Assembly: GCA_963699755.1 (NCBI GenBank)
Contig: CAVOVB010000001.1
Location: 1,216,001-1,280,000, forward strand
Direction of reading: 5' to 3'
From: an uncultured delta proteobacterium
Lineage (GTDB): Bacteria > Myxococcota_A > Polyangia > Polyangiales > Houyiibacteriaceae
DNA length: 64,000 nucleotides
In this document: positions 1-64,000 of the stretch, piece by piece
How the letters are laid out: the number at the start of each line of letters is the position of its first letter
Position numbering within the stretch: position 1 is the first letter of the stretch
The notes under the pieces: generated by a model
The model's input: the letters and a program-made list of their open reading frames with translations, nothing else
Database searches by the model: none
What the model was told of the DNA's origin: nothing
Position numbers and translations under genes: made by a program

Positions 1-46
1 GATGCAACATACTTATGTTGCTGACGCCCAACATCCCGCGGAGCCC

Positions 47-1141
47 ATGTCGAAGCGTGACTACTACGAAATTCTCGAAGTCCACCGCGACGCTACAACG
101 GTCGAGCTGAAGAAGGCCTACCGCCAGAAGGCGCTCGAGCTTCACCCGGATCGCAACCCGGGCGACCCCAAAGCCGAGGAGGAGTTCAAGATCTGCGCTG
201 AGGCCTATTCGGTCCTGAGCGACCCCCAGAAGCGCCAGATCTATGATCGCTACGGGCATGCAGGCTTGGGCGGTGTTGGCGCACCGGGCTTCGGCGACAT
301 CGGTGACGTCTTCAGTCAGTTCCAAGACATCTTTGGCGACCTCTTCGGTGGCGGCGGTGGGTTTGGCTTCGGCGGTTTCGGCCGGCGGCGACGTGACCCC
401 AATGGTCCCGCGCGCGGCGCCGACATTCGGACCGATGTCAGTTTGTCGCTTCGCGAGGCGGCGTTCGGTGCGACACGCAAAATCGATCTCTCGCATCCAT
501 CACCGTGCGCAGCCTGCCGCGGCACTGGGGCCAAGGGTGGTGAGCTCCAGAGCTGCGAAACCTGCGGTGGCCGAGGACAAGTCGCGCGGGCACAGGGCGC
601 ATTCGTGATGACGACCAGCTGCCCGAGCTGCCGAGGGCAGGGTGCGCGGGCCAAGGAGGCCTGCGACGAATGTGATGGAGTCGGCCAGGTCGACGTCGAG
701 CGCGTCGTGAAGGTCAACGTGCCTGGCGGCGTCGACGCCGGTCAGAGCCTTCGACTCAGCGGCAAGGGGCAGGAGGGCGTCCGTGGCGGTCCGGCGGGCG
801 ATCTCTACGTCACCGTGCATGTCGAGCCCGACGAAGACTTCCAGCGAGATGGCTTCGACCTGGTACACCGTCTCGTGGTGACCTATCCCCAGGCCGCGCT
901 CGGCGCGAAAATCGACGTACCTGCCTTTGAAGAGGACGAGGGCGCGACCCAAACGATCAAGGTACCCTCAGGCACCCAGCACGGCGAGACCGTCGTGGTC
1001 CGAGGTGGTGGCGTGCCTCGGCTGAACGGCCGTGGGCGCGGCGATTTGGTCTGTGTGGTTGAAGTCGAAGTGCCGAAGCGGCTTTCGCGCGAGCAGAAGC
1101 GGCTGCTCAAGGATCTGGACCTTAGTTTCGAGCGGTCTTGA
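47..1141 (+). CDS. dnaJ: Molecular chaperone DnaJ (class A)
   Basis: [12 protein letters not shown] start, J-domain HPD motif, G/F-rich region, four CxxCxGxG zinc-finger repeats, GDL motifs in C-terminal domain. Confidence 0.97.
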
Positions 1142-1214
1142 GAAGGGCTGGAGATCAGGTCGCGTCCGGGTGTAGGCTGGTCGCCTGCTCTGGGACACGT
1201 CCCCGCGGAGATGA

Positions 1215-2990
1215 TTGATGCAGCCTCTTTCCGGACTCGACTCTTCCTTTCTCTTTCTCGAAGACGCACACCAACCGATGCACGTCGGCAGCGTCTTGGT
1301 CTTCGAGGGCTCGATGGATTTCGAAAGCTTTCGTCAAACGATGGCGTCGCGGGTACATCTGGTGCCACGGCTTCGGCAGCGGCTCGTCATGGTGCCCTTT
1401 GGCATCGGAAAGCCCTACTGGGTGGACGACCCGGCGTTCAATCTCGACATGCATCTGCAGCACGTCGCGCTCCCGAACCCCGGAAGCTGGAAGGAGCTTC
1501 GCGGACTTGCCGCACGAATCTTCAGCGTGCCGCTCGATCGGAGCCGACCGCTCTGGGAGATGACCTTCGTCGAAGGGCTCAATCAGATCCCTCAGGTGCC
1601 ACCTGGCTCGGTTGCTGTGATCAACAAGATCCATCACGCGGCGATCGACGGCGTCTCCGGCGCGGACATGATGGGCGTCCTCCTCGACATGACGAAAGAG
1701 CCTCGAAAATTCAGCCCGCCGCCTCCGCGTGCGATTCCGCCGGTGCCAAACGAGCTCCAAGTGCTGTCACACACCGCCCGCAAGATCATGGGCAAGCCGA
1801 GCGAGATCAAGCGAGTCGCAGGCGAGCTCGGGGACGCGCTCCGCGCTGCAGCCAAGGTGAAGGACAGGGGCATCGATGCGCCTCCCATTCCGATGACCGC
1901 GCCGCCCACGCCGATCAATCACACGATCACCGGTCAGCGAATCTGGAACACCGCACTGCTCGAGCTCGATCGCGTCAAAGGGATTCGCAAGATCGCCGGC
2001 TGCACTCTCAACGACGTGGTGCTGGCGATTTGCGCCGGTGCGCTTCGTCGCTACCTAGATGAGAAGGGCGAGCTTCCCGACAAGCCCTTGATCGCCATGG
2101 TCCCGGTGTCGACGCGTGGGGAAGATGAACGAGGCAAGATGGGCAACAGAGTTTCTGCGATGTTCCTCGACATCGCGACCGACGTGGCCGATCCGGTGGA
2201 ACGCCTCAAAGTCATCCAGCGGCATACGCAAGGCGGCAAGGCGTTCGAAAAGGCCGGCGCAACGCGCGCCTTCGTCGACCTTTGGGATTTTGTTCCGTTT
2301 GGTTTGGCCAATCGCGTGCTTCGGCTCTACTCGCGCTTTCGCGTCTCGGAGATGCACAACCCGGTGTTCAACTGCGTGATCACCAACGTGCCGGGGCCGC
2401 AGATGGACATGTACATGGCGGGGCACAAGCTCTTGGCGAGCATGGGTATGGCGCCTTTGGTCGATGGGATGGGCCTGCTGATCACCGTGCTCAGTTACAA
2501 TGGCGTCCTCTCGATCAGTCCAACGTCCTCGCCCTCGGTCATGCCGGACCTCGACCAGTTCACGCGATACCTGCGTGAGTCAGCAAACGAGCTCGAGGCG
2601 GCCGTGGTTCCGCACCGGCTTCCCTATGCCGAAGCCGGCGACCCTCAGGCGCAGGCGGTGGCCGAGATGACCGCGGCCTTCGTGGCGCGAATGCGGTCAA
2701 CCCTCGAGCAAGCACCCGACGATCGCTCGCTTCAAGAGGGCAAGTTTCACCTTCGGATCACGGGCCTTGGCGAGCAGAGCTGGATGATCGACATGCAAGA
2801 CCGAAGCGTCACCGAGGGCAACGGCCGGCCGGCGGACGCCACCCTCACGATCCGCGACGCGCATCTTGCCGAAATTCTAAACGGCAACCTAGACCCGCAG
2901 ATCGCCTTCGTGCAAGGCAAGCTCCGGGTCGACGGCGACATCAACAAGGCGATCGAGTTCGGCAGCTTTTTGCCGAAGATGATCGCCTAG
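1215..2990 (+). CDS. Wax ester synthase/diacylglycerol acyltransferase with C-terminal SCP2 sterol-carrier domain
   Basis: LSGLDSSFL and PMHVG N-terminus, LDRSRPLWE, catalytic HHAAIDG, ITNVPGP; C-terminal ADATLTI...AFVQGKLRVDGD typical of SCP2. Confidence 0.92.
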   Translation: MMQPLSGLDSSFLFLEDAHQPMHVGSVLVFEGSMDFESFRQTMASRVHLVPRLRQRLVMVPFGIGKPYWVDDPAFNLDMHLQHVALPNPGSWKELRGLAARIFSVPLDRSRPLWEMTFVEGLNQIPQVPPGSVAVINKIHHAAIDGVSGADMMGVLLDMTKEPRKFSPPPPRAIPPVPNELQVLSHTARKIMGKPSEIKRVAGELGDALRAAAKVKDRGIDAPPIPMTAPPTPINHTITGQRIWNTALLELDRVKGIRKIAGCTLNDVVLAICAGALRRYLDEKGELPDKPLIAMVPVSTRGEDERGKMGNRVSAMFLDIATDVADPVERLKVIQRHTQGGKAFEKAGATRAFVDLWDFVPFGLANRVLRLYSRFRVSEMHNPVFNCVITNVPGPQMDMYMAGHKLLASMGMAPLVDGMGLLITVLSYNGVLSISPTSSPSVMPDLDQFTRYLRESANELEAAVVPHRLPYAEAGDPQAQAVAEMTAAFVARMRSTLEQAPDDRSLQEGKFHLRITGLGEQSWMIDMQDRSVTEGNGRPADATLTIRDAHLAEILNGNLDPQIAFVQGKLRVDGDINKAIEFGSFLPKMIA

Positions 2991-3011
2991 GTCGCGTCCG
3001 CCCGCTCAGTC

Positions 3012-5213
3012 TCAGCGAAGGGCGCTGAACCGCTGTGGCTGGGTGTCACCGGGCAGCTTGGCGCGAAGCTCGGGCAGCTCTTCGGCTGCGAGCCATTGAT
3101 AGACGCCGTAGGTTTGCAGGACCCGGCGCGTGTAACGTCGCGTTTCGTCGTAAGGAATCTCTTCGATGAAGACGTCGAGTGGGCGAGCTGCGTCCTCTTG
3201 AAGCCAGCGACGGACCGCGCCTTCGCCGGCGTTGTAGGCCGACGGCACGAGTGCGGGGTTTTCGTTCAAGCGGCCCCAGAGCCAGGCCATGTAGCGCGCT
3301 CCGATCTTGAGGTTGACCTCGGGCTTTTTCAACGTGCGCGGGGTCGCTTTGACGCCGAGCTCGGTAGCGAAGCGCTTGGCCGTGGGCATGATCAGCTGAA
3401 CGAGCCCGTAGGCCTTGGCCCAGGACACCGCTTCGGGGTCGAAGGAGCTCTCTTCGCGGGCGATCGCGCGCACGAAAGAAGCGGGAATCCCTTCCTCTTC
3501 GGCGATTCGTTCAATCAGGGGGGAGAAGGCCTGCGGGTAGGTCGCCTCCCAAATCAACTTGCCTTCACCTCTAGGGAGCAGGCCTTCGAAGTCTTCGAAG
3601 TGTGTTCGAATGACGCGGCTGAGCTTCGCCTCTGCGCCCGCGTGTTGGAGAAGCACGGCGCCGACGACCGCCATCTCGGGATCGACGTCGCTGCCGAGCA
3701 TGCGGAGGCTCGACATCTCCGAGGAAGCGTAGGTGACCTCGTTGACGAGCAAGAGCTCGACCATGCGATCGAAGGCCGGCTCGTCGAACTCGTCGCGCCA
3801 GGAAAACACCATGCGTGTCGGCTCCTCGCTGGATCGCATCTCGGTCATGATCGACCTGGCTCGGGCCGGGTCGATTTCGCCAAGTCGCCAGAGCGCCTGC
3901 TGCGCGTAGTAACGAAGTGGCCAACGCTCGACGATTTCTTCGTAGGCATCGGCAGCGTCGATGCGTTGGCCCATCAGGTACAGTGCGCGGGCGCGCCAGT
4001 AGTTCGCTCGTCCGGTGATGCCCTCTTGGCGTTCGTCGCCGCCACGCTTCACCAGGTCGTCGAAGCGCTCGTATGCGCTTTGGTACTCTCCATTGCGAAA
4101 CTGAACCCAGCCCAGCTTGAACAGTGCGCGCGCCCACATGTCGCCGTCCGGGTAGAGCTTCGGAATCAAAGCCAGTCGTGCGAGTGAGGCCTTTTTTCTA
4201 CCATTTTCGAGCTCTGCGAGGGCCGCGCGGTAGCTCGCATCGTCGGCGAGGCTGTGGTCGGGCGCTTCGGCTTCGAGCTTTTCGAACTGTCGGATCGACT
4301 CGTCCCATTGCCCGATGCGGCCATAGGCGCGCGCGGCGTAGTAGCGAGCCCAGGTCCGCATGTCACGGTCGACCTTGGCGCACTTGTCCGCGACCTCCCG
4401 CATCACCGGAGCGCCTCGTGTACGCTCTCGGTCTTGGATGAGCGCCCGACCCTGCTTGTAGCGAGCCTTGCACCAGATCGGGCCACCGGTCTTGAGGTGT
4501 TTGACGAGCTTCCCGAGGAGGAGCTCGGCCTCACGGTAGCGCTTGTCGTTGTAGAGCGAATCGGCCTTGTCGAGGCTCTGTTGCATCCGCGGGCGAACGT
4601 CTTGCGTAGCGGGAACCGTCGCAGTGCTCGCCGGAGTTGTGGCCGGGAGCGAGCCGTCCAATCGGAGCTCTAGCTCTGCGCCGGACTCGCTGGTCTTGCC
4701 GGTACGGATTTCGATCGTGCGCGCGCGGTCGCTGCCTGCCCAGTCGTCCGTCAGCGAGGCGACGATCTGCGCTGCGATCACCGGATCCCTTCGCTCGAGA
4801 AGGGACGCACGCTTCAACTTCGCCCAGCGCGCGAGAGGGTGATTGAACGTCCCGAGCGTATCGAGGTGAGCGAGGGCGACCTCGGTGTAACCCTCGGCGC
4901 TCGCCGCCTCGGCCGCCAGCCAGTGAAGTCGGCCCTTGTCCTTGGCGCCAGCGCTCGGCAGCGAAGCTTCGGCGAGCTCGCGCGCTCGCCCGGCATTGCC
5001 CTTGTCGAGTTGCTTGCGGACCTGCATCACCGGCGACTTGTCGCGCAGCTCGACGATGACGGGGTCGAGAACCTTAGGCGGCGGCGCAGGAGCGGCGGCG
5101 ACCACGGGCTGTGGCTCGGCAGGTGGCGGCCAGACTTCGCGCTGCACGTTCTGCTCCTGATGGCAGGCCACCAGCAGCCCCATGCACGTCGCGACAGGCC
5201 AGATCCGCTTCAT
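3012..5213 (-). CDS. Soluble lytic murein transglycosylase-like lipoprotein with TPR repeats
   Basis: Lipobox LVAC, TPR-like helices, SLT motifs IAREESSF, GLVQL, AYNAG, ETRRY. Confidence 0.9.
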   Translation of the reverse strand: MKRIWPVATCMGLLVACHQEQNVQREVWPPPAEPQPVVAAAPAPPPKVLDPVIVELRDKSPVMQVRKQLDKGNAGRARELAEASLPSAGAKDKGRLHWLAAEAASAEGYTEVALAHLDTLGTFNHPLARWAKLKRASLLERRDPVIAAQIVASLTDDWAGSDRARTIEIRTGKTSESGAELELRLDGSLPATTPASTATVPATQDVRPRMQQSLDKADSLYNDKRYREAELLLGKLVKHLKTGGPIWCKARYKQGRALIQDRERTRGAPVMREVADKCAKVDRDMRTWARYYAARAYGRIGQWDESIRQFEKLEAEAPDHSLADDASYRAALAELENGRKKASLARLALIPKLYPDGDMWARALFKLGWVQFRNGEYQSAYERFDDLVKRGGDERQEGITGRANYWRARALYLMGQRIDAADAYEEIVERWPLRYYAQQALWRLGEIDPARARSIMTEMRSSEEPTRMVFSWRDEFDEPAFDRMVELLLVNEVTYASSEMSSLRMLGSDVDPEMAVVGAVLLQHAGAEAKLSRVIRTHFEDFEGLLPRGEGKLIWEATYPQAFSPLIERIAEEEGIPASFVRAIAREESSFDPEAVSWAKAYGLVQLIMPTAKRFATELGVKATPRTLKKPEVNLKIGARYMAWLWGRLNENPALVPSAYNAGEGAVRRWLQEDAARPLDVFIEEIPYDETRRYTRRVLQTYGVYQWLAAEELPELRAKLPGDTQPQRFSALR

Positions 5214-5350
5214 CTACCGAACCCTAGTGAGTCCTTCCTGGACGGGCAAGTTCCCCCCGCAAAGTCGATGCTTCGCGCCGATCACGGGGCTTGGGATCGT
5301 GAAGTCTACGCTTCGCCTCGGCTAGGGCCCTTCGCCCCCTCAGCGCGCGC

Positions 5351-7003
5351 GTGATAAGGGGATCGCGAGTGAGCTACGCCTTTCAGATCGGCGCGCGCTA
5401 TCTTCGCTCGAAGAAGCGCGCCACGGTTTCCATGATCACCCTGATCTCGATCATCGGAGTCGCCCTGGGGGTTGCGGCCCTGTTGGCTGTCCTGTCGATC
5501 ACTACCGGTTTCGAAAATGCCTTCCGGGACAAGGTGCTTGGGGTGAACGCACACGTTCTGGTCTTGAAATACGGTCGCGAGTTCCGGGACTATCGCGACG
5601 TCCTCGCCACGGTCGGCGAGATGCCGGAGGTTGCTGGGATCGCCCCGTTCTCGATCAACGAGATGATGCTCACCAAAGGCGAGCGCCGCGGGGTCGTTCT
5701 CGTCAAAGGCGTCACCCCCGAAGGCCTTCGCACCGTCCTCGACCTCCCGCATCAACTGCTGATCGGCGGCCTCGAGGGCTTACGCCGGCCCGGTGCGGTT
5801 CCAACCCAGAGCGAAGCACCCCAGGCCGACGACGACTGGCAATGGCTCCGCGACATCCGCGACGGTAGGGGCTCACCCGGGAGCGGGGGCCTGGGTACGA
5901 GGGTTCCCGACTCCGCGTTACCCGCGCGCTCGGCACGGCTGGATGGGAAAGGGGACAGCCCCCTCGTCGAGGAGGCGCCGGCTCGCAGGAAGACCTTCTG
6001 GGAAGAGGAGCAGGAGCGACGGCAAGGGCAGCGGGAGGCCGAACGCAAGGCCCGTCGGCCCCGTCTCGGGGCGGTGGCGGAGCCCGACGAGATCGAATCG
6101 ATGCTCGGGGGCTTCGATGACCAGGACTTGGAGCTTCCCGATGACCCCGCCTGGGAAGCCGGCCTTTCCTACGGCGAGGCGCAGGAGCCGGTCGAGACGC
6201 TACCAGGGATCATAGTCGGCAAGACCCTGGCCGAGGATCTGGGCCTGAAGGTCGGCGATCGTGTGCGATTGATTTCGCCGCTCGCCGCGCTCGGCTTGGC
6301 GCTTTCAGAAGCGCGCGGCTCGGTGACCCGTTCGCGCGAGTTTCGGGTCATCGGTGTATTCCAGGCGGGCTTTCAGGAATATGACTCGGGCCTGGTCTAC
6401 ACCGACCTCTTCGAAGCCCAGCGTCTCTTCGACGAGGGCGACAACGTCACCGGCGTCGAGCTCCGCGTCCACGACCTCGACACATCGTTCGAGCTCGCCC
6501 GTCGCATCGAGCAGGACCTCGGCGGCGCCTTTCATTCGCTCGACTGGTCGGAGCTCAACCGCAACCTCTTCACGGCGCTCGAGGTCCAAAAGATCGCGCT
6601 CACCTTGGTCATCGCCACCATTATCTTCGTGGCGGCCTTCAACGTGATCGCCACCTTGATCATGGTAGTCCTCGAAAAGAAGCGAGAGATCGCCATCCTG
6701 AAAGCGATGGGCGCCACCGATTGGACCGTCCTCGGCATTTTCATGCTCCAAGGCGTCGTCGTCGGCGTGATAGGAACCTTCGCTGGTGTCATCGTCGGCG
6801 GCGGCCTCGTCACCTACCTCGATAAGATCCAATTCCCGCTCGATCCGAAGGTGTACTTGATCGATCATCTCCCGGTGGTGCTCAACCCGAGCGTCTTTCT
6901 CATCACCATCGCGATCGCGCTTCTGATCTGCACCTTGTCGACGATTGCGCCCTCTTGGTGGGCCGCGCGGATGCTCCCGGTCGACGGCCTGCGATACGAG
7001 TAA
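5351..7003 (+). CDS. Lipoprotein-releasing ABC transporter permease, LolC/E (FtsX/MacB) family
   Basis: RYLRSKKR, GVALGVAALL, EKKREIAILKAMGA, VYLIDHLP, PVDGLRYE C-terminus; long periplasmic insertion; exact start uncertain. Confidence 0.9.
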   Translation: MIRGSRVSYAFQIGARYLRSKKRATVSMITLISIIGVALGVAALLAVLSITTGFENAFRDKVLGVNAHVLVLKYGREFRDYRDVLATVGEMPEVAGIAPFSINEMMLTKGERRGVVLVKGVTPEGLRTVLDLPHQLLIGGLEGLRRPGAVPTQSEAPQADDDWQWLRDIRDGRGSPGSGGLGTRVPDSALPARSARLDGKGDSPLVEEAPARRKTFWEEEQERRQGQREAERKARRPRLGAVAEPDEIESMLGGFDDQDLELPDDPAWEAGLSYGEAQEPVETLPGIIVGKTLAEDLGLKVGDRVRLISPLAALGLALSEARGSVTRSREFRVIGVFQAGFQEYDSGLVYTDLFEAQRLFDEGDNVTGVELRVHDLDTSFELARRIEQDLGGAFHSLDWSELNRNLFTALEVQKIALTLVIATIIFVAAFNVIATLIMVVLEKKREIAILKAMGATDWTVLGIFMLQGVVVGVIGTFAGVIVGGGLVTYLDKIQFPLDPKVYLIDHLPVVLNPSVFLITIAIALLICTLSTIAPSWWAARMLPVDGLRYE

Positions 7004-7110
7004 GAGCCCGACGACCCCTGGTTTCCTGGTCGGAGGTCCTCGGTGCGAGCGCGTCGCAGCCCAGCGCTCCCTCGCGATCGCCTCGGGTTCATGTGGCGCG
7101 AGCCAGGAGC

Positions 7111-7140
7111 TTGACGCCCCGGCCCGGCCGCGCTACCCAT
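7111..7140 (+). promoter_or_regulatory. Putative sigma70-type promoter of tRNA-Gly
   Basis: TTGACG, 17-nt spacer, TACCCA just upstream of the tRNA; -10 is imperfect. Confidence 0.45.
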
Positions 7141-7151
7141 GGCGTCCTTTT

Positions 7152-7223
<72 letters not shown>

Positions 7224-7233
7224 CTAAGATAGC

Positions 7234-8417
7234 TCAGTCGTTACGGGTGGTTTCGCGACGGCTGGCACTTCGAGCGTCGTCCCCGGTTTGGGAACCTTCC
7301 ACACGATGTTCCACTTTGGGACCATCGACGAGCGCGAGCGCGCGGTCGACCGCGCCTTGCTTCTCCTCGCGCGCGATGTGCGAGTAGTGAAGGAACATCT
7401 CTTCCGTCGTGTGGCCGATCATCGAACGCGTGATCGCGCCCGAGGCCACTTGGCGGAGGATGTTGTTCCAGGTTCGGCGAAAGCCGTGAATGGTGAAGCG
7501 GTCGCGGATGCCGACCGCCTCTAGAGCTCGCTCGAGGGGCTTTCGGAGCGAGGCGTTGCGGTGATGAGTCCCGACGCGGCTCGGGAAGCCCAGGCCCTCG
7601 GATAGCCCAGGAGCCTGGTCTCGGACGAGCCGCTGTCGGTGTTGCTTGAGGACCGCCTTGAGCAGCGGTGGGGGAGAGGCACGTCTCGGACCTTGCCGGT
7701 TTTGGTCGTGCCCACGCGGCCCTGCCACTGCGAACGGCGGATCCAGATCACGTCGGCTTCCTCGTCGATGTCGGACCACTTCAGTGCCGACACCTCGCCG
7801 AAGCGTGCGCCCGTGAGCGCCATGGTGAGGAACAGTGGGTACCAGTCGGGCTCGGTCTCCCGCAGGTAGCCCAGGACCCGTCGCAGATCCTCGGGCTTCA
7901 GCCGGTTCCCAACCGGGGGCGCCTCGGGAAGCGTGCTCACGCGAGCGCAGGGGTCCCGAGGCAGCCCGAGCTGCGCCTGCGCGTCCCGCAGCAGCGTACG
8001 AAGCAGCCTCAGCCGCGAGTTGATGGTGCGGGGCTTGCCCTGTTGGGCATCACGCCATCGGAGCACGTCCTGAGGCGTGATGGCATCGACGTAGTAGTCC
8101 CCCAACGCAGGCAGGATGTGCTGGTCGAGGGCGACCGCGTACTTGTCCCGCGTCGAAGGCTTAAGAGTGGGAATCTTCCCACTCATCCACGAGCTCGCGT
8201 GTTCGCCAAGGCGAAGACGGTGCTCTGGGGCCGTGCCGCCCGTCAGCAAGAGGGTACGAAGCAACTCCCTTTGGGAGCTCGCCTCGGCCATGCTGGTGGC
8301 GGCGATCACTTTCTTCTGATCCCTTCGCTTGTCCGTCTTCGGATCGTTCCAAGTCACTCGAACTCGATAGCGACCCGACGACAGGCGTTCGATTCCCGGA
8401 TAACGAGATTTGCTCAT
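7234..8417 (-). pseudogene. Tyrosine recombinase/integrase split by a 1-nt frameshift in the G5 run at 7670-7674
   Basis: SD GGAGGAG before ATG 8417; frame 1 has arm-binding and core domains, TGARFGE and TKTGK; frame 2 continues with HGFRR, MIGH and LHYSH (catalytic Tyr). Real lesion or homopolymer error. Confidence 0.88.
7297..7322 (+). repeat. Left arm-type integrase site candidate
   Basis: TTCCAC-acgatg-TTCCACTTT-GGGAC; same motif and 12-bp period at 14991-15011. Confidence 0.65.
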
Positions 8418-8652
8418 GTGCTCCTCCCGTCCCGGACGCTGCGTACCGCTGCGCAGCATAGCGCCGGCACCCGTCGGCAATCCAGCGGTCGAGCGTCGAG
8501 CGCCGAAACATCAGCGTTCGCCGGGGGCCGCGCCCATCCGGTGACAACACACCGCGGTTCACGAGCGAACGGACACCGGAGGGCGTCAGCCCGAGAAAGG
8601 CCGTAGCGCTGCGACAGTCGAGCGATGGGTCGTCGTCCCATGGCGCCGTCAT
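8161..8652 (-). CDS. Excisionase-like winged HTH protein (HTH_17/MerR-like), 3' part overlapping int
   Basis: LDCRSATAFLGLTPSGVRSLVNRGVL...LMFRRSTLDRWI pattern; directly upstream of integrase. Confidence 0.7.
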   Translation of the reverse strand: MTAPWDDDPSLDCRSATAFLGLTPSGVRSLVNRGVLSPDGRGPRRTLMFRRSTLDRWIADGCRRYAAQRYAASGTGGAHEQISLSGNRTPVVGSLSSSSDLERSEDGQAKGSEESDRRHQHGRGELPKGVASYPLADGRHGPRAPSSPWRTRELVDEWEDSHS

Positions 8653-8790
8653 CGGGGCTCGTGGTTCGGGATCGCGTTCATGCTCATACCCTGTTATCGG
8701 TTTTGCCCCCCGAAAAGTTGTTCTGGATGCGGTAAGCGAGGTCACAGGAACGTCGGTTTGTCGCCCTCGGCGATAGAAATCGACCTGTGC

Positions 8791-8887
8791 GTTGCGTGGT
8801 GTTGCACGTCTTTGCACGAAGTTGCGTGGCACGCGCGACCGATTGCACGGTCGATCCGATTGTTGCGCTCCGTTGCGCACGGTTGCG
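8791..8887. repeat. Helically phased TTGC repeats (10-bp period)
   Basis: TTGC at 8792, 8802, 8812, 8822, 8843, 8863, 8873, 8883. Confidence 0.75.
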
Positions 8888-8918
8888 CCACATACACCGA
8901 TGTTGACGCAGTGGGGCA

Positions 8919-9003
8919 GGGCAAGATGTGGGATTGTAAGACATCGAAGATGTCCCAATCCCCGCGTGCCGCGCTCAACGCCTTCGGCTTATTCGCAGCG
9001 GAC
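8919..9003 (-). other. oriT-like module A (conserved core + hairpin + nic-like ACATCTTG^CCC)
   Basis: Hairpin 8930-8962 followed on the minus strand by ACATCTTG then CCC; core 8970-9003 shared with 13018-13050. Confidence 0.6.
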
Positions 9004-9240
9004 CAAACAAGGCGCAACACCTTCGCGCATTGGGAGCACAGTCACGCTCGAATCCGACAGAGAGGTCGTCTATGATGCTCGCAGAAACCGCCGCTGCGGG
9101 AGTCCAATGTCAGACGTGCCAACGCAGACTTCGGACCAGCCTATAACCGTTCGGATGAGTATTGGAAGAGCTTTGGCGAAGGGCGCCAAGTTCAACCTCT
9201 CATCTTTCTTCCGGTCTTGCTCCCGGGCTGTGGCCTGGCA

Positions 9241-10881
9241 TTATCGAAGTGATTCCCGCAGGGCGCTCGCCCACTGAATCGGATTGCGAATTCCGGTGTA
9301 TACGGGGGTCACTTTCTTCTTGATATTCAGCAGCTCATAGACGCCGATCTGGGCCGATCGGGTGGAGTAGTCGACCAGGAAAACGCAGTCCTTGGGGATC
9401 TCGACGAACTGTCCCAGAAGCGCCAGGTTCGTCGATCCTTTGGGGACGACCTGGGGTCGATCAGAGATCTTCCTTGGACTGAAGTGGCTCGTGGCGTAGG
9501 GAAGCGTCGTGGGAATGCTCACCGTTGCTTCTTTAATCTCGTCCAAGTCTCTGATGAACCCCAGGTGGTAAACCAATTCGGTGAGCAACTCCTCTCCCGT
9601 CGATTCGGTCATCGTCTTCTTTATGTAATTGCCCTTCGTGTTTCCATAAAGTCCGTAGCCCAGCATGACGGTCGTGTCGGGAGACTGATTTCTGAAATGC
9701 GGTTGAAAAGGAACATGCAAACCGAGCCCCCAGTTTGAGTCGATACAGGACAGGATATGTTGCTCTCCCTGGACCTCGACCCTCGAGTACTTCCTGATCC
9801 TTTCTGCAAACGACGGGCCCTTCGTGGTGATGGTGAAAACAGCCCATTTGGTCCTGTCCACGTCACTGCTGAAAGCGTCAGGGTTGCCCATGTCGGGCAC
9901 TTTCTGGACCATCTTTTCCCACAGCGACCAGCCTCCGTCTCTCTTGTCCGTGACTAGGTCGGGAGCCTCGTTCATGCCGCCTGCACGTGAATCGGCCACT
10001 TTTGATCCGATCGTGATGAAAACACAATCGTGATCGTTGACGACTATTTCGTCCTCGTTGCCCTTTTTCACAAAATGGACCTTTTGAACCGATTTCTCGG
10101 TCCTGGAAGGTCGGAAGTCTACGTCGGTGACCTTGACACCGGTCTGGATGTCGACGCCCTGATTCAAAAGCCATCTCTCGATCGGCGTCACGATGGATTC
10201 GTAGTTGTTGTACGGCGTATTCCAACCTCGCTCGAGAGTAGTGATGTTCGGGGTTTCGTGGAAGAAGCGCTGCATGTAACGCTTGCACTCGATGAGGCTA
10301 TGCCAAGTTTCGAAACCGAACATGGAGGCAAAGAGATACCAGAAATTGGTTTTGAAAAAGGAAGAGCGAAAGTACTCATCCACCCGCCTGCCGTCGATAG
10401 CCTTTTCAGGAACTGCAATGAGAGCGATGAGGGCGATTCTGTCGAGATGGGTCAGACCGAGCTTCGTGTGATCGACTCTGGCTCCCTCTTTTCCTACGAG
10501 TCTGGTGACGGTGTTCAGCTTGTGGGTTCTGTTGAACTCGAATATCTCATCTTTGACGCTTCTCCTCGGGCGATGATTTTGGAGATTATCGATCTCGTCC
10601 TTCCTCTTCTCCATTGCTTCCTGCTCGGCAAGACAGGGGATCGCCGAAAGCATGTCGAAGTAACACTCGTAGGCCTTTTCGTTGATCAGCCTTGCGCCGC
10701 GCATGGAGTACCTCTCGTTGCCATCCCATCTGCCATCGAGCGCTCCACCCAGGACATTGAGCTCTTCAAAGATGTGAATGTTCTTGCCTGCTATTCCGCC
10801 GTCCCGGATGGCGAAGACTGCGGCGGACAAACCCGCAATCCCTCCGCCGATGATGTAGATTTGAGCTCGATCTCTTACCAC
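9241..10881 (-). CDS. Oleate hydratase / MCRA family FAD-dependent fatty acid hydratase
   Basis: GGGIAGLSAA, GGALDG, FFKTNFW, YNNYES, RPQVVPKGSTNLALLGQFVEIPKDCVF; visibly lower GC than flanks. Confidence 0.92.
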   Translation of the reverse strand: MVRDRAQIYIIGGGIAGLSAAVFAIRDGGIAGKNIHIFEELNVLGGALDGRWDGNERYSMRGARLINEKAYECYFDMLSAIPCLAEQEAMEKRKDEIDNLQNHRPRRSVKDEIFEFNRTHKLNTVTRLVGKEGARVDHTKLGLTHLDRIALIALIAVPEKAIDGRRVDEYFRSSFFKTNFWYLFASMFGFETWHSLIECKRYMQRFFHETPNITTLERGWNTPYNNYESIVTPIERWLLNQGVDIQTGVKVTDVDFRPSRTEKSVQKVHFVKKGNEDEIVVNDHDCVFITIGSKVADSRAGGMNEAPDLVTDKRDGGWSLWEKMVQKVPDMGNPDAFSSDVDRTKWAVFTITTKGPSFAERIRKYSRVEVQGEQHILSCIDSNWGLGLHVPFQPHFRNQSPDTTVMLGYGLYGNTKGNYIKKTMTESTGEELLTELVYHLGFIRDLDEIKEATVSIPTTLPYATSHFSPRKISDRPQVVPKGSTNLALLGQFVEIPKDCVFLVDYSTRSAQIGVYELLNIKKKVTPVYTGIRNPIQWASALRESLR

Positions 10882-11258
10882 GCGAGTGATCTCCGCTAGG
10901 GTCGAAGGATGAGAATCGAAAAACTCAACTCACCTCGACACTCAGCTTGGCGAAGTTAGCACTTCTCTTGAACAGCCGTAAGAACGCCTTTAGCGCATTT
11001 TCAAGGCCTTCCTGTGATGCCAATGAAAACGGGCCCGGGAAGCCGCTACGGAAGAATCCCGCCGACCGAAATGGCCGACGTCAACCCGCGCCGGTTCGAC
11101 GAAGACGACTGACCGAGCCCACGAAAAGCGGAACAAGAACACCGAGCAGCGACGAAAACCGGACCGTGGACGCCATCTGATATCGTTCATCTGCGAACCG
11201 CGCTGCGACAGATGGTGCAACGGTCTCGCTCCTGAGCATTGGCGGAACCACCGCTTCA

Positions 11259-12689
11259 TTACGAAAGAGAAGATCGACGCTTTTCAGTCGTGGAGCTATG
11301 GGCGGTGCGCGTCGCGGCGAGTCCTTTGTACTCTTTGAAGGCTGCCTCGAGGTCTTCGACGAACTCGTGCACGTGGGGGAAACTTTCCCAATCGGCGTTG
11401 AAGCCCCAGTAGAGCCCGCCATCGTAGCTGAACAGGGCGATGCCGAGGTTCTGAGTTGGCGGGATCGGCACCAATGGATACATGGCCTTCACTTGCGCGC
11501 CAAGCATGTAGAGCGCGAACGGCGGCCCCGGAATGTTGGTGACCACCACGTTGTAGGCGCGTCGCCGGATCGCCTCGCGGGAGAGGTCCAAGATGAGCCG
11601 TTTGCTCGTCAGCTCGGCCACGTCTTCCAGGAGCTCGGCACCGGCCGTTTGGTTGGATTCGTTCTTGAGTTCGGTCGTGATGATGATGACCTTGTTCAAT
11701 CGCTCGATGGGGTCAACCTCAGACACCGGCAGCTCTGCGAGAAGCATCGCGACCTGATTCCCAGGCGATGCGCCACCGCCCTTGCGCGTGCTGACGGGCA
11801 AGAATGCCCGGAATCCCACCATCGAGTCGACATCCATGTTGCGTGCTTCGAGGAAGCGCCGGACGGCACTCGTCGTCGTCGCGACCACGACATCATTGAT
11901 GGTGCCTCCGAGGGCGTTCTTGACGGCCTTCACCTCGTCGAGGTCGAACGAGGTCCAGTCGAAACGACGGTACGGGCTGACGTCGGGAGCGGTAAACGGG
12001 CTTTTCGGACCGGGGGTCATACCCGACCGCAAGACCTGCACTACCCCTCCCAAGTTCTGCTTGATACGGGGACCGAAGTGCGAGAGCTTGCGAAGCCCAT
12101 CGATGCGGTACTTGACCTCGGCTCCGAGAAGCTGTGCACCACTCGGAGCGGGCCGCGGTGCCCATGCGCTCGGCTCTTTCTCGGTTGCAGCCGGGGTCAT
12201 CTGAAGCAACGCCTCGATGAGTCCAACACCCGCCAGGCCATCGACCATGCAGTGGTGCGCCTTGGCAACCAAAGCAAACTGGTCGTTTTCGATCCCTTCG
12301 ACGATCCAGAACTCCCATAGCGGCCGGCTCCGATCGAGGGGCTGCGAGAACAGCCTGCCCACGAGGCGCTTGAGAGTTCGCTCGTCACCGGGAAGAGGGA
12401 GCCTCGTGTGGCGAAGATGGAAGTTGATGTTAAATCGATCATCGTCGATCCAAACCGGATGACCAAGCCCCGGCACCCACGCTAGACGCTGCCGATAGCG
12501 CGGCATCGTGTCTAGCGCAGCCAACGTATACCGGGTGATGCGCTCGATATCGAGACCGCCGTGGCCCAACGTCAGTGGCTTGGCATCGAAAAGAAGCGCC
12601 GCGCCAACGTGCATCGGCGCTGTCTCGTTCTCGAGATCGAGGAAGATCGCGTCGAGTGCGCTTAAACGTTCGTAGAACGTGTCCGCCAT
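11259..12689 (-). CDS. WS/DGAT acyltransferase (island copy)
   Basis: RLSALDAIFL, PMHVG, LDRSRPLWE, HHCMVDG, VTNIPGP. Confidence 0.93.
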   Translation of the reverse strand: MADTFYERLSALDAIFLDLENETAPMHVGAALLFDAKPLTLGHGGLDIERITRYTLAALDTMPRYRQRLAWVPGLGHPVWIDDDRFNINFHLRHTRLPLPGDERTLKRLVGRLFSQPLDRSRPLWEFWIVEGIENDQFALVAKAHHCMVDGLAGVGLIEALLQMTPAATEKEPSAWAPRPAPSGAQLLGAEVKYRIDGLRKLSHFGPRIKQNLGGVVQVLRSGMTPGPKSPFTAPDVSPYRRFDWTSFDLDEVKAVKNALGGTINDVVVATTTSAVRRFLEARNMDVDSMVGFRAFLPVSTRKGGGASPGNQVAMLLAELPVSEVDPIERLNKVIIITTELKNESNQTAGAELLEDVAELTSKRLILDLSREAIRRRAYNVVVTNIPGPPFALYMLGAQVKAMYPLVPIPPTQNLGIALFSYDGGLYWGFNADWESFPHVHEFVEDLEAAFKEYKGLAATRTAHSSTTEKRRSSLS

Positions 12690-13017
12690 TGTGGGCCCCA
12701 AAGAATACGCTCTCGCACGCAGAGAGACCAGCTCCAGCTCGTGATAGGCACTCTGAATCCGTGCCGCCGCCGACGGCTCCTCTGGGCCTGATTTCTGGTC
12801 GGTACACTGTCAGTCTTCCGTTTCTAGGGGCCTACCCAGCACTGGCAGATCCATGCGACCTATAAGCCGACCGTCGTGGTGGCAGATGTCGTTGCGGGTC
12901 GTCCTGACTTTCGAGACGCGGTGGAGCGTTTCTCGCCACCGGACTCTCCGATGCGAAACCTGTCGTTGCGGGCTGGCACATACTAGGACAACCGTCGGGT
13001 CGGGCTCTCGGCAGTCC

Positions 13018-13130
13018 GTCCGCGCGAATAAGCCGAAGGCGTTGAGCGCGCCCCTCACGGCCGAGCTCGGGACGAAGGCCCGAAGCCGGAGCCGTGCAGT
13101 TTTGTTGGCAGACAAAACTCCACCTTGCCC
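13018..13130 (+). other. oriT-like module B (conserved core + hairpins + nic-like CCACCTTG^CCC)
   Basis: Core 13018-13050, hairpin AGTTTTGT-N6-ACAAAACT at 13098-13119, then CCACCTTG and CCC. Confidence 0.6.
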
Positions 13131-13381
13131 GAACAAATCGGGACCTTTCTTGGCGCACGATGAACAACTCTGGAGCCTGCTGCGCGAATCTGAAGCGAAG
13201 TGACTCGTCTTGCCTCGTAGTGACGCAATTTGCGGCAGGATGAGTCAGACCTAGCTACCTTGGCGCAAAACGATGCGGTGTTATCCAGAAAAGAGCAGGA
13301 CGAGCCAGATCCGACCCAGGGTGGGCGTGAGACTGAAGCGGAGCCTGGACGGGTACGCACACTGGGCATAACCTAGCTTGA

Positions 13382-13618
13382 ATGAGAACCCGATCCGACA
13401 TCCATGCGTTCATCGATGCACTGGACGACGAGGAGCTCGACGCGGTGCGTGCGGTTCTGAACGCCGTTCGCACGAAAGATGGCTTTGATAGCCTAAGCGA
13501 AGATGACCTGGAGAGACTGCGGGCATCGGTGAGACGTGGGTTGGGAGACGAAGCGAGTCGCAGGGCAGCCAGAGAGCTCACGCGAATGGCCCAGGAAGAC
13601 GAGCTCGGATACGAGTAG
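13382..13618 (+). CDS. Small acidic helical protein, addiction-module antitoxin-like
   Basis: 78 aa, IHAFIDALDDEELDAV...LSEDDLERLRASVRRGL pattern; no adjacent RelE/ParE toxin seen. Confidence 0.5.
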   Translation: MRTRSDIHAFIDALDDEELDAVRAVLNAVRTKDGFDSLSEDDLERLRASVRRGLGDEASRRAARELTRMAQEDELGYE

Positions 13619-13664
13619 CTCGTGCCCCTGAACCGCTGGCCTACCGGGGAGAGCATAGGGTCAC

Positions 13665-13717
13665 CTAAGAAAGAATTCTTTACTTTGCGCTTGCGTTGGT
13701 AAAGAATACTTTCTTAG
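13665..13717. promoter_or_regulatory. 19-bp inverted repeat operator over the fic promoter
   Basis: CTAAGAAAGAATTCTTTAC-N15-GTAAAGAATACTTTCTTAG (18/19 match), ends 6 nt before ATG. Confidence 0.75.
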
Positions 13718-13723
13718 AGGCAG

Positions 13724-14896
13724 ATGGCAAGAGTTACCGGGAGATACGAGCGTACGGCGGTCGCCGGCGAGGAGGTCAGGGCCTTCGTGCCGCAGCCCCT
13801 GCCTCCGGCGGACCCGCCGCTGCGCCTCGACTCCGAGGTCCTCGCGCTTCTCGGTCGTGCCGAGCGGGAGCTCAGTCGCCTCGAGCTCGCCGGCGAGATG
13901 GTGCCCTCGGTCGACTGGTTCATCTACGGGTTCGTCCGGAAGGAAGCCGTGATCTCCTCTCAGATCGAGGGAACGCAAGCCACGTTGATCGACCTGCTGA
14001 CATTCGAGGCGCAGCGCGAAGACGATTCGCCGCCAGGACCGGACGTCCAGGAAGTGTGCAACTACGTCGACGCACTCGCGTACGCGAGAGAACAACTTCG
14101 CCGTCGAAAAGGGCTGCCACTCTCGATGCGACTGCTCAATGGAACGCACGCGCGTTTGATGAGAGGTGCGCGAGGTGCGGACAAACAGCCAGGGAAGGTC
14201 CGGCGCACCCAAAACTGGATCGGCGGCACGCGTCCGGGGAACGCCGTCTTCGTTCCACCGCCGCCAAACCTGCTCGACGGGCTCTTGAGCGATTTCGAGC
14301 GCTACATCCACGCGGACGATCGGCTGCCGCCCCTGGTTCGGGCAGGGCTCTTGCGCCTACAGTTTGAAACCATCCATCCCTATCTCGATGGGAATGGAAG
14401 GATCGGCCGTCTTCTCGTCACCTTGCTGCTCGAGGAGTGGAGCCTGCTCTCGAAGCCGCTGCTCTACTTGAGCCTCTTCTTCAAGCAGAACCGAGAGGAC
14501 TACTATCGCCTACTCAACGCCGTCCGCCTCGAGGGCGATTGGGAAGGCTGGATCCGCTTCTTTTTGGAGGGCGTCGCGTCGATCGCAAAGGAAGCGACCG
14601 ATACCGCGCGCGACCTTTTCGCTTTGGTAAGTGCGGATCGAGCGCGCGCGTTGGCGGCCCCGGCGAGCTCCGTCATGGCCGTTCGTCTTTTCGAGGCACT
14701 GGGACAGCACCCCATCGTCACGATCGCGCGCGTGACGGAGCTCCTCGAGATCACGAAGCCAACCGCGACCAAAGCGGTCAACACACTGGTGGACGCAGGC
14801 ATCTTGACGGAGACCAGTGGCCGGCGCCGGGATCGTATCTACAGCTATTCCGCCTACCTCGATCGTTTGAGGGTTGGCACCGAGCTCGAGGGTTGA
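13724..14896 (+). CDS. Fic family protein (class II, N-terminal autoinhibitory helix, C-terminal HTH)
   Basis: SSQIEGT inhibitory motif, HPYLDGNGRIGR Fic motif, ITKPTATKAVNTLVDAGIL HTH. Confidence 0.93.
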   Translation: MARVTGRYERTAVAGEEVRAFVPQPLPPADPPLRLDSEVLALLGRAERELSRLELAGEMVPSVDWFIYGFVRKEAVISSQIEGTQATLIDLLTFEAQREDDSPPGPDVQEVCNYVDALAYAREQLRRRKGLPLSMRLLNGTHARLMRGARGADKQPGKVRRTQNWIGGTRPGNAVFVPPPPNLLDGLLSDFERYIHADDRLPPLVRAGLLRLQFETIHPYLDGNGRIGRLLVTLLLEEWSLLSKPLLYLSLFFKQNREDYYRLLNAVRLEGDWEGWIRFFLEGVASIAKEATDTARDLFALVSADRARALAAPASSVMAVRLFEALGQHPIVTIARVTELLEITKPTATKAVNTLVDAGILTETSGRRRDRIYSYSAYLDRLRVGTELEG

Positions 14897-14990
14897 GACC
14901 CTCGAAGGGGACCGGTCACACGTCGTTGCTCGCTGGCGAGCAGGTGCCCACTCTGTCCGGCTGCAACCCTTCAAGAGTTGCAGGCAAAAG

Positions 14991-15060
14991 TTCCACGAAT
15001 CCTTCCACTTTCCAAGGGACACCTCGGGACATGTCGGGACGGCACGCAACGTCGTGGGAC
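14991..15060 (+). repeat. Right arm-type site plus phased GGGAC repeats
   Basis: TTCCAC-gaatcc-TTCCACTTT then GGGAC at 15016, 15026, 15036, 15056. Confidence 0.7.
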
Positions 15061-15114
15061 TCCATGTGGTTGATGTTGTCGAATTTCCCGAATGCGTTTG
15101 GGGCCCCCAAAGGG

Positions 15115-15224
15115 TTGCCAAGGTCGAAGTCGTGGGTGTACTCGGCTTCGCCTGCGTACTGCTCCCGTACTCGTGCAGCGCGCTGCACTCGTACACTCGC
15201 AAGCGAATCCCATTTCCCGCTCCA
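15115..15224 (+). repeat. attR-like tRNA-Gly 3' half interrupted in the T-loop by a 66-nt palindromic insert
   Basis: 15115-15137 matches tRNA 7182-7204 (22/23); 15204-15224 matches 7206-7226 but ends CCA. Confidence 0.88.
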
Positions 15225-15235
15225 CGTCACGATTG

Positions 15236-15261
15236 CGGCTCCGTCTTGCGGGGCCGTTCTT
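15236..15261 (+). terminator. Putative intrinsic terminator after tRNA fragment
   Basis: CGGCTCCG-tcttg-CGGGGCCG-TTCTT. Confidence 0.55.
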
Positions 15262-15408
15262 CGTCGGGGTCTCGGCCCCGAATCCATCGAGCTGAGGGGT
15301 CCTTTTGACTCGCTCCGCCAACGATCGCAGGTTAGCTTTGGAGCGTCGGGCGGAATCGGAGCCCCCTGAGCGCGCCAGACACTTCACCTCCGGTAAGGCC
15401 GAAGCGCC

Positions 15409-16761
15409 ATGAAGCAATTGCGTTTACGTTCTGTCCTTCGGTCGCCACGGGCGCTCCTCGCCCTGGCTGCCCTGGGCGCCGCGCTTTGGCTGGTCGTGGC
15501 GCCTGCCTCCGCTGAAAAGGGCGCGACCCAGATCGTCTTTGCCTCGGGGCCCGACGACACGGGGACCGTTCGGCGCATTGTCGACAGTTTCAACGCCGAG
15601 CACGCCGGCCGGGTCGAGGTGACGTGGCGGCAGATGGATCGAGACAACAACACCCATCGCCGGCAGCTAGTTGCCGACTTCACCGCGAAGGCGGAGGCGC
15701 CCCACGTCATCGCCAGCGACGTGGTTTGGACGGCGGAGTTCGCGAAGAACGGCTGGGTCGAGGACCTGACGAAGCGGTTCTACCGTACCTACAAACGCGC
15801 CGCGCTCCTCGGACCGGCGCTCGAGTCGGCGACTTACCGATTTCGGATCTGGGGGGTGCCCTGGTACTCCGACGCCAGCGTCCTCTTCTACCGCAAGGAC
15901 CGCCTCGCCGAGAGCGGGTTCGACGCTCCGCCGCGGACCTGGGACGAGCTCATGCAGATGGCGCGCCGGGTCATGAAGGACTCGGGGATGCGCCAAGGTT
16001 TCGTCTTCCAGGGCGCCGACTACGAGGGAGGCACCGCGAACGCCATGGAGTACATCTGGGGCGCCGGCGGCGAGGTGATGAGGGGAGAGCTGAGGGTCAC
16101 CAGCCCGGTGCGCGCCACCCTGGCCGAGACTGACGCGGTCACTATCAAGAGCAAAGACGCCGCCGCAGGGCTCGACGCAGCGCGGCGCCTGGTCGCCGAG
16201 GGCATCGCGCCTGCGGATGTCACGACGTACCGCGAGCAGGAGGCCCTCGACGCCTTCCTAGCGGGTGACGCCGTCTTCCTGCGGAGCTGGCCCTACGTCC
16301 AGGGCATCGTGCAGAAATCCGCTCTCTCGGGGACGCAGGTCGGGGTCAGCTGGCTGCCCTCCGTGTCGACCGAGCATGTGGGATACAGCTGCCTCGGGGG
16401 CTGGAACCTGATGGTGAGCGCGCGCGCCAGCAAAGAGGAGCGGGCCGCGGCGTGGGAGCTGATCCGCTACCTGACCTCGCCTGCGCAGCAGAAGCGACAG
16501 GCACTCGAAGCGGGTCTGCTGCCCGTCGTCCTATCGCTGTACGACGACCCGGAGGTCCTCGGCGGTGTGCCGGTCGCAGCGCTCGCCCAGGAGGCGATGT
16601 CTTCACGAATCCGCGTTCGTCCGATCTCCCCCTTCTACTCCGAGATGTCTTCGCGAATCGCGAAGGCTTTCCATCGTGTCCTGAAGGGCGAACTGACGGG
16701 AACCCAGGCGGTGGAGGCACTCGACAAGGATCTGCGCGTCATCGTCACGCGCAATCGTTGA
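15409..16761 (+). CDS. Carbohydrate ABC transporter substrate-binding protein (orphan)
   Basis: Signal peptide, DVVWTAEFAKNGW, GVPWYSDASVLFYRKD, LGGWNL, RPISPFY; no permease or ATPase nearby. Confidence 0.88.
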   Translation: MKQLRLRSVLRSPRALLALAALGAALWLVVAPASAEKGATQIVFASGPDDTGTVRRIVDSFNAEHAGRVEVTWRQMDRDNNTHRRQLVADFTAKAEAPHVIASDVVWTAEFAKNGWVEDLTKRFYRTYKRAALLGPALESATYRFRIWGVPWYSDASVLFYRKDRLAESGFDAPPRTWDELMQMARRVMKDSGMRQGFVFQGADYEGGTANAMEYIWGAGGEVMRGELRVTSPVRATLAETDAVTIKSKDAAAGLDAARRLVAEGIAPADVTTYREQEALDAFLAGDAVFLRSWPYVQGIVQKSALSGTQVGVSWLPSVSTEHVGYSCLGGWNLMVSARASKEERAAAWELIRYLTSPAQQKRQALEAGLLPVVLSLYDDPEVLGGVPVAALAQEAMSSRIRVRPISPFYSEMSSRIAKAFHRVLKGELTGTQAVEALDKDLRVIVTRNR

Positions 16762-16837
16762 CGCCAGCGACCGGCATTCGCGACCTAGGATTCGTCGACG
16801 GTTGCGGCTTGCCGCCGCGGCCGTAGGGGCTGTGCTC

Positions 16838-16881
16838 TGCCAAGGTTGAAGTCGTGAGCTCGAATCTCGTTTCCCGCTCCA
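16838..16881 (+). repeat. Second, diverged tRNA-Gly 3' half (outer att site)
   Basis: 39/44 identical to 7183-7226, ends CCA. Confidence 0.88.
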
Positions 16882-16883
16882 AG

Positions 16884-16914
16884 AGCCGGCCTCTCGAAGT
16901 CGGCTGTTCTCTTT
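16884..16914 (+). terminator. Putative intrinsic terminator after outer tRNA fragment
   Basis: AGCCGGC-N8-GTCGGCT followed by GTTCTCTTT. Confidence 0.5.
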
Positions 16915-16938
16915 GTTGGGGATCGTCAACGCGAGGTC

Positions 16939-18357
16939 TCAACCTTGCAATGGCCGCGCGGCGGGTTGTTCTTCTCGTGTAGCGGCAAGCTTTTTGTATT
17001 CCTCGAATGCCGCTTCGAGATGCTCGACGAACTCGTGCACGTCGGGAAAACCTTCCCAATCAGCATTGAAGCCCCAGTGCAGCCCACCATTGTAGCTGAA
17101 CAGGGCAATCCCGAGGTTCTGGGTCGGCGGGATGGGAACCAGAGGAAACATGGCCTTCACCTCTGCGCCTAGCATGTGAAGGGGAAACGGCGGACCCGGG
17201 ATGTTGGTCACCACGACGTTGTAGGCGTGTCGTCGGATAGCCTCGCGCGAGATGTCCAAGATGAGGCGCTTGGTCGTCAGGTCGGCGACGTCTTCGAGGA
17301 GCTCTGCGCCTGCCGTCTGATTGGACTCCTTCTTCAGCTTGGTCGTGACGAGGATGACCTTCTCGAGGCGCTCGATGGGATCAGGCTCTGATACGGGGAG
17401 CTCTGCGAGGAGCATCGCGACCCGGTTTCCGGTCGTTCCACCGCCAGCCTTGCGCGTGTTGACAGGAAGAAACGCCCGAAAGCCCGTCATCGAATCTACA
17501 TCGATGTTGCGGGCTTCGAGGAAACGTCGGATGGCGGCCGTCGTCGTCGCGAGCACGACATCGTTGATGGTGCCACCCAGCGCGTTCTTGATCGCCTTGA
17601 CCTCGTTGAGATCGAACGAGGTCCAGTCGAAACGACGATACGGGCTGATGTCGGGGGCGGTGAACGGGCTGCTCGGACCGGCCTTCATTCCGGACTGGAG
17701 GACACCGACCACACCTCGGAAATTGTTCCGAATGCGCGGTCCGAAGTGAGAAAGCTTTCGCAGGCCGTCCATGCGGTGCTTGACCTCGGCTCGAAGAAGT
17801 TGGGTGCGGCTCGGAGCGCGACGTGGCGTCCACGCTTTGGGCTCTTGCTCTGTCGCCACCGGCGTCATTTGGAGCAACGCCTCGATGAGCCCCACACCCG
17901 CCACGCCATCGACCATGCAGTGATGCGCCTTGCCAATCAGAGCAAACTGGTCGTTTTCGATGCCTTCGACGATCCAAAACTCCCAGAGCGGCCGGCTTCT
18001 ATCGAGGCGCTGTGAGAACAAGCGACCCACCAGGCGCTTGAGTCTTCGCTCGTCGCCAGGAAGCGGGAGCCTCGTATGGCGAAGGTGGAAGTTGATGTTG
18101 AATCGATCGTCGTCGATCCAGACCGGATGACGGAGCCCTGGCACCCACGCTAGCCGTTGTCGATACCGTGGCATCGTATCGAGCGCAGTCAACGTGTACT
18201 TGGTGATGCGCTCCATATCGAGCCCGCCGTGCTCCAGCGTGAGCGGTTTCGCATCGAAGAGAAGCGCTGCGCCCACGTGCATGGGCGCGGTCTCGCTCTC
18301 GAGGTCCAAAAAGATCGCGTCCAGCGCGCTCAGACGTTCGTAGAATGCGTCTGCCAT
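16939..18357 (-). CDS. WS/DGAT acyltransferase (copy outside the island)
   Basis: HHCMVDG; colinear close homolog of 11259-12689. Confidence 0.93.
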   Translation of the reverse strand: MADAFYERLSALDAIFLDLESETAPMHVGAALLFDAKPLTLEHGGLDMERITKYTLTALDTMPRYRQRLAWVPGLRHPVWIDDDRFNINFHLRHTRLPLPGDERRLKRLVGRLFSQRLDRSRPLWEFWIVEGIENDQFALIGKAHHCMVDGVAGVGLIEALLQMTPVATEQEPKAWTPRRAPSRTQLLRAEVKHRMDGLRKLSHFGPRIRNNFRGVVGVLQSGMKAGPSSPFTAPDISPYRRFDWTSFDLNEVKAIKNALGGTINDVVLATTTAAIRRFLEARNIDVDSMTGFRAFLPVNTRKAGGGTTGNRVAMLLAELPVSEPDPIERLEKVILVTTKLKKESNQTAGAELLEDVADLTTKRLILDISREAIRRHAYNVVVTNIPGPPFPLHMLGAEVKAMFPLVPIPPTQNLGIALFSYNGGLHWGFNADWEGFPDVHEFVEHLEAAFEEYKKLAATREEQPAARPLQG

Positions 18358-18513
18358 GGTGGCTTGACGAGAATACCCGCCTGCCACGAACCTGGGAAGG
18401 CCCAACCCAACCCGACGGGACAGCTCGGGCCAGCCTCTGGCGTGATGTCGACATGAGAGCTATGTCGCTCGGCGAGCTTGCGCGCCGCAGCCTGCGAAAC
18501 CGTTCAATGAGAG

Positions 18514-19536
18514 ATGCGCCAAATGAGCTGGTATCGAATTAAGACCGCACTCGTCGGGCTCAAGCGATTGGCAGAGCTGACGGAGGAGGACAAGCAAGCT
18601 TGCATCGATGCCTACAAGTTCTTTCAGGGAATGCAGGATGGCGCGCCAACCGAGACAGCGGATGAAACGAAAGCAGTCGCGGACTACTACAAGGTCCTGA
18701 ACAATCTGCTCTCGGTGTTCGACCTGGAGAAGCTCTATATCCCGCCGCAGCTCGACGAATCTCAGGGATTGTATGGGAATCAGCTCTTGGTGGAGCAGGC
18801 TGTATTGAAGGAGCTAGGTCTAGAAGACCCTAGGAGATCGCACCTCTTGGACATGGGGTGCGGGAGGGGGAGGGTCTCTCACCACTTCGCCACGCTGACG
18901 GGCGGTCAGGTGTCCGGATACAACATCGATCCCAACCAGATTGAGAACGCGATCGACTGGGCGGCGGAATGCGGAATGAGCGATCGGCTTCACTTCAAGG
19001 TGGGCAACCATCACGCGCCACTGGAGTACGACTCAGGAATCTTCGATGGATGCTTTTCCTTTCAAGCGGTCTGGCCGTTTTTCAAGAAAGAAGAGCTCGA
19101 CGCCCATGCGGAAGAAATGTTCCGTGTGTTGAAGCCTGGTGCCCGATACGCGTGCTCTGAGTACCTATTGACGCCGCATTTCGACTGGGAGAACGAAGAG
19201 CACGTGCGCCTGCACAAGGCGTTCTTGCCAACGCTCGCTGCGACTCAGTCCATGTATCCAGCGGATGTGTGCGCCGCCCTCGAAAGGGCGGGTTTTGCGA
19301 TCGTCCTTTCAGCTCCCTCGAAGAGGCCGGCCTGGCCGATTTGTGAGCAGAAGAGGGATTTGATTCTCGGCGGGCGAAAGATCATCAGGGCGCTCGAAGC
19401 AATTCGCATTTTGCCCCCCTGGGTCGAAGAGTCGCTCGAGCTTCTCCAAAGCGGTGGTCAGGCATGGACCGATGCGGAAAAGGCCAAAATTGCGGATTTG
19501 AACTGGAGAATCGTCGCGGAGAAGCCCCTGGTCTAA
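18514..19536 (+). CDS. Class I SAM-dependent methyltransferase (sterol/tocopherol MT-like)
   Basis: LLDMGCGRG motif I, FDGCFSFQA, MFRVLKPGARY. Confidence 0.8.
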   Translation: MRQMSWYRIKTALVGLKRLAELTEEDKQACIDAYKFFQGMQDGAPTETADETKAVADYYKVLNNLLSVFDLEKLYIPPQLDESQGLYGNQLLVEQAVLKELGLEDPRRSHLLDMGCGRGRVSHHFATLTGGQVSGYNIDPNQIENAIDWAAECGMSDRLHFKVGNHHAPLEYDSGIFDGCFSFQAVWPFFKKEELDAHAEEMFRVLKPGARYACSEYLLTPHFDWENEEHVRLHKAFLPTLAATQSMYPADVCAALERAGFAIVLSAPSKRPAWPICEQKRDLILGGRKIIRALEAIRILPPWVEESLELLQSGGQAWTDAEKAKIADLNWRIVAEKPLV

Positions 19537-19671
19537 TCTGCCGTGGAGCTTGCGCCGATTCCGCTCTTGTGCGTGCCGGGCGGCGTCGGATGGATCTCCG
19601 GAACGCGCTCAACTTCCGCTTGGCTGGGCCAAAAATTTGCACCCAGGATCGTCCTGGGCATATCTGCCCTT

Positions 19672-19983
19672 ATGGACACCAAGACGATCAAGACCGCACC
19701 GAGGTCCGAATCCAAACGGTCGACGAACCGGAAACCAGCGAGCAGCGTCGCAGCTGCTGGCACAGCATCAAACCGATCATCTACAAACGCCGTCGGCAGG
19801 AGAAAGCGTAGCAAGCCCGCTCCAGAGCGATCGCCTGCCAGGCCGAACGTGGCGCTCAGCGGACCCCAGCGGGCTCAGCGCATTGCTGAAGCCGCGTACT
19901 TCCTCGCTGAGCAGCGCGCCTTTGCCCCAAATCACGAGCTCGACGACTGGCTCGCCGCTGAACGAAGCCTTTGGGGTTCCTAG
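19672..19983 (+). CDS. DUF2934-domain protein
   Basis: RIAEAAYFLAEQRAF...DDWLAAE after a basic low-complexity N-terminus. Confidence 0.8.
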   Translation: MDTKTIKTAPRSESKRSTNRKPASSVAAAGTASNRSSTNAVGRRKRSKPAPERSPARPNVALSGPQRAQRIAEAAYFLAEQRAFAPNHELDDWLAAERSLWGS

Positions 19984-20149
19984 CCGTGCGATCGTGGCGG
20001 GCACCAATCGGGAACAGTAGAATCCCGACGCCGACCCTGCCGACGTAGTTTCGGGATCGAAAGGCGGGCTGGCCAGGCGCTCAGCCCCAGCCGAGTTTGC
20101 CGATCGGCTGCTCGAACCTCTCCTCTGGAAGTCAAGCTTCGCTACAGAG

Positions 20150-21031
20150 AGATCGCGCAAGAGGAAGCAGTGCCAGAAGACGACGCGAGTGACGCGGCGC
20201 CCATGCCAGCCGCTGCGAGCATCCCTGAAGCCGTGTCGCGTCCTGCCGGAGTTGCGTTCAGATGCCCAAGTGCGCTGACCCCGTCGATCAGCCGACCGCG
20301 AAGAAGAAGTGGCCTTGGATCGTCGCCGCCGCCGCTGCCCTCGTGGCAGGCGCAGTCACTGCGGGCGTCGTCGTTTCACAACGTTCAAACCAAGACTCGT
20401 CGACAAGCGGCGGTTTCGCGGTGAACTGCTGAGTCGAATCACTCAGAGCGCAAGCGTCATCGCTATGCTGCTTGGTACGGTTGCGTCTTTCGCGGCCGGC
20501 TGTGGCGGCGGGACGTCTACGGACGGCCTGAGCATCGAGGCTTCGCTTGCCCCGGGGGATACGCGGTCGGCGCGGGACGGGGCGGTTCGGCCTCGAGCTC
20601 TGCGGCGATCCGTCGAGTGACCTTTGCATGCGAAAAGACGACGTCACGGTGAGCGCCGACTACGGGCCAAGAGCGCGACCGCGGCCGTCACTTTCAACCT
20701 CAGCGCCGCGTGCACCGCACCGCTCTCCTCAGGGCCGGCGTACAGCAACAATCAGTTCGCCAACATAGCTGGCGCTTGCGGGGGCTCGGAATGCGACCCA
20801 TGTGCCTGTCTCCCTCCGGGACTGCTCTGGGAGCAGAGCGTCGACCCGCTCTGTTCGAGCATCATCGTCGGTGCGGAGGACCTCTACTGCCCCGGGGCGT
20901 CCTCGACGCTGATCGATGCCGGCGACGAGCTTCTTCCATACGACCTCAACGACGGCGCACCCGGCAACTTCAACGGGAGCAGCCCCGACATCGGCGGTCG
21001 AGAAGACGGTCCGAACGCCTGCAAACCCTAG
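20150..21031 (+). pseudogene. Frameshifted fragments of a membrane-anchored protein and a secreted lipoprotein
   Basis: Coding-like pieces in shifting frames: KKKWPWIVAAAAALVAG TM tail, FAAGC lipobox, LIDAG...PDIGGRE tail. Confidence 0.5.
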
Positions 21032-21159
21032 CGTGCGACTCCGTTGAACGATAATCGCCGCGAATGATCGCATAGCGAAACGCAATCCCCACACGAGGCG
21101 CAGGACGCCTAACATGGCCTGATGCCGGTGTTCGTCGAGGAAGTCGAGTCAGAGACGCC

Positions 21160-22362
21160 GTGACCCAGAAGTGCCCCGCAAGAGTTCAACGCGTCGACTT
21201 CTGTGCACCGTCGACGCACGACGATCCGTACGAGATGTACGATCACTTCCTCGAACATGAGCCCATCTACTTCGATGAGAAGAACCAGCTCTGGGAGGTC
21301 TTTCGCTACGACGACATCGTCACGATCACGCGTGACACGGAAAGCTTCATCAACGCAGAGGGTGTTCGCCCGGGCATACCAGGCGATCCCGCGATGCTCT
21401 ACCAGGATGGCGAGCAGCACAAGCAGCAGCGCGCGCTGGTCTCCTCCGGCTTTACGCCGCGCCAGATGCGCAAGATGGAGGACCGTGCGCGCGAGATCGT
21501 GAAAGAGCTGGTCGACGAGATGCTCGACCAAGACGAAGTCGACCTCGTCGAGGACCTAGCCGCAGTTCTTCCTGTTCGCCTCATCTGCGACATGCTCGGC
21601 ACGCCGGACGAGAAACAGGAGTCGGTGCGGGAGTGGATCGGTGCGATGATTCCGGGCGGCCAGGGGCCCGACTACGTCACCGACGAGGTCAACGATGCCT
21701 TCGCGCAATTCGTCATGCACCACGAAGAGATGGTCCAGGCCCGACTCGCTGCCGGCTGCACGGGCAGCGATATCTTGACCATCTGGATGAATGCGGAAAT
21801 CAATGGGCAAAAGCTCGACGAGTCGCAGCTTCTGTTCGAGCATGCCTTGCTCAACGCTGGCGGAGCAGAAACGACCCGCAACGCGATCGCGGGCGGACTC
21901 GAGCGTCTCTCGAATGACCCGAAGCAGTACGACGCCCTCTACGAGGAACCGTCGTTCATCCCCAACGCGGTCGAGGAGATCATTCGCTGGGTGTGTCCGT
22001 TCGTCAACATGTATCGGACAGCCGCATGCGACTACGAGCTTCACGGCAAGGTCATCAAGGAAGGGCAGCAGGTCGGGCTCACCTATGCAGCCGCCAATCG
22101 CGACCCTCGCAAGTTCGAGGACCCGCATACCTTCGACATCTTCCGCGACTTCTCGAAAGGGGCGAAGCACCTATCGTTCGGCCTTGGGCCTCACTTCTGC
22201 TTGGGGGCTTCGCTTGCCCGCTTGGAAGTGCGTCTTTGCCTCGAGGAAATGACCAGACGTGTCAAGACGATCCGAATCCCGGAGGGCAGGGCGGTCGAGT
22301 ACATGTCCTCGTCCTTCACTCGTGGTCTCGCCAAGTTTCCGGCGGTCCTCGAAGCCCGCTAA
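21160..22362 (+). CDS. Cytochrome P450 (resembles CYP142/CYP125 steroid/lipid-oxidising group)
   Basis: AGGAETT I-helix, EEIIR, AANRDP, FGLGPHFCLG heme motif. Confidence 0.93.
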   Translation: MTQKCPARVQRVDFCAPSTHDDPYEMYDHFLEHEPIYFDEKNQLWEVFRYDDIVTITRDTESFINAEGVRPGIPGDPAMLYQDGEQHKQQRALVSSGFTPRQMRKMEDRAREIVKELVDEMLDQDEVDLVEDLAAVLPVRLICDMLGTPDEKQESVREWIGAMIPGGQGPDYVTDEVNDAFAQFVMHHEEMVQARLAAGCTGSDILTIWMNAEINGQKLDESQLLFEHALLNAGGAETTRNAIAGGLERLSNDPKQYDALYEEPSFIPNAVEEIIRWVCPFVNMYRTAACDYELHGKVIKEGQQVGLTYAAANRDPRKFEDPHTFDIFRDFSKGAKHLSFGLGPHFCLGASLARLEVRLCLEEMTRRVKTIRIPEGRAVEYMSSSFTRGLAKFPAVLEAR

Positions 22363-22373
22363 TCTGGAAATCG

Positions 22374-24320
22374 TCACTCCACGTTGCGTTCGATGAACCG
22401 GAGCAGCGGCCTGATCACGTTGTTGGTCTCGTCGTCCTCCGCGGAAACGATGTCGACGTGGCTGAAGCCCTCCGACATGAACACCTCGAAGCCGCCTGCC
22501 GCATCGCCAAAGGTCGGGAACGCAGTGCTGGGCTGCCCACGGTCGACCACGCGCGGGGTACTGCCATCGCAGCTCGGCGCGGTGCAAGGTGCAAGCGAGT
22601 CCGCGTAGCCGAGCATCCGTCCTGGCGCCGGTACCAATCCGTTGCTGCCACCAAAGGCGATGACCGGAATGTTCACCTTGCGCGCCTGGGTCATGTTCTC
22701 GATGTCACTGCGGCCGCGCCCCAATGGCGGTGGCGCAGAGAGCGGCGTGGTGTCGAGACCCATGCCCGAGACGACCCCCAGCCCGGAGCTGGGATAGTAC
22801 CAATCTGAAAAGTTGGTTTGCCCTCGGTAAAACGAAGGCATCATGTGTCCTTCGAGATCGGTGGACTCTACCTCGGTGCCCCAGGGGCGGGCCTCGGCGA
22901 GCTCGGTTGGCCGAGGCCCGTTGTCCGTCAGGACTTCGGCTGGCATCTCGTCCCCGTAGTTCAGCCAGGTGCGCACGCCCTCCACTGTCGGACCGATTGC
23001 CCCGAGCGAGGTCGCGACGAAGCTCGCGAGGTTTGCCGCCGCGCCATCGTCGTCCAAGAACAGGCCGATCAGCGCAACCGAGGTGGCCGGCTCGGTCCCC
23101 AGCAAGATCACGAGTGCTGCCAGCTCCGGCACCTTCGCCACCGCATTGTTGCCTTCGATGCCGTTCTGATCGGCTTGCAAAATCGAGATCCCGCTGTCGC
23201 CCTTGAGGTCACCCTCGAGCGCCGCCACCTCCGACACCGCCAGGAGCTCGGGCGATAGGAGGCCGGCCACGACGGAGTATGCGGTCACCGGCCCGCATGA
23301 GGTGTTGGGGTCGAACTCCGCGCAGTCGTCCGCCCGCGTTGCAGCGGTGCAGGGCGTCAAGCCATCGATACAGCGGGGCTCTTGGCTGCGCACAGCTTCG
23401 TAGAGCCCACCGTCGAACCGCGCTTCGATTCGGTCCAGCTGTTCTTCACTCGGGGCTTCCGCGGGCAGGCTGCCACCGCCCCCTTCGAGCAAGACCAGGC
23501 CGCGGAGCTTTGCGTAGCCGGGTTCGGGGTCCCCGCCAGCCAGGTTGAAGTCCGTTGCGGCGTAGCGCGCCGTGAAGCCCGTTCCGGCGGAGTGGCCGCC
23601 GAGGAACACATTGGCGTTGCGCGCGGCGCTCCGAGCCGCCTCCACCACGGCATCGATGTCTTGCGAGTGCACAAGCGACGTCCATTGCGCCATGAACGCG
23701 AGGTCATCCCCGGTATTGTAGAAGATCGAGCGGCGGTTGAGCGTCGAGGCCAAGGTCGGGTGCATTTCGAGCTCGAGCTGCTCACCGAACAAGAAGTCCA
23801 AACCGAGCGAAGGGTCCTGCTCCTGCTCCGCCAGGTCGAGCCCAGCCGTGTCCTCCAACTGGTTCGAGCGCCGATCGACCGCCCAGACTTCGACCACCAT
23901 GGACGCCTCGTCCTTGGCGCGCCGAATCAGGCTCTCCGCGAGCACCGCAAACGTCGAAGCGCCGCCTTCGAAGCCCGGGACCAAGACCAGGATGGCATCG
24001 GGCTGGCTCTCGGCTTGGTCGGAGAGGTGGTAGCGCGTGTAGCGCGCTTGGTTGAGATCGAGCTCAGCGCTGCCAAACATTGCGATGAGCTTCGGGTTGG
24101 TCACCGTCACCCCTGGGCTGCCAGGCGTCTGTGCGGGCTTTGCATCGCTCGGCAGATCCACGGTCTCGAGCTCGAGCACGGAGCTCCCCGACTCGCCGGT
24201 GTCGCCCTCGCAGGCCGTCAGAAACAAACAGGCAGTCAGAAAGAAATAGGCCCCCCGAACCGAAAATGGCGTGGCGAGGGCAAGAGCATGGGCTTGGGCG
24301 GTCGATGACATCGGGTTCAC
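22374..24320 (-). CDS. Alpha/beta-hydrolase lipoprotein
   Basis: Lipobox LTAC, VPGFEGG oxyanion loop, GHSAG nucleophile, C-terminal SHVD. Confidence 0.78.
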   Translation of the reverse strand: MNPMSSTAQAHALALATPFSVRGAYFFLTACLFLTACEGDTGESGSSVLELETVDLPSDAKPAQTPGSPGVTVTNPKLIAMFGSAELDLNQARYTRYHLSDQAESQPDAILVLVPGFEGGASTFAVLAESLIRRAKDEASMVVEVWAVDRRSNQLEDTAGLDLAEQEQDPSLGLDFLFGEQLELEMHPTLASTLNRRSIFYNTGDDLAFMAQWTSLVHSQDIDAVVEAARSAARNANVFLGGHSAGTGFTARYAATDFNLAGGDPEPGYAKLRGLVLLEGGGGSLPAEAPSEEQLDRIEARFDGGLYEAVRSQEPRCIDGLTPCTAATRADDCAEFDPNTSCGPVTAYSVVAGLLSPELLAVSEVAALEGDLKGDSGISILQADQNGIEGNNAVAKVPELAALVILLGTEPATSVALIGLFLDDDGAAANLASFVATSLGAIGPTVEGVRTWLNYGDEMPAEVLTDNGPRPTELAEARPWGTEVESTDLEGHMMPSFYRGQTNFSDWYYPSSGLGVVSGMGLDTTPLSAPPPLGRGRSDIENMTQARKVNIPVIAFGGSNGLVPAPGRMLGYADSLAPCTAPSCDGSTPRVVDRGQPSTAFPTFGDAAGGFEVFMSEGFSHVDIVSAEDDETNNVIRPLLRFIERNVE

Positions 24321-24486
24321 TCCGGATGCTGGGGAACGAGCCGGGAGCCTGGCACAGCCAGGTCGAAAACGGAAGTGCGGCCCGCAATCGAAGACCTCGA
24401 CCGCGCGAGCGATGTCGCCGACGAGGACGCTTGGCGCACTTCGCCATTGCGACTATCGTCCCCGTTTCAACCGGTGAGGTACTGAT

Positions 24487-27228
24487 ATGCGACGGCTTGA
24501 TTTCTTGGTGGTTGGCTCTTTCGTTCTGCTCGTTGCGCTTGCGGGCGTCGGATGCGGCAGCGATGAAAGCAGCAGCACGAACAGCGGCGGGAGCGGCGGC
24601 GCTACAGGGGGCGCTGGAGGTGCCGGAGGCGGCAATGGCGGCGCAGGAGGCAACGGAGGCGGGACTGTCGAGGGCTGGCCTCCAAGCGCAACCGTTTACT
24701 TCGACGAGCGCGGCGTCCTGGCTGCGGACTGCGCGACCGACGCCGACTGCATCAAGGTGCTCGGGTACTATCACGCGTTCAATCGTTTCGTGCAGATGGA
24801 GTTCCGGCGGCGTCTGACGACTGGTCGGCTCTCTGCTCTCTTGCCGAAGCTGCTTGCTCCGCTGGTCGGCGTGACCGACTTCGACGCCGACCAACGGCAG
24901 CTCTTCTCGACGCGCGACGGCGTGCCGATTGAAGAATACTTCTTGGAACAGGTCTCGCCCGAGCTCCTCGAGATTCTCGAGGCGTACGCGGTAGGCGTGA
25001 ACCAGTGGATCCGGGACGTTCAGACCGGCGCCAACGGCGCGAAGTTTCCTCGAGAGCTAACCAATGGACTTCTCGATTACGGCCCTGAGGACATCCCCGA
25101 TTGGACCCCACAAGATACGATATCGGTGTCGATGCTGCTCTTCGAGCAGCTGTCCAATAGCTATTCGGCCATCGTCAGGACGGGAGAGTCGCGCGCGCGA
25201 ATCGACGATGACACGCTCTTTTCCGACCTTTATGCCAGGCGGCCCATCAAAGAGTCTTCGATCCTCGAAGCCGGGACCTTTCCGCCGCCGGCGATGCCCC
25301 TGGCCGTGCCGAAGAGCCTTCAGCGCTGGGCCTCATCGCGGCCCCTCGACGCAGGGCCGGCGCTTCGCGCGCTTCGTGAGAAGCTCGACAAGGCCGACAG
25401 GCTAGGCCCGATCTTCGGGCAGGGGGAGATCGGCAAGGCGATCGGTTCCAACAACTGGATCGTGAGCCCCTCCAATACGACCGCGGGTAATGCGCTTCTT
25501 TCGAACGACCCGCACCTCGGGCTCAGCAACCCGCCGATCTGGTACACGGTGACGCTCGACTCCAAGACCAACGGCACCGGCACGCTCCGAGGCGCGGGTC
25601 ATACGGCTGCGGGTGTTCCCGTCGTCCTCATCGGTCAGAACGAGGACATCGCCTGGGGCGTGACCACCACCAACCTCGCGCTGACGGACGTCTACGTCGA
25701 GGAGCTCGTCGTCGATGAGCAGGGCGCACCCACTGGCGTCCTCTTCAAGGGCGAGGAGGTTCCGTTCCTTCGGAAGACCTTCGCCATCGAGTTCAACGAC
25801 GGCACGACCGAAGATCGTGAGCTTCTCTATGTGCCCCACCACGGCCCCGTTCGTGAACTCGACGCCGAAAACGGCGTTGCGCTGACCTTGAAATGGACAG
25901 TCCAGGACGTCAGCACCGACCTCGAAGGCTATTTCGGCCTCCTGGCTGCCACCAAGGTCACAGAGGCGCAGGCCACCCTGCGCAAGATCACGACCGCCGC
26001 GCAAAACTTCGTGATCGCGGACCGCGACGGCAACATCGGTTGGTTCCCCTACAACAGGGTTCCGAAGCGCACCTGGGCGACCAACCTCGACGGCGGCGCT
26101 GCACCATGGCTGCCCATCTCGGGGGCGGGCGACTACGAATGGGACGAGTACTTTGCCATCGAAGAGCTCCCACAGGCCATCAATCCGACCCGTGGCTTCC
26201 TCGCTACAGCCAACAACGACATGACGGGCGCGCTTTTCGACAACGACCCGACCAACGAAGGGCCACCCTTCCAAGTAGACGCCGCCGCCGGATACCGGCA
26301 TGCGCAGATCGTCCGTCTGCTCGAAGCGGGGGGTAACGCGCACTCAGCGCAGACGATGCTCGATATCGTCGCGAACACGCACTCCTTCATAGGCGAGGAG
26401 ATGACGCCGGCGATCCTCGCGATCGCAAACGACGAGACGACGACCCTTTCGGCCACGGCTCAGAAAGTGGTCAACGCGCTCGAAGCGTGGGATTTCGAGT
26501 GTCCGACGGGCCTCAGCGGAACCAACTCCGAGATGTCGCCGTTCGACACGACGCCGGGCGCTCTGGAGTCGGCTTCGGGATGCGCCGCGTTCCACGTCGC
26601 GCTCCGAGAGCTCAACAGCGCCATCACCCGCGACGAGAACGCACAGGGCAACCCCGATGTCGCCGCGCCGGAAGACACCCGCGTGAACTACGCGGCGTTC
26701 TACTCGATCGTCGACCCCGACCAGCTCGGTGCAGGAGACATCTATTGGGACGACATCGAGACGCCGCAGGTCGAGACGCGTTTCGACATCATGGCGATGG
26801 CCCTCGAAACGGCCGGCGCGTTCCTCGAAGCTGAGCTAGGCGCGGACGAAACCGAGTGGGCTTGGGGACGGCTCCACGGCGCCTTGCTGCGGTCTGACCT
26901 CGATGAGCTCGGCATCGCCCAGTACAACAACCCGGCGTCCGGCGAGTCCGCGTACGCGAATGACGGGGGTCTGTATACCGTGGACGTCGCCAACCCGAAC
27001 TCCGACTATCAGCAAACCGCTGGGCCCTCGACGCGCTTCGTCTGCGAGGCCTTGCCGGCAGGCGTCAGCTGCTCGTTCCAGATCCCCGGCGGCCAGTCCT
27101 CGGACATCGACTCGCCGAACTACGACGACCTCCTCCCGGACTGGCTCATCAATGCGCCCAGCCCGCTGGTACTCGACATCGAGGAGGCCAAGAACAACGC
27201 CGCGCGCACCGTGCCGCTGGGGCAGTAA
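24487..27228 (+). CDS. Penicillin/AHL acylase family Ntn-hydrolase lipoprotein
   Basis: Lipobox GVGC, Gly linker, GSNNW autocleavage site, NDPHL, ATANN, WGRLH, PGGQS. Confidence 0.92.
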   Translation: MRRLDFLVVGSFVLLVALAGVGCGSDESSSTNSGGSGGATGGAGGAGGGNGGAGGNGGGTVEGWPPSATVYFDERGVLAADCATDADCIKVLGYYHAFNRFVQMEFRRRLTTGRLSALLPKLLAPLVGVTDFDADQRQLFSTRDGVPIEEYFLEQVSPELLEILEAYAVGVNQWIRDVQTGANGAKFPRELTNGLLDYGPEDIPDWTPQDTISVSMLLFEQLSNSYSAIVRTGESRARIDDDTLFSDLYARRPIKESSILEAGTFPPPAMPLAVPKSLQRWASSRPLDAGPALRALREKLDKADRLGPIFGQGEIGKAIGSNNWIVSPSNTTAGNALLSNDPHLGLSNPPIWYTVTLDSKTNGTGTLRGAGHTAAGVPVVLIGQNEDIAWGVTTTNLALTDVYVEELVVDEQGAPTGVLFKGEEVPFLRKTFAIEFNDGTTEDRELLYVPHHGPVRELDAENGVALTLKWTVQDVSTDLEGYFGLLAATKVTEAQATLRKITTAAQNFVIADRDGNIGWFPYNRVPKRTWATNLDGGAAPWLPISGAGDYEWDEYFAIEELPQAINPTRGFLATANNDMTGALFDNDPTNEGPPFQVDAAAGYRHAQIVRLLEAGGNAHSAQTMLDIVANTHSFIGEEMTPAILAIANDETTTLSATAQKVVNALEAWDFECPTGLSGTNSEMSPFDTTPGALESASGCAAFHVALRELNSAITRDENAQGNPDVAAPEDTRVNYAAFYSIVDPDQLGAGDIYWDDIETPQVETRFDIMAMALETAGAFLEAELGADETEWAWGRLHGALLRSDLDELGIAQYNNPASGESAYANDGGLYTVDVANPNSDYQQTAGPSTRFVCEALPAGVSCSFQIPGGQSSDIDSPNYDDLLPDWLINAPSPLVLDIEEAKNNAARTVPLGQ

Positions 27229-27294
27229 CAGGAGAGCCCGGTATCATCGGATCATCGATGGACAAGCAGCAGGAAGTCTATATATACTGTATGA

Positions 27295-29268
27295 ATGCAT
27301 AATTATAGTAATTTCTTGCTGGGGCTGAGCCTTGTGCTCTGCCTGGGTGGCTTGGTCGGCTGCTCCGGTGACGGCGGTGGCGGGAACAGAGGCGCAGGTG
27401 GCCAAGTCGGTGGCGGTGGGGCCGGGGGCGTCGGTGGCGCGGCCGGCGCCGGTGCTGGTTCGGGCTCCGGAGGGGACGGCGGAAGCGGTGGTGTCGATCC
27501 GGCGGACCAGTGCGGCGACGGCGAGCGCCAGGCGATCGAGGCCTGCGACGATGGAAACCGCCGCAGCGCGGATGGCTGTGCGGCGGACTGCATGATGGTC
27601 GAGGAGGGCTTTCGCTGCCCCGTCCCGGGCGCGGCGTGCGCGCCGCTGGTTTGCGGTGACTCTCGCATCGACCCGCCGGAGCAGTGCGACGACAACAACG
27701 CGAACGCTGGGGACGGTTGCAGTGCGAGTTGCCAGCTCGAAGCGGGTTGGATCTGCTTGCAGCCCGGCGTCGCTTGCAGCGCCGCGGCATGCGGCGATGG
27801 CATCGTCGCGGGATTCGAGCAGTGTGACGACGGAGGCACGGCCGACGACGATGGTTGCTCGGCAAGCTGCCAGCTCGAAGACGGATTCAAGTGCGAGACG
27901 CCTGGCGCGCCCTGCACGACCACGACCTGTGGTGACAATACCAGAGAAGGCACCGAGCAGTGTGACGATGGGAACGTGACGCCCTTCGATGGCTGCGACC
28001 CCCACTGCAAGAACGAGCCGAGCTGCTCCGGTGGCGATTGTCAATCGGTCTGTGGCGATGGCGTCATCCTCCCCGGTACAGACGAAGCATGCGACGACGG
28101 AAACACGGTCGGGGGCGATGGGTGCTCAGCGACCTGTGAAATCGAAAGCGGCTTCACTTGTACGACGATAGAGTCGGAGCTTCCCGACGAATTCGTGGTG
28201 CCGGTGATCTACCGTGACTTCCGAAGCCGACAGAGCGGCGCAGGGGTTGACCCCACCTTCCACCCCGATTTCAACCCTCCTCCAACGGGTAGTCACCTAG
28301 GAATTCCTACCAATGAGCTCGACGCAGCGGGCAAGCCCGTGTTCAACGCAGCCGGGGCTGGCGTAGGCACCGGAGGCTGGCCCCAAGACAGCGCTTCGTT
28401 TGCTGCATGGTATCGGACGAGCCCGACGCTCGTCGCCGACGGCAACATCGAGGTCGTCCGAGAGCTCACCCTCGCCCGGCCCAACCCAGGCATTCCGAAT
28501 CGCTACGAATTCTCCAGCGCCTCGTTCTTCCCGCTCGATGACGACGGCTGGGAGTTGGAGGCTCCGCCGCTCCAAGAGCTGCCGATGACCAATGGACACA
28601 ACTTCGGTTTCACCACGGAGGTCCACTACTTCTTCGTCTACCAGGGTGACGAGGTGCTTCGTTTCGAAGGCGACGACGACCTCTGGGTCTTCGTAGACGG
28701 CCGCCTCTGCATGGACATCGGCGGAATTCACGCGGCCGAAGATGGGGTGATGAGCTTCGACCCGGCGGTGGTCGATGCCAACACAGCGCGCCAGGCGATC
28801 GTCGACGCTTGTATCGCGGACCTGGGGCTTCAAGAGGGGAAGGTCTACGAGGTCTCGATCTTTCACGCCGAAAGGCACGTGACGCAGTCGAACTTCACGC
28901 TGACACTCGATGGATTCGTCACCGAGCGATCCGAATGCAGCGACCAGTGCGGCGATGGGATTCGCACGCGCTTCGAGTTCTGCGATGACGGCACCGCAGA
29001 AAACACCGGCGAGTACGGGCAATGCAACGAAACCTGCACGGCCCTCGGCCCGCACTGCGGCGACGGCATCGTTCAGGAGATGTTCGAAGACTGCGACAAC
29101 GGAGAAAACCTGGGCGGCCTCAACGGCTGCAACCCCGATTGCAGCAGCGGCCCGTTCTGCGGCGATGGGATCCGCCAGCCCGAGCTCGGCGAATCCTGCG
29201 ACGCCGGCGAACAGAACGGCGAACAGGGCTCCGGCTGCAGCGACCTCTGCGAGGTGGTCGTCGAGTAG
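27295..29268 (+). CDS. Lipoprotein with Myxococcus Cys-rich (DUF4215) repeats and fibro-slime/PA14-like domain
   Basis: Lipobox LVGC, repeated CGDG...EQCDDGN...GDGCS, HNFGFTTE, GDDDLWVF, FHAERH. Confidence 0.9.
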   Translation: MHNYSNFLLGLSLVLCLGGLVGCSGDGGGGNRGAGGQVGGGGAGGVGGAAGAGAGSGSGGDGGSGGVDPADQCGDGERQAIEACDDGNRRSADGCAADCMMVEEGFRCPVPGAACAPLVCGDSRIDPPEQCDDNNANAGDGCSASCQLEAGWICLQPGVACSAAACGDGIVAGFEQCDDGGTADDDGCSASCQLEDGFKCETPGAPCTTTTCGDNTREGTEQCDDGNVTPFDGCDPHCKNEPSCSGGDCQSVCGDGVILPGTDEACDDGNTVGGDGCSATCEIESGFTCTTIESELPDEFVVPVIYRDFRSRQSGAGVDPTFHPDFNPPPTGSHLGIPTNELDAAGKPVFNAAGAGVGTGGWPQDSASFAAWYRTSPTLVADGNIEVVRELTLARPNPGIPNRYEFSSASFFPLDDDGWELEAPPLQELPMTNGHNFGFTTEVHYFFVYQGDEVLRFEGDDDLWVFVDGRLCMDIGGIHAAEDGVMSFDPAVVDANTARQAIVDACIADLGLQEGKVYEVSIFHAERHVTQSNFTLTLDGFVTERSECSDQCGDGIRTRFEFCDDGTAENTGEYGQCNETCTALGPHCGDGIVQEMFEDCDNGENLGGLNGCNPDCSSGPFCGDGIRQPELGESCDAGEQNGEQGSGCSDLCEVVVE

Positions 29269-29418
29269 GCCGAGGAGAATTTGCGCATCGACGTAGCTTT
29301 TTCCGCTCCTCGAGGGCAACGGAATTTTTACGTATAGACACGCTGACGCCCGCTGAATAGCCTCGCTGTTTCCACCAATTACAGGCCCGTGCCCAGCGGT
29401 GCATCGATGGAGGCGCTC

Positions 29419-30099
29419 ATGAAGAACCTTGGATTGCTCTCAATTGGCGGGGTGACGGTCGTTGCCATCGCAGCCTTGATCGGCTGCGGCGGTGACAGCG
29501 CAGCGGGTACAACTGGCGCCGCCTCATGCGATGGCTCGGCGGTCGAGGCGTCTTTTGCTGACAGCTGTGCGGCGGGGCTGGCAGACGTGTTCACCTGCTG
29601 GAATCCCAACGGCGACTGCCAGATTTCCGGCTTCACCACGACCTACGCGAACGGAGCCAGCCTCGTTAGCTCGCTCGATCAGACCTTGCAGTTCCGGAGC
29701 CCCAGCAACGAGCTCTGCGGGACGGCCACGGCGATGGTCGGCACCGGGGCTCTGCAGCAAGTTTCCTTCCTCACGAGGGCAGGCGAGACCTACGGATACG
29801 AGATCAACGCGAGCACGTCCGAAGTGACGGTGGTCTGCCCCGGTGGCACGCGCGTCAGCATCGACGCCGAGCAGGCGCAAGCGGTTCAGGGCTGTAGCGG
29901 GGCTGGGCAGATCAATATTTGCCAGAACGTCGACATCGTGAACCCGATCGACCCCAACGACATCGACCCCGACGACATCGGAAACATCGGGAGCGAATGC
30001 ACCGACGACTCCCAATGCCCCGATTCGCTAGGGCTCGACTTCGTCTGCTGTCGGAAAATCGCAACCTGCCTACCGGCGATTTCCTGCAACGCCCTATAG
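29419..30099 (+). CDS. Cys-rich hypothetical lipoprotein
   Basis: SD GGAGG, lipobox LIGC, paired cysteines. Confidence 0.7.
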   Translation: MKNLGLLSIGGVTVVAIAALIGCGGDSAAGTTGAASCDGSAVEASFADSCAAGLADVFTCWNPNGDCQISGFTTTYANGASLVSSLDQTLQFRSPSNELCGTATAMVGTGALQQVSFLTRAGETYGYEINASTSEVTVVCPGGTRVSIDAEQAQAVQGCSGAGQINICQNVDIVNPIDPNDIDPDDIGNIGSECTDDSQCPDSLGLDFVCCRKIATCLPAISCNAL

Positions 30100-30174
30100 A
30101 CGGATCTCCCTCGCTCGTCTGTCGGAAAAGCAGCAACCCGAAGCAGCACGCGCCCTGATCGCGAATCAACAAAC

Positions 30175-30696
30175 GTGCCACCCGAGGTTTTGGGTCCTAG
30201 GCTTCTTCGTTCGATGCAACGTCGACCGAACTCGCTGAAGCTCTCTTGGGGGATTCTCATCCTGGCGCTCCTCTGCGCCATCGGGTGCTCCCGAGACCAA
30301 GCCTCCAAGACCTCGTCCGATGCCGTCCGCGAGAGTCGAAGCCAAGACCTGCGAAGCGCAGAGAGCAACAGCCCTGCGCAGAACAAGGAGCTTGCGCGCT
30401 ACCTGATTCGAAAGAACTACCAGCAGTGGAACGGGTCCCAAGAGCTGAGCTGTCTGGAACGGCTCTGGGAACGCGAAAGCCATTGGAACCACCGAGCGGT
30501 GAACAAGAGGACCGGTGCCTGTGGCATTCCCCAATCGTACCCCTGCAGCAAAATGAAGGGCATGGGCGCCGAGTACGGGGTCAACCACCGTCGCAACCCG
30601 TGGCCGCAGATCGCCTGGGGCCTAGGGTATATCGAGAATCGATATGGGAGCCCGTGCGCAGCGTGGAAGCGGTTTCAACGCGGAGGCGGCTATTGA
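30175..30696 (+). CDS. Small transglycosylase (lysozyme-like, actinobacterial type) lipoprotein
   Basis: LWERESHWN, GIPQ, QIAWGLGYIENRYGSPCAAW; lipobox AIGC; start uncertain. Confidence 0.8.
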   Translation: MPPEVLGPRLLRSMQRRPNSLKLSWGILILALLCAIGCSRDQASKTSSDAVRESRSQDLRSAESNSPAQNKELARYLIRKNYQQWNGSQELSCLERLWERESHWNHRAVNKRTGACGIPQSYPCSKMKGMGAEYGVNHRRNPWPQIAWGLGYIENRYGSPCAAWKRFQRGGGY

Positions 30697-30718
30697 ATCG
30701 TCGATCGCGCAAGTCGGC

Positions 30719-31561
30719 TCAGTCACAGAGACGCACGATCCAGTTGTCGACCGCGCTGTCCTCGCGGGTGCCGTTGACGCAAGTCATGAACCCAAACCGC
30801 AAAGCTTCGCCTTCGGGGTCCGGCGCTTGCAACGTGGAGGAGCTCGGCCAGAGCCCTAGCTCGCTGTCGGTCATTGCATGGTCGACCAAGCCATTGTCGC
30901 CATCGCCGAATTTGACTCGAACGGCGTCCGCGCCGGACCAGTAGATCTCTTCGCCTTGCAGGACGAGCACGCTGAAGGTGGTTTGTAGGCTGGAGAATTC
31001 GCCGCCCGGCGTGGATGCTTGGATCGACGGGTAAAGGCTCGTGACCGCACCTTCTGCAGGGTCATACGCAGCGCCTTCCTGCAGGCTCATCACGCAGGTC
31101 GACCGGGCGCTTTCGCTCCAGCCGGTACCAAAGGTGCCATCGGCAAAGTCCAGTGGCTGGCCCGCATTGCAGTTGGGAACGTCTGCAAGCGGGGGGATCT
31201 CATCCTCTCCGCCCATGCCACCTGCGCCGCCCATGCCAGCGGAGCCGGGATCGACTCGGGTTGCCGTCCACTCGATTTCACAGCGCGACTGCCCGACTAC
31301 CTTGGTCGTGGTGCCCGAAGCCGAGCGTCCATTGAACACGCCGTTGAACGAGAGCTTGTCGGTGCTACCCGAAGGCGAGTAGTCCCCGACGGCGAACGCC
31401 TTGTTGCGAATCGGAACAGGCTGCTCGTGGCTGAATCCAAAGCCGCGGTCCTCACCGTCTTGGTCGGTGCCGGCGGTGTCCTCCTCCCGCATCTCGAAGG
31501 AGTGGGGCGTCGTGTCGGGCGGCTGAAGGTTAGACGAGCCGCTCGGCGATCTCGTCGTCAC
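30719..31561 (-). CDS. Hypothetical protein, possibly N-terminally truncated
   Basis: 280-aa ORF with GMGGAGGMGG linker, no signal peptide or clear start. Confidence 0.45.
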   Translation of the reverse strand: MTTRSPSGSSNLQPPDTTPHSFEMREEDTAGTDQDGEDRGFGFSHEQPVPIRNKAFAVGDYSPSGSTDKLSFNGVFNGRSASGTTTKVVGQSRCEIEWTATRVDPGSAGMGGAGGMGGEDEIPPLADVPNCNAGQPLDFADGTFGTGWSESARSTCVMSLQEGAAYDPAEGAVTSLYPSIQASTPGGEFSSLQTTFSVLVLQGEEIYWSGADAVRVKFGDGDNGLVDHAMTDSELGLWPSSSTLQAPDPEGEALRFGFMTCVNGTREDSAVDNWIVRLCD

Positions 31562-31741
31562 GGACGAAACCCCGAGGCAGGCCGATGCACGGAGAGAGTC
31601 ACTGCTATCTTGTGAGATAACCTACAAGGGCTACATATTTCAAGACCCAGGGGGTAATCCTCAGCCCAAATAGACACAAAAGGATTATAAATGGCCCAGC
31701 CTCCTGCTAGGATCAGATTCCCTTCGGCTGGAGTTGCAAGC

Positions 31742-33817
31742 ATGGGACCTCGGTTGTTTTCCCTGGTGATGATGGTGTTGGCCCTCGGAATTGGGGGCTG
31801 CGAAGGCGCCATCGGCCCCTCAGGAGGTGGCCTTTCGCGCGACGATCCATCCAACCCTGCGGGTCCCGGGGGCTCCGACTTTCCCGTCGACGACTCGCGA
31901 CCGGCGCTCTCGAGCTGTGATGCGTTCGAGCCGGCGGCGCCATTCGTGTACGCCGCGAAGATCAAAACGCTGCTGACGGGGCTTGGCCTATCCGCCGAAG
32001 AGCTCGACACGCTGTCGGCGAGCCCAGGGGCGTTGCGCTCTCAAATCGAAGCCTGGCTCGAGATGCCGCAAGCCGACGCGAAGTTGCTCCGCTTCTTCGA
32101 AACGGCATTTCAACAGGACGGGTTCGAGGAACAAGCGCTCGTCGACCTCTGGGGATACAGCAACTTCCAGATGGGGCGACTTAGTGACGGAACCGCGGCC
32201 GACGATGCCTTCATTCGAACCTTTGAAGAGAGCTTCGGCCGGACCGTCCTCGACATCGTACGCTCGAATCGGCCGTTCACCGATGTGCTCACGACGCGGA
32301 CGGTTCATCTCACGACGGCACAAATGGTGGCCCTGGCGCTCAGCGACGACCGCGAGATCGATGACGACGACGACCGAAGCTACAAGCACTCACGCAGCAT
32401 GATCGACCAGCTCGTGTTCACGACCTCGGACGTGCCGCTCTCAGAGACCTTGAATCCCAGCTCTCCGAGCTGGATGCGGTTCAGCATCCCCGCCGAAGGG
32501 CTTCCGGAAGGATGCGGAGGCGAGGCCGTGAAGACCAATGGCGATCTGGTTCGGGCCGCGTTTGCCGCTCTGTTCGGCTTCTACACCAACAACGACGGCT
32601 GCATGCCCGACACCTATCGCACGACCCCGGCCCTCGGCGAGGAGGCCTTCTTCGACTGGCGTCCGGTGACGATCCGCGCACCGGGCCCGGGCGAAGAGCC
32701 GACCATGTTCTGGGAGCTGGACGCGATCCGTGCGTCGAATGAGCTGGTTCTGCGAGTCCCGCGATCCGGATTCATGACCACGCCTGCGTTCTTCGCCACC
32801 TGGCCGACCAACGATGCGAACCAGGCTCGGGTGACCATCAACCAGACCTTGATCGTGGCGCTTGGAAAGAGCTTCGATAGTGAAACGACGCTCGTGCCTG
32901 CTTTCGACGACGCGCTCGACGATTCGCACGCCGATCCCACATCGGTGTGCTGGGGTTGCCACGTGAACCTCGACCCGATGCGGCAGTATTTCCGCAACTC
33001 GTTTACGTACTACTATCACGCCCAACAAGATGCCTCCGTGCAGGCGCTTCGACCGTCCTTCGCCTTCCAGGGCGTCTCGGTCGAGGGCGCGCCGGGCGAC
33101 GGGATCGACGAGCTCGCCAATACACTCTCGAGCCACCCACGCTTTGCGCCCGCCTGGGTGCAGAAGGCCTGTTACTTCGCGAACAGCGCGGCTTGTCCCG
33201 AGGGATCTCAGGAATTCCAGAAAGCGGTCGACGTCTTCGAGCAATCCGGGATGAGCTTCCGCGCGATGCTCGTCGAGCTCTTTGCCTCGCCGCTGGTCTC
33301 TGCAGCCAGCTGTGTCGAGGACGCGGGCGGCGATATTCCGTCGGTGGCGCGCGCGCGTCATTTCTGTGCGACCGTCTCCAACCGGCTCGGCATCTCGGAC
33401 GCCTGTGGCACAGAAACCTACTATCAGTCCGAACGGCGCGGGGAACGTGGCATCAACCGGCAGCTGATCGAGGTCGTTCCTGATGACGGCTACAGCCGTG
33501 GCGGCGAGATCCCCGTCGTCATCGCAGACCCGAACCTCTTCATTCGCGCAGCGGGCGAGGCGATGTGTGAGGGCTTCAGCAATATGGTGGTCACGGCGGA
33601 CGGGAAGTTTCCTCCGACCGATCCGGAGGGCGCGATCCGCGCCTTGGTCACCGACCTCGCGGGCTTGCCGGAGTCCGACCCGCGGCACGCCGGCATGCTC
33701 GACATCCTGAGCAGACACTTCGAACAGGCGGAAGCCCAGACCAGCGGCACCAATGCGCTCCGCTCCACATTCATCGTCGCCTGCACGTCTCCGAGCGTGC
33801 TCGGCATGGGCCTTTGA
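31742..33817 (+). CDS. DUF1588/DUF1585-type lipoprotein with single CxxCH
   Basis: Lipobox IGGC, GFMTTPAFF, CWGCH, SHPRFAPAWVQK. Confidence 0.72.
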   Translation: MGPRLFSLVMMVLALGIGGCEGAIGPSGGGLSRDDPSNPAGPGGSDFPVDDSRPALSSCDAFEPAAPFVYAAKIKTLLTGLGLSAEELDTLSASPGALRSQIEAWLEMPQADAKLLRFFETAFQQDGFEEQALVDLWGYSNFQMGRLSDGTAADDAFIRTFEESFGRTVLDIVRSNRPFTDVLTTRTVHLTTAQMVALALSDDREIDDDDDRSYKHSRSMIDQLVFTTSDVPLSETLNPSSPSWMRFSIPAEGLPEGCGGEAVKTNGDLVRAAFAALFGFYTNNDGCMPDTYRTTPALGEEAFFDWRPVTIRAPGPGEEPTMFWELDAIRASNELVLRVPRSGFMTTPAFFATWPTNDANQARVTINQTLIVALGKSFDSETTLVPAFDDALDDSHADPTSVCWGCHVNLDPMRQYFRNSFTYYYHAQQDASVQALRPSFAFQGVSVEGAPGDGIDELANTLSSHPRFAPAWVQKACYFANSAACPEGSQEFQKAVDVFEQSGMSFRAMLVELFASPLVSAASCVEDAGGDIPSVARARHFCATVSNRLGISDACGTETYYQSERRGERGINRQLIEVVPDDGYSRGGEIPVVIADPNLFIRAAGEAMCEGFSNMVVTADGKFPPTDPEGAIRALVTDLAGLPESDPRHAGMLDILSRHFEQAEAQTSGTNALRSTFIVACTSPSVLGMGL

Positions 33818-33828
33818 GGGACAGGAAG

Positions 33829-35139
33829 ATGAAGCTCCACAGACGCAAGATGCTCTACGCGGCGCTTTTCGGCGCAGGAGGGCTCGGCCTCAAGTCGCTG
33901 GCCACCGGCATTCCCATGTCCATTCTGGCCCGGCCTTTGGCGGCGCGCGCGCAGGACGCCGCGACGACGCGCATCTTGATTCTCTCCTCGTCCTCTGCCG
34001 GCGACCCCATCAACGCGAACGTGCCGGGCACCTACGAAGACCCGGCCGTCGAGCACCCGAACGGACCCGAGATGGCGCCGACGCTCATGACCATTGGCGG
34101 ACAGCAGCGCACGGCAGCGAAACCCTGGGCGGAGCTCCCGGCGAGCATGCTCGCCAAGACGGTGTTCTTCCACCACGGAACCTACACCAACTCGCATCCG
34201 AACCACCCCAAGGTGATGCGGCTGATGGGGAGCACCGAGCGCAACGAAATGCTCGTCAGCGTCTTTTCCGACGCCCTTTCGAGCGTCCTCGAGACGGTGC
34301 AACAGGAGCCGATCAGCGTCGGGGCGCGCGGCGGCAACGAGATCCTCACCTTCAAAGGTCGCTCCCTGGCTAACGTCTCGCCGGTTGCGCTCAAGACGGC
34401 CCTCGCCCAAGACGAGAACGCGCTTGGCGATCTGCGCCCCCTTCGCGACCAGACCGTCGACGAGATCTACGCGCTCTATCGGCAGCACGGCACCGAAAAC
34501 CAGCGCCGCATGCTCGACCGCTTCGTCGCGACGCGTGACGAAGCGCGATCGCTATCGCTCGACTTGGTGGAGCGGCTAGCCAGCATCGATGGCAACAGCG
34601 AGACCGACCAGGTGCTTGCAGCCTCGGTCCTTGCGGCGATGAACGTCTCGCCGGCCATCACCCTTCGCATCAATTTCGGTGGCGACAATCATACCGACCG
34701 TGAGTTCGTGAAGGAGACTGAACAATCGGTTGCAGGCGTTGGCCACCTGAAGGCGCTCGTCGAGACGGTCGAGGGCATGCGCGCCGAGGGTGTGCTCCGA
34801 AGCGACGTCATCGTCGGCACGCTCAACGTGTTCGGACGGGATCTCGCGCGAAAGGGCCGAGCCGGGCGCGACCACAATGGGCGACACCACTGTGCGGTCC
34901 TCATCGGTGAAGGGCTTCGCGGCGCTGTGGTGGGCGGCATCGAGCCGACTGGGAAGGACTACCAAGCGCAAGCCATCGACTCCGCGACTGGACGCGCGTC
35001 CGCTTCGGGCGACATCCCGCACGAAGAGACTTTCCAGTCGATGGCGAAGACACTCGGCGTGGCACTTGGCGTCCCGCGCACGCGGCTCGATGAAGCGATT
35101 AGCGGAGGCAAGGTCATCGAGACGGCGCTCGCGGGCTGA
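33829..35139 (+). CDS. Tat-exported DUF1501/DUF1552-like protein
   Basis: RRKML twin-arginine signal, GGDNHTD, NVFGR, GRDHN; 11 nt after upstream gene. Confidence 0.72.
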   Translation: MKLHRRKMLYAALFGAGGLGLKSLATGIPMSILARPLAARAQDAATTRILILSSSSAGDPINANVPGTYEDPAVEHPNGPEMAPTLMTIGGQQRTAAKPWAELPASMLAKTVFFHHGTYTNSHPNHPKVMRLMGSTERNEMLVSVFSDALSSVLETVQQEPISVGARGGNEILTFKGRSLANVSPVALKTALAQDENALGDLRPLRDQTVDEIYALYRQHGTENQRRMLDRFVATRDEARSLSLDLVERLASIDGNSETDQVLAASVLAAMNVSPAITLRINFGGDNHTDREFVKETEQSVAGVGHLKALVETVEGMRAEGVLRSDVIVGTLNVFGRDLARKGRAGRDHNGRHHCAVLIGEGLRGAVVGGIEPTGKDYQAQAIDSATGRASASGDIPHEETFQSMAKTLGVALGVPRTRLDEAISGGKVIETALAG

Positions 35140-35213
35140 CGCTCGGCTGATCGAGCCGGTCCCCGACCGCTGCGAGCCTGCATAGACTCGGCAACCCGAT
35201 CTTCGTCAGTCGC

Positions 35214-37568
35214 TCACTGCACGCAGATGATCGTGACATCATCGGAGTTGTTGTCCTCGTTGCACTCGGTGGTCGTCCGGCCGCCTTCGCCATCGTCGTT
35301 CACGACCATGGTGATCTTACCCTCGATGTCTACGTCGATCATGCACGAGACCTCGAGACAGCCGCCGACTGGGACCGGGCCCTCCGTGTACGAGACGCAC
35401 AAGACGTTCTCATCCCCCGGGTCCCCAACGTAGAACGTCGCCGGCATCGATGCGCCGACCGTACGGGTGCCCCGGTTGCACACAGTCGCCGTCAGAATGC
35501 GCGTCTCTCCCGAGGTTCGGCACACGGTCTCGTCGACGTCGCCGGTGATGTCGGGTTGTGAGCCTGCTGCAGCGCCGCCTTGTACGTTCTGCCGAAAGTT
35601 GTTCAGGTCCGGTTCACTGAAGTTCGCGGTCCATTCCGAAGTTCTCGGCACCGTGCCGTCGTCGTTGATGTTGGTCACCGAGTAGCTGTGTTGATTCCAC
35701 ATCGGGCGCGACGAGACCCAGCGATCGAGCGCATCGCGAAGCACCCGGAGGCCCACCTGCCCAACGCCTGGCGGATGCTCGGCCCTGCAGGTATTGCCGC
35801 TGCCTGGCGTTCCCGCGATGGTCGTCTTGCACGCGTAGCCTTCGAGGCACTCCGAGTCGCTCGCGCAACGACAAAACCCCTCGTTGCAGACGCCGGAGAG
35901 GCAGTCAGCGCCCGTTTCGCAGCGGTTGCCGCGGTGAATCGGGTCGATCTGCGGGCAGCTTCGGTCGCAGTTCGCATTCGAGCCGATGAGGATCTCGGTG
36001 TTTGAGTCCCCGTCGGGGTCCGCGATGACCGGGTTTTCGAACCATGTGCACGAGGTGCGAAACGCCGAGTACAAGACCTCGCCCGTCGAGCCCTCGTAGA
36101 TTCGCGTGAAGCACTCGTCCGCATACACCGCCTCTGCGGCGCCGTCGCCCTCGAAATCGAACACCGAAGAACCGGTCCGATTGGAAGAAAGGTCTTGCGA
36201 GGAAGTCGACCAACGAATCTCCGTGGTCAGACAAGATGGGTCGGTCGCGCAATCGAGATCGAAGAGTCGGTAGAAGTTCCCCCCAGCCGACGCGAATTCC
36301 GGGTGGCCGTCATCATCGAAATCTCCGATGGTCGGTGGACCCCCGCCCAGGATGTCCGAGCTCACGTCCAAGAGGACTTGGCCCGAGAGCGTCATCAAAC
36401 GAGCCTTGCCGTTCCCGGTCGAGACGATTTCGGCGACTCCATCGAAGCTGTTCGCGTCGAACTCCGCTGCCGTCGCGCCGGGCGTTCCGAAATCTGCAAC
36501 CGCCCAAAACTGTGCGCTGTGCCCGAGCGGATATGCGAGGTCCCATCGATCCGTCTCCGCATTCCAGCGATAGATGTCGCGCGCCGTGATTTCGACCTCA
36601 CCATCTCCGTCGACGTCTGCGACCGCCGGAATGCTCATCTCACCCGCGCTCGGCAACACCTGGCCGGCATTGAGTCGGTTGCCCGTCGGCCCATCGTAGA
36701 CTTCACTCGCGGAGAGCACCTCGGGAAGTCCGTCGTCATCCAAATCGTGCAGGGCGATCCCATCCCAGCGCGAGCCGCTGATGTCGTTGCCGAGGGCCAC
36801 CCAAAGGCGGGTGTAGGTCTCGGCGGGCGCGCTCCAGCCGTACGCGACCAGGCCGCCCAAGGCGCGATGCGTGACGATGTCTGGAAAGCCGTCGCCGTTG
36901 ATGTCCCCGATGGCTGGGGGCGAAGCCGCAATCACGCGGTTCGATGGGTCATCGAGGTTCACGATCTGCTCGCAGGTCTGGCCGTTCAAGATTCGAATCA
37001 CACCGAAGCGAGCGGGGTTTGTACCCTCAGCTGCTTCGGAGCCGCCGTCGAGGCCGTTGTACGTCACGATCACGATCTCTTTGGCAGCTCCCGAGTCGAA
37101 GGGCAGGTCAGCGACCAATGGAGTCGTGAGAACCTGGACATGCTCAGGGAAGGGATCGCCCGCCGGCGGCCCCGTCCATTCGCATTGAACGTCCGCTTGA
37201 AAAAGACCGATGGTGATGTCGCCAAGGCAGAGCTCGTTCACCTCGCCACGCGGGCCAGTGCCATAGGAGATGCAGCTCGCGCCGTCTTTCGGATCGGACA
37301 GGCAATCGACCCCGCAACAATAGGTGTCGCCGCCGCAGTCGTCGTCGTTGCTGCACTCACCCTGAGTGGCGAGACACTCCTCTTGAACGCAGACCTCACC
37401 CGGAGCGCAGGGGCACCCGGAGACAGAACCATCCTCGTCGACGCCCGCATCACTGCCGCGGCCATCGCCCAGGGTGGATTCCGACGAGCAAGCCCCCGTC
37501 AGCATCAAACCGAAGCACAGGCACAGCGCGCAGCTGTACGAAAAGATTTCTCTCTCCCCCATCGTCAT
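35214..37568 (-). CDS. FG-GAP/VCBS beta-propeller lipoprotein with C-terminal CARDB-like domain
   Basis: Lipobox TGAC, repeated DxDGDGxxEI, SSVFDFEGDG, WNQHSY, ECNEDNN. Confidence 0.82.
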   Translation of the reverse strand: MTMGEREIFSYSCALCLCFGLMLTGACSSESTLGDGRGSDAGVDEDGSVSGCPCAPGEVCVQEECLATQGECSNDDDCGGDTYCCGVDCLSDPKDGASCISYGTGPRGEVNELCLGDITIGLFQADVQCEWTGPPAGDPFPEHVQVLTTPLVADLPFDSGAAKEIVIVTYNGLDGGSEAAEGTNPARFGVIRILNGQTCEQIVNLDDPSNRVIAASPPAIGDINGDGFPDIVTHRALGGLVAYGWSAPAETYTRLWVALGNDISGSRWDGIALHDLDDDGLPEVLSASEVYDGPTGNRLNAGQVLPSAGEMSIPAVADVDGDGEVEITARDIYRWNAETDRWDLAYPLGHSAQFWAVADFGTPGATAAEFDANSFDGVAEIVSTGNGKARLMTLSGQVLLDVSSDILGGGPPTIGDFDDDGHPEFASAGGNFYRLFDLDCATDPSCLTTEIRWSTSSQDLSSNRTGSSVFDFEGDGAAEAVYADECFTRIYEGSTGEVLYSAFRTSCTWFENPVIADPDGDSNTEILIGSNANCDRSCPQIDPIHRGNRCETGADCLSGVCNEGFCRCASDSECLEGYACKTTIAGTPGSGNTCRAEHPPGVGQVGLRVLRDALDRWVSSRPMWNQHSYSVTNINDDGTVPRTSEWTANFSEPDLNNFRQNVQGGAAAGSQPDITGDVDETVCRTSGETRILTATVCNRGTRTVGASMPATFYVGDPGDENVLCVSYTEGPVPVGGCLEVSCMIDVDIEGKITMVVNDDGEGGRTTTECNEDNNSDDVTIICVQ

Positions 37569-37649
37569 AGGGTAGCGACCGATGCTATCCGGCGCCAATG
37601 CAAGCAAGGTCACAAAACGAGGATCGAGCCGACCTTGCAGCAATCGAAT

Positions 37650-39242
37650 CTAGCGACCCGCCGCCGACACGAGCGCCCAGTTGGGCAGCACGCCGGGCTC
37701 GATTTCGAAGAGGGCAGTCCCGAGCACGTAGAAGACGACGGAAATGAGGACAGCGCCGATCAGGTTCAGCGCGAGTCCCACTCGCGCCATTTCCGGGATG
37801 CTGACGCGCTGACTTCCGAACACGACGGCATTCGGAGGCGTCGCGACTGGCATCATGAATGCGCACGACGCCGAGAGTGTGGCTGGGATCATCAAGAGGA
37901 GCGGGTGGATGCCTGTAGCGACCGCAATGGAGGCGAGTACCGGGAGGACCATTTCCGTGGTCGCCGTGTTGGATGTGAGCTCGGTCAGAAACGTCAGGCC
38001 TAGGCAGGTCACGAAGACGACGAGCAGTGGCGGCACCCCGGCGAGCCCGGTGAACTCCTCGCCAATGAATGCGGCGAGGCCCGTCACCTGAAAGCCGTGC
38101 GCCAGGGCGAAGCCGCCGCCAAAGAGCAAGACGATGTTCCAGGGGAGCCGGCGGATCACACCCGGCCCCATGATCGTCGCAGACTCGGCCCCAGCGGACC
38201 GGGCGGGGATCAGAAACATGATCGAGGCCATGCAAATCGCGACCGTCGCATCGTCGAAGAGCTCCCCGTACGGCAAGAGTTGCGACCACCCCGGCACCCT
38301 GAGCGATCCGAGCACCAGAGGCGCCCGAAACAACCAGAGCAAGGCCGTCGACACGAAGACCGCGAGGACGATCCGCTCCTCGTGACTCATCGACCCGAGC
38401 TTCTCCGCCTCCTCCTCCACCACCGATTGGTCCACCGTCACCAGATCGGGGATTCGGTAGAACAGCCGCGTGAGCAATAGCCAGGCCACGATGAGTAGGA
38501 TCGCGGCAATCGGAACGGCCATCATGAACCAGACGCCGAAGCCGATCGGGGCTGCATCGGGAAACGTGATCTGAAAGATCCGCTGCAGGGACAGATTCGG
38601 CGGCGTCCCGACCAGCGTCGCGATGCCGCCGATCGAGCAGGAATAGGCGATTCCCAACATGACGGCGACGGAGAAGTTGTGGGTCGTCTCTGTGCCGAAC
38701 TGCTCTTCCATGCGGAGCACGATCGCGAGCCCGATCGGGATCATCATGATCGCCGTGGCGGTGTTCGAGATCCACATGGAGAGAAAGGCACCCGCCAACA
38801 TGAAGCCGAGAATGATCCGATCTGCTCCGCCTCCGACGTTGCGAATGATCCACAGGGCGATTCGACGGTGGAGATTCCACTTCTCCATGGTCAGCGCGAT
38901 CATGAAGCCGCCGAGAAACAAGACGATGGTGCTGTTGAAATAGACGGGCGCCGTGTCACCCGTACGCTCGATGCCGAGCAGCGGGTAGAGGATCAGCGGC
39001 AGGAGCGCGGTTGCAAAGAGAGGAATCGCGTCGGTGATCCACCAGGTCGCCATCAGAACGGCCACCGCGGCCATCCGCGTGACCTCGGGCCGCTCGGGGT
39101 CGAGCTCGAAGAAAAGCAAGAATACGAACAGGGCAGGGCCGAGAAACAGGCCGATCCGCTGACCCCTCGTCCGTCTGCCTCGCCCGGGGAGCCCGCTATG
39201 ACCCCGCTCCGGCGGTAGCAACTCTCGCGACTGCGATTTCAT
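37650..39242 (-). CDS. SLC13/DASS family Na+:dicarboxylate/sulfate symporter
   Basis: SMWISNTATA, GTPPN, TSNTAT, FMMPVATPPNA. Confidence 0.93.
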   Translation of the reverse strand: MKSQSRELLPPERGHSGLPGRGRRTRGQRIGLFLGPALFVFLLFFELDPERPEVTRMAAVAVLMATWWITDAIPLFATALLPLILYPLLGIERTGDTAPVYFNSTIVLFLGGFMIALTMEKWNLHRRIALWIIRNVGGGADRIILGFMLAGAFLSMWISNTATAIMMIPIGLAIVLRMEEQFGTETTHNFSVAVMLGIAYSCSIGGIATLVGTPPNLSLQRIFQITFPDAAPIGFGVWFMMAVPIAAILLIVAWLLLTRLFYRIPDLVTVDQSVVEEEAEKLGSMSHEERIVLAVFVSTALLWLFRAPLVLGSLRVPGWSQLLPYGELFDDATVAICMASIMFLIPARSAGAESATIMGPGVIRRLPWNIVLLFGGGFALAHGFQVTGLAAFIGEEFTGLAGVPPLLVVFVTCLGLTFLTELTSNTATTEMVLPVLASIAVATGIHPLLLMIPATLSASCAFMMPVATPPNAVVFGSQRVSIPEMARVGLALNLIGAVLISVVFYVLGTALFEIEPGVLPNWALVSAAGR

Positions 39243-39468
39243 GCGTCGATCCCGTTCACGCCGCTTCGACGACAACGCCTCCGTGCTTCGCCCGACGCCC
39301 CGTCGACATACCCGAACGCCGGTGCGAAAGCCAACAAAACAGGACCGACGCGTATGCGCCGTCCTCGGCTTGGTTCCGGCCGAAGACCTCGTCAATAAGA
39401 GGAGGCGGGCCTAGGTCGCTCCGATGGGACCCTGCTGTCTCGTCTTGCCAAGCCGCTGAGACCGGGCG

Positions 39469-40500
39469 ATGGTTGCTTCGATGCGGACAGTTTCCCTCGG
39501 CCTGTTGCTTCTCACCATCGCCGCTTGCTCTCAACAAGGCGCCCTGAGCGAGATCGACCCAACGCTCAGTCACGCCTTCGAGCCGATCATGGTGGATGTG
39601 GCCGAAGAGGTGAGCGGTACCTGCCAAAGTTGGACGCTCGACAACGACGAACCGATCTTCGTCTCGAAGATACGCCAGACGAACGATGGCGCCTGGCATC
39701 ACTCGAACTGGTTTTTCGTCCCCGAGGGGATGTACCCCGGGCCGGACGGGACTTGGCCCTGCGATCAGCGCGGCTTCCACGACGTGACCGCCGGGCTCGC
39801 AGGCGGCGCCTTCTTCGCTCAGTCCACGCAAGCCCTTCAAGAGCTTCAAGCCTTTCAAGAGGGAGCGGTGCTCGAGATCCCGCCCCGTTACAAAATCGTC
39901 GGCGGCGTCCATCTCGTGAACATCACGGCCGGCGCGCTCGAAACTGCGCTACGCTTTGACATCGAGACGGTTCCCGAAGAGCAGGTCCAAATTCGTCTTC
40001 GACCCATCGCGTTTACCAACACCACGCTCGACATCGAGCCGCAGGCCAGGTCCCGTTACGGCATGACCTGCGACCTCGAGCCGCAGTTCCAGAACGTTCT
40101 CGGACGCGACCCCGACTACAACATCTACTATGTCCTTGCGCACTATCACGAGTGGGGAAACTACTTCCGCCTCAGCTTCGTCGATGACGTAGGCGCCGAG
40201 CGAACGATCTTCGAATTCGAGGGCTCGGTTGGCCAGCCGCTGGGAACCACCCTCGACCCGGCGATCAACTCGCAGGGCGCTGGGAAGCTTCGGTTCGAGT
40301 GCGGCTACATCAACAACACCGACCAGCGAATCACCTACGGCCTGGCAGGCAAAGAGATGTGCGTGTTCCTCGCGTACAGTGACGCGGACTTGAAAATCGG
40401 TGCGACCTCTGGCGTCAACACACCATTGGGGCCAAACCAGGACGGCGTATTCATGAACGAAACGGAGTGCGGGCCACTCGTCGCCGCCGCGGCTGACTGA
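39469..40500 (+). CDS. Copper type II monooxygenase (PHM/DBH)-like lipoprotein
   Basis: Lipobox IAAC, HH, HLVN, HYH and EMC copper-ligand motifs in canonical order. Confidence 0.72.
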   Translation: MVASMRTVSLGLLLLTIAACSQQGALSEIDPTLSHAFEPIMVDVAEEVSGTCQSWTLDNDEPIFVSKIRQTNDGAWHHSNWFFVPEGMYPGPDGTWPCDQRGFHDVTAGLAGGAFFAQSTQALQELQAFQEGAVLEIPPRYKIVGGVHLVNITAGALETALRFDIETVPEEQVQIRLRPIAFTNTTLDIEPQARSRYGMTCDLEPQFQNVLGRDPDYNIYYVLAHYHEWGNYFRLSFVDDVGAERTIFEFEGSVGQPLGTTLDPAINSQGAGKLRFECGYINNTDQRITYGLAGKEMCVFLAYSDADLKIGATSGVNTPLGPNQDGVFMNETECGPLVAAAAD

Positions 40501-40513
40501 CCTTCGATCGGGG

Positions 40514-41413
40514 TCATAGGTCGCTTGCCGGCCTCACGAGCACGCTGCCCCAGAGCATGGCTCGGTCGTCGTCGGCGCGGTTTGCTGGGGAGTCGGCATC
40601 TGCATCGCCGAAACTGCGCAGGACCGTGACCGCGTCGGGGCTGGCTGCGCGTCTCACGGCGGCGAAGAGCCTTTGCCGATAGTCCTCGTCGGTGCCGTCC
40701 AAGATATTCGAGAGAGTGAAGCCATCGAAGCTCGCGGCTGGCTGGCTCTCCAAAAAGCTCGCCGCATCCGCGTGGACGAGCTGCACGTCTTTGGCCTGCG
40801 GCGGGGGCGGATCCGAGGAAAGCTCACCGAGCAGAAGGGAACGTGCGTAAGGGTTACTTCGATTGGGGTGTCGCGCGAAACAGCGTTCCATGCGCCCGCG
40901 CATGACCGAGCCCAGGCGCTTCGGCAGGAAATCGAGAAATCGTGGCGCGTACACCGCGCGAAGTGCCGTCACCGAAAACAGCCCATCCACCGCGGCGCGA
41001 AAGCGCCAGGTGTTGAGCTCCCGTTTCCAGTACTCCATTTGTGCGGCCGGATCGTCGAGCTCGACGAAGGCACGCACCTTCGACGGCCACCAGCCTGCCA
41101 GCGGCCCGAAGAAGCGCATGAAGTCCATGATGCGCTCGGCTCGGCCGCGAACGCCGGGGTCGCCATCGAAGCGCCGCTCCGCATAGGCGAGCTGTACCGG
41201 ATTGATGTCGACCGCGACGACCTCGTGATGAGGTGCGAGCCGCATCGCCGTACAGCCCGCCGAGGCAATGCAAAGGACGCGGCTCTGAGGTCGAAAGGCT
41301 TCGAGCTCGATCGACGGATCCTCGTACATGCGGCCGAAAAGCACCTGCCGAGGCCCGAGGCGGGCATCGAGTCGCCCCCGCTCCCAGATCGTCACCGCCG
41401 TGCTCGCGCTCAT
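40514..41413 (-). CDS. DUF3419 / BtaA-like SAM-dependent protein
   Basis: MYED, CIASAGC, AVDINPVQL, LSNILD; ATGA overlap with upstream gene. Confidence 0.75.
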   Translation of the reverse strand: MSASTAVTIWERGRLDARLGPRQVLFGRMYEDPSIELEAFRPQSRVLCIASAGCTAMRLAPHHEVVAVDINPVQLAYAERRFDGDPGVRGRAERIMDFMRFFGPLAGWWPSKVRAFVELDDPAAQMEYWKRELNTWRFRAAVDGLFSVTALRAVYAPRFLDFLPKRLGSVMRGRMERCFARHPNRSNPYARSLLLGELSSDPPPPQAKDVQLVHADAASFLESQPAASFDGFTLSNILDGTDEDYRQRLFAAVRRAASPDAVTVLRSFGDADADSPANRADDDRAMLWGSVLVRPASDL

Positions 41414-41799
41414 GGCGCCCCCGCGCCCGGCAAGCTCGCGGCCACCCAGGCCAGCACCAGGAAGGCGAAGTTCTTGACCAGCATGCCGCGCGGATCGTGA
41501 ATCACGTGCCTCGACCAGATCCAGCCATTCGCGTTCAGTGACACCAGCAGCACGGTTTGCGCAAGCGCGCAGAGGAAGGGAGCGAAGCTGGTCAACACCC
41601 AGACCCCGATCGCGACCTCCACCGCCCCCAAGGTCATCAAAAAGGGCACACCGAATCGCTCTCCGTAGCGCGGCACCGCTTTGACGACATCGAACTCGCG
41701 CGGCTCGCCGCGGAGCAACTTGCACCAGAGTCCTTCGTAGAACCAGACCGCCGCAACCGCGGCACGAATCAACCAGGTCGGTGGCATGAGCTCAGGCAA
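41410..41799 (-). CDS. DoxX-like membrane protein
   Basis: AAVWFYEGLWCKL, four hydrophobic segments, LVKNFAFL. Confidence 0.78.
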   Translation of the reverse strand: MPELMPPTWLIRAAVAAVWFYEGLWCKLLRGEPREFDVVKAVPRYGERFGVPFLMTLGAVEVAIGVWVLTSFAPFLCALAQTVLLVSLNANGWIWSRHVIHDPRGMLVKNFAFLVLAWVAASLPGAGAP

Positions 41800-41808
41800 C
41801 TCGGTCCC

Positions 41809-42339
41809 TCACCCGGCTTCGATCTGGCGTCGCATCGTGCTCAGGAGGTAGCGGTGAAACCAATGGCAGACCATTTTCTCCAGTGGCTTCCAGAGCCAAC
41901 GCGGCCACTTGCGGCTGAGGTAGCGGGTTTCGACCGCGACCTCGGTTTGGCCGTCGGGCAGGCCGCGCAAGGTGTAGCGGCCGCCGCACAGGCGCATGCC
42001 GCCCCCCACCGTCAGCGCTTGCTCGGCGACTTCGAACTCGTAGAGGTCGCCCTTTTCAATCTTCGTGATGCGCTTGAGGAGGTGCCCGTGTTCATAAAGG
42101 CAGGTCGCCTCATCACCGACCTCCGAGACTTTGCCCTCATTGCGGATCGGAACCGGCAAGAGCAAACGCAAGTGCCATGGCGGGCGCCCGCCGAGCTCCT
42201 CGTAGAACACGAGGCCGTTCCACACGCGCTCGGGCGGCGCCGCGAAAACCATTCGGGTGACGACCGACACAGGCTGCACGGCACTTGTGTCCGACTCGAC
42301 GAGCTCTTCGGCCACCGCGGCCTCCATCTCCTGGGTCAT
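41809..42339 (-). CDS. SRPBCC-like (polyketide cyclase fold) protein
   Basis: SD AAGGAG, FAAPPERVW, PRWLW...HRYLL C-terminal helix. Confidence 0.65.
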   Translation of the reverse strand: MTQEMEAAVAEELVESDTSAVQPVSVVTRMVFAAPPERVWNGLVFYEELGGRPPWHLRLLLPVPIRNEGKVSEVGDEATCLYEHGHLLKRITKIEKGDLYEFEVAEQALTVGGGMRLCGGRYTLRGLPDGQTEVAVETRYLSRKWPRWLWKPLEKMVCHWFHRYLLSTMRRQIEAG

Positions 42340-42446
42340 GACTTCGCTCCTTAACGGAGTTCCATAGGGCCAACAAGTGGTCAAAACACTCCCTTCCGTC
42401 CTCCGACTGGATGGCATGGCCCCGTCCCGCGTAGTAAGAGGCCGAG

Positions 42447-43154
42447 ATGGGCATGCTCGACCAACTCGACCTCGACGCCGTGAAGCGGCTCTACCGCGCC
42501 GACTTACCAGCGCCCGTGGACGTGCTCAACCTCATCCATTTCAAGGATGAGGAGGCTTACAAGTGGTATGGGCTCCTCACCCTGCCGCTCTTGAAGGTGG
42601 TGGGCGCCGAGGTCGGCTGGATGGGCGCTCACGTCGCGTCGCTCCTCGGCGAGTCGCGGGCCGATGAGCTGCTGGTCGTCCGGTACCCAAACCAGCGACG
42701 CTTCTTCGGCTTGGCGCTCAATCCTTACTACATGCTGGTCGCAAATCCGCAGCGCATGAAGGCGGTTCGCAAGTTCGAGGCCTCGTTTACACACTCGTTC
42801 GACTCGCTCGACGACTTGCGCCGCTGCAAGTGGGTGCTGGCGCTGCACTTCCATCAGGCGCCCGATGCGGTGCAGAGCATCGTGGAATCAGCCGGCGGCA
42901 AGCTCGTGTACCAGAGCAACGAAACCTCGTCCATCGTGATTAGCAAGCGCCCTCATCCTGCGAACACCAATCCACTCGTGTTCAAACGCACGGCTCTCTT
43001 TCGCTTCGAAGACCAGCAGAGCTGCGAGGCGGCGATGCGGCCGGAGGTTGTGAGCCAGCTTCAGGAGGCCGGCGGCGATGCATCGGTCCAGCTCTACCGT
43101 CGGGTCCCGCGAAGCAAGGCCCTGCCTGCTGAGCTCGGGAAGCTACTGCGTTGA
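42447..43154 (+). CDS. DUF1330-like dimeric alpha/beta barrel protein
   Basis: PVDVLNLIHF, DELLVVRYP. Confidence 0.55.
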   Translation: MGMLDQLDLDAVKRLYRADLPAPVDVLNLIHFKDEEAYKWYGLLTLPLLKVVGAEVGWMGAHVASLLGESRADELLVVRYPNQRRFFGLALNPYYMLVANPQRMKAVRKFEASFTHSFDSLDDLRRCKWVLALHFHQAPDAVQSIVESAGGKLVYQSNETSSIVISKRPHPANTNPLVFKRTALFRFEDQQSCEAAMRPEVVSQLQEAGGDASVQLYRRVPRSKALPAELGKLLR

Positions 43155-43205
43155 ATTTCGCTCGAAGTTGCGCCAGCAGATGCGACTCCTTATCGTGACG
43201 ATCGC

Positions 43206-44465
43206 GTGTCCGAGGGTAGGCCCAAAGTCTCAATTGGTGTTCCCGTATACAACGGTGAAGCGACGCTGCCCGACGCCTTGGCGAGCCTCGCTGCGCAGAC
43301 CTTCGAGGACTTCGAGGTCGTCATGTGCGACAACGACTCGAGCGATGGGACCGAAGCGATTTGCCGCGCCTGGTCGGAACGCGACCCTCGCTTTCGCTAC
43401 TGCCGAAACGTAGAGAACTTGGGCGCTGCCGGCAATTTCAACCGGACATTCGAGCTCTCTCGGGGAGAGTATTTCAAGTGGCACGCAGCGGATGACACCC
43501 TCGAACCGGACTACCTTCGCGTTTGCGTAGAAGCCTTTCGCAGCGCACCCGACAGCGTCATCCTGTGCTTTCCCAGGCGCCGATTCCTGAGGCCAGATGG
43601 CTCCTTCGCCGGAGATTGCAGCTTCGAGCTCCCTCGGCTCGTCGACGGTCCAACACGCGAGATCCGAACGATCCGCTATGCGGAGCTTCTTCGCCTGGGT
43701 GATCAGCACGCTCCGGCCATCGTGTTCGGTCTGATTCGAAGCGAGGTTCTTAGGCGCACCGGTTTGATACGGCCTTTCAAGGCCGCTGACGTCGTTCTCA
43801 ATGCGGAGCTCGCGCTCTACGGCGAGCTCTGGCAGCTCCCCGAGCCTCTGTACAATCAGCGCATGCATCCTCCCAACTCGGCACGTGCGCGCATGTCGGA
43901 AGAAGAAGAAGCGCGCTGGTACGACCCTGCGGCTTCAACGGGCACCGCCAACCTCGCCTGGCACCTGTTTCGCGAGCACGCCCGTTGCATTCGTCAGTCC
44001 GAGATCCCGCTCCGTCAAAAAGCGGCTCGCCTGCGCGACCTCGCCTCGTTTCCGCCTGCAAGAGCGCAGATCGCGTTCAATCTGGCACTGGGCGAGGCCG
44101 AGTATCGTCTCATCCAGAGCCTCTCCGATCGGTCCCAGCCCAAGATCAAGACGCTGAAGGCATGGATGCTCTATCAACGCTTGCGCAGGGCCGCTCTCCC
44201 GCGCTGGAAGGGGGTTGCCGATCAGGTGACAGGGGCCGATGAAGAAACCGTCTTACAGCATTTTCTAACCCTCTGCGTAGACACCGGGCATCCGCTTGCG
44301 GTCTCTGTCGTGCTCCGCTGGCTCGAGGACCGTGACAGCCACAAAGCCCACGCAGCGGCCGGTACCATCGCTGAGCGTTCCGAGTTGTTTCGAAGCCTCG
44401 CGCGCGATGGTTTCGGCAGCGAGCTTCAAGCATCGCTCGACGAAGCTTTGGCGGGTTCGAGCTAG
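43206..44465 (+). CDS. Glycosyltransferase family 2
   Basis: VSIGVPVYNG, DNDSSDGT, NLGAAGNFN, WHAADD. Confidence 0.92.
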   Translation: MSEGRPKVSIGVPVYNGEATLPDALASLAAQTFEDFEVVMCDNDSSDGTEAICRAWSERDPRFRYCRNVENLGAAGNFNRTFELSRGEYFKWHAADDTLEPDYLRVCVEAFRSAPDSVILCFPRRRFLRPDGSFAGDCSFELPRLVDGPTREIRTIRYAELLRLGDQHAPAIVFGLIRSEVLRRTGLIRPFKAADVVLNAELALYGELWQLPEPLYNQRMHPPNSARARMSEEEEARWYDPAASTGTANLAWHLFREHARCIRQSEIPLRQKAARLRDLASFPPARAQIAFNLALGEAEYRLIQSLSDRSQPKIKTLKAWMLYQRLRRAALPRWKGVADQVTGADEETVLQHFLTLCVDTGHPLAVSVVLRWLEDRDSHKAHAAAGTIAERSELFRSLARDGFGSELQASLDEALAGSS

Positions 44466-45796
44466 GTGAACGTCAGCCCCGCCCAAACGACCAGGGCGGA
44501 GATCGCCAAGCCTGCGAGATCATACATCGGTAGCCATACGCGATAGCGTATCGAGATCCAGACTTGGAGCGGGTAGTAGACCACGTAGGAAACGGCGATC
44601 GCGATGATCAGACCCTTCGCCCCCGCAAGATAGCCGCCAAGCACCATCCCCGGGAGCAGAACGGCCGCCCGAATCGCCACGGCGACGAGTCCAACCCAGG
44701 ACTCTCCACGTGCAAGATGAATCGGTCCGACCGCGCCGATGACGAAGAAGAAAGAGCCCGCGCTGATGATTTGAACCATCCAGCCCGCATCCCAGTAGCG
44801 CTCATCCCAGAGAAACTCGACGATATCGTCGCCGAAGACGATGAGAATCCAGATTGCAGGCAGAAAGAGACCCATCCGAACGAGCCTGTAGCGCGCGATG
44901 CGACTGAGCAGCTCGGGCGTCGTGGTCTTTCCGACGCGAGAGTAGATCGGGAACAAGACCGTTTCATCGACCTTGTTCGTGACGTCCTCGACTTGGCGGG
45001 CCACCAGGGCCGCGATTGAATAGACCCCGAGCTCACCCATGCTCATGAACGCGCCCATGACGAGTCGATCGCCTTGGCCGAGCATATAGGCAAGGAGGGA
45101 GCTGAGGAAGATCCAGCGACCAAAGACCGCCATGTCGCGGAGTGTTTCGCGCTCCCAGTGGAAGCGCGGCATGCGACCGTCGCTCAGAACGTAGCTCAGC
45201 ACGGTCCAGATGAGACTTGCCACGACGCCGCCAATCGCGAGCGGCCAAACCGAGCGCCAAAAATAGGCCAGCCCCAGCATTACCGCGACCCCGCCGATTT
45301 GCATGCTGAGCTCGACTAGCACCAGGGCGCGCAAGCCGAGCTGACGATTCAGAGTCATCAACGAGGTGTGCGCCAGGCCGCGCAGGATCGCGCTGCTCGA
45401 AGCCACGGGAATGAGCCACATGAGAAGCGGCTCGCCGTAGGCGCGGGAGATCGGATAGGCCAGAATGGAGGCAAACGCCCAGAGACTAAAGCCGCGTACG
45501 ACCTGAACGGTCCACGCCGTATCGAGGAAGGCCACGTCTTCGCGTTCGTGTTGGATGATCGACTGCGCGATGCCCACGTCCGAGAACATCTCGAGGCCGA
45601 TGATGACCGCGTTGACAATCGCCATCATTCCGAACGCATCGGGGAACAAGAGCCTCGTCAAAATGAGGTTCGCACCGAGTCGGATGACCTGCCCGATGAG
45701 CACGCCTGCGGCTGCCCAGGTAGACGCACTCAAGGCTGAAGCCCGAAACCGGGCTCCGCTTGCGGCTGCAGTTTCCCCTGATTGAGGCTGGCTCAT
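44462..45796 (-). CDS. Wzx-type oligosaccharide flippase
   Basis: LTRLLFPDAFG, FSDVGI, LDTAWT, DRLVMG...LGVYSIA; many TM segments. Confidence 0.9.
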   Translation of the reverse strand: MSQPQSGETAAASGARFRASALSASTWAAAGVLIGQVIRLGANLILTRLLFPDAFGMMAIVNAVIIGLEMFSDVGIAQSIIQHEREDVAFLDTAWTVQVVRGFSLWAFASILAYPISRAYGEPLLMWLIPVASSSAILRGLAHTSLMTLNRQLGLRALVLVELSMQIGGVAVMLGLAYFWRSVWPLAIGGVVASLIWTVLSYVLSDGRMPRFHWERETLRDMAVFGRWIFLSSLLAYMLGQGDRLVMGAFMSMGELGVYSIAALVARQVEDVTNKVDETVLFPIYSRVGKTTTPELLSRIARYRLVRMGLFLPAIWILIVFGDDIVEFLWDERYWDAGWMVQIISAGSFFFVIGAVGPIHLARGESWVGLVAVAIRAAVLLPGMVLGGYLAGAKGLIIAIAVSYVVYYPLQVWISIRYRVWLPMYDLAGLAISALVVWAGLTFT

Positions 45797-46026
45797 CGCG
45801 AATCTGGACCGATCCTCCCGCCCGGCGCCCGGCGTATCCTTTGCGCGTCCATCTGGCAAGTAAGGACGATCACAATGCTTACAGCCTCGGTGATAGAGCT
45901 TACAAAAGCCAGGAACCCCATCTGGTTACACATTTGTGTTCAGGTACGCTACAGTTATGGACCTGCCTTGGCGCGCGCTTTCCCCGCGGCGCTAAGGGAC
46001 TAAGATCACATCGGAGACTGACACTG

Positions 46027-49000
46027 ATGCTCGCCTTCCAGCCTCGCAGCCGAACCGCGGCGCCGTTTGGATTTCTTCTGTCGTTGATGCTCGTCGCATG
46101 CTCTGGGAACGACGGCGCGGGTGGGGGCGACTTTGGGAGCAGCAGTGTCGCGCTAGGGTCCGCGCACGGGATCACTTCCGACGACTTCAGCACCGGCACG
46201 CTCGATACTCAGCGCTGGCAGGTGGTCGACCCGCAGGGCGATGGCACGGTGGCTTTGGTCGGCTCGGGCACGCCAGATGCCCATCTCCTCCTCTCGGTCC
46301 CGGCGGGCACCGTCCACGACCCATGGACGACCAACACGGCGCTTCGCGTGATGCAGCCGGCCGACAACGAAGACTTCGAGATCGAGGTCAAGTTCGAGTC
46401 GGAGCCGGCGCTCGCATACCAGAGCCAGGGGCTGTTGGTTCAGCAGAACGCCACCAACTACGTCCGTTTCGACGTGTTCAGCGACGGAAGCGCCTTCAAC
46501 GTCTTTGGCGCCGCGTTCACCAACGGATCACCGGCGATTCCGATTTACGCAGGCATCGCTTCGGCGCCGACGATTTACTTGCGCCTCGGGCGCAGTGGCA
46601 ACCAGTGGACGGCGCGATACTCCTATGACGGAACGAGCTGGACGACGGCAGGCACCTTCAATCACACCCTCACCGTCTCGTCCGTTGGCGTGTTCGCGGG
46701 GAACTTCGATCCGAACCCGGCTTACACGGTCGCAGTAGACTACTTCTACGAGACCAGCGTCCCCATCGTCGACGAGGATCCGGCGCTCTGCGATCCGGGC
46801 GACCAGCTGGTCCTGACGACACAGGCGAGCAACGGCACGATCCTTCGCAGCCCGGATCAAGCCACCTACGCCTGCGATTCGCTCGTCACACTGACCGCGC
46901 AGCCCGACCCGGGCGCGACATTCCTCGGCTGGGGTGGCGCACTGAGCGGTAATACGAATCCGACGGTCCTGACCATCAGCGCGGATACGACGGTGACCGC
47001 GAGCTTCCTGCTGGATCAAACCGCTCCTCAAATCAGCAGCGTCACCGCGGTAGCGGGTCAGACCTCCGCGACGGTGAGTTGGCAGACCGACGAGCTCAGC
47101 ACCGGCTTCGTCGAGTACGGTCTGACCGCCTCCTACGAGATCGGCTCAGTCGCATCGGCTACGCCTGCGACCGCCCATGCGGTGACTTTGCCTGCGCTCT
47201 CGGAAGGGACTCTTTATCATTACCGCGTCAACGCTGAGGACAGCTTCGCAAACAGTGGCAACACGGCGGACGCGACCTTCACGACCGGTACCAGTGGAAC
47301 CGGTGGGACTGGCGGCTCCGGCGGTAGCGCAGGCACGGGCGGCAGTGCGGGCTCGGGCGGAACCGGCGGAACAGTGCCGGGCGCCATCACCTCCGATGAC
47401 TTCCACACCGGCTCCCTGAACACAGGGGTCTGGCAAGTGGTCGACCCACAAGGCGACGGCACGGTGGAGCTGGTGGGCGCAGGGACGCCCGACGCACATC
47501 TCGTGCTCTCGGTGCCGGCCGGCACCGTTCACGATGCCTGGACGAGCAACACGACGCTCCGAGTCATGCAGCCGGCTGCCAACGAGGACTTCGAGATCGA
47601 GGCCAAGTTCGAATCGGAGCCGATGCTTGCGTTCCAGGGCCAGGGCTTGCTGGTTCAGCAGGACGCGACCAATTACATCCGCTTCGATGTCTTCAGCGAC
47701 GGTGGCTCTACCAACGTCTTTGGGGCCGCGTTCACCAATGGCTCACCCCAGATTCCGATCTACGGCGCAATCGCTTCGGCCCCGGCGATCTACTTGCGCC
47801 TCGGACGCAGTGGCAACCAGTGGACAGCGCGGTACTCCTACGACGGAACGAGCTGGACCACGGCCGGCACGTTCAACCACAGCCTGGCGGTTTCCTCGGT
47901 CGGGGTCTTTGCGGGCAACTTCGACCCCAACCCTGCCTACTCGGTGGCCGTCGACTACTTCTACGAGACCTCGGCTCCTATCGCTTCTGAAGATCCGCCA
48001 CTCTGTGATCCGGGCGACCAGCTGGTTCTGACGACGCAGGCCACGAACGGCACGATCCTTCGGAGCCCCGATCAGAGCAGCTATAGCTGCGGGTCCGAGG
48101 TGACTCTGATCGCGCAGCCCGCCGTGGGCGCCACCTTCCTCGGCTGGTCTGGGGCGCTGAGCGGGACGAGCAATCCTGCCGTCTTGACGCTCGACGCGGA
48201 CGCGACGGTGACCGCGAACTTCCTGCTGGACACGATTCCTCCACAGATCAACAACGTCAATGCAGCGGCCGGTCAAACCTCCGCGACGGTCAGCTGGCAG
48301 ACCAATGAGCTCAGCACGGGCTTGGTCGAATACGGCCTCACCGCCGCGTATGAAATTGGCGCTGCGGCCTCGGCCACGCTGGCGACGGCGCACGCGGTCA
48401 CCTTGCCCGGCCTCAGCGAAGGGACGCTCTACCACTACCGCGTCAGCGCGACCGACGCCTTCGGCAACGGCGGAAGCACGTTGGATGCGACCTTCACAAC
48501 CGACAGCACTGGCGGCGGCGGGAGCGGCGGCACGGGCGGGAGCGGCGGTACGGGCGGCAGCGGCGGCACGGGCGGGAGCGGCGGTACGGGCGGCAGCGGC
48601 GGCACGGGCGGGAGCGGCGGCACGGGTGGCAGCGGCGGCACGGGTGGCAGCGTAGGTTCGGGCGCGATCGTTTCCGATGATTTCCATAGCGGCGTCCTCG
48701 ACACGCAGCTATGGGAAATCGTCGATCCGCAAGCGGACGGGACTGTGACATTGGTCGGCGCCGGGACCTCGGACGCTCAGCTCTTGCTCTCGGTCCCAGC
48801 CGGCACCGTCCACGACCCATGGACGAGCAACACGGCGTTGCGAGTCATGCAGCCGGCCGCGGACGAAGACTTCGAGCTCGAGGTCAAGTTCGAATCCGAG
48901 CCGACCCTGGGGTTCCAGAGCCAAGGCCTCTTGGTCGAGGACGACGACTCGAACTACATCCGTTTCGACGTCTATAGCGACGGAAGCTCGCTCAACGTCT

Positions 49001-50748
49001 TCAGCGCAGCGTTCACCAATGGCTCGCCCTCGATAAAGGCTCAGCAGAGCATCGCCTCGGCATCGACGATCTACATGCGCCTGGGGCGTACCGCTAACCA
49101 GTGGACTGCGCGTTACTCCTACGACGGCGTGAGCTGGGCGACGGCGGCGAGCTTCTCGCATACGCTCACCGTTTGGTCGGTCGGCGTCTTTGCGGGCAAC
49201 TTCGATCCGAACCCCGCGTACACGGCGGTGGTCGACTACTTCTTCGAGACCTCCGCACCGCTCGTCCCCGAGGACGGCCCCCTGTGCAATCCGGGCGATC
49301 AGTTCACAGTGAGCACCTCGGCGATCGGACAAGGCACGGTGGCGCGAAATCCCGATCAGAGCGCCTACGCCTGCGGCTCCACCGTGACGCTCACCGCCCA
49401 ACCGGGTCCGGGTGCATCCTTCGTCGGCTGGGGCGGTGCGCTCTTCGGCATCACGAACCCGGCTGTTCTGACAGTGGAAGCGGATGCGACGGTGACGGCG
49501 GAGTTCCTGCTCGACTCGACCCCGCCGCTCATTAGCAACGTCAATACGACGCCGTTCGAAACCTCGGCCACGGTCACTTGGCAAACAGACGAAGGCACGA
49601 CTGGCTTCGTCGAGTACGGCCAGACGAGCTCGTACGAGTTGGGCTCCGTCGCCTCGAGCACCTCGTCGACGTCCCACACGGTATCGCTCCCCGGCCTTAG
49701 CGATGGCACCGTCTATCACTACCGCGTCACCGCAGAAGATGGCGCCGGCAACAGCTCGAGCACGGGCGATGGCGTCTTCACCACCGGTACGAGCGGCGGA
49801 GTCGGCGGACCGGTCATCGATGTCTGGTACGGGCCGTACCAGCGGTTTGGCGCGGCAGGCATGCCTCAGCGGTTCATCAACGTCCTGGGCAACGTCCAGG
49901 ACTTGGACGGTGTCGCCTCCCTCACCTACTCGCTCAACGGTGGCCCGGAGCTCCCGCTCACGCTGGGCCCGAACGGAAGCCGACTCGCGGCGTGGAACGA
50001 CTTCAACGTCGAGATCGGCTACGACGAGCTTTCGCCCGGCCTGAGCGACGTGACGATTCGCGCGCGCGACAACTTGGGCAATACCAGCGTCGAGTCAGTC
50101 CAGATCGACTATATCGACGGTGTGGTCACGCCCACCACCTACAGCATCGACTGGAACACGGTGAGCGATGTGTCGGACGTGGCGCAGATCGTCGACGGCA
50201 AGTGGTCACTCGAGAACGACGGCCTGCGGTGCATCGAGCCAGGTTATGACAGGCTGGTTGCGATAGGGGATTTGAGCTGGACCAATTACGAGGCGACCGT
50301 CGAGGCGACCCTCAATGCACCAATCGACCGCTTCCAGGCTCCGATCATCGGACTCGCCATCCGCTGGACCGGGCACTTCGACTGGAACGGTCAACAGCCT
50401 CGCCTTGGCTGGCATCCCCTCGGTGCCCTGATGGCCTACATTTGGCTTCACGACTTCTACTGGGGTCTCGCGACCTGGGAGAGCGATGGCTTCCAGTCCT
50501 TTGGCCCCGGGGTCACTCCTGCGCCTCAGGTCGGCGTCACTTACGTGTTGAAGATGCGCTCCGAACCTCTTCCAAACGGCGACATCGAATACAGCTACAA
50601 GATGTGGCCGAAGGGTCAGGCCGAGCCCAGTGCTTGGGGCATCACCTACGTCTCCGACCAGTCGCCGGTGGGCGGCTCGCTGCTGGTGGTTGCGCACTAC
50701 GTCGACGTCACAATTGGGAATGTTGCGATCGTACCTGTCGGCAATTAG
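46027..50748 (+). CDS. Giant surface lipoprotein with three tandem units (DUF1349/ConA-like + bacterial repeat + FN3)
   Basis: Lipobox LVAC; three near-identical units starting SDDF...VDPQxDG, FLGWxG repeat domain, GTLYHYRV FN3 motif. Confidence 0.85.
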   Translation: MLAFQPRSRTAAPFGFLLSLMLVACSGNDGAGGGDFGSSSVALGSAHGITSDDFSTGTLDTQRWQVVDPQGDGTVALVGSGTPDAHLLLSVPAGTVHDPWTTNTALRVMQPADNEDFEIEVKFESEPALAYQSQGLLVQQNATNYVRFDVFSDGSAFNVFGAAFTNGSPAIPIYAGIASAPTIYLRLGRSGNQWTARYSYDGTSWTTAGTFNHTLTVSSVGVFAGNFDPNPAYTVAVDYFYETSVPIVDEDPALCDPGDQLVLTTQASNGTILRSPDQATYACDSLVTLTAQPDPGATFLGWGGALSGNTNPTVLTISADTTVTASFLLDQTAPQISSVTAVAGQTSATVSWQTDELSTGFVEYGLTASYEIGSVASATPATAHAVTLPALSEGTLYHYRVNAEDSFANSGNTADATFTTGTSGTGGTGGSGGSAGTGGSAGSGGTGGTVPGAITSDDFHTGSLNTGVWQVVDPQGDGTVELVGAGTPDAHLVLSVPAGTVHDAWTSNTTLRVMQPAANEDFEIEAKFESEPMLAFQGQGLLVQQDATNYIRFDVFSDGGSTNVFGAAFTNGSPQIPIYGAIASAPAIYLRLGRSGNQWTARYSYDGTSWTTAGTFNHSLAVSSVGVFAGNFDPNPAYSVAVDYFYETSAPIASEDPPLCDPGDQLVLTTQATNGTILRSPDQSSYSCGSEVTLIAQPAVGATFLGWSGALSGTSNPAVLTLDADATVTANFLLDTIPPQINNVNAAAGQTSATVSWQTNELSTGLVEYGLTAAYEIGAAASATLATAHAVTLPGLSEGTLYHYRVSATDAFGNGGSTLDATFTTDSTGGGGSGGTGGSGGTGGSGGTGGSGGTGGSGGTGGSGGTGGSGGTGGSVGSGAIVSDDFHSGVLDTQLWEIVDPQADGTVTLVGAGTSDAQLLLSVPAGTVHDPWTSNTALRVMQPAADEDFELEVKFESEPTLGFQSQGLLVEDDDSNYIRFDVYSDGSSLNVFSAAFTNGSPSIKAQQSIASASTIYMRLGRTANQWTARYSYDGVSWATAASFSHTLTVWSVGVFAGNFDPNPAYTAVVDYFFETSAPLVPEDGPLCNPGDQFTVSTSAIGQGTVARNPDQSAYACGSTVTLTAQPGPGASFVGWGGALFGITNPAVLTVEADATVTAEFLLDSTPPLISNVNTTPFETSATVTWQTDEGTTGFVEYGQTSSYELGSVASSTSSTSHTVSLPGLSDGTVYHYRVTAEDGAGNSSSTGDGVFTTGTSGGVGGPVIDVWYGPYQRFGAAGMPQRFINVLGNVQDLDGVASLTYSLNGGPELPLTLGPNGSRLAAWNDFNVEIGYDELSPGLSDVTIRARDNLGNTSVESVQIDYIDGVVTPTTYSIDWNTVSDVSDVAQIVDGKWSLENDGLRCIEPGYDRLVAIGDLSWTNYEATVEATLNAPIDRFQAPIIGLAIRWTGHFDWNGQQPRLGWHPLGALMAYIWLHDFYWGLATWESDGFQSFGPGVTPAPQVGVTYVLKMRSEPLPNGDIEYSYKMWPKGQAEPSAWGITYVSDQSPVGGSLLVVAHYVDVTIGNVAIVPVGN
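48517..48651 (+). repeat. 18-bp coding tandem repeat (GGSGGT) x7.5
   Basis: GGYGGSAGCGGCGGYACG units. Confidence 0.9.
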
Positions 50749-50890
50749 GCTGAGGCTATGATTCGGTTCACCCCGACACTTCGGTGGTGCGCAGGGTTCC
50801 CTCTAGGATCTAGTCGACTTGGCAAGTGGAGGTCTCGATGAATCGGGCAACGGTTAGGGTGAGCTTCAAGCTGGCAGGCGCGGTGCGCTC

Positions 50891-51955
50891 ATGAAGGTTC
50901 TTGTCACTGGCCACAACGGCTACATCGGCGCGGTGATGGTCCCTTTCCTGCAGGCGGCGGGCCATGAAGTCGTCGGACTCGACACCTATCTGTTCGAGGG
51001 CTGCCACCATGGGCCCGCGCCCGTGGATCCGCCGGCGCTGCGAATGGATCTCCGCGACGTCAAGCCGTCCGACCTGGAGGGCTTCGATGCGGTGCTGCAC
51101 CTGGCGGCGCTCTCGAACGACCCGCTCGGCGATCTCAACAAGCAGTTCACCTACGACATCAATCTACACGCGTCTGTGAATCTTGCGAAGGCCGCGAAAG
51201 AGGCCGGCGTCGAGCGCTTCCTCTTCTCGTCGTCTTGCTCGCTCTACGGAAAGCCACCGAGCGACGACCCGGTCGATGAGACGGCGCCGTTCGGCCCCAT
51301 CACGCCATACGGGGAATCCAAGATCAGGGTCGAGCAAGAGGTCGCACCGCTCGCAGACGAGAGCTTCAGCCCGACCTATCTGCGGAACACGACAGCATAC
51401 GGATGGTCTCCGCAACTGCGCGGCGACATCGTGGTCAACAATCTGACGGCCTATGCCTTCATCACAGGGGAGGTTTTGATCAAGAGCGACGGCACTCCCT
51501 GGAGGCCATTGGTCCACGTCGAGGACATCTGTCGCGCATTCCTGGCGGTGATGGAAGCGCCGCGTGACGTCGTTCACAACCAGGCGTTCAACGTCGGACG
51601 GACCGACGAGAACTTCCAGATCTCCACCGTCGCAGACATGGTCGCGGAGATTGTACCCAACAGTAAGGTGGTCTACGCGCCGGGCGGCGAGCCGGATACT
51701 CGAAGCTACCGCGTCGACTTCTCGAAGATCGCGAATGCGCTCCCCGCTTCGAAGCCCGAGTGGACGGTTCGCAAGGGCATCCAGCAGCTACTCGAGGCCT
51801 ACCAGAGATACGGCCTGACACTCGAGCAGTTCGAGGGAACATACCTCCGCATTCGGCACCTGCAGCGACTGCTCAACGAAGGTCGCCTTGGAGATGGCAT
51901 TCGTTGGCAGACGCCCTCGGGAGCCACAGGCGACAGGAAACAGGGCAGACGATGA
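50891..51955 (+). CDS. NAD-dependent nucleotide-sugar epimerase/dehydratase (extended SDR)
   Basis: [22 protein letters not shown]. Confidence 0.92.
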
Positions 51956-53205
51956 CCGACGCATCTTCGCAATTGACCGGCGCGCGGTGCCGGTTCTGCA
52001 ATACACCGCTTCACTTCACCTTCGTCGACCTCGGCATGTCCCCGCTCTGTCAGACGGTCATTCGCGAAGAACAACGAAATCTGATGGAGCCCTTCTATCC
52101 GCTCCACACCTACGTCTGCGACGAGTGCTACCTCGTCCAGCTCGAAGAGTACGTGAAGCCCGCGGACATTTTCACAGAATACGCCTACTTTTCGGCGTAC
52201 TCGGACAGCTGGCTCTCTCATGCGAGCAACTACGTCGACATGATCTCCGAGCGGCTGGGGCTGGACGAGAAGTCGAGCGTCGTCGAGCTAGCGAGCAACG
52301 ACGGCTATCTTCTTCAATACTTCGTGAAGAAGGGCATCCCTGCGCTTGGCATCGAGCCCGCGGCCAACGTCGCCAAGGCGGCCGAGGAGCGCGGCGTGAC
52401 GACGATCGTCGAGTTCTTTGGTGCCGATCTGGCAAGCCGGCTCCGGTCGGAAGGAAAGAGCGCTAACCTTATTCTCGGGAACAACGTCCTCGCTCAGGTG
52501 CCTGACATCAACTCCTTCGTCGAAGGCATCAAGATCCTTCTCGCGCCGGGCGGAGTGGTGACCATCGAGTTCCCACACCTATTGAAGCTGATGAACGAGA
52601 ATCAGTTCGATACGATCTATCACGAGCACTTCTCATATTTCTCGTTTGCGACCACCTCCCGGATTTTCGCGGCGCACGGCATGGCGCTCTTCGACGTCGA
52701 TGAGCTTCCGACCCACGGCGGCTCGCTTCGCATTTACGGGCGCCATACGGACGACCACAGCAAGCCGATCACTGCGCGAGCCAAGGACCTCCTCGAGCGA
52801 GAGGCTGCCGCTGGTCTAGGAGGCCTCGACGCCTACCGACAGTTCCGCGAGCAGGTCGAAGCTACCAAGCGCGATCTTCTCGAGTTCCTCATCGAGAAGC
52901 GCCGTGAGGGCAAGTCGATCATTGGATACGGTGCACCGGGCAAGGGCAATACCCTCCTCAACTACTGCGGCATTCGGACCGACTTCCTCGAGTACACGGT
53001 GGATCGCAATCCGTACAAGCAAGGCACGTATCTTCCGGGGACCCACATTCCGGTGCACAAGCCCGAAAAGATCGCCGAGACCAAGCCAGACTACATCCTG
53101 ATTCTGCCTTGGAATCTCAAGGATGAGATTGCGGCCCAGCTCGCGTACACTGCGGCCTGGGGGTGCAAGATCGTCGTACCGATTCCTCGGGTGCAGGTTT
53201 TATGA
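51952..53205 (+). CDS. NDP-hexose C-methyltransferase 1
   Basis: CRFC/CDEC zinc site, [25 protein letters not shown]. Confidence 0.9.
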
Positions 53206-53248
53206 AGACCGCGAAGCTCACCTTCAGGCCAGCATGGGGAGTCTCCCC

Positions 53249-54037
53249 ATGAAGGTGGTCTTGTTTTGTGGCGGGCAGGGCACGCGCCTTCGCGACTATT
53301 CCGAGAGCGTCCCGAAGCCCATGGTTCCCGTCGGGTATCGGCCCATCCTCTGGCACGTCATGAAGTACTACGCCCACTATGGGCACCGGGATTTCATTCT
53401 TGCGCTTGGCTACAAGGCCGATGTCATCAAGGACTTCTTCCTGAACTACAATGAGGCCGTGTCGAACGACTTCGTGCTCTACGAAGGCGGCAAGCGAATC
53501 GAGCTCGCGAACAGCGACATCGAGGACTGGACGATTACCTTCGTAGACACCGGGGCGAGCTCGAACATCGGTGAGCGGCTCTGGAGGGTGCGTTCGTACC
53601 TCCAAGACGAGGAGATGTTCATGGCTAATTACAGCGATGGCGTCACTGATCTTCCGCTCGCCGACTATGTCGACGAGTTCAAGAAGCGCGACAAGGTCGG
53701 AAGTTTCGTCGCGGTTCGCCCTCCGGGCAGCTACCACGTCATTCAGATCAGCGAGGAGGGTGAAGTTTCGGGGATTCAGCCGATCATCGACACCGGCGCC
53801 TGGATCAACGGCGGCTATTTCATCTTCAGAAAAGAGATCTTCGACTACATGCGGCCCGGTGAAGAGCTGGTCGAGAAGCCCTTCCTTCGACTCATCGAAG
53901 ACGGGCAACTTATGGCGCATCGCCACCAGGGATTCTGGGCTCCCATGGACACCTTCAAGGACAAGCAGCGGCTCGACGAGCTCAACCGCAGTGGGGAAGC
54001 GCCTTGGCAGGTTTGGCTGCGCAACGACGAATCTTGA
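53249..54037 (+). CDS. rfbF: Glucose-1-phosphate cytidylyltransferase
   Basis: LFCGGQGTRL, PKPMV, WINGGYF, GFWAPMDTFKD. Confidence 0.88.
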   Translation: MKVVLFCGGQGTRLRDYSESVPKPMVPVGYRPILWHVMKYYAHYGHRDFILALGYKADVIKDFFLNYNEAVSNDFVLYEGGKRIELANSDIEDWTITFVDTGASSNIGERLWRVRSYLQDEEMFMANYSDGVTDLPLADYVDEFKKRDKVGSFVAVRPPGSYHVIQISEEGEVSGIQPIIDTGAWINGGYFIFRKEIFDYMRPGEELVEKPFLRLIEDGQLMAHRHQGFWAPMDTFKDKQRLDELNRSGEAPWQVWLRNDES

Positions 54038-54055
54038 AGAGAGGACGAGCCGCCT

Positions 54056-54715
54056 GTGCAAGAATTATCGCTGCCGACCTCGAGCCCAACCATCCTCTGC
54101 CTCGGCGCGCACAGCGACGACATCGAGATAGGCTGTGGAGGCTCACTCGTTCGCTTGCTCGGCAAGATGCCGGGGGCTTCGGTTCACTGGGTGGTCTTCA
54201 GCGCCGAAGGCAACAGGGCCGATGAGGCACGTCACGGCGCAAAGGTCTTTGCCGGAGAGCGGCTCGACTCGATCGAGCTCCACTCCTTTCGTGACGGCTT
54301 CTTCCCAGATGTCTTTGGCGCGATTAAAGAGCGCTTCGCGGCCCTTCAAAAGGCCGTGGACCCAGACTTGATCTTCACGACCTGGCGCCGGGACCTGCAC
54401 CAGGATCATCGGATGGTTTCCGAGCTCACCTCTCAGACGTTTCGCAATCATCTAATTCTCGAATACGAGATCAGCAAGTACGATGGCGACCTGGGCTCGC
54501 CCAACGTCTACGTGCGACTCGACACCGAGGAGGCCGACCGAAAGATCGAGAACCTGATGACGGTCTTCGCCTCCCAGCGCGACAAGTACTGGTTCAGCAG
54601 GGAGACCTTTGCTGCGCTCATGCGCGTGCGAGGCGTCGAATGTCGCGCGGCGAGTGGCTATGCCGAAGCTTTCTATGGGCACAAGCTCGTTTTTGGCGCT
54701 GGCTCCCCGCTATGA
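54056..54715 (+). CDS. PIG-L/LmbE family deacetylase
   Basis: AHSDDIEIGCGG, HQDH. Confidence 0.88.
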   Translation: MQELSLPTSSPTILCLGAHSDDIEIGCGGSLVRLLGKMPGASVHWVVFSAEGNRADEARHGAKVFAGERLDSIELHSFRDGFFPDVFGAIKERFAALQKAVDPDLIFTTWRRDLHQDHRMVSELTSQTFRNHLILEYEISKYDGDLGSPNVYVRLDTEEADRKIENLMTVFASQRDKYWFSRETFAALMRVRGVECRAASGYAEAFYGHKLVFGAGSPL

Positions 54716-55881
54716 CTGGCAAGTGTTGGAGTTGCGGCAGAGCCGATCCCCAGCCGTTCTATCGCCTAGAGAGAATTCCAATCTCGAGCTGCGTCTTGCT
54801 CGACTCCCAGGCCGAGGCGCGTGGCTTTCCCAGAGGTGAGCTCGAGCTCGCCTTCTGCGAAGGCTGCGGCTTCATCCAGAACAGCCTCTTCGATCCAGCG
54901 CTCCTCGACTACAGCCAGGACTACGAAGAGAGCCAGGGCTTTTCCCCGACATTCGGTACCTTTGCACAGGGGCTCGTGGACCGACTGGTCGAGCGTTACG
55001 ACATTGCTGGCAAGAAGGTGTTCGAGATCGGGTGCGGCAAAGGCGATTTTCTGTCCTTGCTTTGCAAGACCGGGCAGAACCGAGGCCTCGGAATCGATCC
55101 AGGTTACCGCGCAGGCCGTCTGGCTCCCGAGATCGACGCCAAGGTCATCGCGGAGCTCTTTACCGAGCCAGGGCCCGAGCTGACTGGAGATCTGATCTGC
55201 TGCCGGCACACGCTCGAACACATCCAGCCCGTGGGCGAGTTCCTGAGCTTGGTTCGCAAGTCGGCCGAGCAAACCGTCGGGTCCGTCACGTTCTTCGAAG
55301 TCCCCGACACGTGGCGCATCTTGCAAGAGGGCGCGTTCTGGGACGTGTACTACGAACACTGCTCGTACTTCACACTCGGCTCCCTCGGTCGACTCTTTCG
55401 CAGAACCGGTTTCGACTTGGCTTCACTTCGAACCGGCTATGGCGATCAGTACTTGCTCCTCGAGGCAAAGATCAGCGATGGTCGGTCATCGAATGCATTT
55501 CCCGGCGAAGACGACTCGGAAGCCGTTCGGTCCGCGGTTCGTTCTTTCGTCGAGACGACACGAGAAGCGATGCGCGGATGGGACCGCCGTCTTTCAGAGA
55601 CTGCGGCTTCTGGAAAGAAGATCGTCATCTGGGGGGCGAGCTCTAAGGGTGTGGCATTCCTGACCAGCCTGGAGTCGGGCGGTACCGTGGAGTACGCCGT
55701 CGACATCAATCCTTACAAGCAGGGCCGGTTCATGCCCGGCGCAGGCCAGGAAATCGTCGGACCCTCCTTTTTGAAGGACTACGCCCCTGACCTGGTCGTC
55801 GTGATGAATTCGATCTACCTCGAGGAAATCCGAGGCGATCTAGCGAAGTTGGGGCTTAAACCCGAGATGCTTGCGGTCTAG
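54712..55881 (+). CDS. NDP-hexose C-methyltransferase 2
   Basis: CWSC/CEGC, EIGCGKG, YYEHCSYF, WGASSKG. Confidence 0.85.
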   Translation: MTGKCWSCGRADPQPFYRLERIPISSCVLLDSQAEARGFPRGELELAFCEGCGFIQNSLFDPALLDYSQDYEESQGFSPTFGTFAQGLVDRLVERYDIAGKKVFEIGCGKGDFLSLLCKTGQNRGLGIDPGYRAGRLAPEIDAKVIAELFTEPGPELTGDLICCRHTLEHIQPVGEFLSLVRKSAEQTVGSVTFFEVPDTWRILQEGAFWDVYYEHCSYFTLGSLGRLFRRTGFDLASLRTGYGDQYLLLEAKISDGRSSNAFPGEDDSEAVRSAVRSFVETTREAMRGWDRRLSETAASGKKIVIWGASSKGVAFLTSLESGGTVEYAVDINPYKQGRFMPGAGQEIVGPSFLKDYAPDLVVVMNSIYLEEIRGDLAKLGLKPEMLAV

Positions 55882-55950
55882 CGCCCCGCTGGCCGCCACT
55901 CTGTGGCCGACTGCGCCGCGGACTGTTAACTTGAACCTGAAAGCGAGCCA

Positions 55951-57159
55951 ATGGAAAGCACCCGTTCCTCAGCAGAAGGCCATCGCGCGCCAACGGCCAT
56001 CGTGCAATGCCCGGCATGTGGGTCCAGGCAGCTCACGCCGTTCCACAGCATGCAGAGCATTCCGGCTCTGAGTTGCACCATTTGGGACAGCGCCGAAGAG
56101 GCGAGAAGTTGCCCGCAAGGCGACATCGACTTGGCGCTTTGCCAAACCTGCGCCTTGCTTCTGAACACCGCATTCGACCCCGAGCTTCTCCATTACGACG
56201 AGGCGTACGAAGCATCCCTGCACCACTCACCGCTGTTCACGCGCTACGCCGAGGAGCTGGCCCAAGGTCTCATCGAACGATACGACCTCCACCAAAAGGT
56301 GGTTCTCGAAATCGGCTGTGGCAAAGGGGCGTTCCTCAAGATGCTGGTCGAGATGGGGAACAACCGGGGACTCGGCTTCGATCCCAGTTACGACCCGGAG
56401 CCCGGCGAGGTGCCAGACGAGCGGATCACCTTCGTGAAAGAGTTCTATACCGAATCGCATCTCGACATCGCTCCAGATTTGGTCATCGCACGGCAGCTGC
56501 TCGAGCACGTGGAAGAGCCCTTCGAGTTCTTGACCGGGCTAAGACGCACGCTCGGCGATAGGCACGAGACCATCGTGGTGTTCGAGGTCCCGAACGCACT
56601 CGACATGCTCCAGCGTGCTGATCTCTGGGATGTCATTTACGAGCACCCCATCTACTTTACTCCGCTGGCGCTCGATAGGCTTCTCCGCTCTGCCGGCTTC
56701 GACGTGCATCGCGTACGACCGGGCTACGAAGGGCTTTTTCTGATCATCGAGGCGTCGCCGAGCGCCGAGCCTCCCAAGCCGCAGGAAGCGGTCGGGCACC
56801 TCGTGAAGGACGAAGTCGAGGGTTTCGCCGCTGCTTACACAGAGCGCGTGAGACGCTGGGGGCAGCGCCTCGGGGAGATCAAGAGAAAGGGGCAGCGCGC
56901 CGTCCTCTGGGGAGCCGGCGCCCGTGGCGATACTTTCCTCAACGCGATTGGCATTCGCGAGGAGATTCCCTTGGTGGTGGACCTCAACCCGCGCAAGTGG
57001 GGCAAGCACATGGCCGGCACCGGCCAAGAGATCCAATCGCCCGAAACCTTGAAGGCCAACCCGCCTCAGGTCGTCGTGATCGCCAACGAGATCTACAAAG
57101 ACGAAATCGGCAAGAGCCTTCGCGAGATGGGGATCGACGCGGAGATCCTGGTCGCCTAG
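55951..57159 (+). CDS. NDP-hexose C-methyltransferase 3
   Basis: CPAC/CQTC, EIGCGKG, IYEHPIYF, WGAGARG. Confidence 0.85.
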   Translation: MESTRSSAEGHRAPTAIVQCPACGSRQLTPFHSMQSIPALSCTIWDSAEEARSCPQGDIDLALCQTCALLLNTAFDPELLHYDEAYEASLHHSPLFTRYAEELAQGLIERYDLHQKVVLEIGCGKGAFLKMLVEMGNNRGLGFDPSYDPEPGEVPDERITFVKEFYTESHLDIAPDLVIARQLLEHVEEPFEFLTGLRRTLGDRHETIVVFEVPNALDMLQRADLWDVIYEHPIYFTPLALDRLLRSAGFDVHRVRPGYEGLFLIIEASPSAEPPKPQEAVGHLVKDEVEGFAAAYTERVRRWGQRLGEIKRKGQRAVLWGAGARGDTFLNAIGIREEIPLVVDLNPRKWGKHMAGTGQEIQSPETLKANPPQVVVIANEIYKDEIGKSLREMGIDAEILVA

Positions 57160-57161
57160 CG

Positions 57162-58238
57162 ATGCTCTTTTTCTGGACACCGGACAACGCGATCCCTATC
57201 GGTGGAGTCAAGCAGATCTACCGTCATGTCGAGATCCTCGGACGAGCCGGTATCGAGGCGCGCGTCTTGCACACACGGCCGGGCTTCGCGTGCACCTGGT
57301 TCGAGCACAGCGCGCCCATGGCGTACCTGGGGGAATCTGCCCTAGGCCGCGTTCGCCGTGAGGTCTGGTTCGGCGTCCACCGCTCGGCTCCACCGGCAGA
57401 TTTGAATCTCTTCGATGGCCGCAAGATCAAGCTTGCCGATGGTCGCGGCTCGTACCGTAACCATCGGCTGAGCAGCTCGGATGTCCTGGTCATGCCGGAA
57501 TACCTCGGCGCATCTCTCGCCCATGCCGACATCCGTCTGCCGATGGTCATCTTCAACCAAAACGTGCACGGGACCTTTTGGGGCTACGGTTTCGGTGAGA
57601 ATGCGGGCAACAGCGTGTATAGACGCCCCAACGTGCTCGGTGCCGTCGTGGTGTCCGAGCACAATCGGCGGTACCTAGAATACGCCTTCGAGGGCCTCGA
57701 GGTTCACCGGGTAGTCAACGGCGTCGATTCGGCCTTGTTTCACCCGAACGACTCGCCCCGGCGCAGGCAGGTCAGTTTCATGCCGCGAAAGAAACCTCAA
57801 CATCTCGAGCAGCTGATCAACATTCTCGCGAATCGCGGCACCTTGCGCGGCTGGGAATTGGCTCCAATCGATGGTCTGGACGAAGCCGGCGTAGCCGACA
57901 TTCTTCGGCACGCCTTCGTCTTCCTCAGCACCTCTTATGAAGAAGGTTTCGGATTGCCTCCGGTCGAAGCGGGGATGGCGGGCTGCCTGGTGGTTGGGTA
58001 CACGGGCAGTGCCGGCGACGAGTACTTCGAAGAAGGTCTTTGCGAGCGGGTCGATCAAGACGATATCCTCGGCTTCGCTCAGGCCGTCGAACGAACGCTT
58101 TCCTATGTGGAAGCCGACGAGGCAGGAGCAATCGAACGGGGCCTCGCGTTTTCCAAGTTCTTGAGTGGGCGCTATTCCCTCGAGCGCGAAGTCGAGACGG
58201 TCCTGGCCGCCTGGCAGGCACTTCTCGAAAGGCGCTGA
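57162..58238 (+). CDS. Glycosyltransferase family 4 (GT-B)
   Basis: GGVKQIY, FMPRK, EEGFGLPPVEAGMAGC. Confidence 0.88.
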   Translation: MLFFWTPDNAIPIGGVKQIYRHVEILGRAGIEARVLHTRPGFACTWFEHSAPMAYLGESALGRVRREVWFGVHRSAPPADLNLFDGRKIKLADGRGSYRNHRLSSSDVLVMPEYLGASLAHADIRLPMVIFNQNVHGTFWGYGFGENAGNSVYRRPNVLGAVVVSEHNRRYLEYAFEGLEVHRVVNGVDSALFHPNDSPRRRQVSFMPRKKPQHLEQLINILANRGTLRGWELAPIDGLDEAGVADILRHAFVFLSTSYEEGFGLPPVEAGMAGCLVVGYTGSAGDEYFEEGLCERVDQDDILGFAQAVERTLSYVEADEAGAIERGLAFSKFLSGRYSLEREVETVLAAWQALLERR

Positions 58239-58254
58239 AGCCGGGCCCTGCTCT

Positions 58255-59619
58255 TCAGCGGGGCCGGACACGAAGCGGTAGGTTGTCGAGCGGCCTCGTG
58301 AACGGAAAGTGCTGCAACTTCGCGGGGAAATAGTTCTCCTCGGCGAACTCGATTCGATACTTCCCGATGAGCTCGCGGAAAGTGATCAGGAAGAGCATGC
58401 GCGCGAAATGCATCCCGATGCACTTGTGCGCGCCGCCTCCGAAGGGTACCCACATGAAGTTGTGCTTCCGGTGCTCGGCCACCTCTTCGGAGAAACGCAA
58501 TGGGTCGAAGCGGTCCGGATCCTTCCACCAATCCGGAAGACGGTGGATGTAGTTCCCCGGGATGCAGACCATCGTGTCGGCCGGCACACGCAGCTCTCCA
58601 ATCTGGCACTCGCGAATCGTGCGCCTGAGAAACAGCGGCACCGGCGGGTGCATTCGAATGGTCTCATAGAATACGCAAATCAACTCGTTCACCGAATGGA
58701 ACACGGTTTCGAAGCTGAGCTCCTCGGGCCAGGAGGAGACCTCGGCTGCGAGTCGACCTTGAAGCGCCTGGTCGTTGCTCAAGTAGTAGGCCGCCATGGT
58801 CGAGGCGCTCGTCGTCGTGTCATGCGCGGCCAACATGAGGAAAACCATGTGGTCTGCAATGTCCTCGTCGTCGTAGTAGTTGCCGTCTTCCGTTTTCTCC
58901 TTGCAGAAGTGCGCAAAGACATCCTGGTCGTCGGACGCTCGCTTCTTCTCCACCAAGTCCATGAAGAAGCTCTTGAGATAGCGACGGCCTTCGAGGCCCC
59001 GGTGGTACTGGAACCCCGGGATGTCTAATCGGACGATGCCGAGCGCTCCCTCCATCATGTCGGTGAAGGCGCGGTTGATCTTTGGAACCGTGCTCTCCGA
59101 ATCTTCGACCCAACAAAACACGTTGAACGCGATCTCGAGAAGCAGCCGTTTCATTTCTTCATAGAAGAGGATGCTATCGCGGGCAGCCCATCGCGCGACC
59201 GTCGTTTCGGCGATCGCCTGAATCTTCGTCGCGTACTCGCGCATGGCGGGCGGCTTGAACGAGCTCTGCATGATGCCCCGATGCAGGCGATGCTCCTCGT
59301 AGTCACGCATGACCAGGCCGCCTTGAAAGAAGTCGGCCATCACCGATTGCCAACCCATCTTGGTCGAGAAGTTCTTCTCGCGATCCATCAGCACCCGCTG
59401 CACATGATCGGGGTGCAGCAGCAGCACGCACTTGTTGCCGGTGATCGAAATGCGACTGACCGGTCCGTACTTCTCGTAGTAGTGAGAAAAGAGTGACTGG
59501 GGGTCATGAAACATCGCCAGGGTCTTGCCGACGAAGGGCCAGCCGTATTCGCCCTGCAGGTGGCTGAGGTCACGATTGGCCGGGCGCTGGTCGTAGGGAA
59601 GCTCGGAAGCACTGTCCAT
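58255..59619 (-). CDS. Cytochrome P450 (CYP136-like)
   Basis: AAHDTT, ETIR, FDPLRF, FGGGAHKCIG. Confidence 0.93.
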   Translation of the reverse strand: MDSASELPYDQRPANRDLSHLQGEYGWPFVGKTLAMFHDPQSLFSHYYEKYGPVSRISITGNKCVLLLHPDHVQRVLMDREKNFSTKMGWQSVMADFFQGGLVMRDYEEHRLHRGIMQSSFKPPAMREYATKIQAIAETTVARWAARDSILFYEEMKRLLLEIAFNVFCWVEDSESTVPKINRAFTDMMEGALGIVRLDIPGFQYHRGLEGRRYLKSFFMDLVEKKRASDDQDVFAHFCKEKTEDGNYYDDEDIADHMVFLMLAAHDTTTSASTMAAYYLSNDQALQGRLAAEVSSWPEELSFETVFHSVNELICVFYETIRMHPPVPLFLRRTIRECQIGELRVPADTMVCIPGNYIHRLPDWWKDPDRFDPLRFSEEVAEHRKHNFMWVPFGGGAHKCIGMHFARMLFLITFRELIGKYRIEFAEENYFPAKLQHFPFTRPLDNLPLRVRPR

Positions 59620-59695
59620 CCCTCAAGTATACGGTTTGTAAACTTGCGAGGGCAAGTCGGAAAACGTGCATTCTGTGCTCCGGCGGGCTCTGCTC

Positions 59696-60256
59696 CTAGC
59701 CGTGCTGCGCGAGTGAAGCCCTACCTTCCAAGGGAAGACCGACCGCAAACGCCCCTGGCAGCTGGCGTTCATCGAAGCGCGCGGCGCGCCGGGTGATCAG
59801 CTTGCCCTCGAGTTGAAGTGGACCAAAGCCCGCTGGGCGAGCGAAGCCGGTGCCGATCCTGGGTCTATGTCGTTCTCTCGGGCTGAGCGCTTGTGCCTGT
59901 CCGCTGGGGTCGACGACATAGGCCAGACTGTCACCGACCGATGCCCCCATCACCACGCCCTGCTGGACGAGCATGACCAGCGCACTGGTTTCCCCCGCAT
60001 CAGGGTCGCCCAGCACGGCATGGTCGATGCCCTCTAGCAGCATCACCCAACCTCGGGGATCTTGAGGAAGGGCGCCGCTGCGGAAGCACCGGGCGAGCTC
60101 GGTGACGGTTCGCGCCGCAGCCGCCTGCGCGGCGTCGCGCGAGTCCACCCCATCTGCGAGCGCGATCAAAGTTCGATGTGCGTCCCTCAGCACGCAGAGC
60201 CGATCGTGGCTCGTGTCGTGGCTCGGTCGTTGCGATGCGCTGATTTCGAGTTTCAT
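59696..60256 (-). CDS. PP2C-like phosphatase domain protein, C-terminal motifs missing
   Basis: SHDR, ALADG, GETS, SVGDS; no SDG or DD motif. Confidence 0.65.
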   Translation of the reverse strand: MKLEISASQRPSHDTSHDRLCVLRDAHRTLIALADGVDSRDAAQAAAARTVTELARCFRSGALPQDPRGWVMLLEGIDHAVLGDPDAGETSALVMLVQQGVVMGASVGDSLAYVVDPSGQAQALSPRERHRPRIGTGFARPAGFGPLQLEGKLITRRAARFDERQLPGAFAVGLPLEGRASLAQHG

Positions 60257-60445
60257 TTGGGCCCCCACTTGATTGCTTGTACTGACAGCAACAGGGCGCG
60301 GTTGGGCGCTATTCTCGCTCCGTACACCAAAGTACATTGCCAAGTTGGCAATTCGAGCCCTGGGTCGCGCAAGCCCCTGGGGTTTGGCGCTTTTTCAGAG
60401 CTCGTGAGTTATGGTCCCCCCTGATGTCGTTCGGGATCCTCTCCA

Positions 60446-61756
60446 ATGTCTAAACGCCCAACCTTGCGCGACGTCCTCAAACGCAAACCCGTCGTCGCCT
60501 GGGCCCTCTACGACTGGGCGAATTCCGCGTTCGCAACGACGGTCATGGCTGGCTTCTTCCCCGTCTTCTACGGTGCGATCAGTCAGGAGCTCAGCACCGA
60601 GGACTCCCAGTTCTGGTTCAACGTCACCTTGGCGGCGGCGAGCGTGCTCATCGCCGTCTTCGCTCCAATCCTCGGCGCCGTCGCCGACCGGGGCGGTTCG
60701 CGAAAAAAAATCCTCGTCTTCTTCGCGAGCATCGGCATCCTCATGACCGCCGGTTTGGCCTGGGTGCACGCCGGACACTGGTGGATGGGTTTGCTGCTCT
60801 ACGGCCTCGGGACGGTCGGCTTTTCCGGCGCCAACGTCTTCTACGATTCCATGTTGGTCGACGTCGCCGACGAGACGGAGCTCGATCTGATTTCAGCGCT
60901 CGGCTACTCGTTGGGCTACATCGGCGGCGGTCTCTTGTTCGCGCTCAACGTGCTCATGGCGCAGAAACCCGAATGGTTCGGCTTTGAAAATGCGGGCAGC
61001 GCAGTCAAGGCGTCGTTTCTGAGCGTCTCCCTTTGGTGGGCGATCTTCACCGTACCTTTGCTTCGCTTCGTGGACGAGACCCCAACCGAGGATCGGGTAG
61101 CGGCCCTCGAATCGATTCGCGCGGGCCTCCGACAGCTGCGAGACACGCTCAAAGAGATCCGCAGCTTCAAGGTCTTGGTACTCTTCCTCGTTGCATACTG
61201 GATTTACATCGACGGCGTGAACACCGTCATCAAGACCGCGGTGTTCTTTGGAGACCGGGTTCTGGGCCTCGAGCAAGGGGCTCTGATCACCGCGTTGCTC
61301 TTGACGCAGTTCGTTGCTTTCCCGGCAGCGCTCGGATTCGGCTGGCTCGGCCAACGGATCGGTGCGAAGCCAGGCATCTTGATTGGCATCGCCGTCTACC
61401 TCGCAGCCCTGGTTTACGCCTGGCGCTTCCTCGAAGACGAAAGCGATTTCTACGTGCTCGCCGTCGCGATCGGATTGGTTCAAGGTGGTGTGCAAAGTTT
61501 GTCGCGCTCGCTTTATGCCCGCCTCGTGCCGCCCTCGAAAACAGCCGAGTTCTTCGGCTTCTTCAACATGGTGGGGAAGTTCGCGACGCTCTTCGGCCCT
61601 CTGCTGATCGCCTTCACACCGATGATCATCCCTCGGTCCAGTGAACGCGACGGGATCTTTTCGCTCACTCTTCTGTTCCTCGTAGGTGGTTTCCTGCTAA
61701 GTCGCGTACGGGTAGCGGAAGGTGTAGAGGCGGCCCAGGCTTTCGATCAGAAGTGA
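60446..61756 (+). CDS. MFS transporter, UMF1/Atg22-like
   Basis: WALYDWANSAF, GYIGGG, DGVNT, QSLSRS, EFFGF. Confidence 0.92.
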   Translation: MSKRPTLRDVLKRKPVVAWALYDWANSAFATTVMAGFFPVFYGAISQELSTEDSQFWFNVTLAAASVLIAVFAPILGAVADRGGSRKKILVFFASIGILMTAGLAWVHAGHWWMGLLLYGLGTVGFSGANVFYDSMLVDVADETELDLISALGYSLGYIGGGLLFALNVLMAQKPEWFGFENAGSAVKASFLSVSLWWAIFTVPLLRFVDETPTEDRVAALESIRAGLRQLRDTLKEIRSFKVLVLFLVAYWIYIDGVNTVIKTAVFFGDRVLGLEQGALITALLLTQFVAFPAALGFGWLGQRIGAKPGILIGIAVYLAALVYAWRFLEDESDFYVLAVAIGLVQGGVQSLSRSLYARLVPPSKTAEFFGFFNMVGKFATLFGPLLIAFTPMIIPRSSERDGIFSLTLLFLVGGFLLSRVRVAEGVEAAQAFDQK

Positions 61757-61797
61757 TGCGCAAGCTTTGCGCGAGCTAGGCATGATAAAAATTACGT

Positions 61798-62568
61798 ATG
61801 GTCCCAGCGTCGATGCGCGCCTATGTTCCCTCCGCAATGAAGAGGATTTGGTTGGTAGGGGGGGGCGCCTTTGTGTTCACGCTGGTGGTCGGGATTCGAA
61901 GCATGGGTATCGCCTCGGCGCCTTTGCCAACTGAGACTCGGCTGCTGACTCATCATCTCGGCGTCGCCCTCTCACGATTGGACCCGGGGCCTCGTTCGCG
62001 GGAGTACAGGGAAAGCCTGGCCTATCTTCGGCTGCACGCCGCAGAAGCCGTCTCCGAGCTGCGCGGGCCGCTGCTCGGCGAGCCGGGCAGCTTTCGCAAG
62101 TGGCAACTCACGTATCTGCTCGGCGAGTTCGGTGACCAGAGCGCCATCGACCTGCTCCGAACCTTCATGGACGAGCCGATGCCTCAGCCTGAGCCCGCCC
62201 ACCCGGGAGGTCACGAGATCGATCTCCGGTACAGCGAAGAGAGCGTCTCGCGTGTCCAGGCAGTGACCTCGACCGCGAGGATCGCCTCTCACCGGCCCGA
62301 GCTCCGCGACCAGGTCATCGAGAGCCTGGTCGCGGCTGCCCAAGGTTCTCCCCGGCTCGAGGCCACCGCGATGTTCGAGCTGGGCGAGCTGATGGGTTCC
62401 GAGCTCGAGTCGCTGCGTGGCGTTTTCGGCCCTGAGAAGGCCCAATACTTCGAGCCATTCATGCCGCCCCCCGAGTGGCAAGGTCTGCTCAGCCGCCGAA
62501 TGCAGAAGCATCGAGGAGAGCAGGAAGAGCGCCGTGAGAAACGGAAACCGCTATGCCGGGCAAACTGA
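61798..62568 (+). CDS. Exported HEAT-repeat-like hypothetical protein
   Basis: N-terminal hydrophobic segment, RKWQLTYLLGEFGDQSAIDLL HEAT-like repeat; overlaps next gene. Confidence 0.6.
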   Translation: MVPASMRAYVPSAMKRIWLVGGGAFVFTLVVGIRSMGIASAPLPTETRLLTHHLGVALSRLDPGPRSREYRESLAYLRLHAAEAVSELRGPLLGEPGSFRKWQLTYLLGEFGDQSAIDLLRTFMDEPMPQPEPAHPGGHEIDLRYSEESVSRVQAVTSTARIASHRPELRDQVIESLVAAAQGSPRLEATAMFELGELMGSELESLRGVFGPEKAQYFEPFMPPPEWQGLLSRRMQKHRGEQEERREKRKPLCRAN

Positions 62569-63602
62569 AGCTCAGGCTCGATCGAGCGACCGCGCTTCTG
62601 GCTGTGGTTCTGTTGGGCGTCCTCGCGTACATGTTCATGCCGAGCTGTTCCATGCTCGCGGATGCCGACGACACGCTCTGCTATGCGATCGCCAACCCGA
62701 AGGACGGCGTGGTTGACTGGCCTGACGACGAGTACCTGCAGGACCCGACGCGATGGCACGAAGATTCCGAGGGCGCATGCCACCTCTTCGACAGCATCAT
62801 GACGAACCCCTGGGTGCAGAGCGAAGATGCCCGCCTCTACATAGAGGGATTCGGCCTCGTCCAAGGCCACAACTGGGGCGATTTGGGGCGCCCGGAGCCG
62901 GCGACCTTCAACCCGAAGACCGAGTACCTGGAGATCGATACGCCGATGGGCCGGACCTACAATGGATACTCGAACATCGTGTTCGCGAACCTCGAGGGCA
63001 TCGAGCTCGACAGAGGACGCTCTTTGAGTGACTTCGAATACTACGACACCTTCCTCAAGTGGGCATCCGCGTTCGTTTCGCAGCGTACCTATCGAGTCAA
63101 TGGCAACTGCTACCGAAGGTGCGAGACCGTGGACAGCCATCGCTGCGTCATCGCAAATACGGTGACCGGCCCATTCCGAAACGACTACATCGATCTCTTT
63201 CAAACGTTCTTCTACGAGATCGATTCGATTTGGCGAGGCGCGACCATCGTGCACGAGGTGAGGCATGCGCGAGATCAGGTTGCCCATGATGGAGGCTCGG
63301 GTTGTCCGCACCTTTCGGCCTGCGACAAGCGCTGGTCGACCGCTGGCGCCAACACCTACGAGCTTCTCTGGCTCGCCGCCTACTATTGGACCCCCGTCGA
63401 CCACCCCTTCATCACGCCGGCGCGAAGGAACAGGGCCCAAGCGCTATTCAACTCGCGGCGTTACGAGATGTTCAACGAGCCCGTCAGGTGGAAACTCGGA
63501 GACCTCGCGGAAATCAACGAGCTGCCGGAGTTCTACGTGGAGCAGGTCGCATGCTCGGAAGACCCGAACCACCCTCACTATTGCCTTGTCTTGGCCAACT
63601 AG
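62553..63602 (+). CDS. Exported HExxH (zincin-like) hypothetical protein
   Basis: Signal/TM segment, RGATIVHEVRHARDQVAH, multiple Cys. Confidence 0.65.
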   Translation: MPGKLKLRLDRATALLAVVLLGVLAYMFMPSCSMLADADDTLCYAIANPKDGVVDWPDDEYLQDPTRWHEDSEGACHLFDSIMTNPWVQSEDARLYIEGFGLVQGHNWGDLGRPEPATFNPKTEYLEIDTPMGRTYNGYSNIVFANLEGIELDRGRSLSDFEYYDTFLKWASAFVSQRTYRVNGNCYRRCETVDSHRCVIANTVTGPFRNDYIDLFQTFFYEIDSIWRGATIVHEVRHARDQVAHDGGSGCPHLSACDKRWSTAGANTYELLWLAAYYWTPVDHPFITPARRNRAQALFNSRRYEMFNEPVRWKLGDLAEINELPEFYVEQVACSEDPNHPHYCLVLAN

Positions 63603-63611
63603 GAGGCACCC

Positions 63612-64000
63612 ATGACGCGACGACGATGCGTTCCAACCACGATGCTCTCAGCCGCTCTTGTCTGCGGCCTGCTGCAGTTCGGCTGCACCACAGAAGAGCA
63701 AGTCTCGTCAACCGCAGGCGGCTATACGTTTTCCAGGGATTTCGATGGTGAACGACGTGTTCTCCGACTTGATCCCTCAGACGAGCAGTCGGTGCAATGC
63801 ATGATGGCGAGCCTACCGGCCCCGACAAACGCTGCCTGGAGAGAGGCCTTCCTCAACCCAGAGCTTCATCTCGCCCTGATCGACCTCGTCTTCGACGAGG
63901 CACGCCTGCCCTCCTATCAAGCCGATGCGGACGCCATCGACGCGAAGGGGTCTTTCGTTTGCAGTCCGCGCCCTGGCGAGCCGGACTTCTGCTATTTGCC
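63612..64000 (+). CDS. Hypothetical lipoprotein, runs off the window edge
   Basis: SD AGGAGG at 63601, open frame MTRRRCVP...LLQFGC lipobox with no stop to 64000. Confidence 0.65.
   Translation, partial: MTRRRCVPTTMLSAALVCGLLQFGCTTEEQVSSTAGGYTFSRDFDGERRVLRLDPSDEQSVQCMMASLPAPTNAAWREAFLNPELHLALIDLVFDEARLPSYQADADAIDAKGSFVCSPRPGEPDFCYL

Follow-up and report, generated by a model that had tools for sequence, protein, structure and literature searches.

How does an integrated island that encodes neither a relaxase nor a mating channel travel between cells, and why would it carry two origin-like modules on opposite strands? These questions are raised by a tRNA-Gly island of an uncultured sediment myxococcotal bacterium, lying in the 64-kb stretch of DNA analysed here as a whole (the window).

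The tRNA-Gly island and its two inverted modules

The island spans positions 7182-15224. Its integration target, a tRNA-Gly(GCC) gene (7152..7224, plus strand), is the sole copy found in the genome. The 3' half of this gene (7182-7224) forms the left att core and recurs in the right att, attR (15115..15224, plus strand), where it contains a 66-nt insertion (15138-15203) that is also present in loci L197 and L196. These att copies, and an empty-site joint of 7224 to 15230 in a contig of run X1, delimit an att-bounded, integrase-encoding element. The available contigs also revealed chimeras between family members. Neither a joint of the excised circle nor an inversion between the modules was seen in these contigs, which cannot show absence. 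Next to attR lies a tandem islet (15225..16884, plus strand) with a solute-binding protein gene (15409-16761), which is closed by a third, degenerate att copy (16838-16884).

The tyrosine integrase gene (7234..8417, minus strand) is split into two frames near 7670. It has two bases more than its orthologue in L164, which has an open frame of 393 aa; the frames in L202 and L239 are open as well. A run X1 contig is without the two extra bases, and a run X3 contig, at a depth of 2.9, shows no indel. Because of the frameshifted integrase and the interrupted attR, the window copy may be stuck, i.e., it has perhaps lost the ability to move unaided. The start of the integrase gene is overlapped by the frame of an excisionase-like HTH_17 protein (8161..8652, minus strand). 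The cargo comprises an oleate hydratase of the MCRA family (9241..10881, minus strand), with a GC content of 53% vs. ~62% for the genome, and a wax ester synthase/DGAT (11259..12701, minus strand), of which the DNA is 81% identical to that of a paralogue at 16939-18405. A Fic-domain protein with a C-terminal HTH (13724..14896, plus strand) is constant among orthologous islands. The same tRNA-Gly island recurs in other genomes, where its cargo is unrelated and its B modules are of three different alleles (see below).

A 27-nt core is present twice: 13024-13050 (plus strand, core B) is the exact reverse complement of 8970-8996 (minus strand, core A), and the repeat grows to 33/34 nt with one indel, as a first-pass annotation of the sequence had claimed. 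No exact inverted repeat in the window is longer than these 27 nt, and 20 triplet shuffles gave maxima of 15-24 nt. Stronger proof than the shuffles is that the genome contains 14 copies of the core and none of a reversed control pattern. Both cores can be drawn as a hairpin with a GAATAA/GTTGA internal loop under a GCC-GNA-GGC top, the outer stem of core A being several bases longer than 8970..8996. In module A, which is read on the minus strand, the core is followed by a nic-proximal inverted repeat (8930..8962) with an R64-like proximal arm and by the nic region ACATCTTG^CCC (8919..8929), for which likeness to R751 and R64 and the breakpoints of natural chimeras predict a cut at 8922/8921. 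Module B, on the plus strand, has a variable spacer hairpin (13056..13096), restricted to B-type origins, then a nic-proximal inverted repeat (13098..13119) of allele B1 and the nic region CCACCTTG^CCC (13120..13130), where chimera breakpoints predict a cut at 13127/13128. The alleles B1, B2, and B3 differ in the loop of the nic-proximal repeat and have constant stem arms. The hairpins and predicted cuts lie where the first-pass annotation had placed them. Its claim of an identical nic geometry is correct from hairpin to nick, since both inverted repeats end 8 nt before nic in the context CTTG^CCC, but fails from core to nick, a distance of 51 nt in A that the extra hairpin stretches to 81 nt in B.

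Downstream of nic A, the leading region (8720..8918, minus strand) contains GCAA repeats spaced ~10 nt. It sits where IncP plasmids have their nic-to-traK stretch, a TraK-binding region; a similar role is putative here. A conserved 30-nt motif follows (8690..8719, minus strand), which is found directly upstream of xis, traK, or int in most family members and downstream of 12/17 A and 39/54 B modules with enough flanking sequence. It probably serves the leading operon as promoter or operator. On the B side, a start of a leading region common to other family members extends for ~180 nt (13131..13310, plus strand), without the 30-nt motif and the integrase that usually come after such a region. 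Some family members have traK-traL-traM on the leading side, which the window does not. Consistent with the first-pass annotation, a tblastn search with three relaxases, four MobC proteins, TraG, TrbC, and TrbE revealed no relaxase, MobC/TraJ, or type IV secretion gene in the window, the best result being a 21-aa match (E 0.008). Thus, the element has oriTs and lacks relaxase and mating-pair genes.

Likeness to IncP origins and linkage to relaxases

When oriT A was compared with 72,556 plasmids by blastn, six matches were obtained, at chance level only. The likeness to IncP origins, invisible to blastn, emerged because the relaxase neighbors were compared. In the island family, the relaxase gene, a traJ-like gene, core, hairpin, and nic, and then traK-traL-traM follow each other in the order found in R751 and six other IncP-like plasmids. 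In IncP-1 plasmids R751 and pAKD4 and in five other traJ-traK regions, traI and traJ diverge from traK-traL-traM across an inverted repeat, 8 nt, and nic. Shared with IncP-1 and with the IncI1 plasmid R64 are the nic 8-mer and a pair of conserved boxes, located 50-90 nt ahead of nic. The 8-mer of nic A is one base off the ACATCCTG^ of R751 and R64, and its CTTG variant occurs in three plasmids; nic B keeps CCTTG^CC, but its upstream bases depart from the ACATCCTG^CCC-like consensus. The 27-bp core corresponds to two boxes that R751-like oriTs also have, in swapped order. A GAA-loop hairpin also exists in R64, about as far from nic as the one of type A, and Furuya and Komano reportedly assigned a role to it in 2000. 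Unlike in IncP-1, the relaxase operon of type A lies far from the origin, on the nic strand. Together, these comparisons support the identification of both modules as IncP-type MOBP1 origins of transfer, in agreement with what had been proposed from the window alone.

The core itself may be a single-strand hairpin motif that is flipped between the islands and IncP oriTs. Its variation is concentrated in the middle of the loop (15/158), and the outer stem covaries; in an energy model, the core alone does not fold better than shuffles (z +1.09 and -0.59). A variable middle base is a property of a DNA GNA loop. Reading the core as a kink-turn or another RNA element was rejected, considering that nothing comparable forms on the opposite strand and that the variable loop base agrees with such a DNA loop. 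IMG/VR yielded no copy of the core. The box pattern in IncP order gave 18 matches there; since many of these are nic-less and may be due to chance, only L218, L222, L227, L232, and L234 are regarded as oriT-like.

The element family has 14 copies in the host genome and is present in 30/36 genomes of the same genus and in 0/286 genomes of other Myxococcota. Its two origin types differ in their relaxase neighbors. A divergent mobC gene lies within 120-130 nt of 38/87 B modules, and of 39/77 in a second set of metagenome loci, against 0/31 and 0/33 for A modules. The ten genomes with a match contain 38 relaxase matches. For 19 of them, an origin lies divergently no more than 1.5 kb away and is invariably B; 13 others have a same-strand downstream origin within 30 kb, which is A in 11 cases; and six have neither arrangement. 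Hence, relaxase and mobC are divergent for B, and remote and on the same strand for A. Self-comparison of ten A-type regions revealed rlx3 and a single A origin between direct att repeats in six. This linkage supports a pairing of A with rlx3, which is 37% identical to rlx1/2; two rlx3-class matches followed by B origins speak against it. Three relaxases score above the cut-off of profile NF041893, and the MobC proteins are TraJ-like. Their DNA-reading strand tracks the hairpin allele in 32/34 rows at class level (B3 vs. B1/B2), counting correctly translated rows only (L055, L059, L108, and L129 left out), and A-type MobC has a third version of this strand. Judged from this correlation, allele specificity would reside in the ribbon-helix-helix MobC. 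Altogether, the data support that the two alleles are tied to different relaxosomes, acting on opposite strands. In the host genome, a search for MOBP relaxases found ten, six with an open catalytic frame (four rlx3-type and two B-type). None of the genome's own MobC proteins belongs to the HRITVRL clade, the exact cognate for the B1 spacer variant that the window carries.

Origin pairs, chimeras, and alternative explanations

Of 13 oriT pairs spaced by no more than 5 kb, ten are arranged back to back, and the alleles differ in all ten. Five further back-to-back pairs were found in 121 metagenome loci, and in the four typed on both sides the alleles again differ. The excess of different alleles in the ten pairs has p ~0.05 when counted by allele and ~0.07 when counted by specificity class (9/10), values that rest on partly related pairs; selection for two different alleles is thereby weakly supported. 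Both origins are well conserved: in seven relaxase-less orthologue loci, oriT A is 91-99% conserved vs. 69-91% at integrase third positions, and core B is conserved at 26-27 of its 27 positions, with both stem arms unchanged in 4/4 orthologues. Origin halves have also been reassorted, with the switch point inside CTTG^CC. A B partner at least 75% alike to the right of the nick was found for 22/49 A modules, 14 of these 22 matching one locus; L215 provides a reciprocal chimera pair, and L166 and L196 share 979 nt ending at nic A, on different integrases. Natural chimeras thus break at the predicted nick.

How such pairs came about can be read differently. The oriTs may be real while the pair is debris: two mobilizable islands would have landed back to back and lost their relaxases, direct pairs would have deleted themselves, and the second origin would bring no benefit. 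Genome G020, where 9.3 kb separate two complete B3 elements in back-to-back arrangement, demonstrates that pairs can arise through mere accretion. The frameshifted integrase and interrupted attR of the window, the damaged origins of L186 (nick of A) and L196 (hairpin of A, together with a shortened integrase frame), the mere ~180 nt of leading region on the B side, and the weak allele statistics would fit as well. However, tblastn detected no remnant of a relaxase or mobC gene between the cores in 17 inter-core stretches (one of which, L170, is mis-paired), both origins are better conserved than neutral sites, one backbone bears B1, B2, or B3 with intact stem arms, and L164, L202, and L239 have retained open integrase frames. 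We consider this explanation unlikely, though it deserves to be taken seriously, and regard it as likely that selection for the use of two helpers maintains both origins.

Two other readings question the modules themselves. In 7/31 and 8/33 A modules, and in none of 87 B modules, a Y2 transposase gene, ISCR-like and below the family cut-off, has its start 232-238 nt upstream of the core, and A never occurs with a divergent mobC-relaxase pair. Module A could mark where an IS91/ISCR-like rolling-circle transposon, an element with CTTG at its end, terminates. The transposase is, however, absent at the window's A and at most A modules; A shares its core with B and IncP oriTs and has a nic 8-mer one base from that of R751 and R64; traK-traL-traM follow A in several elements, and a MOBP relaxase shares att-bounded elements with A. 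This reading appears quite improbable, and both uses, as oriT and as termination end, could coexist. Very improbable, and already largely refuted, is that the core is the end of a dispersed REP/MITE or a double-stranded promoter or operator, with hairpins and CTTG being incidental. The many core copies per genome, the bracketing of variable DNA by inverted cores, as by transposon ends, and the weak predicted folding would agree with it. Nevertheless, 123/135 unique cores could be typed with hairpin and nic (five of the other 12 are A by eye), single cores outnumber paired ones, IncP oriTs have these two boxes at the same site in swapped order, loop variation and stem covariation are as described above, and the core is tied to hairpin, nic, and island genes rather than being an independent repeat, the outcome that would have spoken against the first-pass annotation.

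Proposed transfer route and precedents

The most likely explanation is that a relaxase-less island with two origins hitchhikes with either of two helpers, and it is rather probable that it passes via oriT A or oriT B with relaxosomes supplied in trans. Its basis is oriT anatomy, gene linkage, chimera breakpoints, and the recurrence of pairs; from these we infer nicking, action in trans, specificity, the role of the core, and the helper. Integrase-mediated excision would generate a circle. A relaxosome of the rlx3 lineage would nick oriT A on the minus strand at 8922/8921, or one of the rlx1/2 lineage would nick oriT B on the plus strand at 13127/13128, each arriving from a related relaxase-bearing island, with a ribbon-helix-helix TraJ-like protein selecting the nic-proximal hairpin. 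After either cut, the whole circle would leave, with opposite strands and directions, by a P-type (Trb) channel that a rarer conjugative element provides. The opposite orientation would be the stable one, because same-strand origins would start transfer at one and stop it at the other, deleting the interval. The core would come into play late, when it forms a single-strand hairpin at the trailing end of the transferred DNA strand and signals termination or priming, and relaxase-mediated exchange at nic would reshuffle origin-plus-cargo segments against integrase arms. A view of two alleles serving different relaxosomes from opposite strands had been put forward earlier and is borne out by the comparative evidence; the accompanying notion of mimics of an unrelated helper is not, as the origins appear to be inherited from a family of related islands.

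Since the cognate relaxases reside on other islands of the same chromosome, a third element must provide the mating channel. In the host genome, which has relaxases of both classes, no coupling protein or VirB4 was found. Among 55 genomes of the genus, none had a coupling protein (PF02534 and PF12696, both 0/55) and one had VirB4; channel-gene fragments are present in 3/55 bins. A candidate is metagenome contig L277, with a B2 origin, traKLM, a RepB-type primase, and trbB-C-D-E-J; no coupling protein was seen within its 16 kb, and no relatives of its TrbE were found in IMG/VR.

Tentatively, and with considerable doubt, the picture may be extended. Back-to-back oriT pairs could be nick-bounded cargo cassettes, exchanged at nic between integrase arms, with short swaps of hairpin alleles retuning which relaxosome acts on them, within a network of three tiers that spans the genus and includes a very rare conjugative helper. 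The core, with its GAATAA/GTTGA internal loop under a GNA loop, could be an unrecognized, orientation-reversible ssDNA priming or termination motif of IncP-family origins.

Relaxase-less oriT islands are already a named class. iOriT islands are integrated and att-bounded and possess an oriT without encoding a relaxase or mating-pair functions; in a third of such hitchers, the relaxase comes from another hitcher and a third element supplies the channel, and the oriT_RP4 family occurs in both iMOB and iOriT elements (Ares-Arroyo et al., bioRxiv 10.64898/2026.01.13.699239, accessible text). Our data support the assignment of the island lineage to this class, as integrative, relaxase-less, and with two transfer origins. 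According to the same portion of that study, which covered six nosocomial species, 85% of the islands have one oriT and the others often two of one family; the recurrent back-to-back pairing of two different alleles, in Myxococcota, differs from this. Also related are the PIMEs of Pseudomonadota, integrative elements with an IncP-like oriT, their own inverted repeat, and traJ with or without traI, which are IncP-mobilized (bioRxiv 10.64898/2026.01.12.698999). As far as the accessible text describes them, they carry repA, trbJ/K/L modules, and one origin; the window is without any of those modules.

The closest precedent comes from Staphylococcus aureus. In the accessible parts of the reports, two oriTs of one plasmid are invariably on opposite strands and mostly of different inverted-repeat alleles (58/67), and these oriT mimics of the pWBG749 family are characterized by a shared core, specificity through the ribbon-helix-helix protein SmpO, and oriT recombination (O'Brien, 2015, PMC4652767; Yui Eto, 2021, PMC8136818). 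The present island shows the same combination of two opposite-strand origins with different inverted-repeat alleles as these staphylococcal multi-oriT hitchhikers. The staphylococcal set, as presented there, concerns plasmids, another relaxase family, and one relaxase lineage, whereas here the element is integrative, the relaxases are of the MOBP1 type and of two lineages, and the origins come from kin islands. The first-pass annotation knew of no such description for Myxococcota; the arrangement as such is already known from S. aureus plasmids.

With this finding, the use of relaxases in trans by origins that come in pairs and switch alleles, known from staphylococcal plasmids, extends to islands in the chromosomes of an uncultured Myxococcota genus from sediment. 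The allelic series A, B1, B2, and B3, to which TraJ-like proteins and relaxases of two lineages correspond, is a natural testbed for relaxosome specificity, and the function of the short motif common to islands and IncP plasmids, in flipped order, is directly testable in laboratory IncP systems. If the proposed route is true, it would be a main one for moving lipid-metabolism and other cargo in that genus.

The two predicted origins and their IncP relatives

The island has tRNA-Gly(GCC) as its target site and carries, in order, an integrase gene, an excisionase-like gene, module A, oleate hydratase, wax ester synthase, module B, a Fic gene and the right att (15115-15224). Its empty site is found in an X1 contig, which joins 7224 to 15230. 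The core of module A (8970-8996; minus strand, predicted nick 8922/8921) is the exact reverse complement of that of module B (13024-13050; plus strand, 13127/13128) over 27 bp, and over 33 of 34 nt with one indel when extended. As the first-pass annotation had it, a hairpin, 8 nt and CTTG^CCC follow outward of each core, and relaxase, MobC (TraJ-like) and T4SS genes are absent from the 64-kb window. The equal nick geometry also claimed there holds from hairpin to nick, but the core lies 81 nt from the nick in B vs. 51 nt in A, because B has an extra hairpin. Relaxase-less islands with an oriT are, by the account in 10.64898/2026.01.13.699239, an already named class, iOriTs.

The excisionase-like frame (8161-8652) overlaps the integrase gene by about 255 nt in another frame, as in locus L164. 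A conserved 30-nt motif (8690-8719) lies ahead of xis, traK or int in the majority of the family and also occurs at source-genome islands in which no core was detected (C6, C8, C10). Three wax ester synthase/DGAT genes, one an SCP2 fusion, lie within 18 kb (1215-2990, 11259-12701, 16939-18405); the island copy and that just outside share 81% DNA identity. Elsewhere, a tRNA-Gly islet consists of a Fic gene alone between two att copies, without integrase or origin (L198:8773-10391).

From sequence comparison, both modules are predicted IncP-type origins. In complete B elements the layout is relaxase<-traJ-like<-core-hairpin-nic->traK(-traL-traM)->xis-int, as in R751, and the A 8-mer before the nick is one base away from those of R751 and R64. 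The source genome holds ten PF03432 relaxases. The TraI/MobA(P) cut-off was passed by three tested relaxases (L002, L009 and, counted in, L277), whose best plasmid relatives are IncP-like TraI.

Two boxes, CGTTGAGC[AG] and GCGAATAAG, are both present within one base in five of seven IncP-like traJ-traK regions (R751 and six others) and degenerate in two. As in the A/B origins, they lie on the nic strand ahead of the inverted repeat, but in the opposite order; either order gives the hairpin the same internal loop. A GNA loop is found in 5/7 of these regions; at two IMG/VR loci, boxes in the IncP order flank an identical GCC-GAA-GGC top. Among the inner positions in the A/B family, variation is highest in the middle of the loop (15/158). 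Outer-stem covariation (n=245) reached 158 paired vs. 114 shuffled (maximum 135) and 140 vs. 76 (maximum 99), values inflated by relatedness; in an energy model, folding of the isolated core was not favoured. A GAA hairpin also occurs in R64, about as far from nic, and may have a role in termination. We infer that the core acts as a signal in single-stranded DNA, located at the trailing end of the transferred strand. In the literature searched, which covered few older IncP papers, the two-box motif was not found described.

Distribution and pairing

If the core were a dispersed REP/MITE, it should occur unlinked to hairpin and nic. However, 123 of 135 unique copies were typed as origins (A 31 and, by B hairpin allele, B1 36, B2 27, B3 29), and thus it is not a free repeat; five of the 12 untyped copies are A by eye, and the remainder are truncated or have unrelated downstream sequence. 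The source genome has 14 copies, seven with each hairpin type. The core is present in 30/36 same-genus genomes and 0/24 genomes from other families, and in a phylum draw in 10/14 same-genus and 0/286 other genomes. Most named records that contain the motif are bins of Polyangiales/Myxococcales; a few bins from other phyla may result from misbinning or represent recipients. A truncated B1 origin (L046:2936-3150) lies in an entry annotated as a complete Gemmatimonadota chromosome, which may reflect either spread beyond Myxococcota or a mislabelled record.

The tRNA-Gly backbone of the island recurs with A/B2 in L164 and L179, with A/B3 in L196, and with A and B3 on two contig ends of another genome, G020. 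Core-to-core spacings of 4.0, 0.8, 0.4 and 0.6 kb were seen, and no likeness was found among the four inter-core cargoes. In seven orthologous arms, oriT A is 91-99% conserved vs. 69-91% for integrase third positions; four B arms kept the core and both stem arms, with the loop replaced. Among 91 origins in nine well-assembled genomes, 13 neighbour pairs lie within 5 kb, of which 10 are back to back, one head to head and two direct; alleles differ in all ten back-to-back pairs (p about 1e-4 for orientation, 0.05 for allele and 0.07 for class, kin not being independent). Five further back-to-back pairs occur among 121 metagenome loci. The source genome has a second one, B2/B1, around a GDSL lipase-like gene (L004:2126-4286; C3), and in L173, L238 and L361 cargo-free B3/B2 pairs have cores only about 15-25 nt apart. 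Two opposite-strand origins with different alleles are reported from S. aureus plasmids (PMC4652767). Such pairs on islands were not found described in the literature searched, few older IncP papers being covered, nor were oriT families in Myxococcota in the literature searched.

Relaxosomes and probable recombination at the predicted nick

The A and B origins probably depend on two different relaxosomes. In two sets, divergent mobC accompanies 38/87 and 39/77 B origins, and 0/31 and 0/33 A origins. Nineteen of 38 relaxase hits have a divergent origin, B every time; 13 others have a same-strand downstream origin (11 A, two B), and six have none. In 6/10 A-type regions, att repeats enclose orfX-mobC-rlx3, cargo, a single A origin and the integrase. 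The A-associated lineage, rlx3, shares 37% identity with B-linked relaxases, which share 61% among themselves. The mobC-relaxase operon of A-type elements is located at the end opposite the integrase (L002:1953-4241; L158, L213, L201); in the excised circle it would follow the integrase across attP, a possible excision-dependent switch. In 34 valid MobC rows out of 38, the beta-strand reads HF(I/V)G.RV in 16/17 B3 rows and HR..VR in 12/12 B1 and 4/5 B2 rows; A-linked MobC has (I/V)S(F/V/L)R. As the rows are related, this match is a correlation, not proof; it parallels SmpO, the specificity protein of S. aureus plasmid oriTs, as presented in PMC8136818. The catalytic frame is open in 6/10 source-genome relaxases (four rlx3-type, two B-type), and the nearest B1 helper, C11, has 3 nt of the 8-mer unlike the B1 of the window.

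Right of the nick, 22 of 49 A modules are at least 75% alike to a B module, the likeness beginning at the common CTTG^CC, and modules that have the same hairpin but unrelated right halves cease to be alike 2-3 nt past it. Fourteen of the 22 point to a single locus, so that independent chimera types number about five; L215 holds a reciprocal pair 12 kb apart. Such nick-centred breakpoints are what relaxase-mediated exchange at nic would be expected to leave, a mechanism known according to PMC4652767. L166 and L196 have 979 nt in common (77%), spanning B, cargo and A up to nic A, with different integrases beyond.

An ISCR-like Y2 transposase gene lies next to the A core, at a constant distance of 232-238 nt (L008:9488-10894; L201, L212, L167, L003). 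The gene is followed by a 60-nt unit, its possible ori end, of which L212 and L201 have repeated or inverted copies.

A candidate helper and the state of the island

Neither a coupling protein nor VirB4 was found in the source genome, and genus-wide profiles gave PF02534 in 0/55, PF12696 in 0/55 and PF03135 in 1/55 genomes. A candidate conjugative helper is L277, one of the 121 metagenome loci, in which relaxase, mobC and a B2 origin are linked to traK-L-M, a RepB-type primase and trbB, C, D, E and J, with xis-int 4.7 kb past the relaxase; no coupling protein was seen within its 16 kb. It also contains an OLD-like ATPase/TOPRIM and UvrD pair, presumably Gabija-like. Pieces of this region occur in 3/55 bins; as such elements are easily lost from bins, rarity here does not amount to absence.

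Compared with L164, the window integrase has two extra bases near 7670 that split the frame, which is open in L164, L202 and L239 and shortened in L196. An X1 contig is without these bases, and an X3 contig otherwise equal to the window is indel-free at low depth. The attR carries a 66-nt, partly palindromic insertion (15138-15203) common to L197 and L196; after excision at this site, the sole tRNA-Gly(GCC) found would be left interrupted. The island lineage looks active, and the copy in the window is perhaps fixed.
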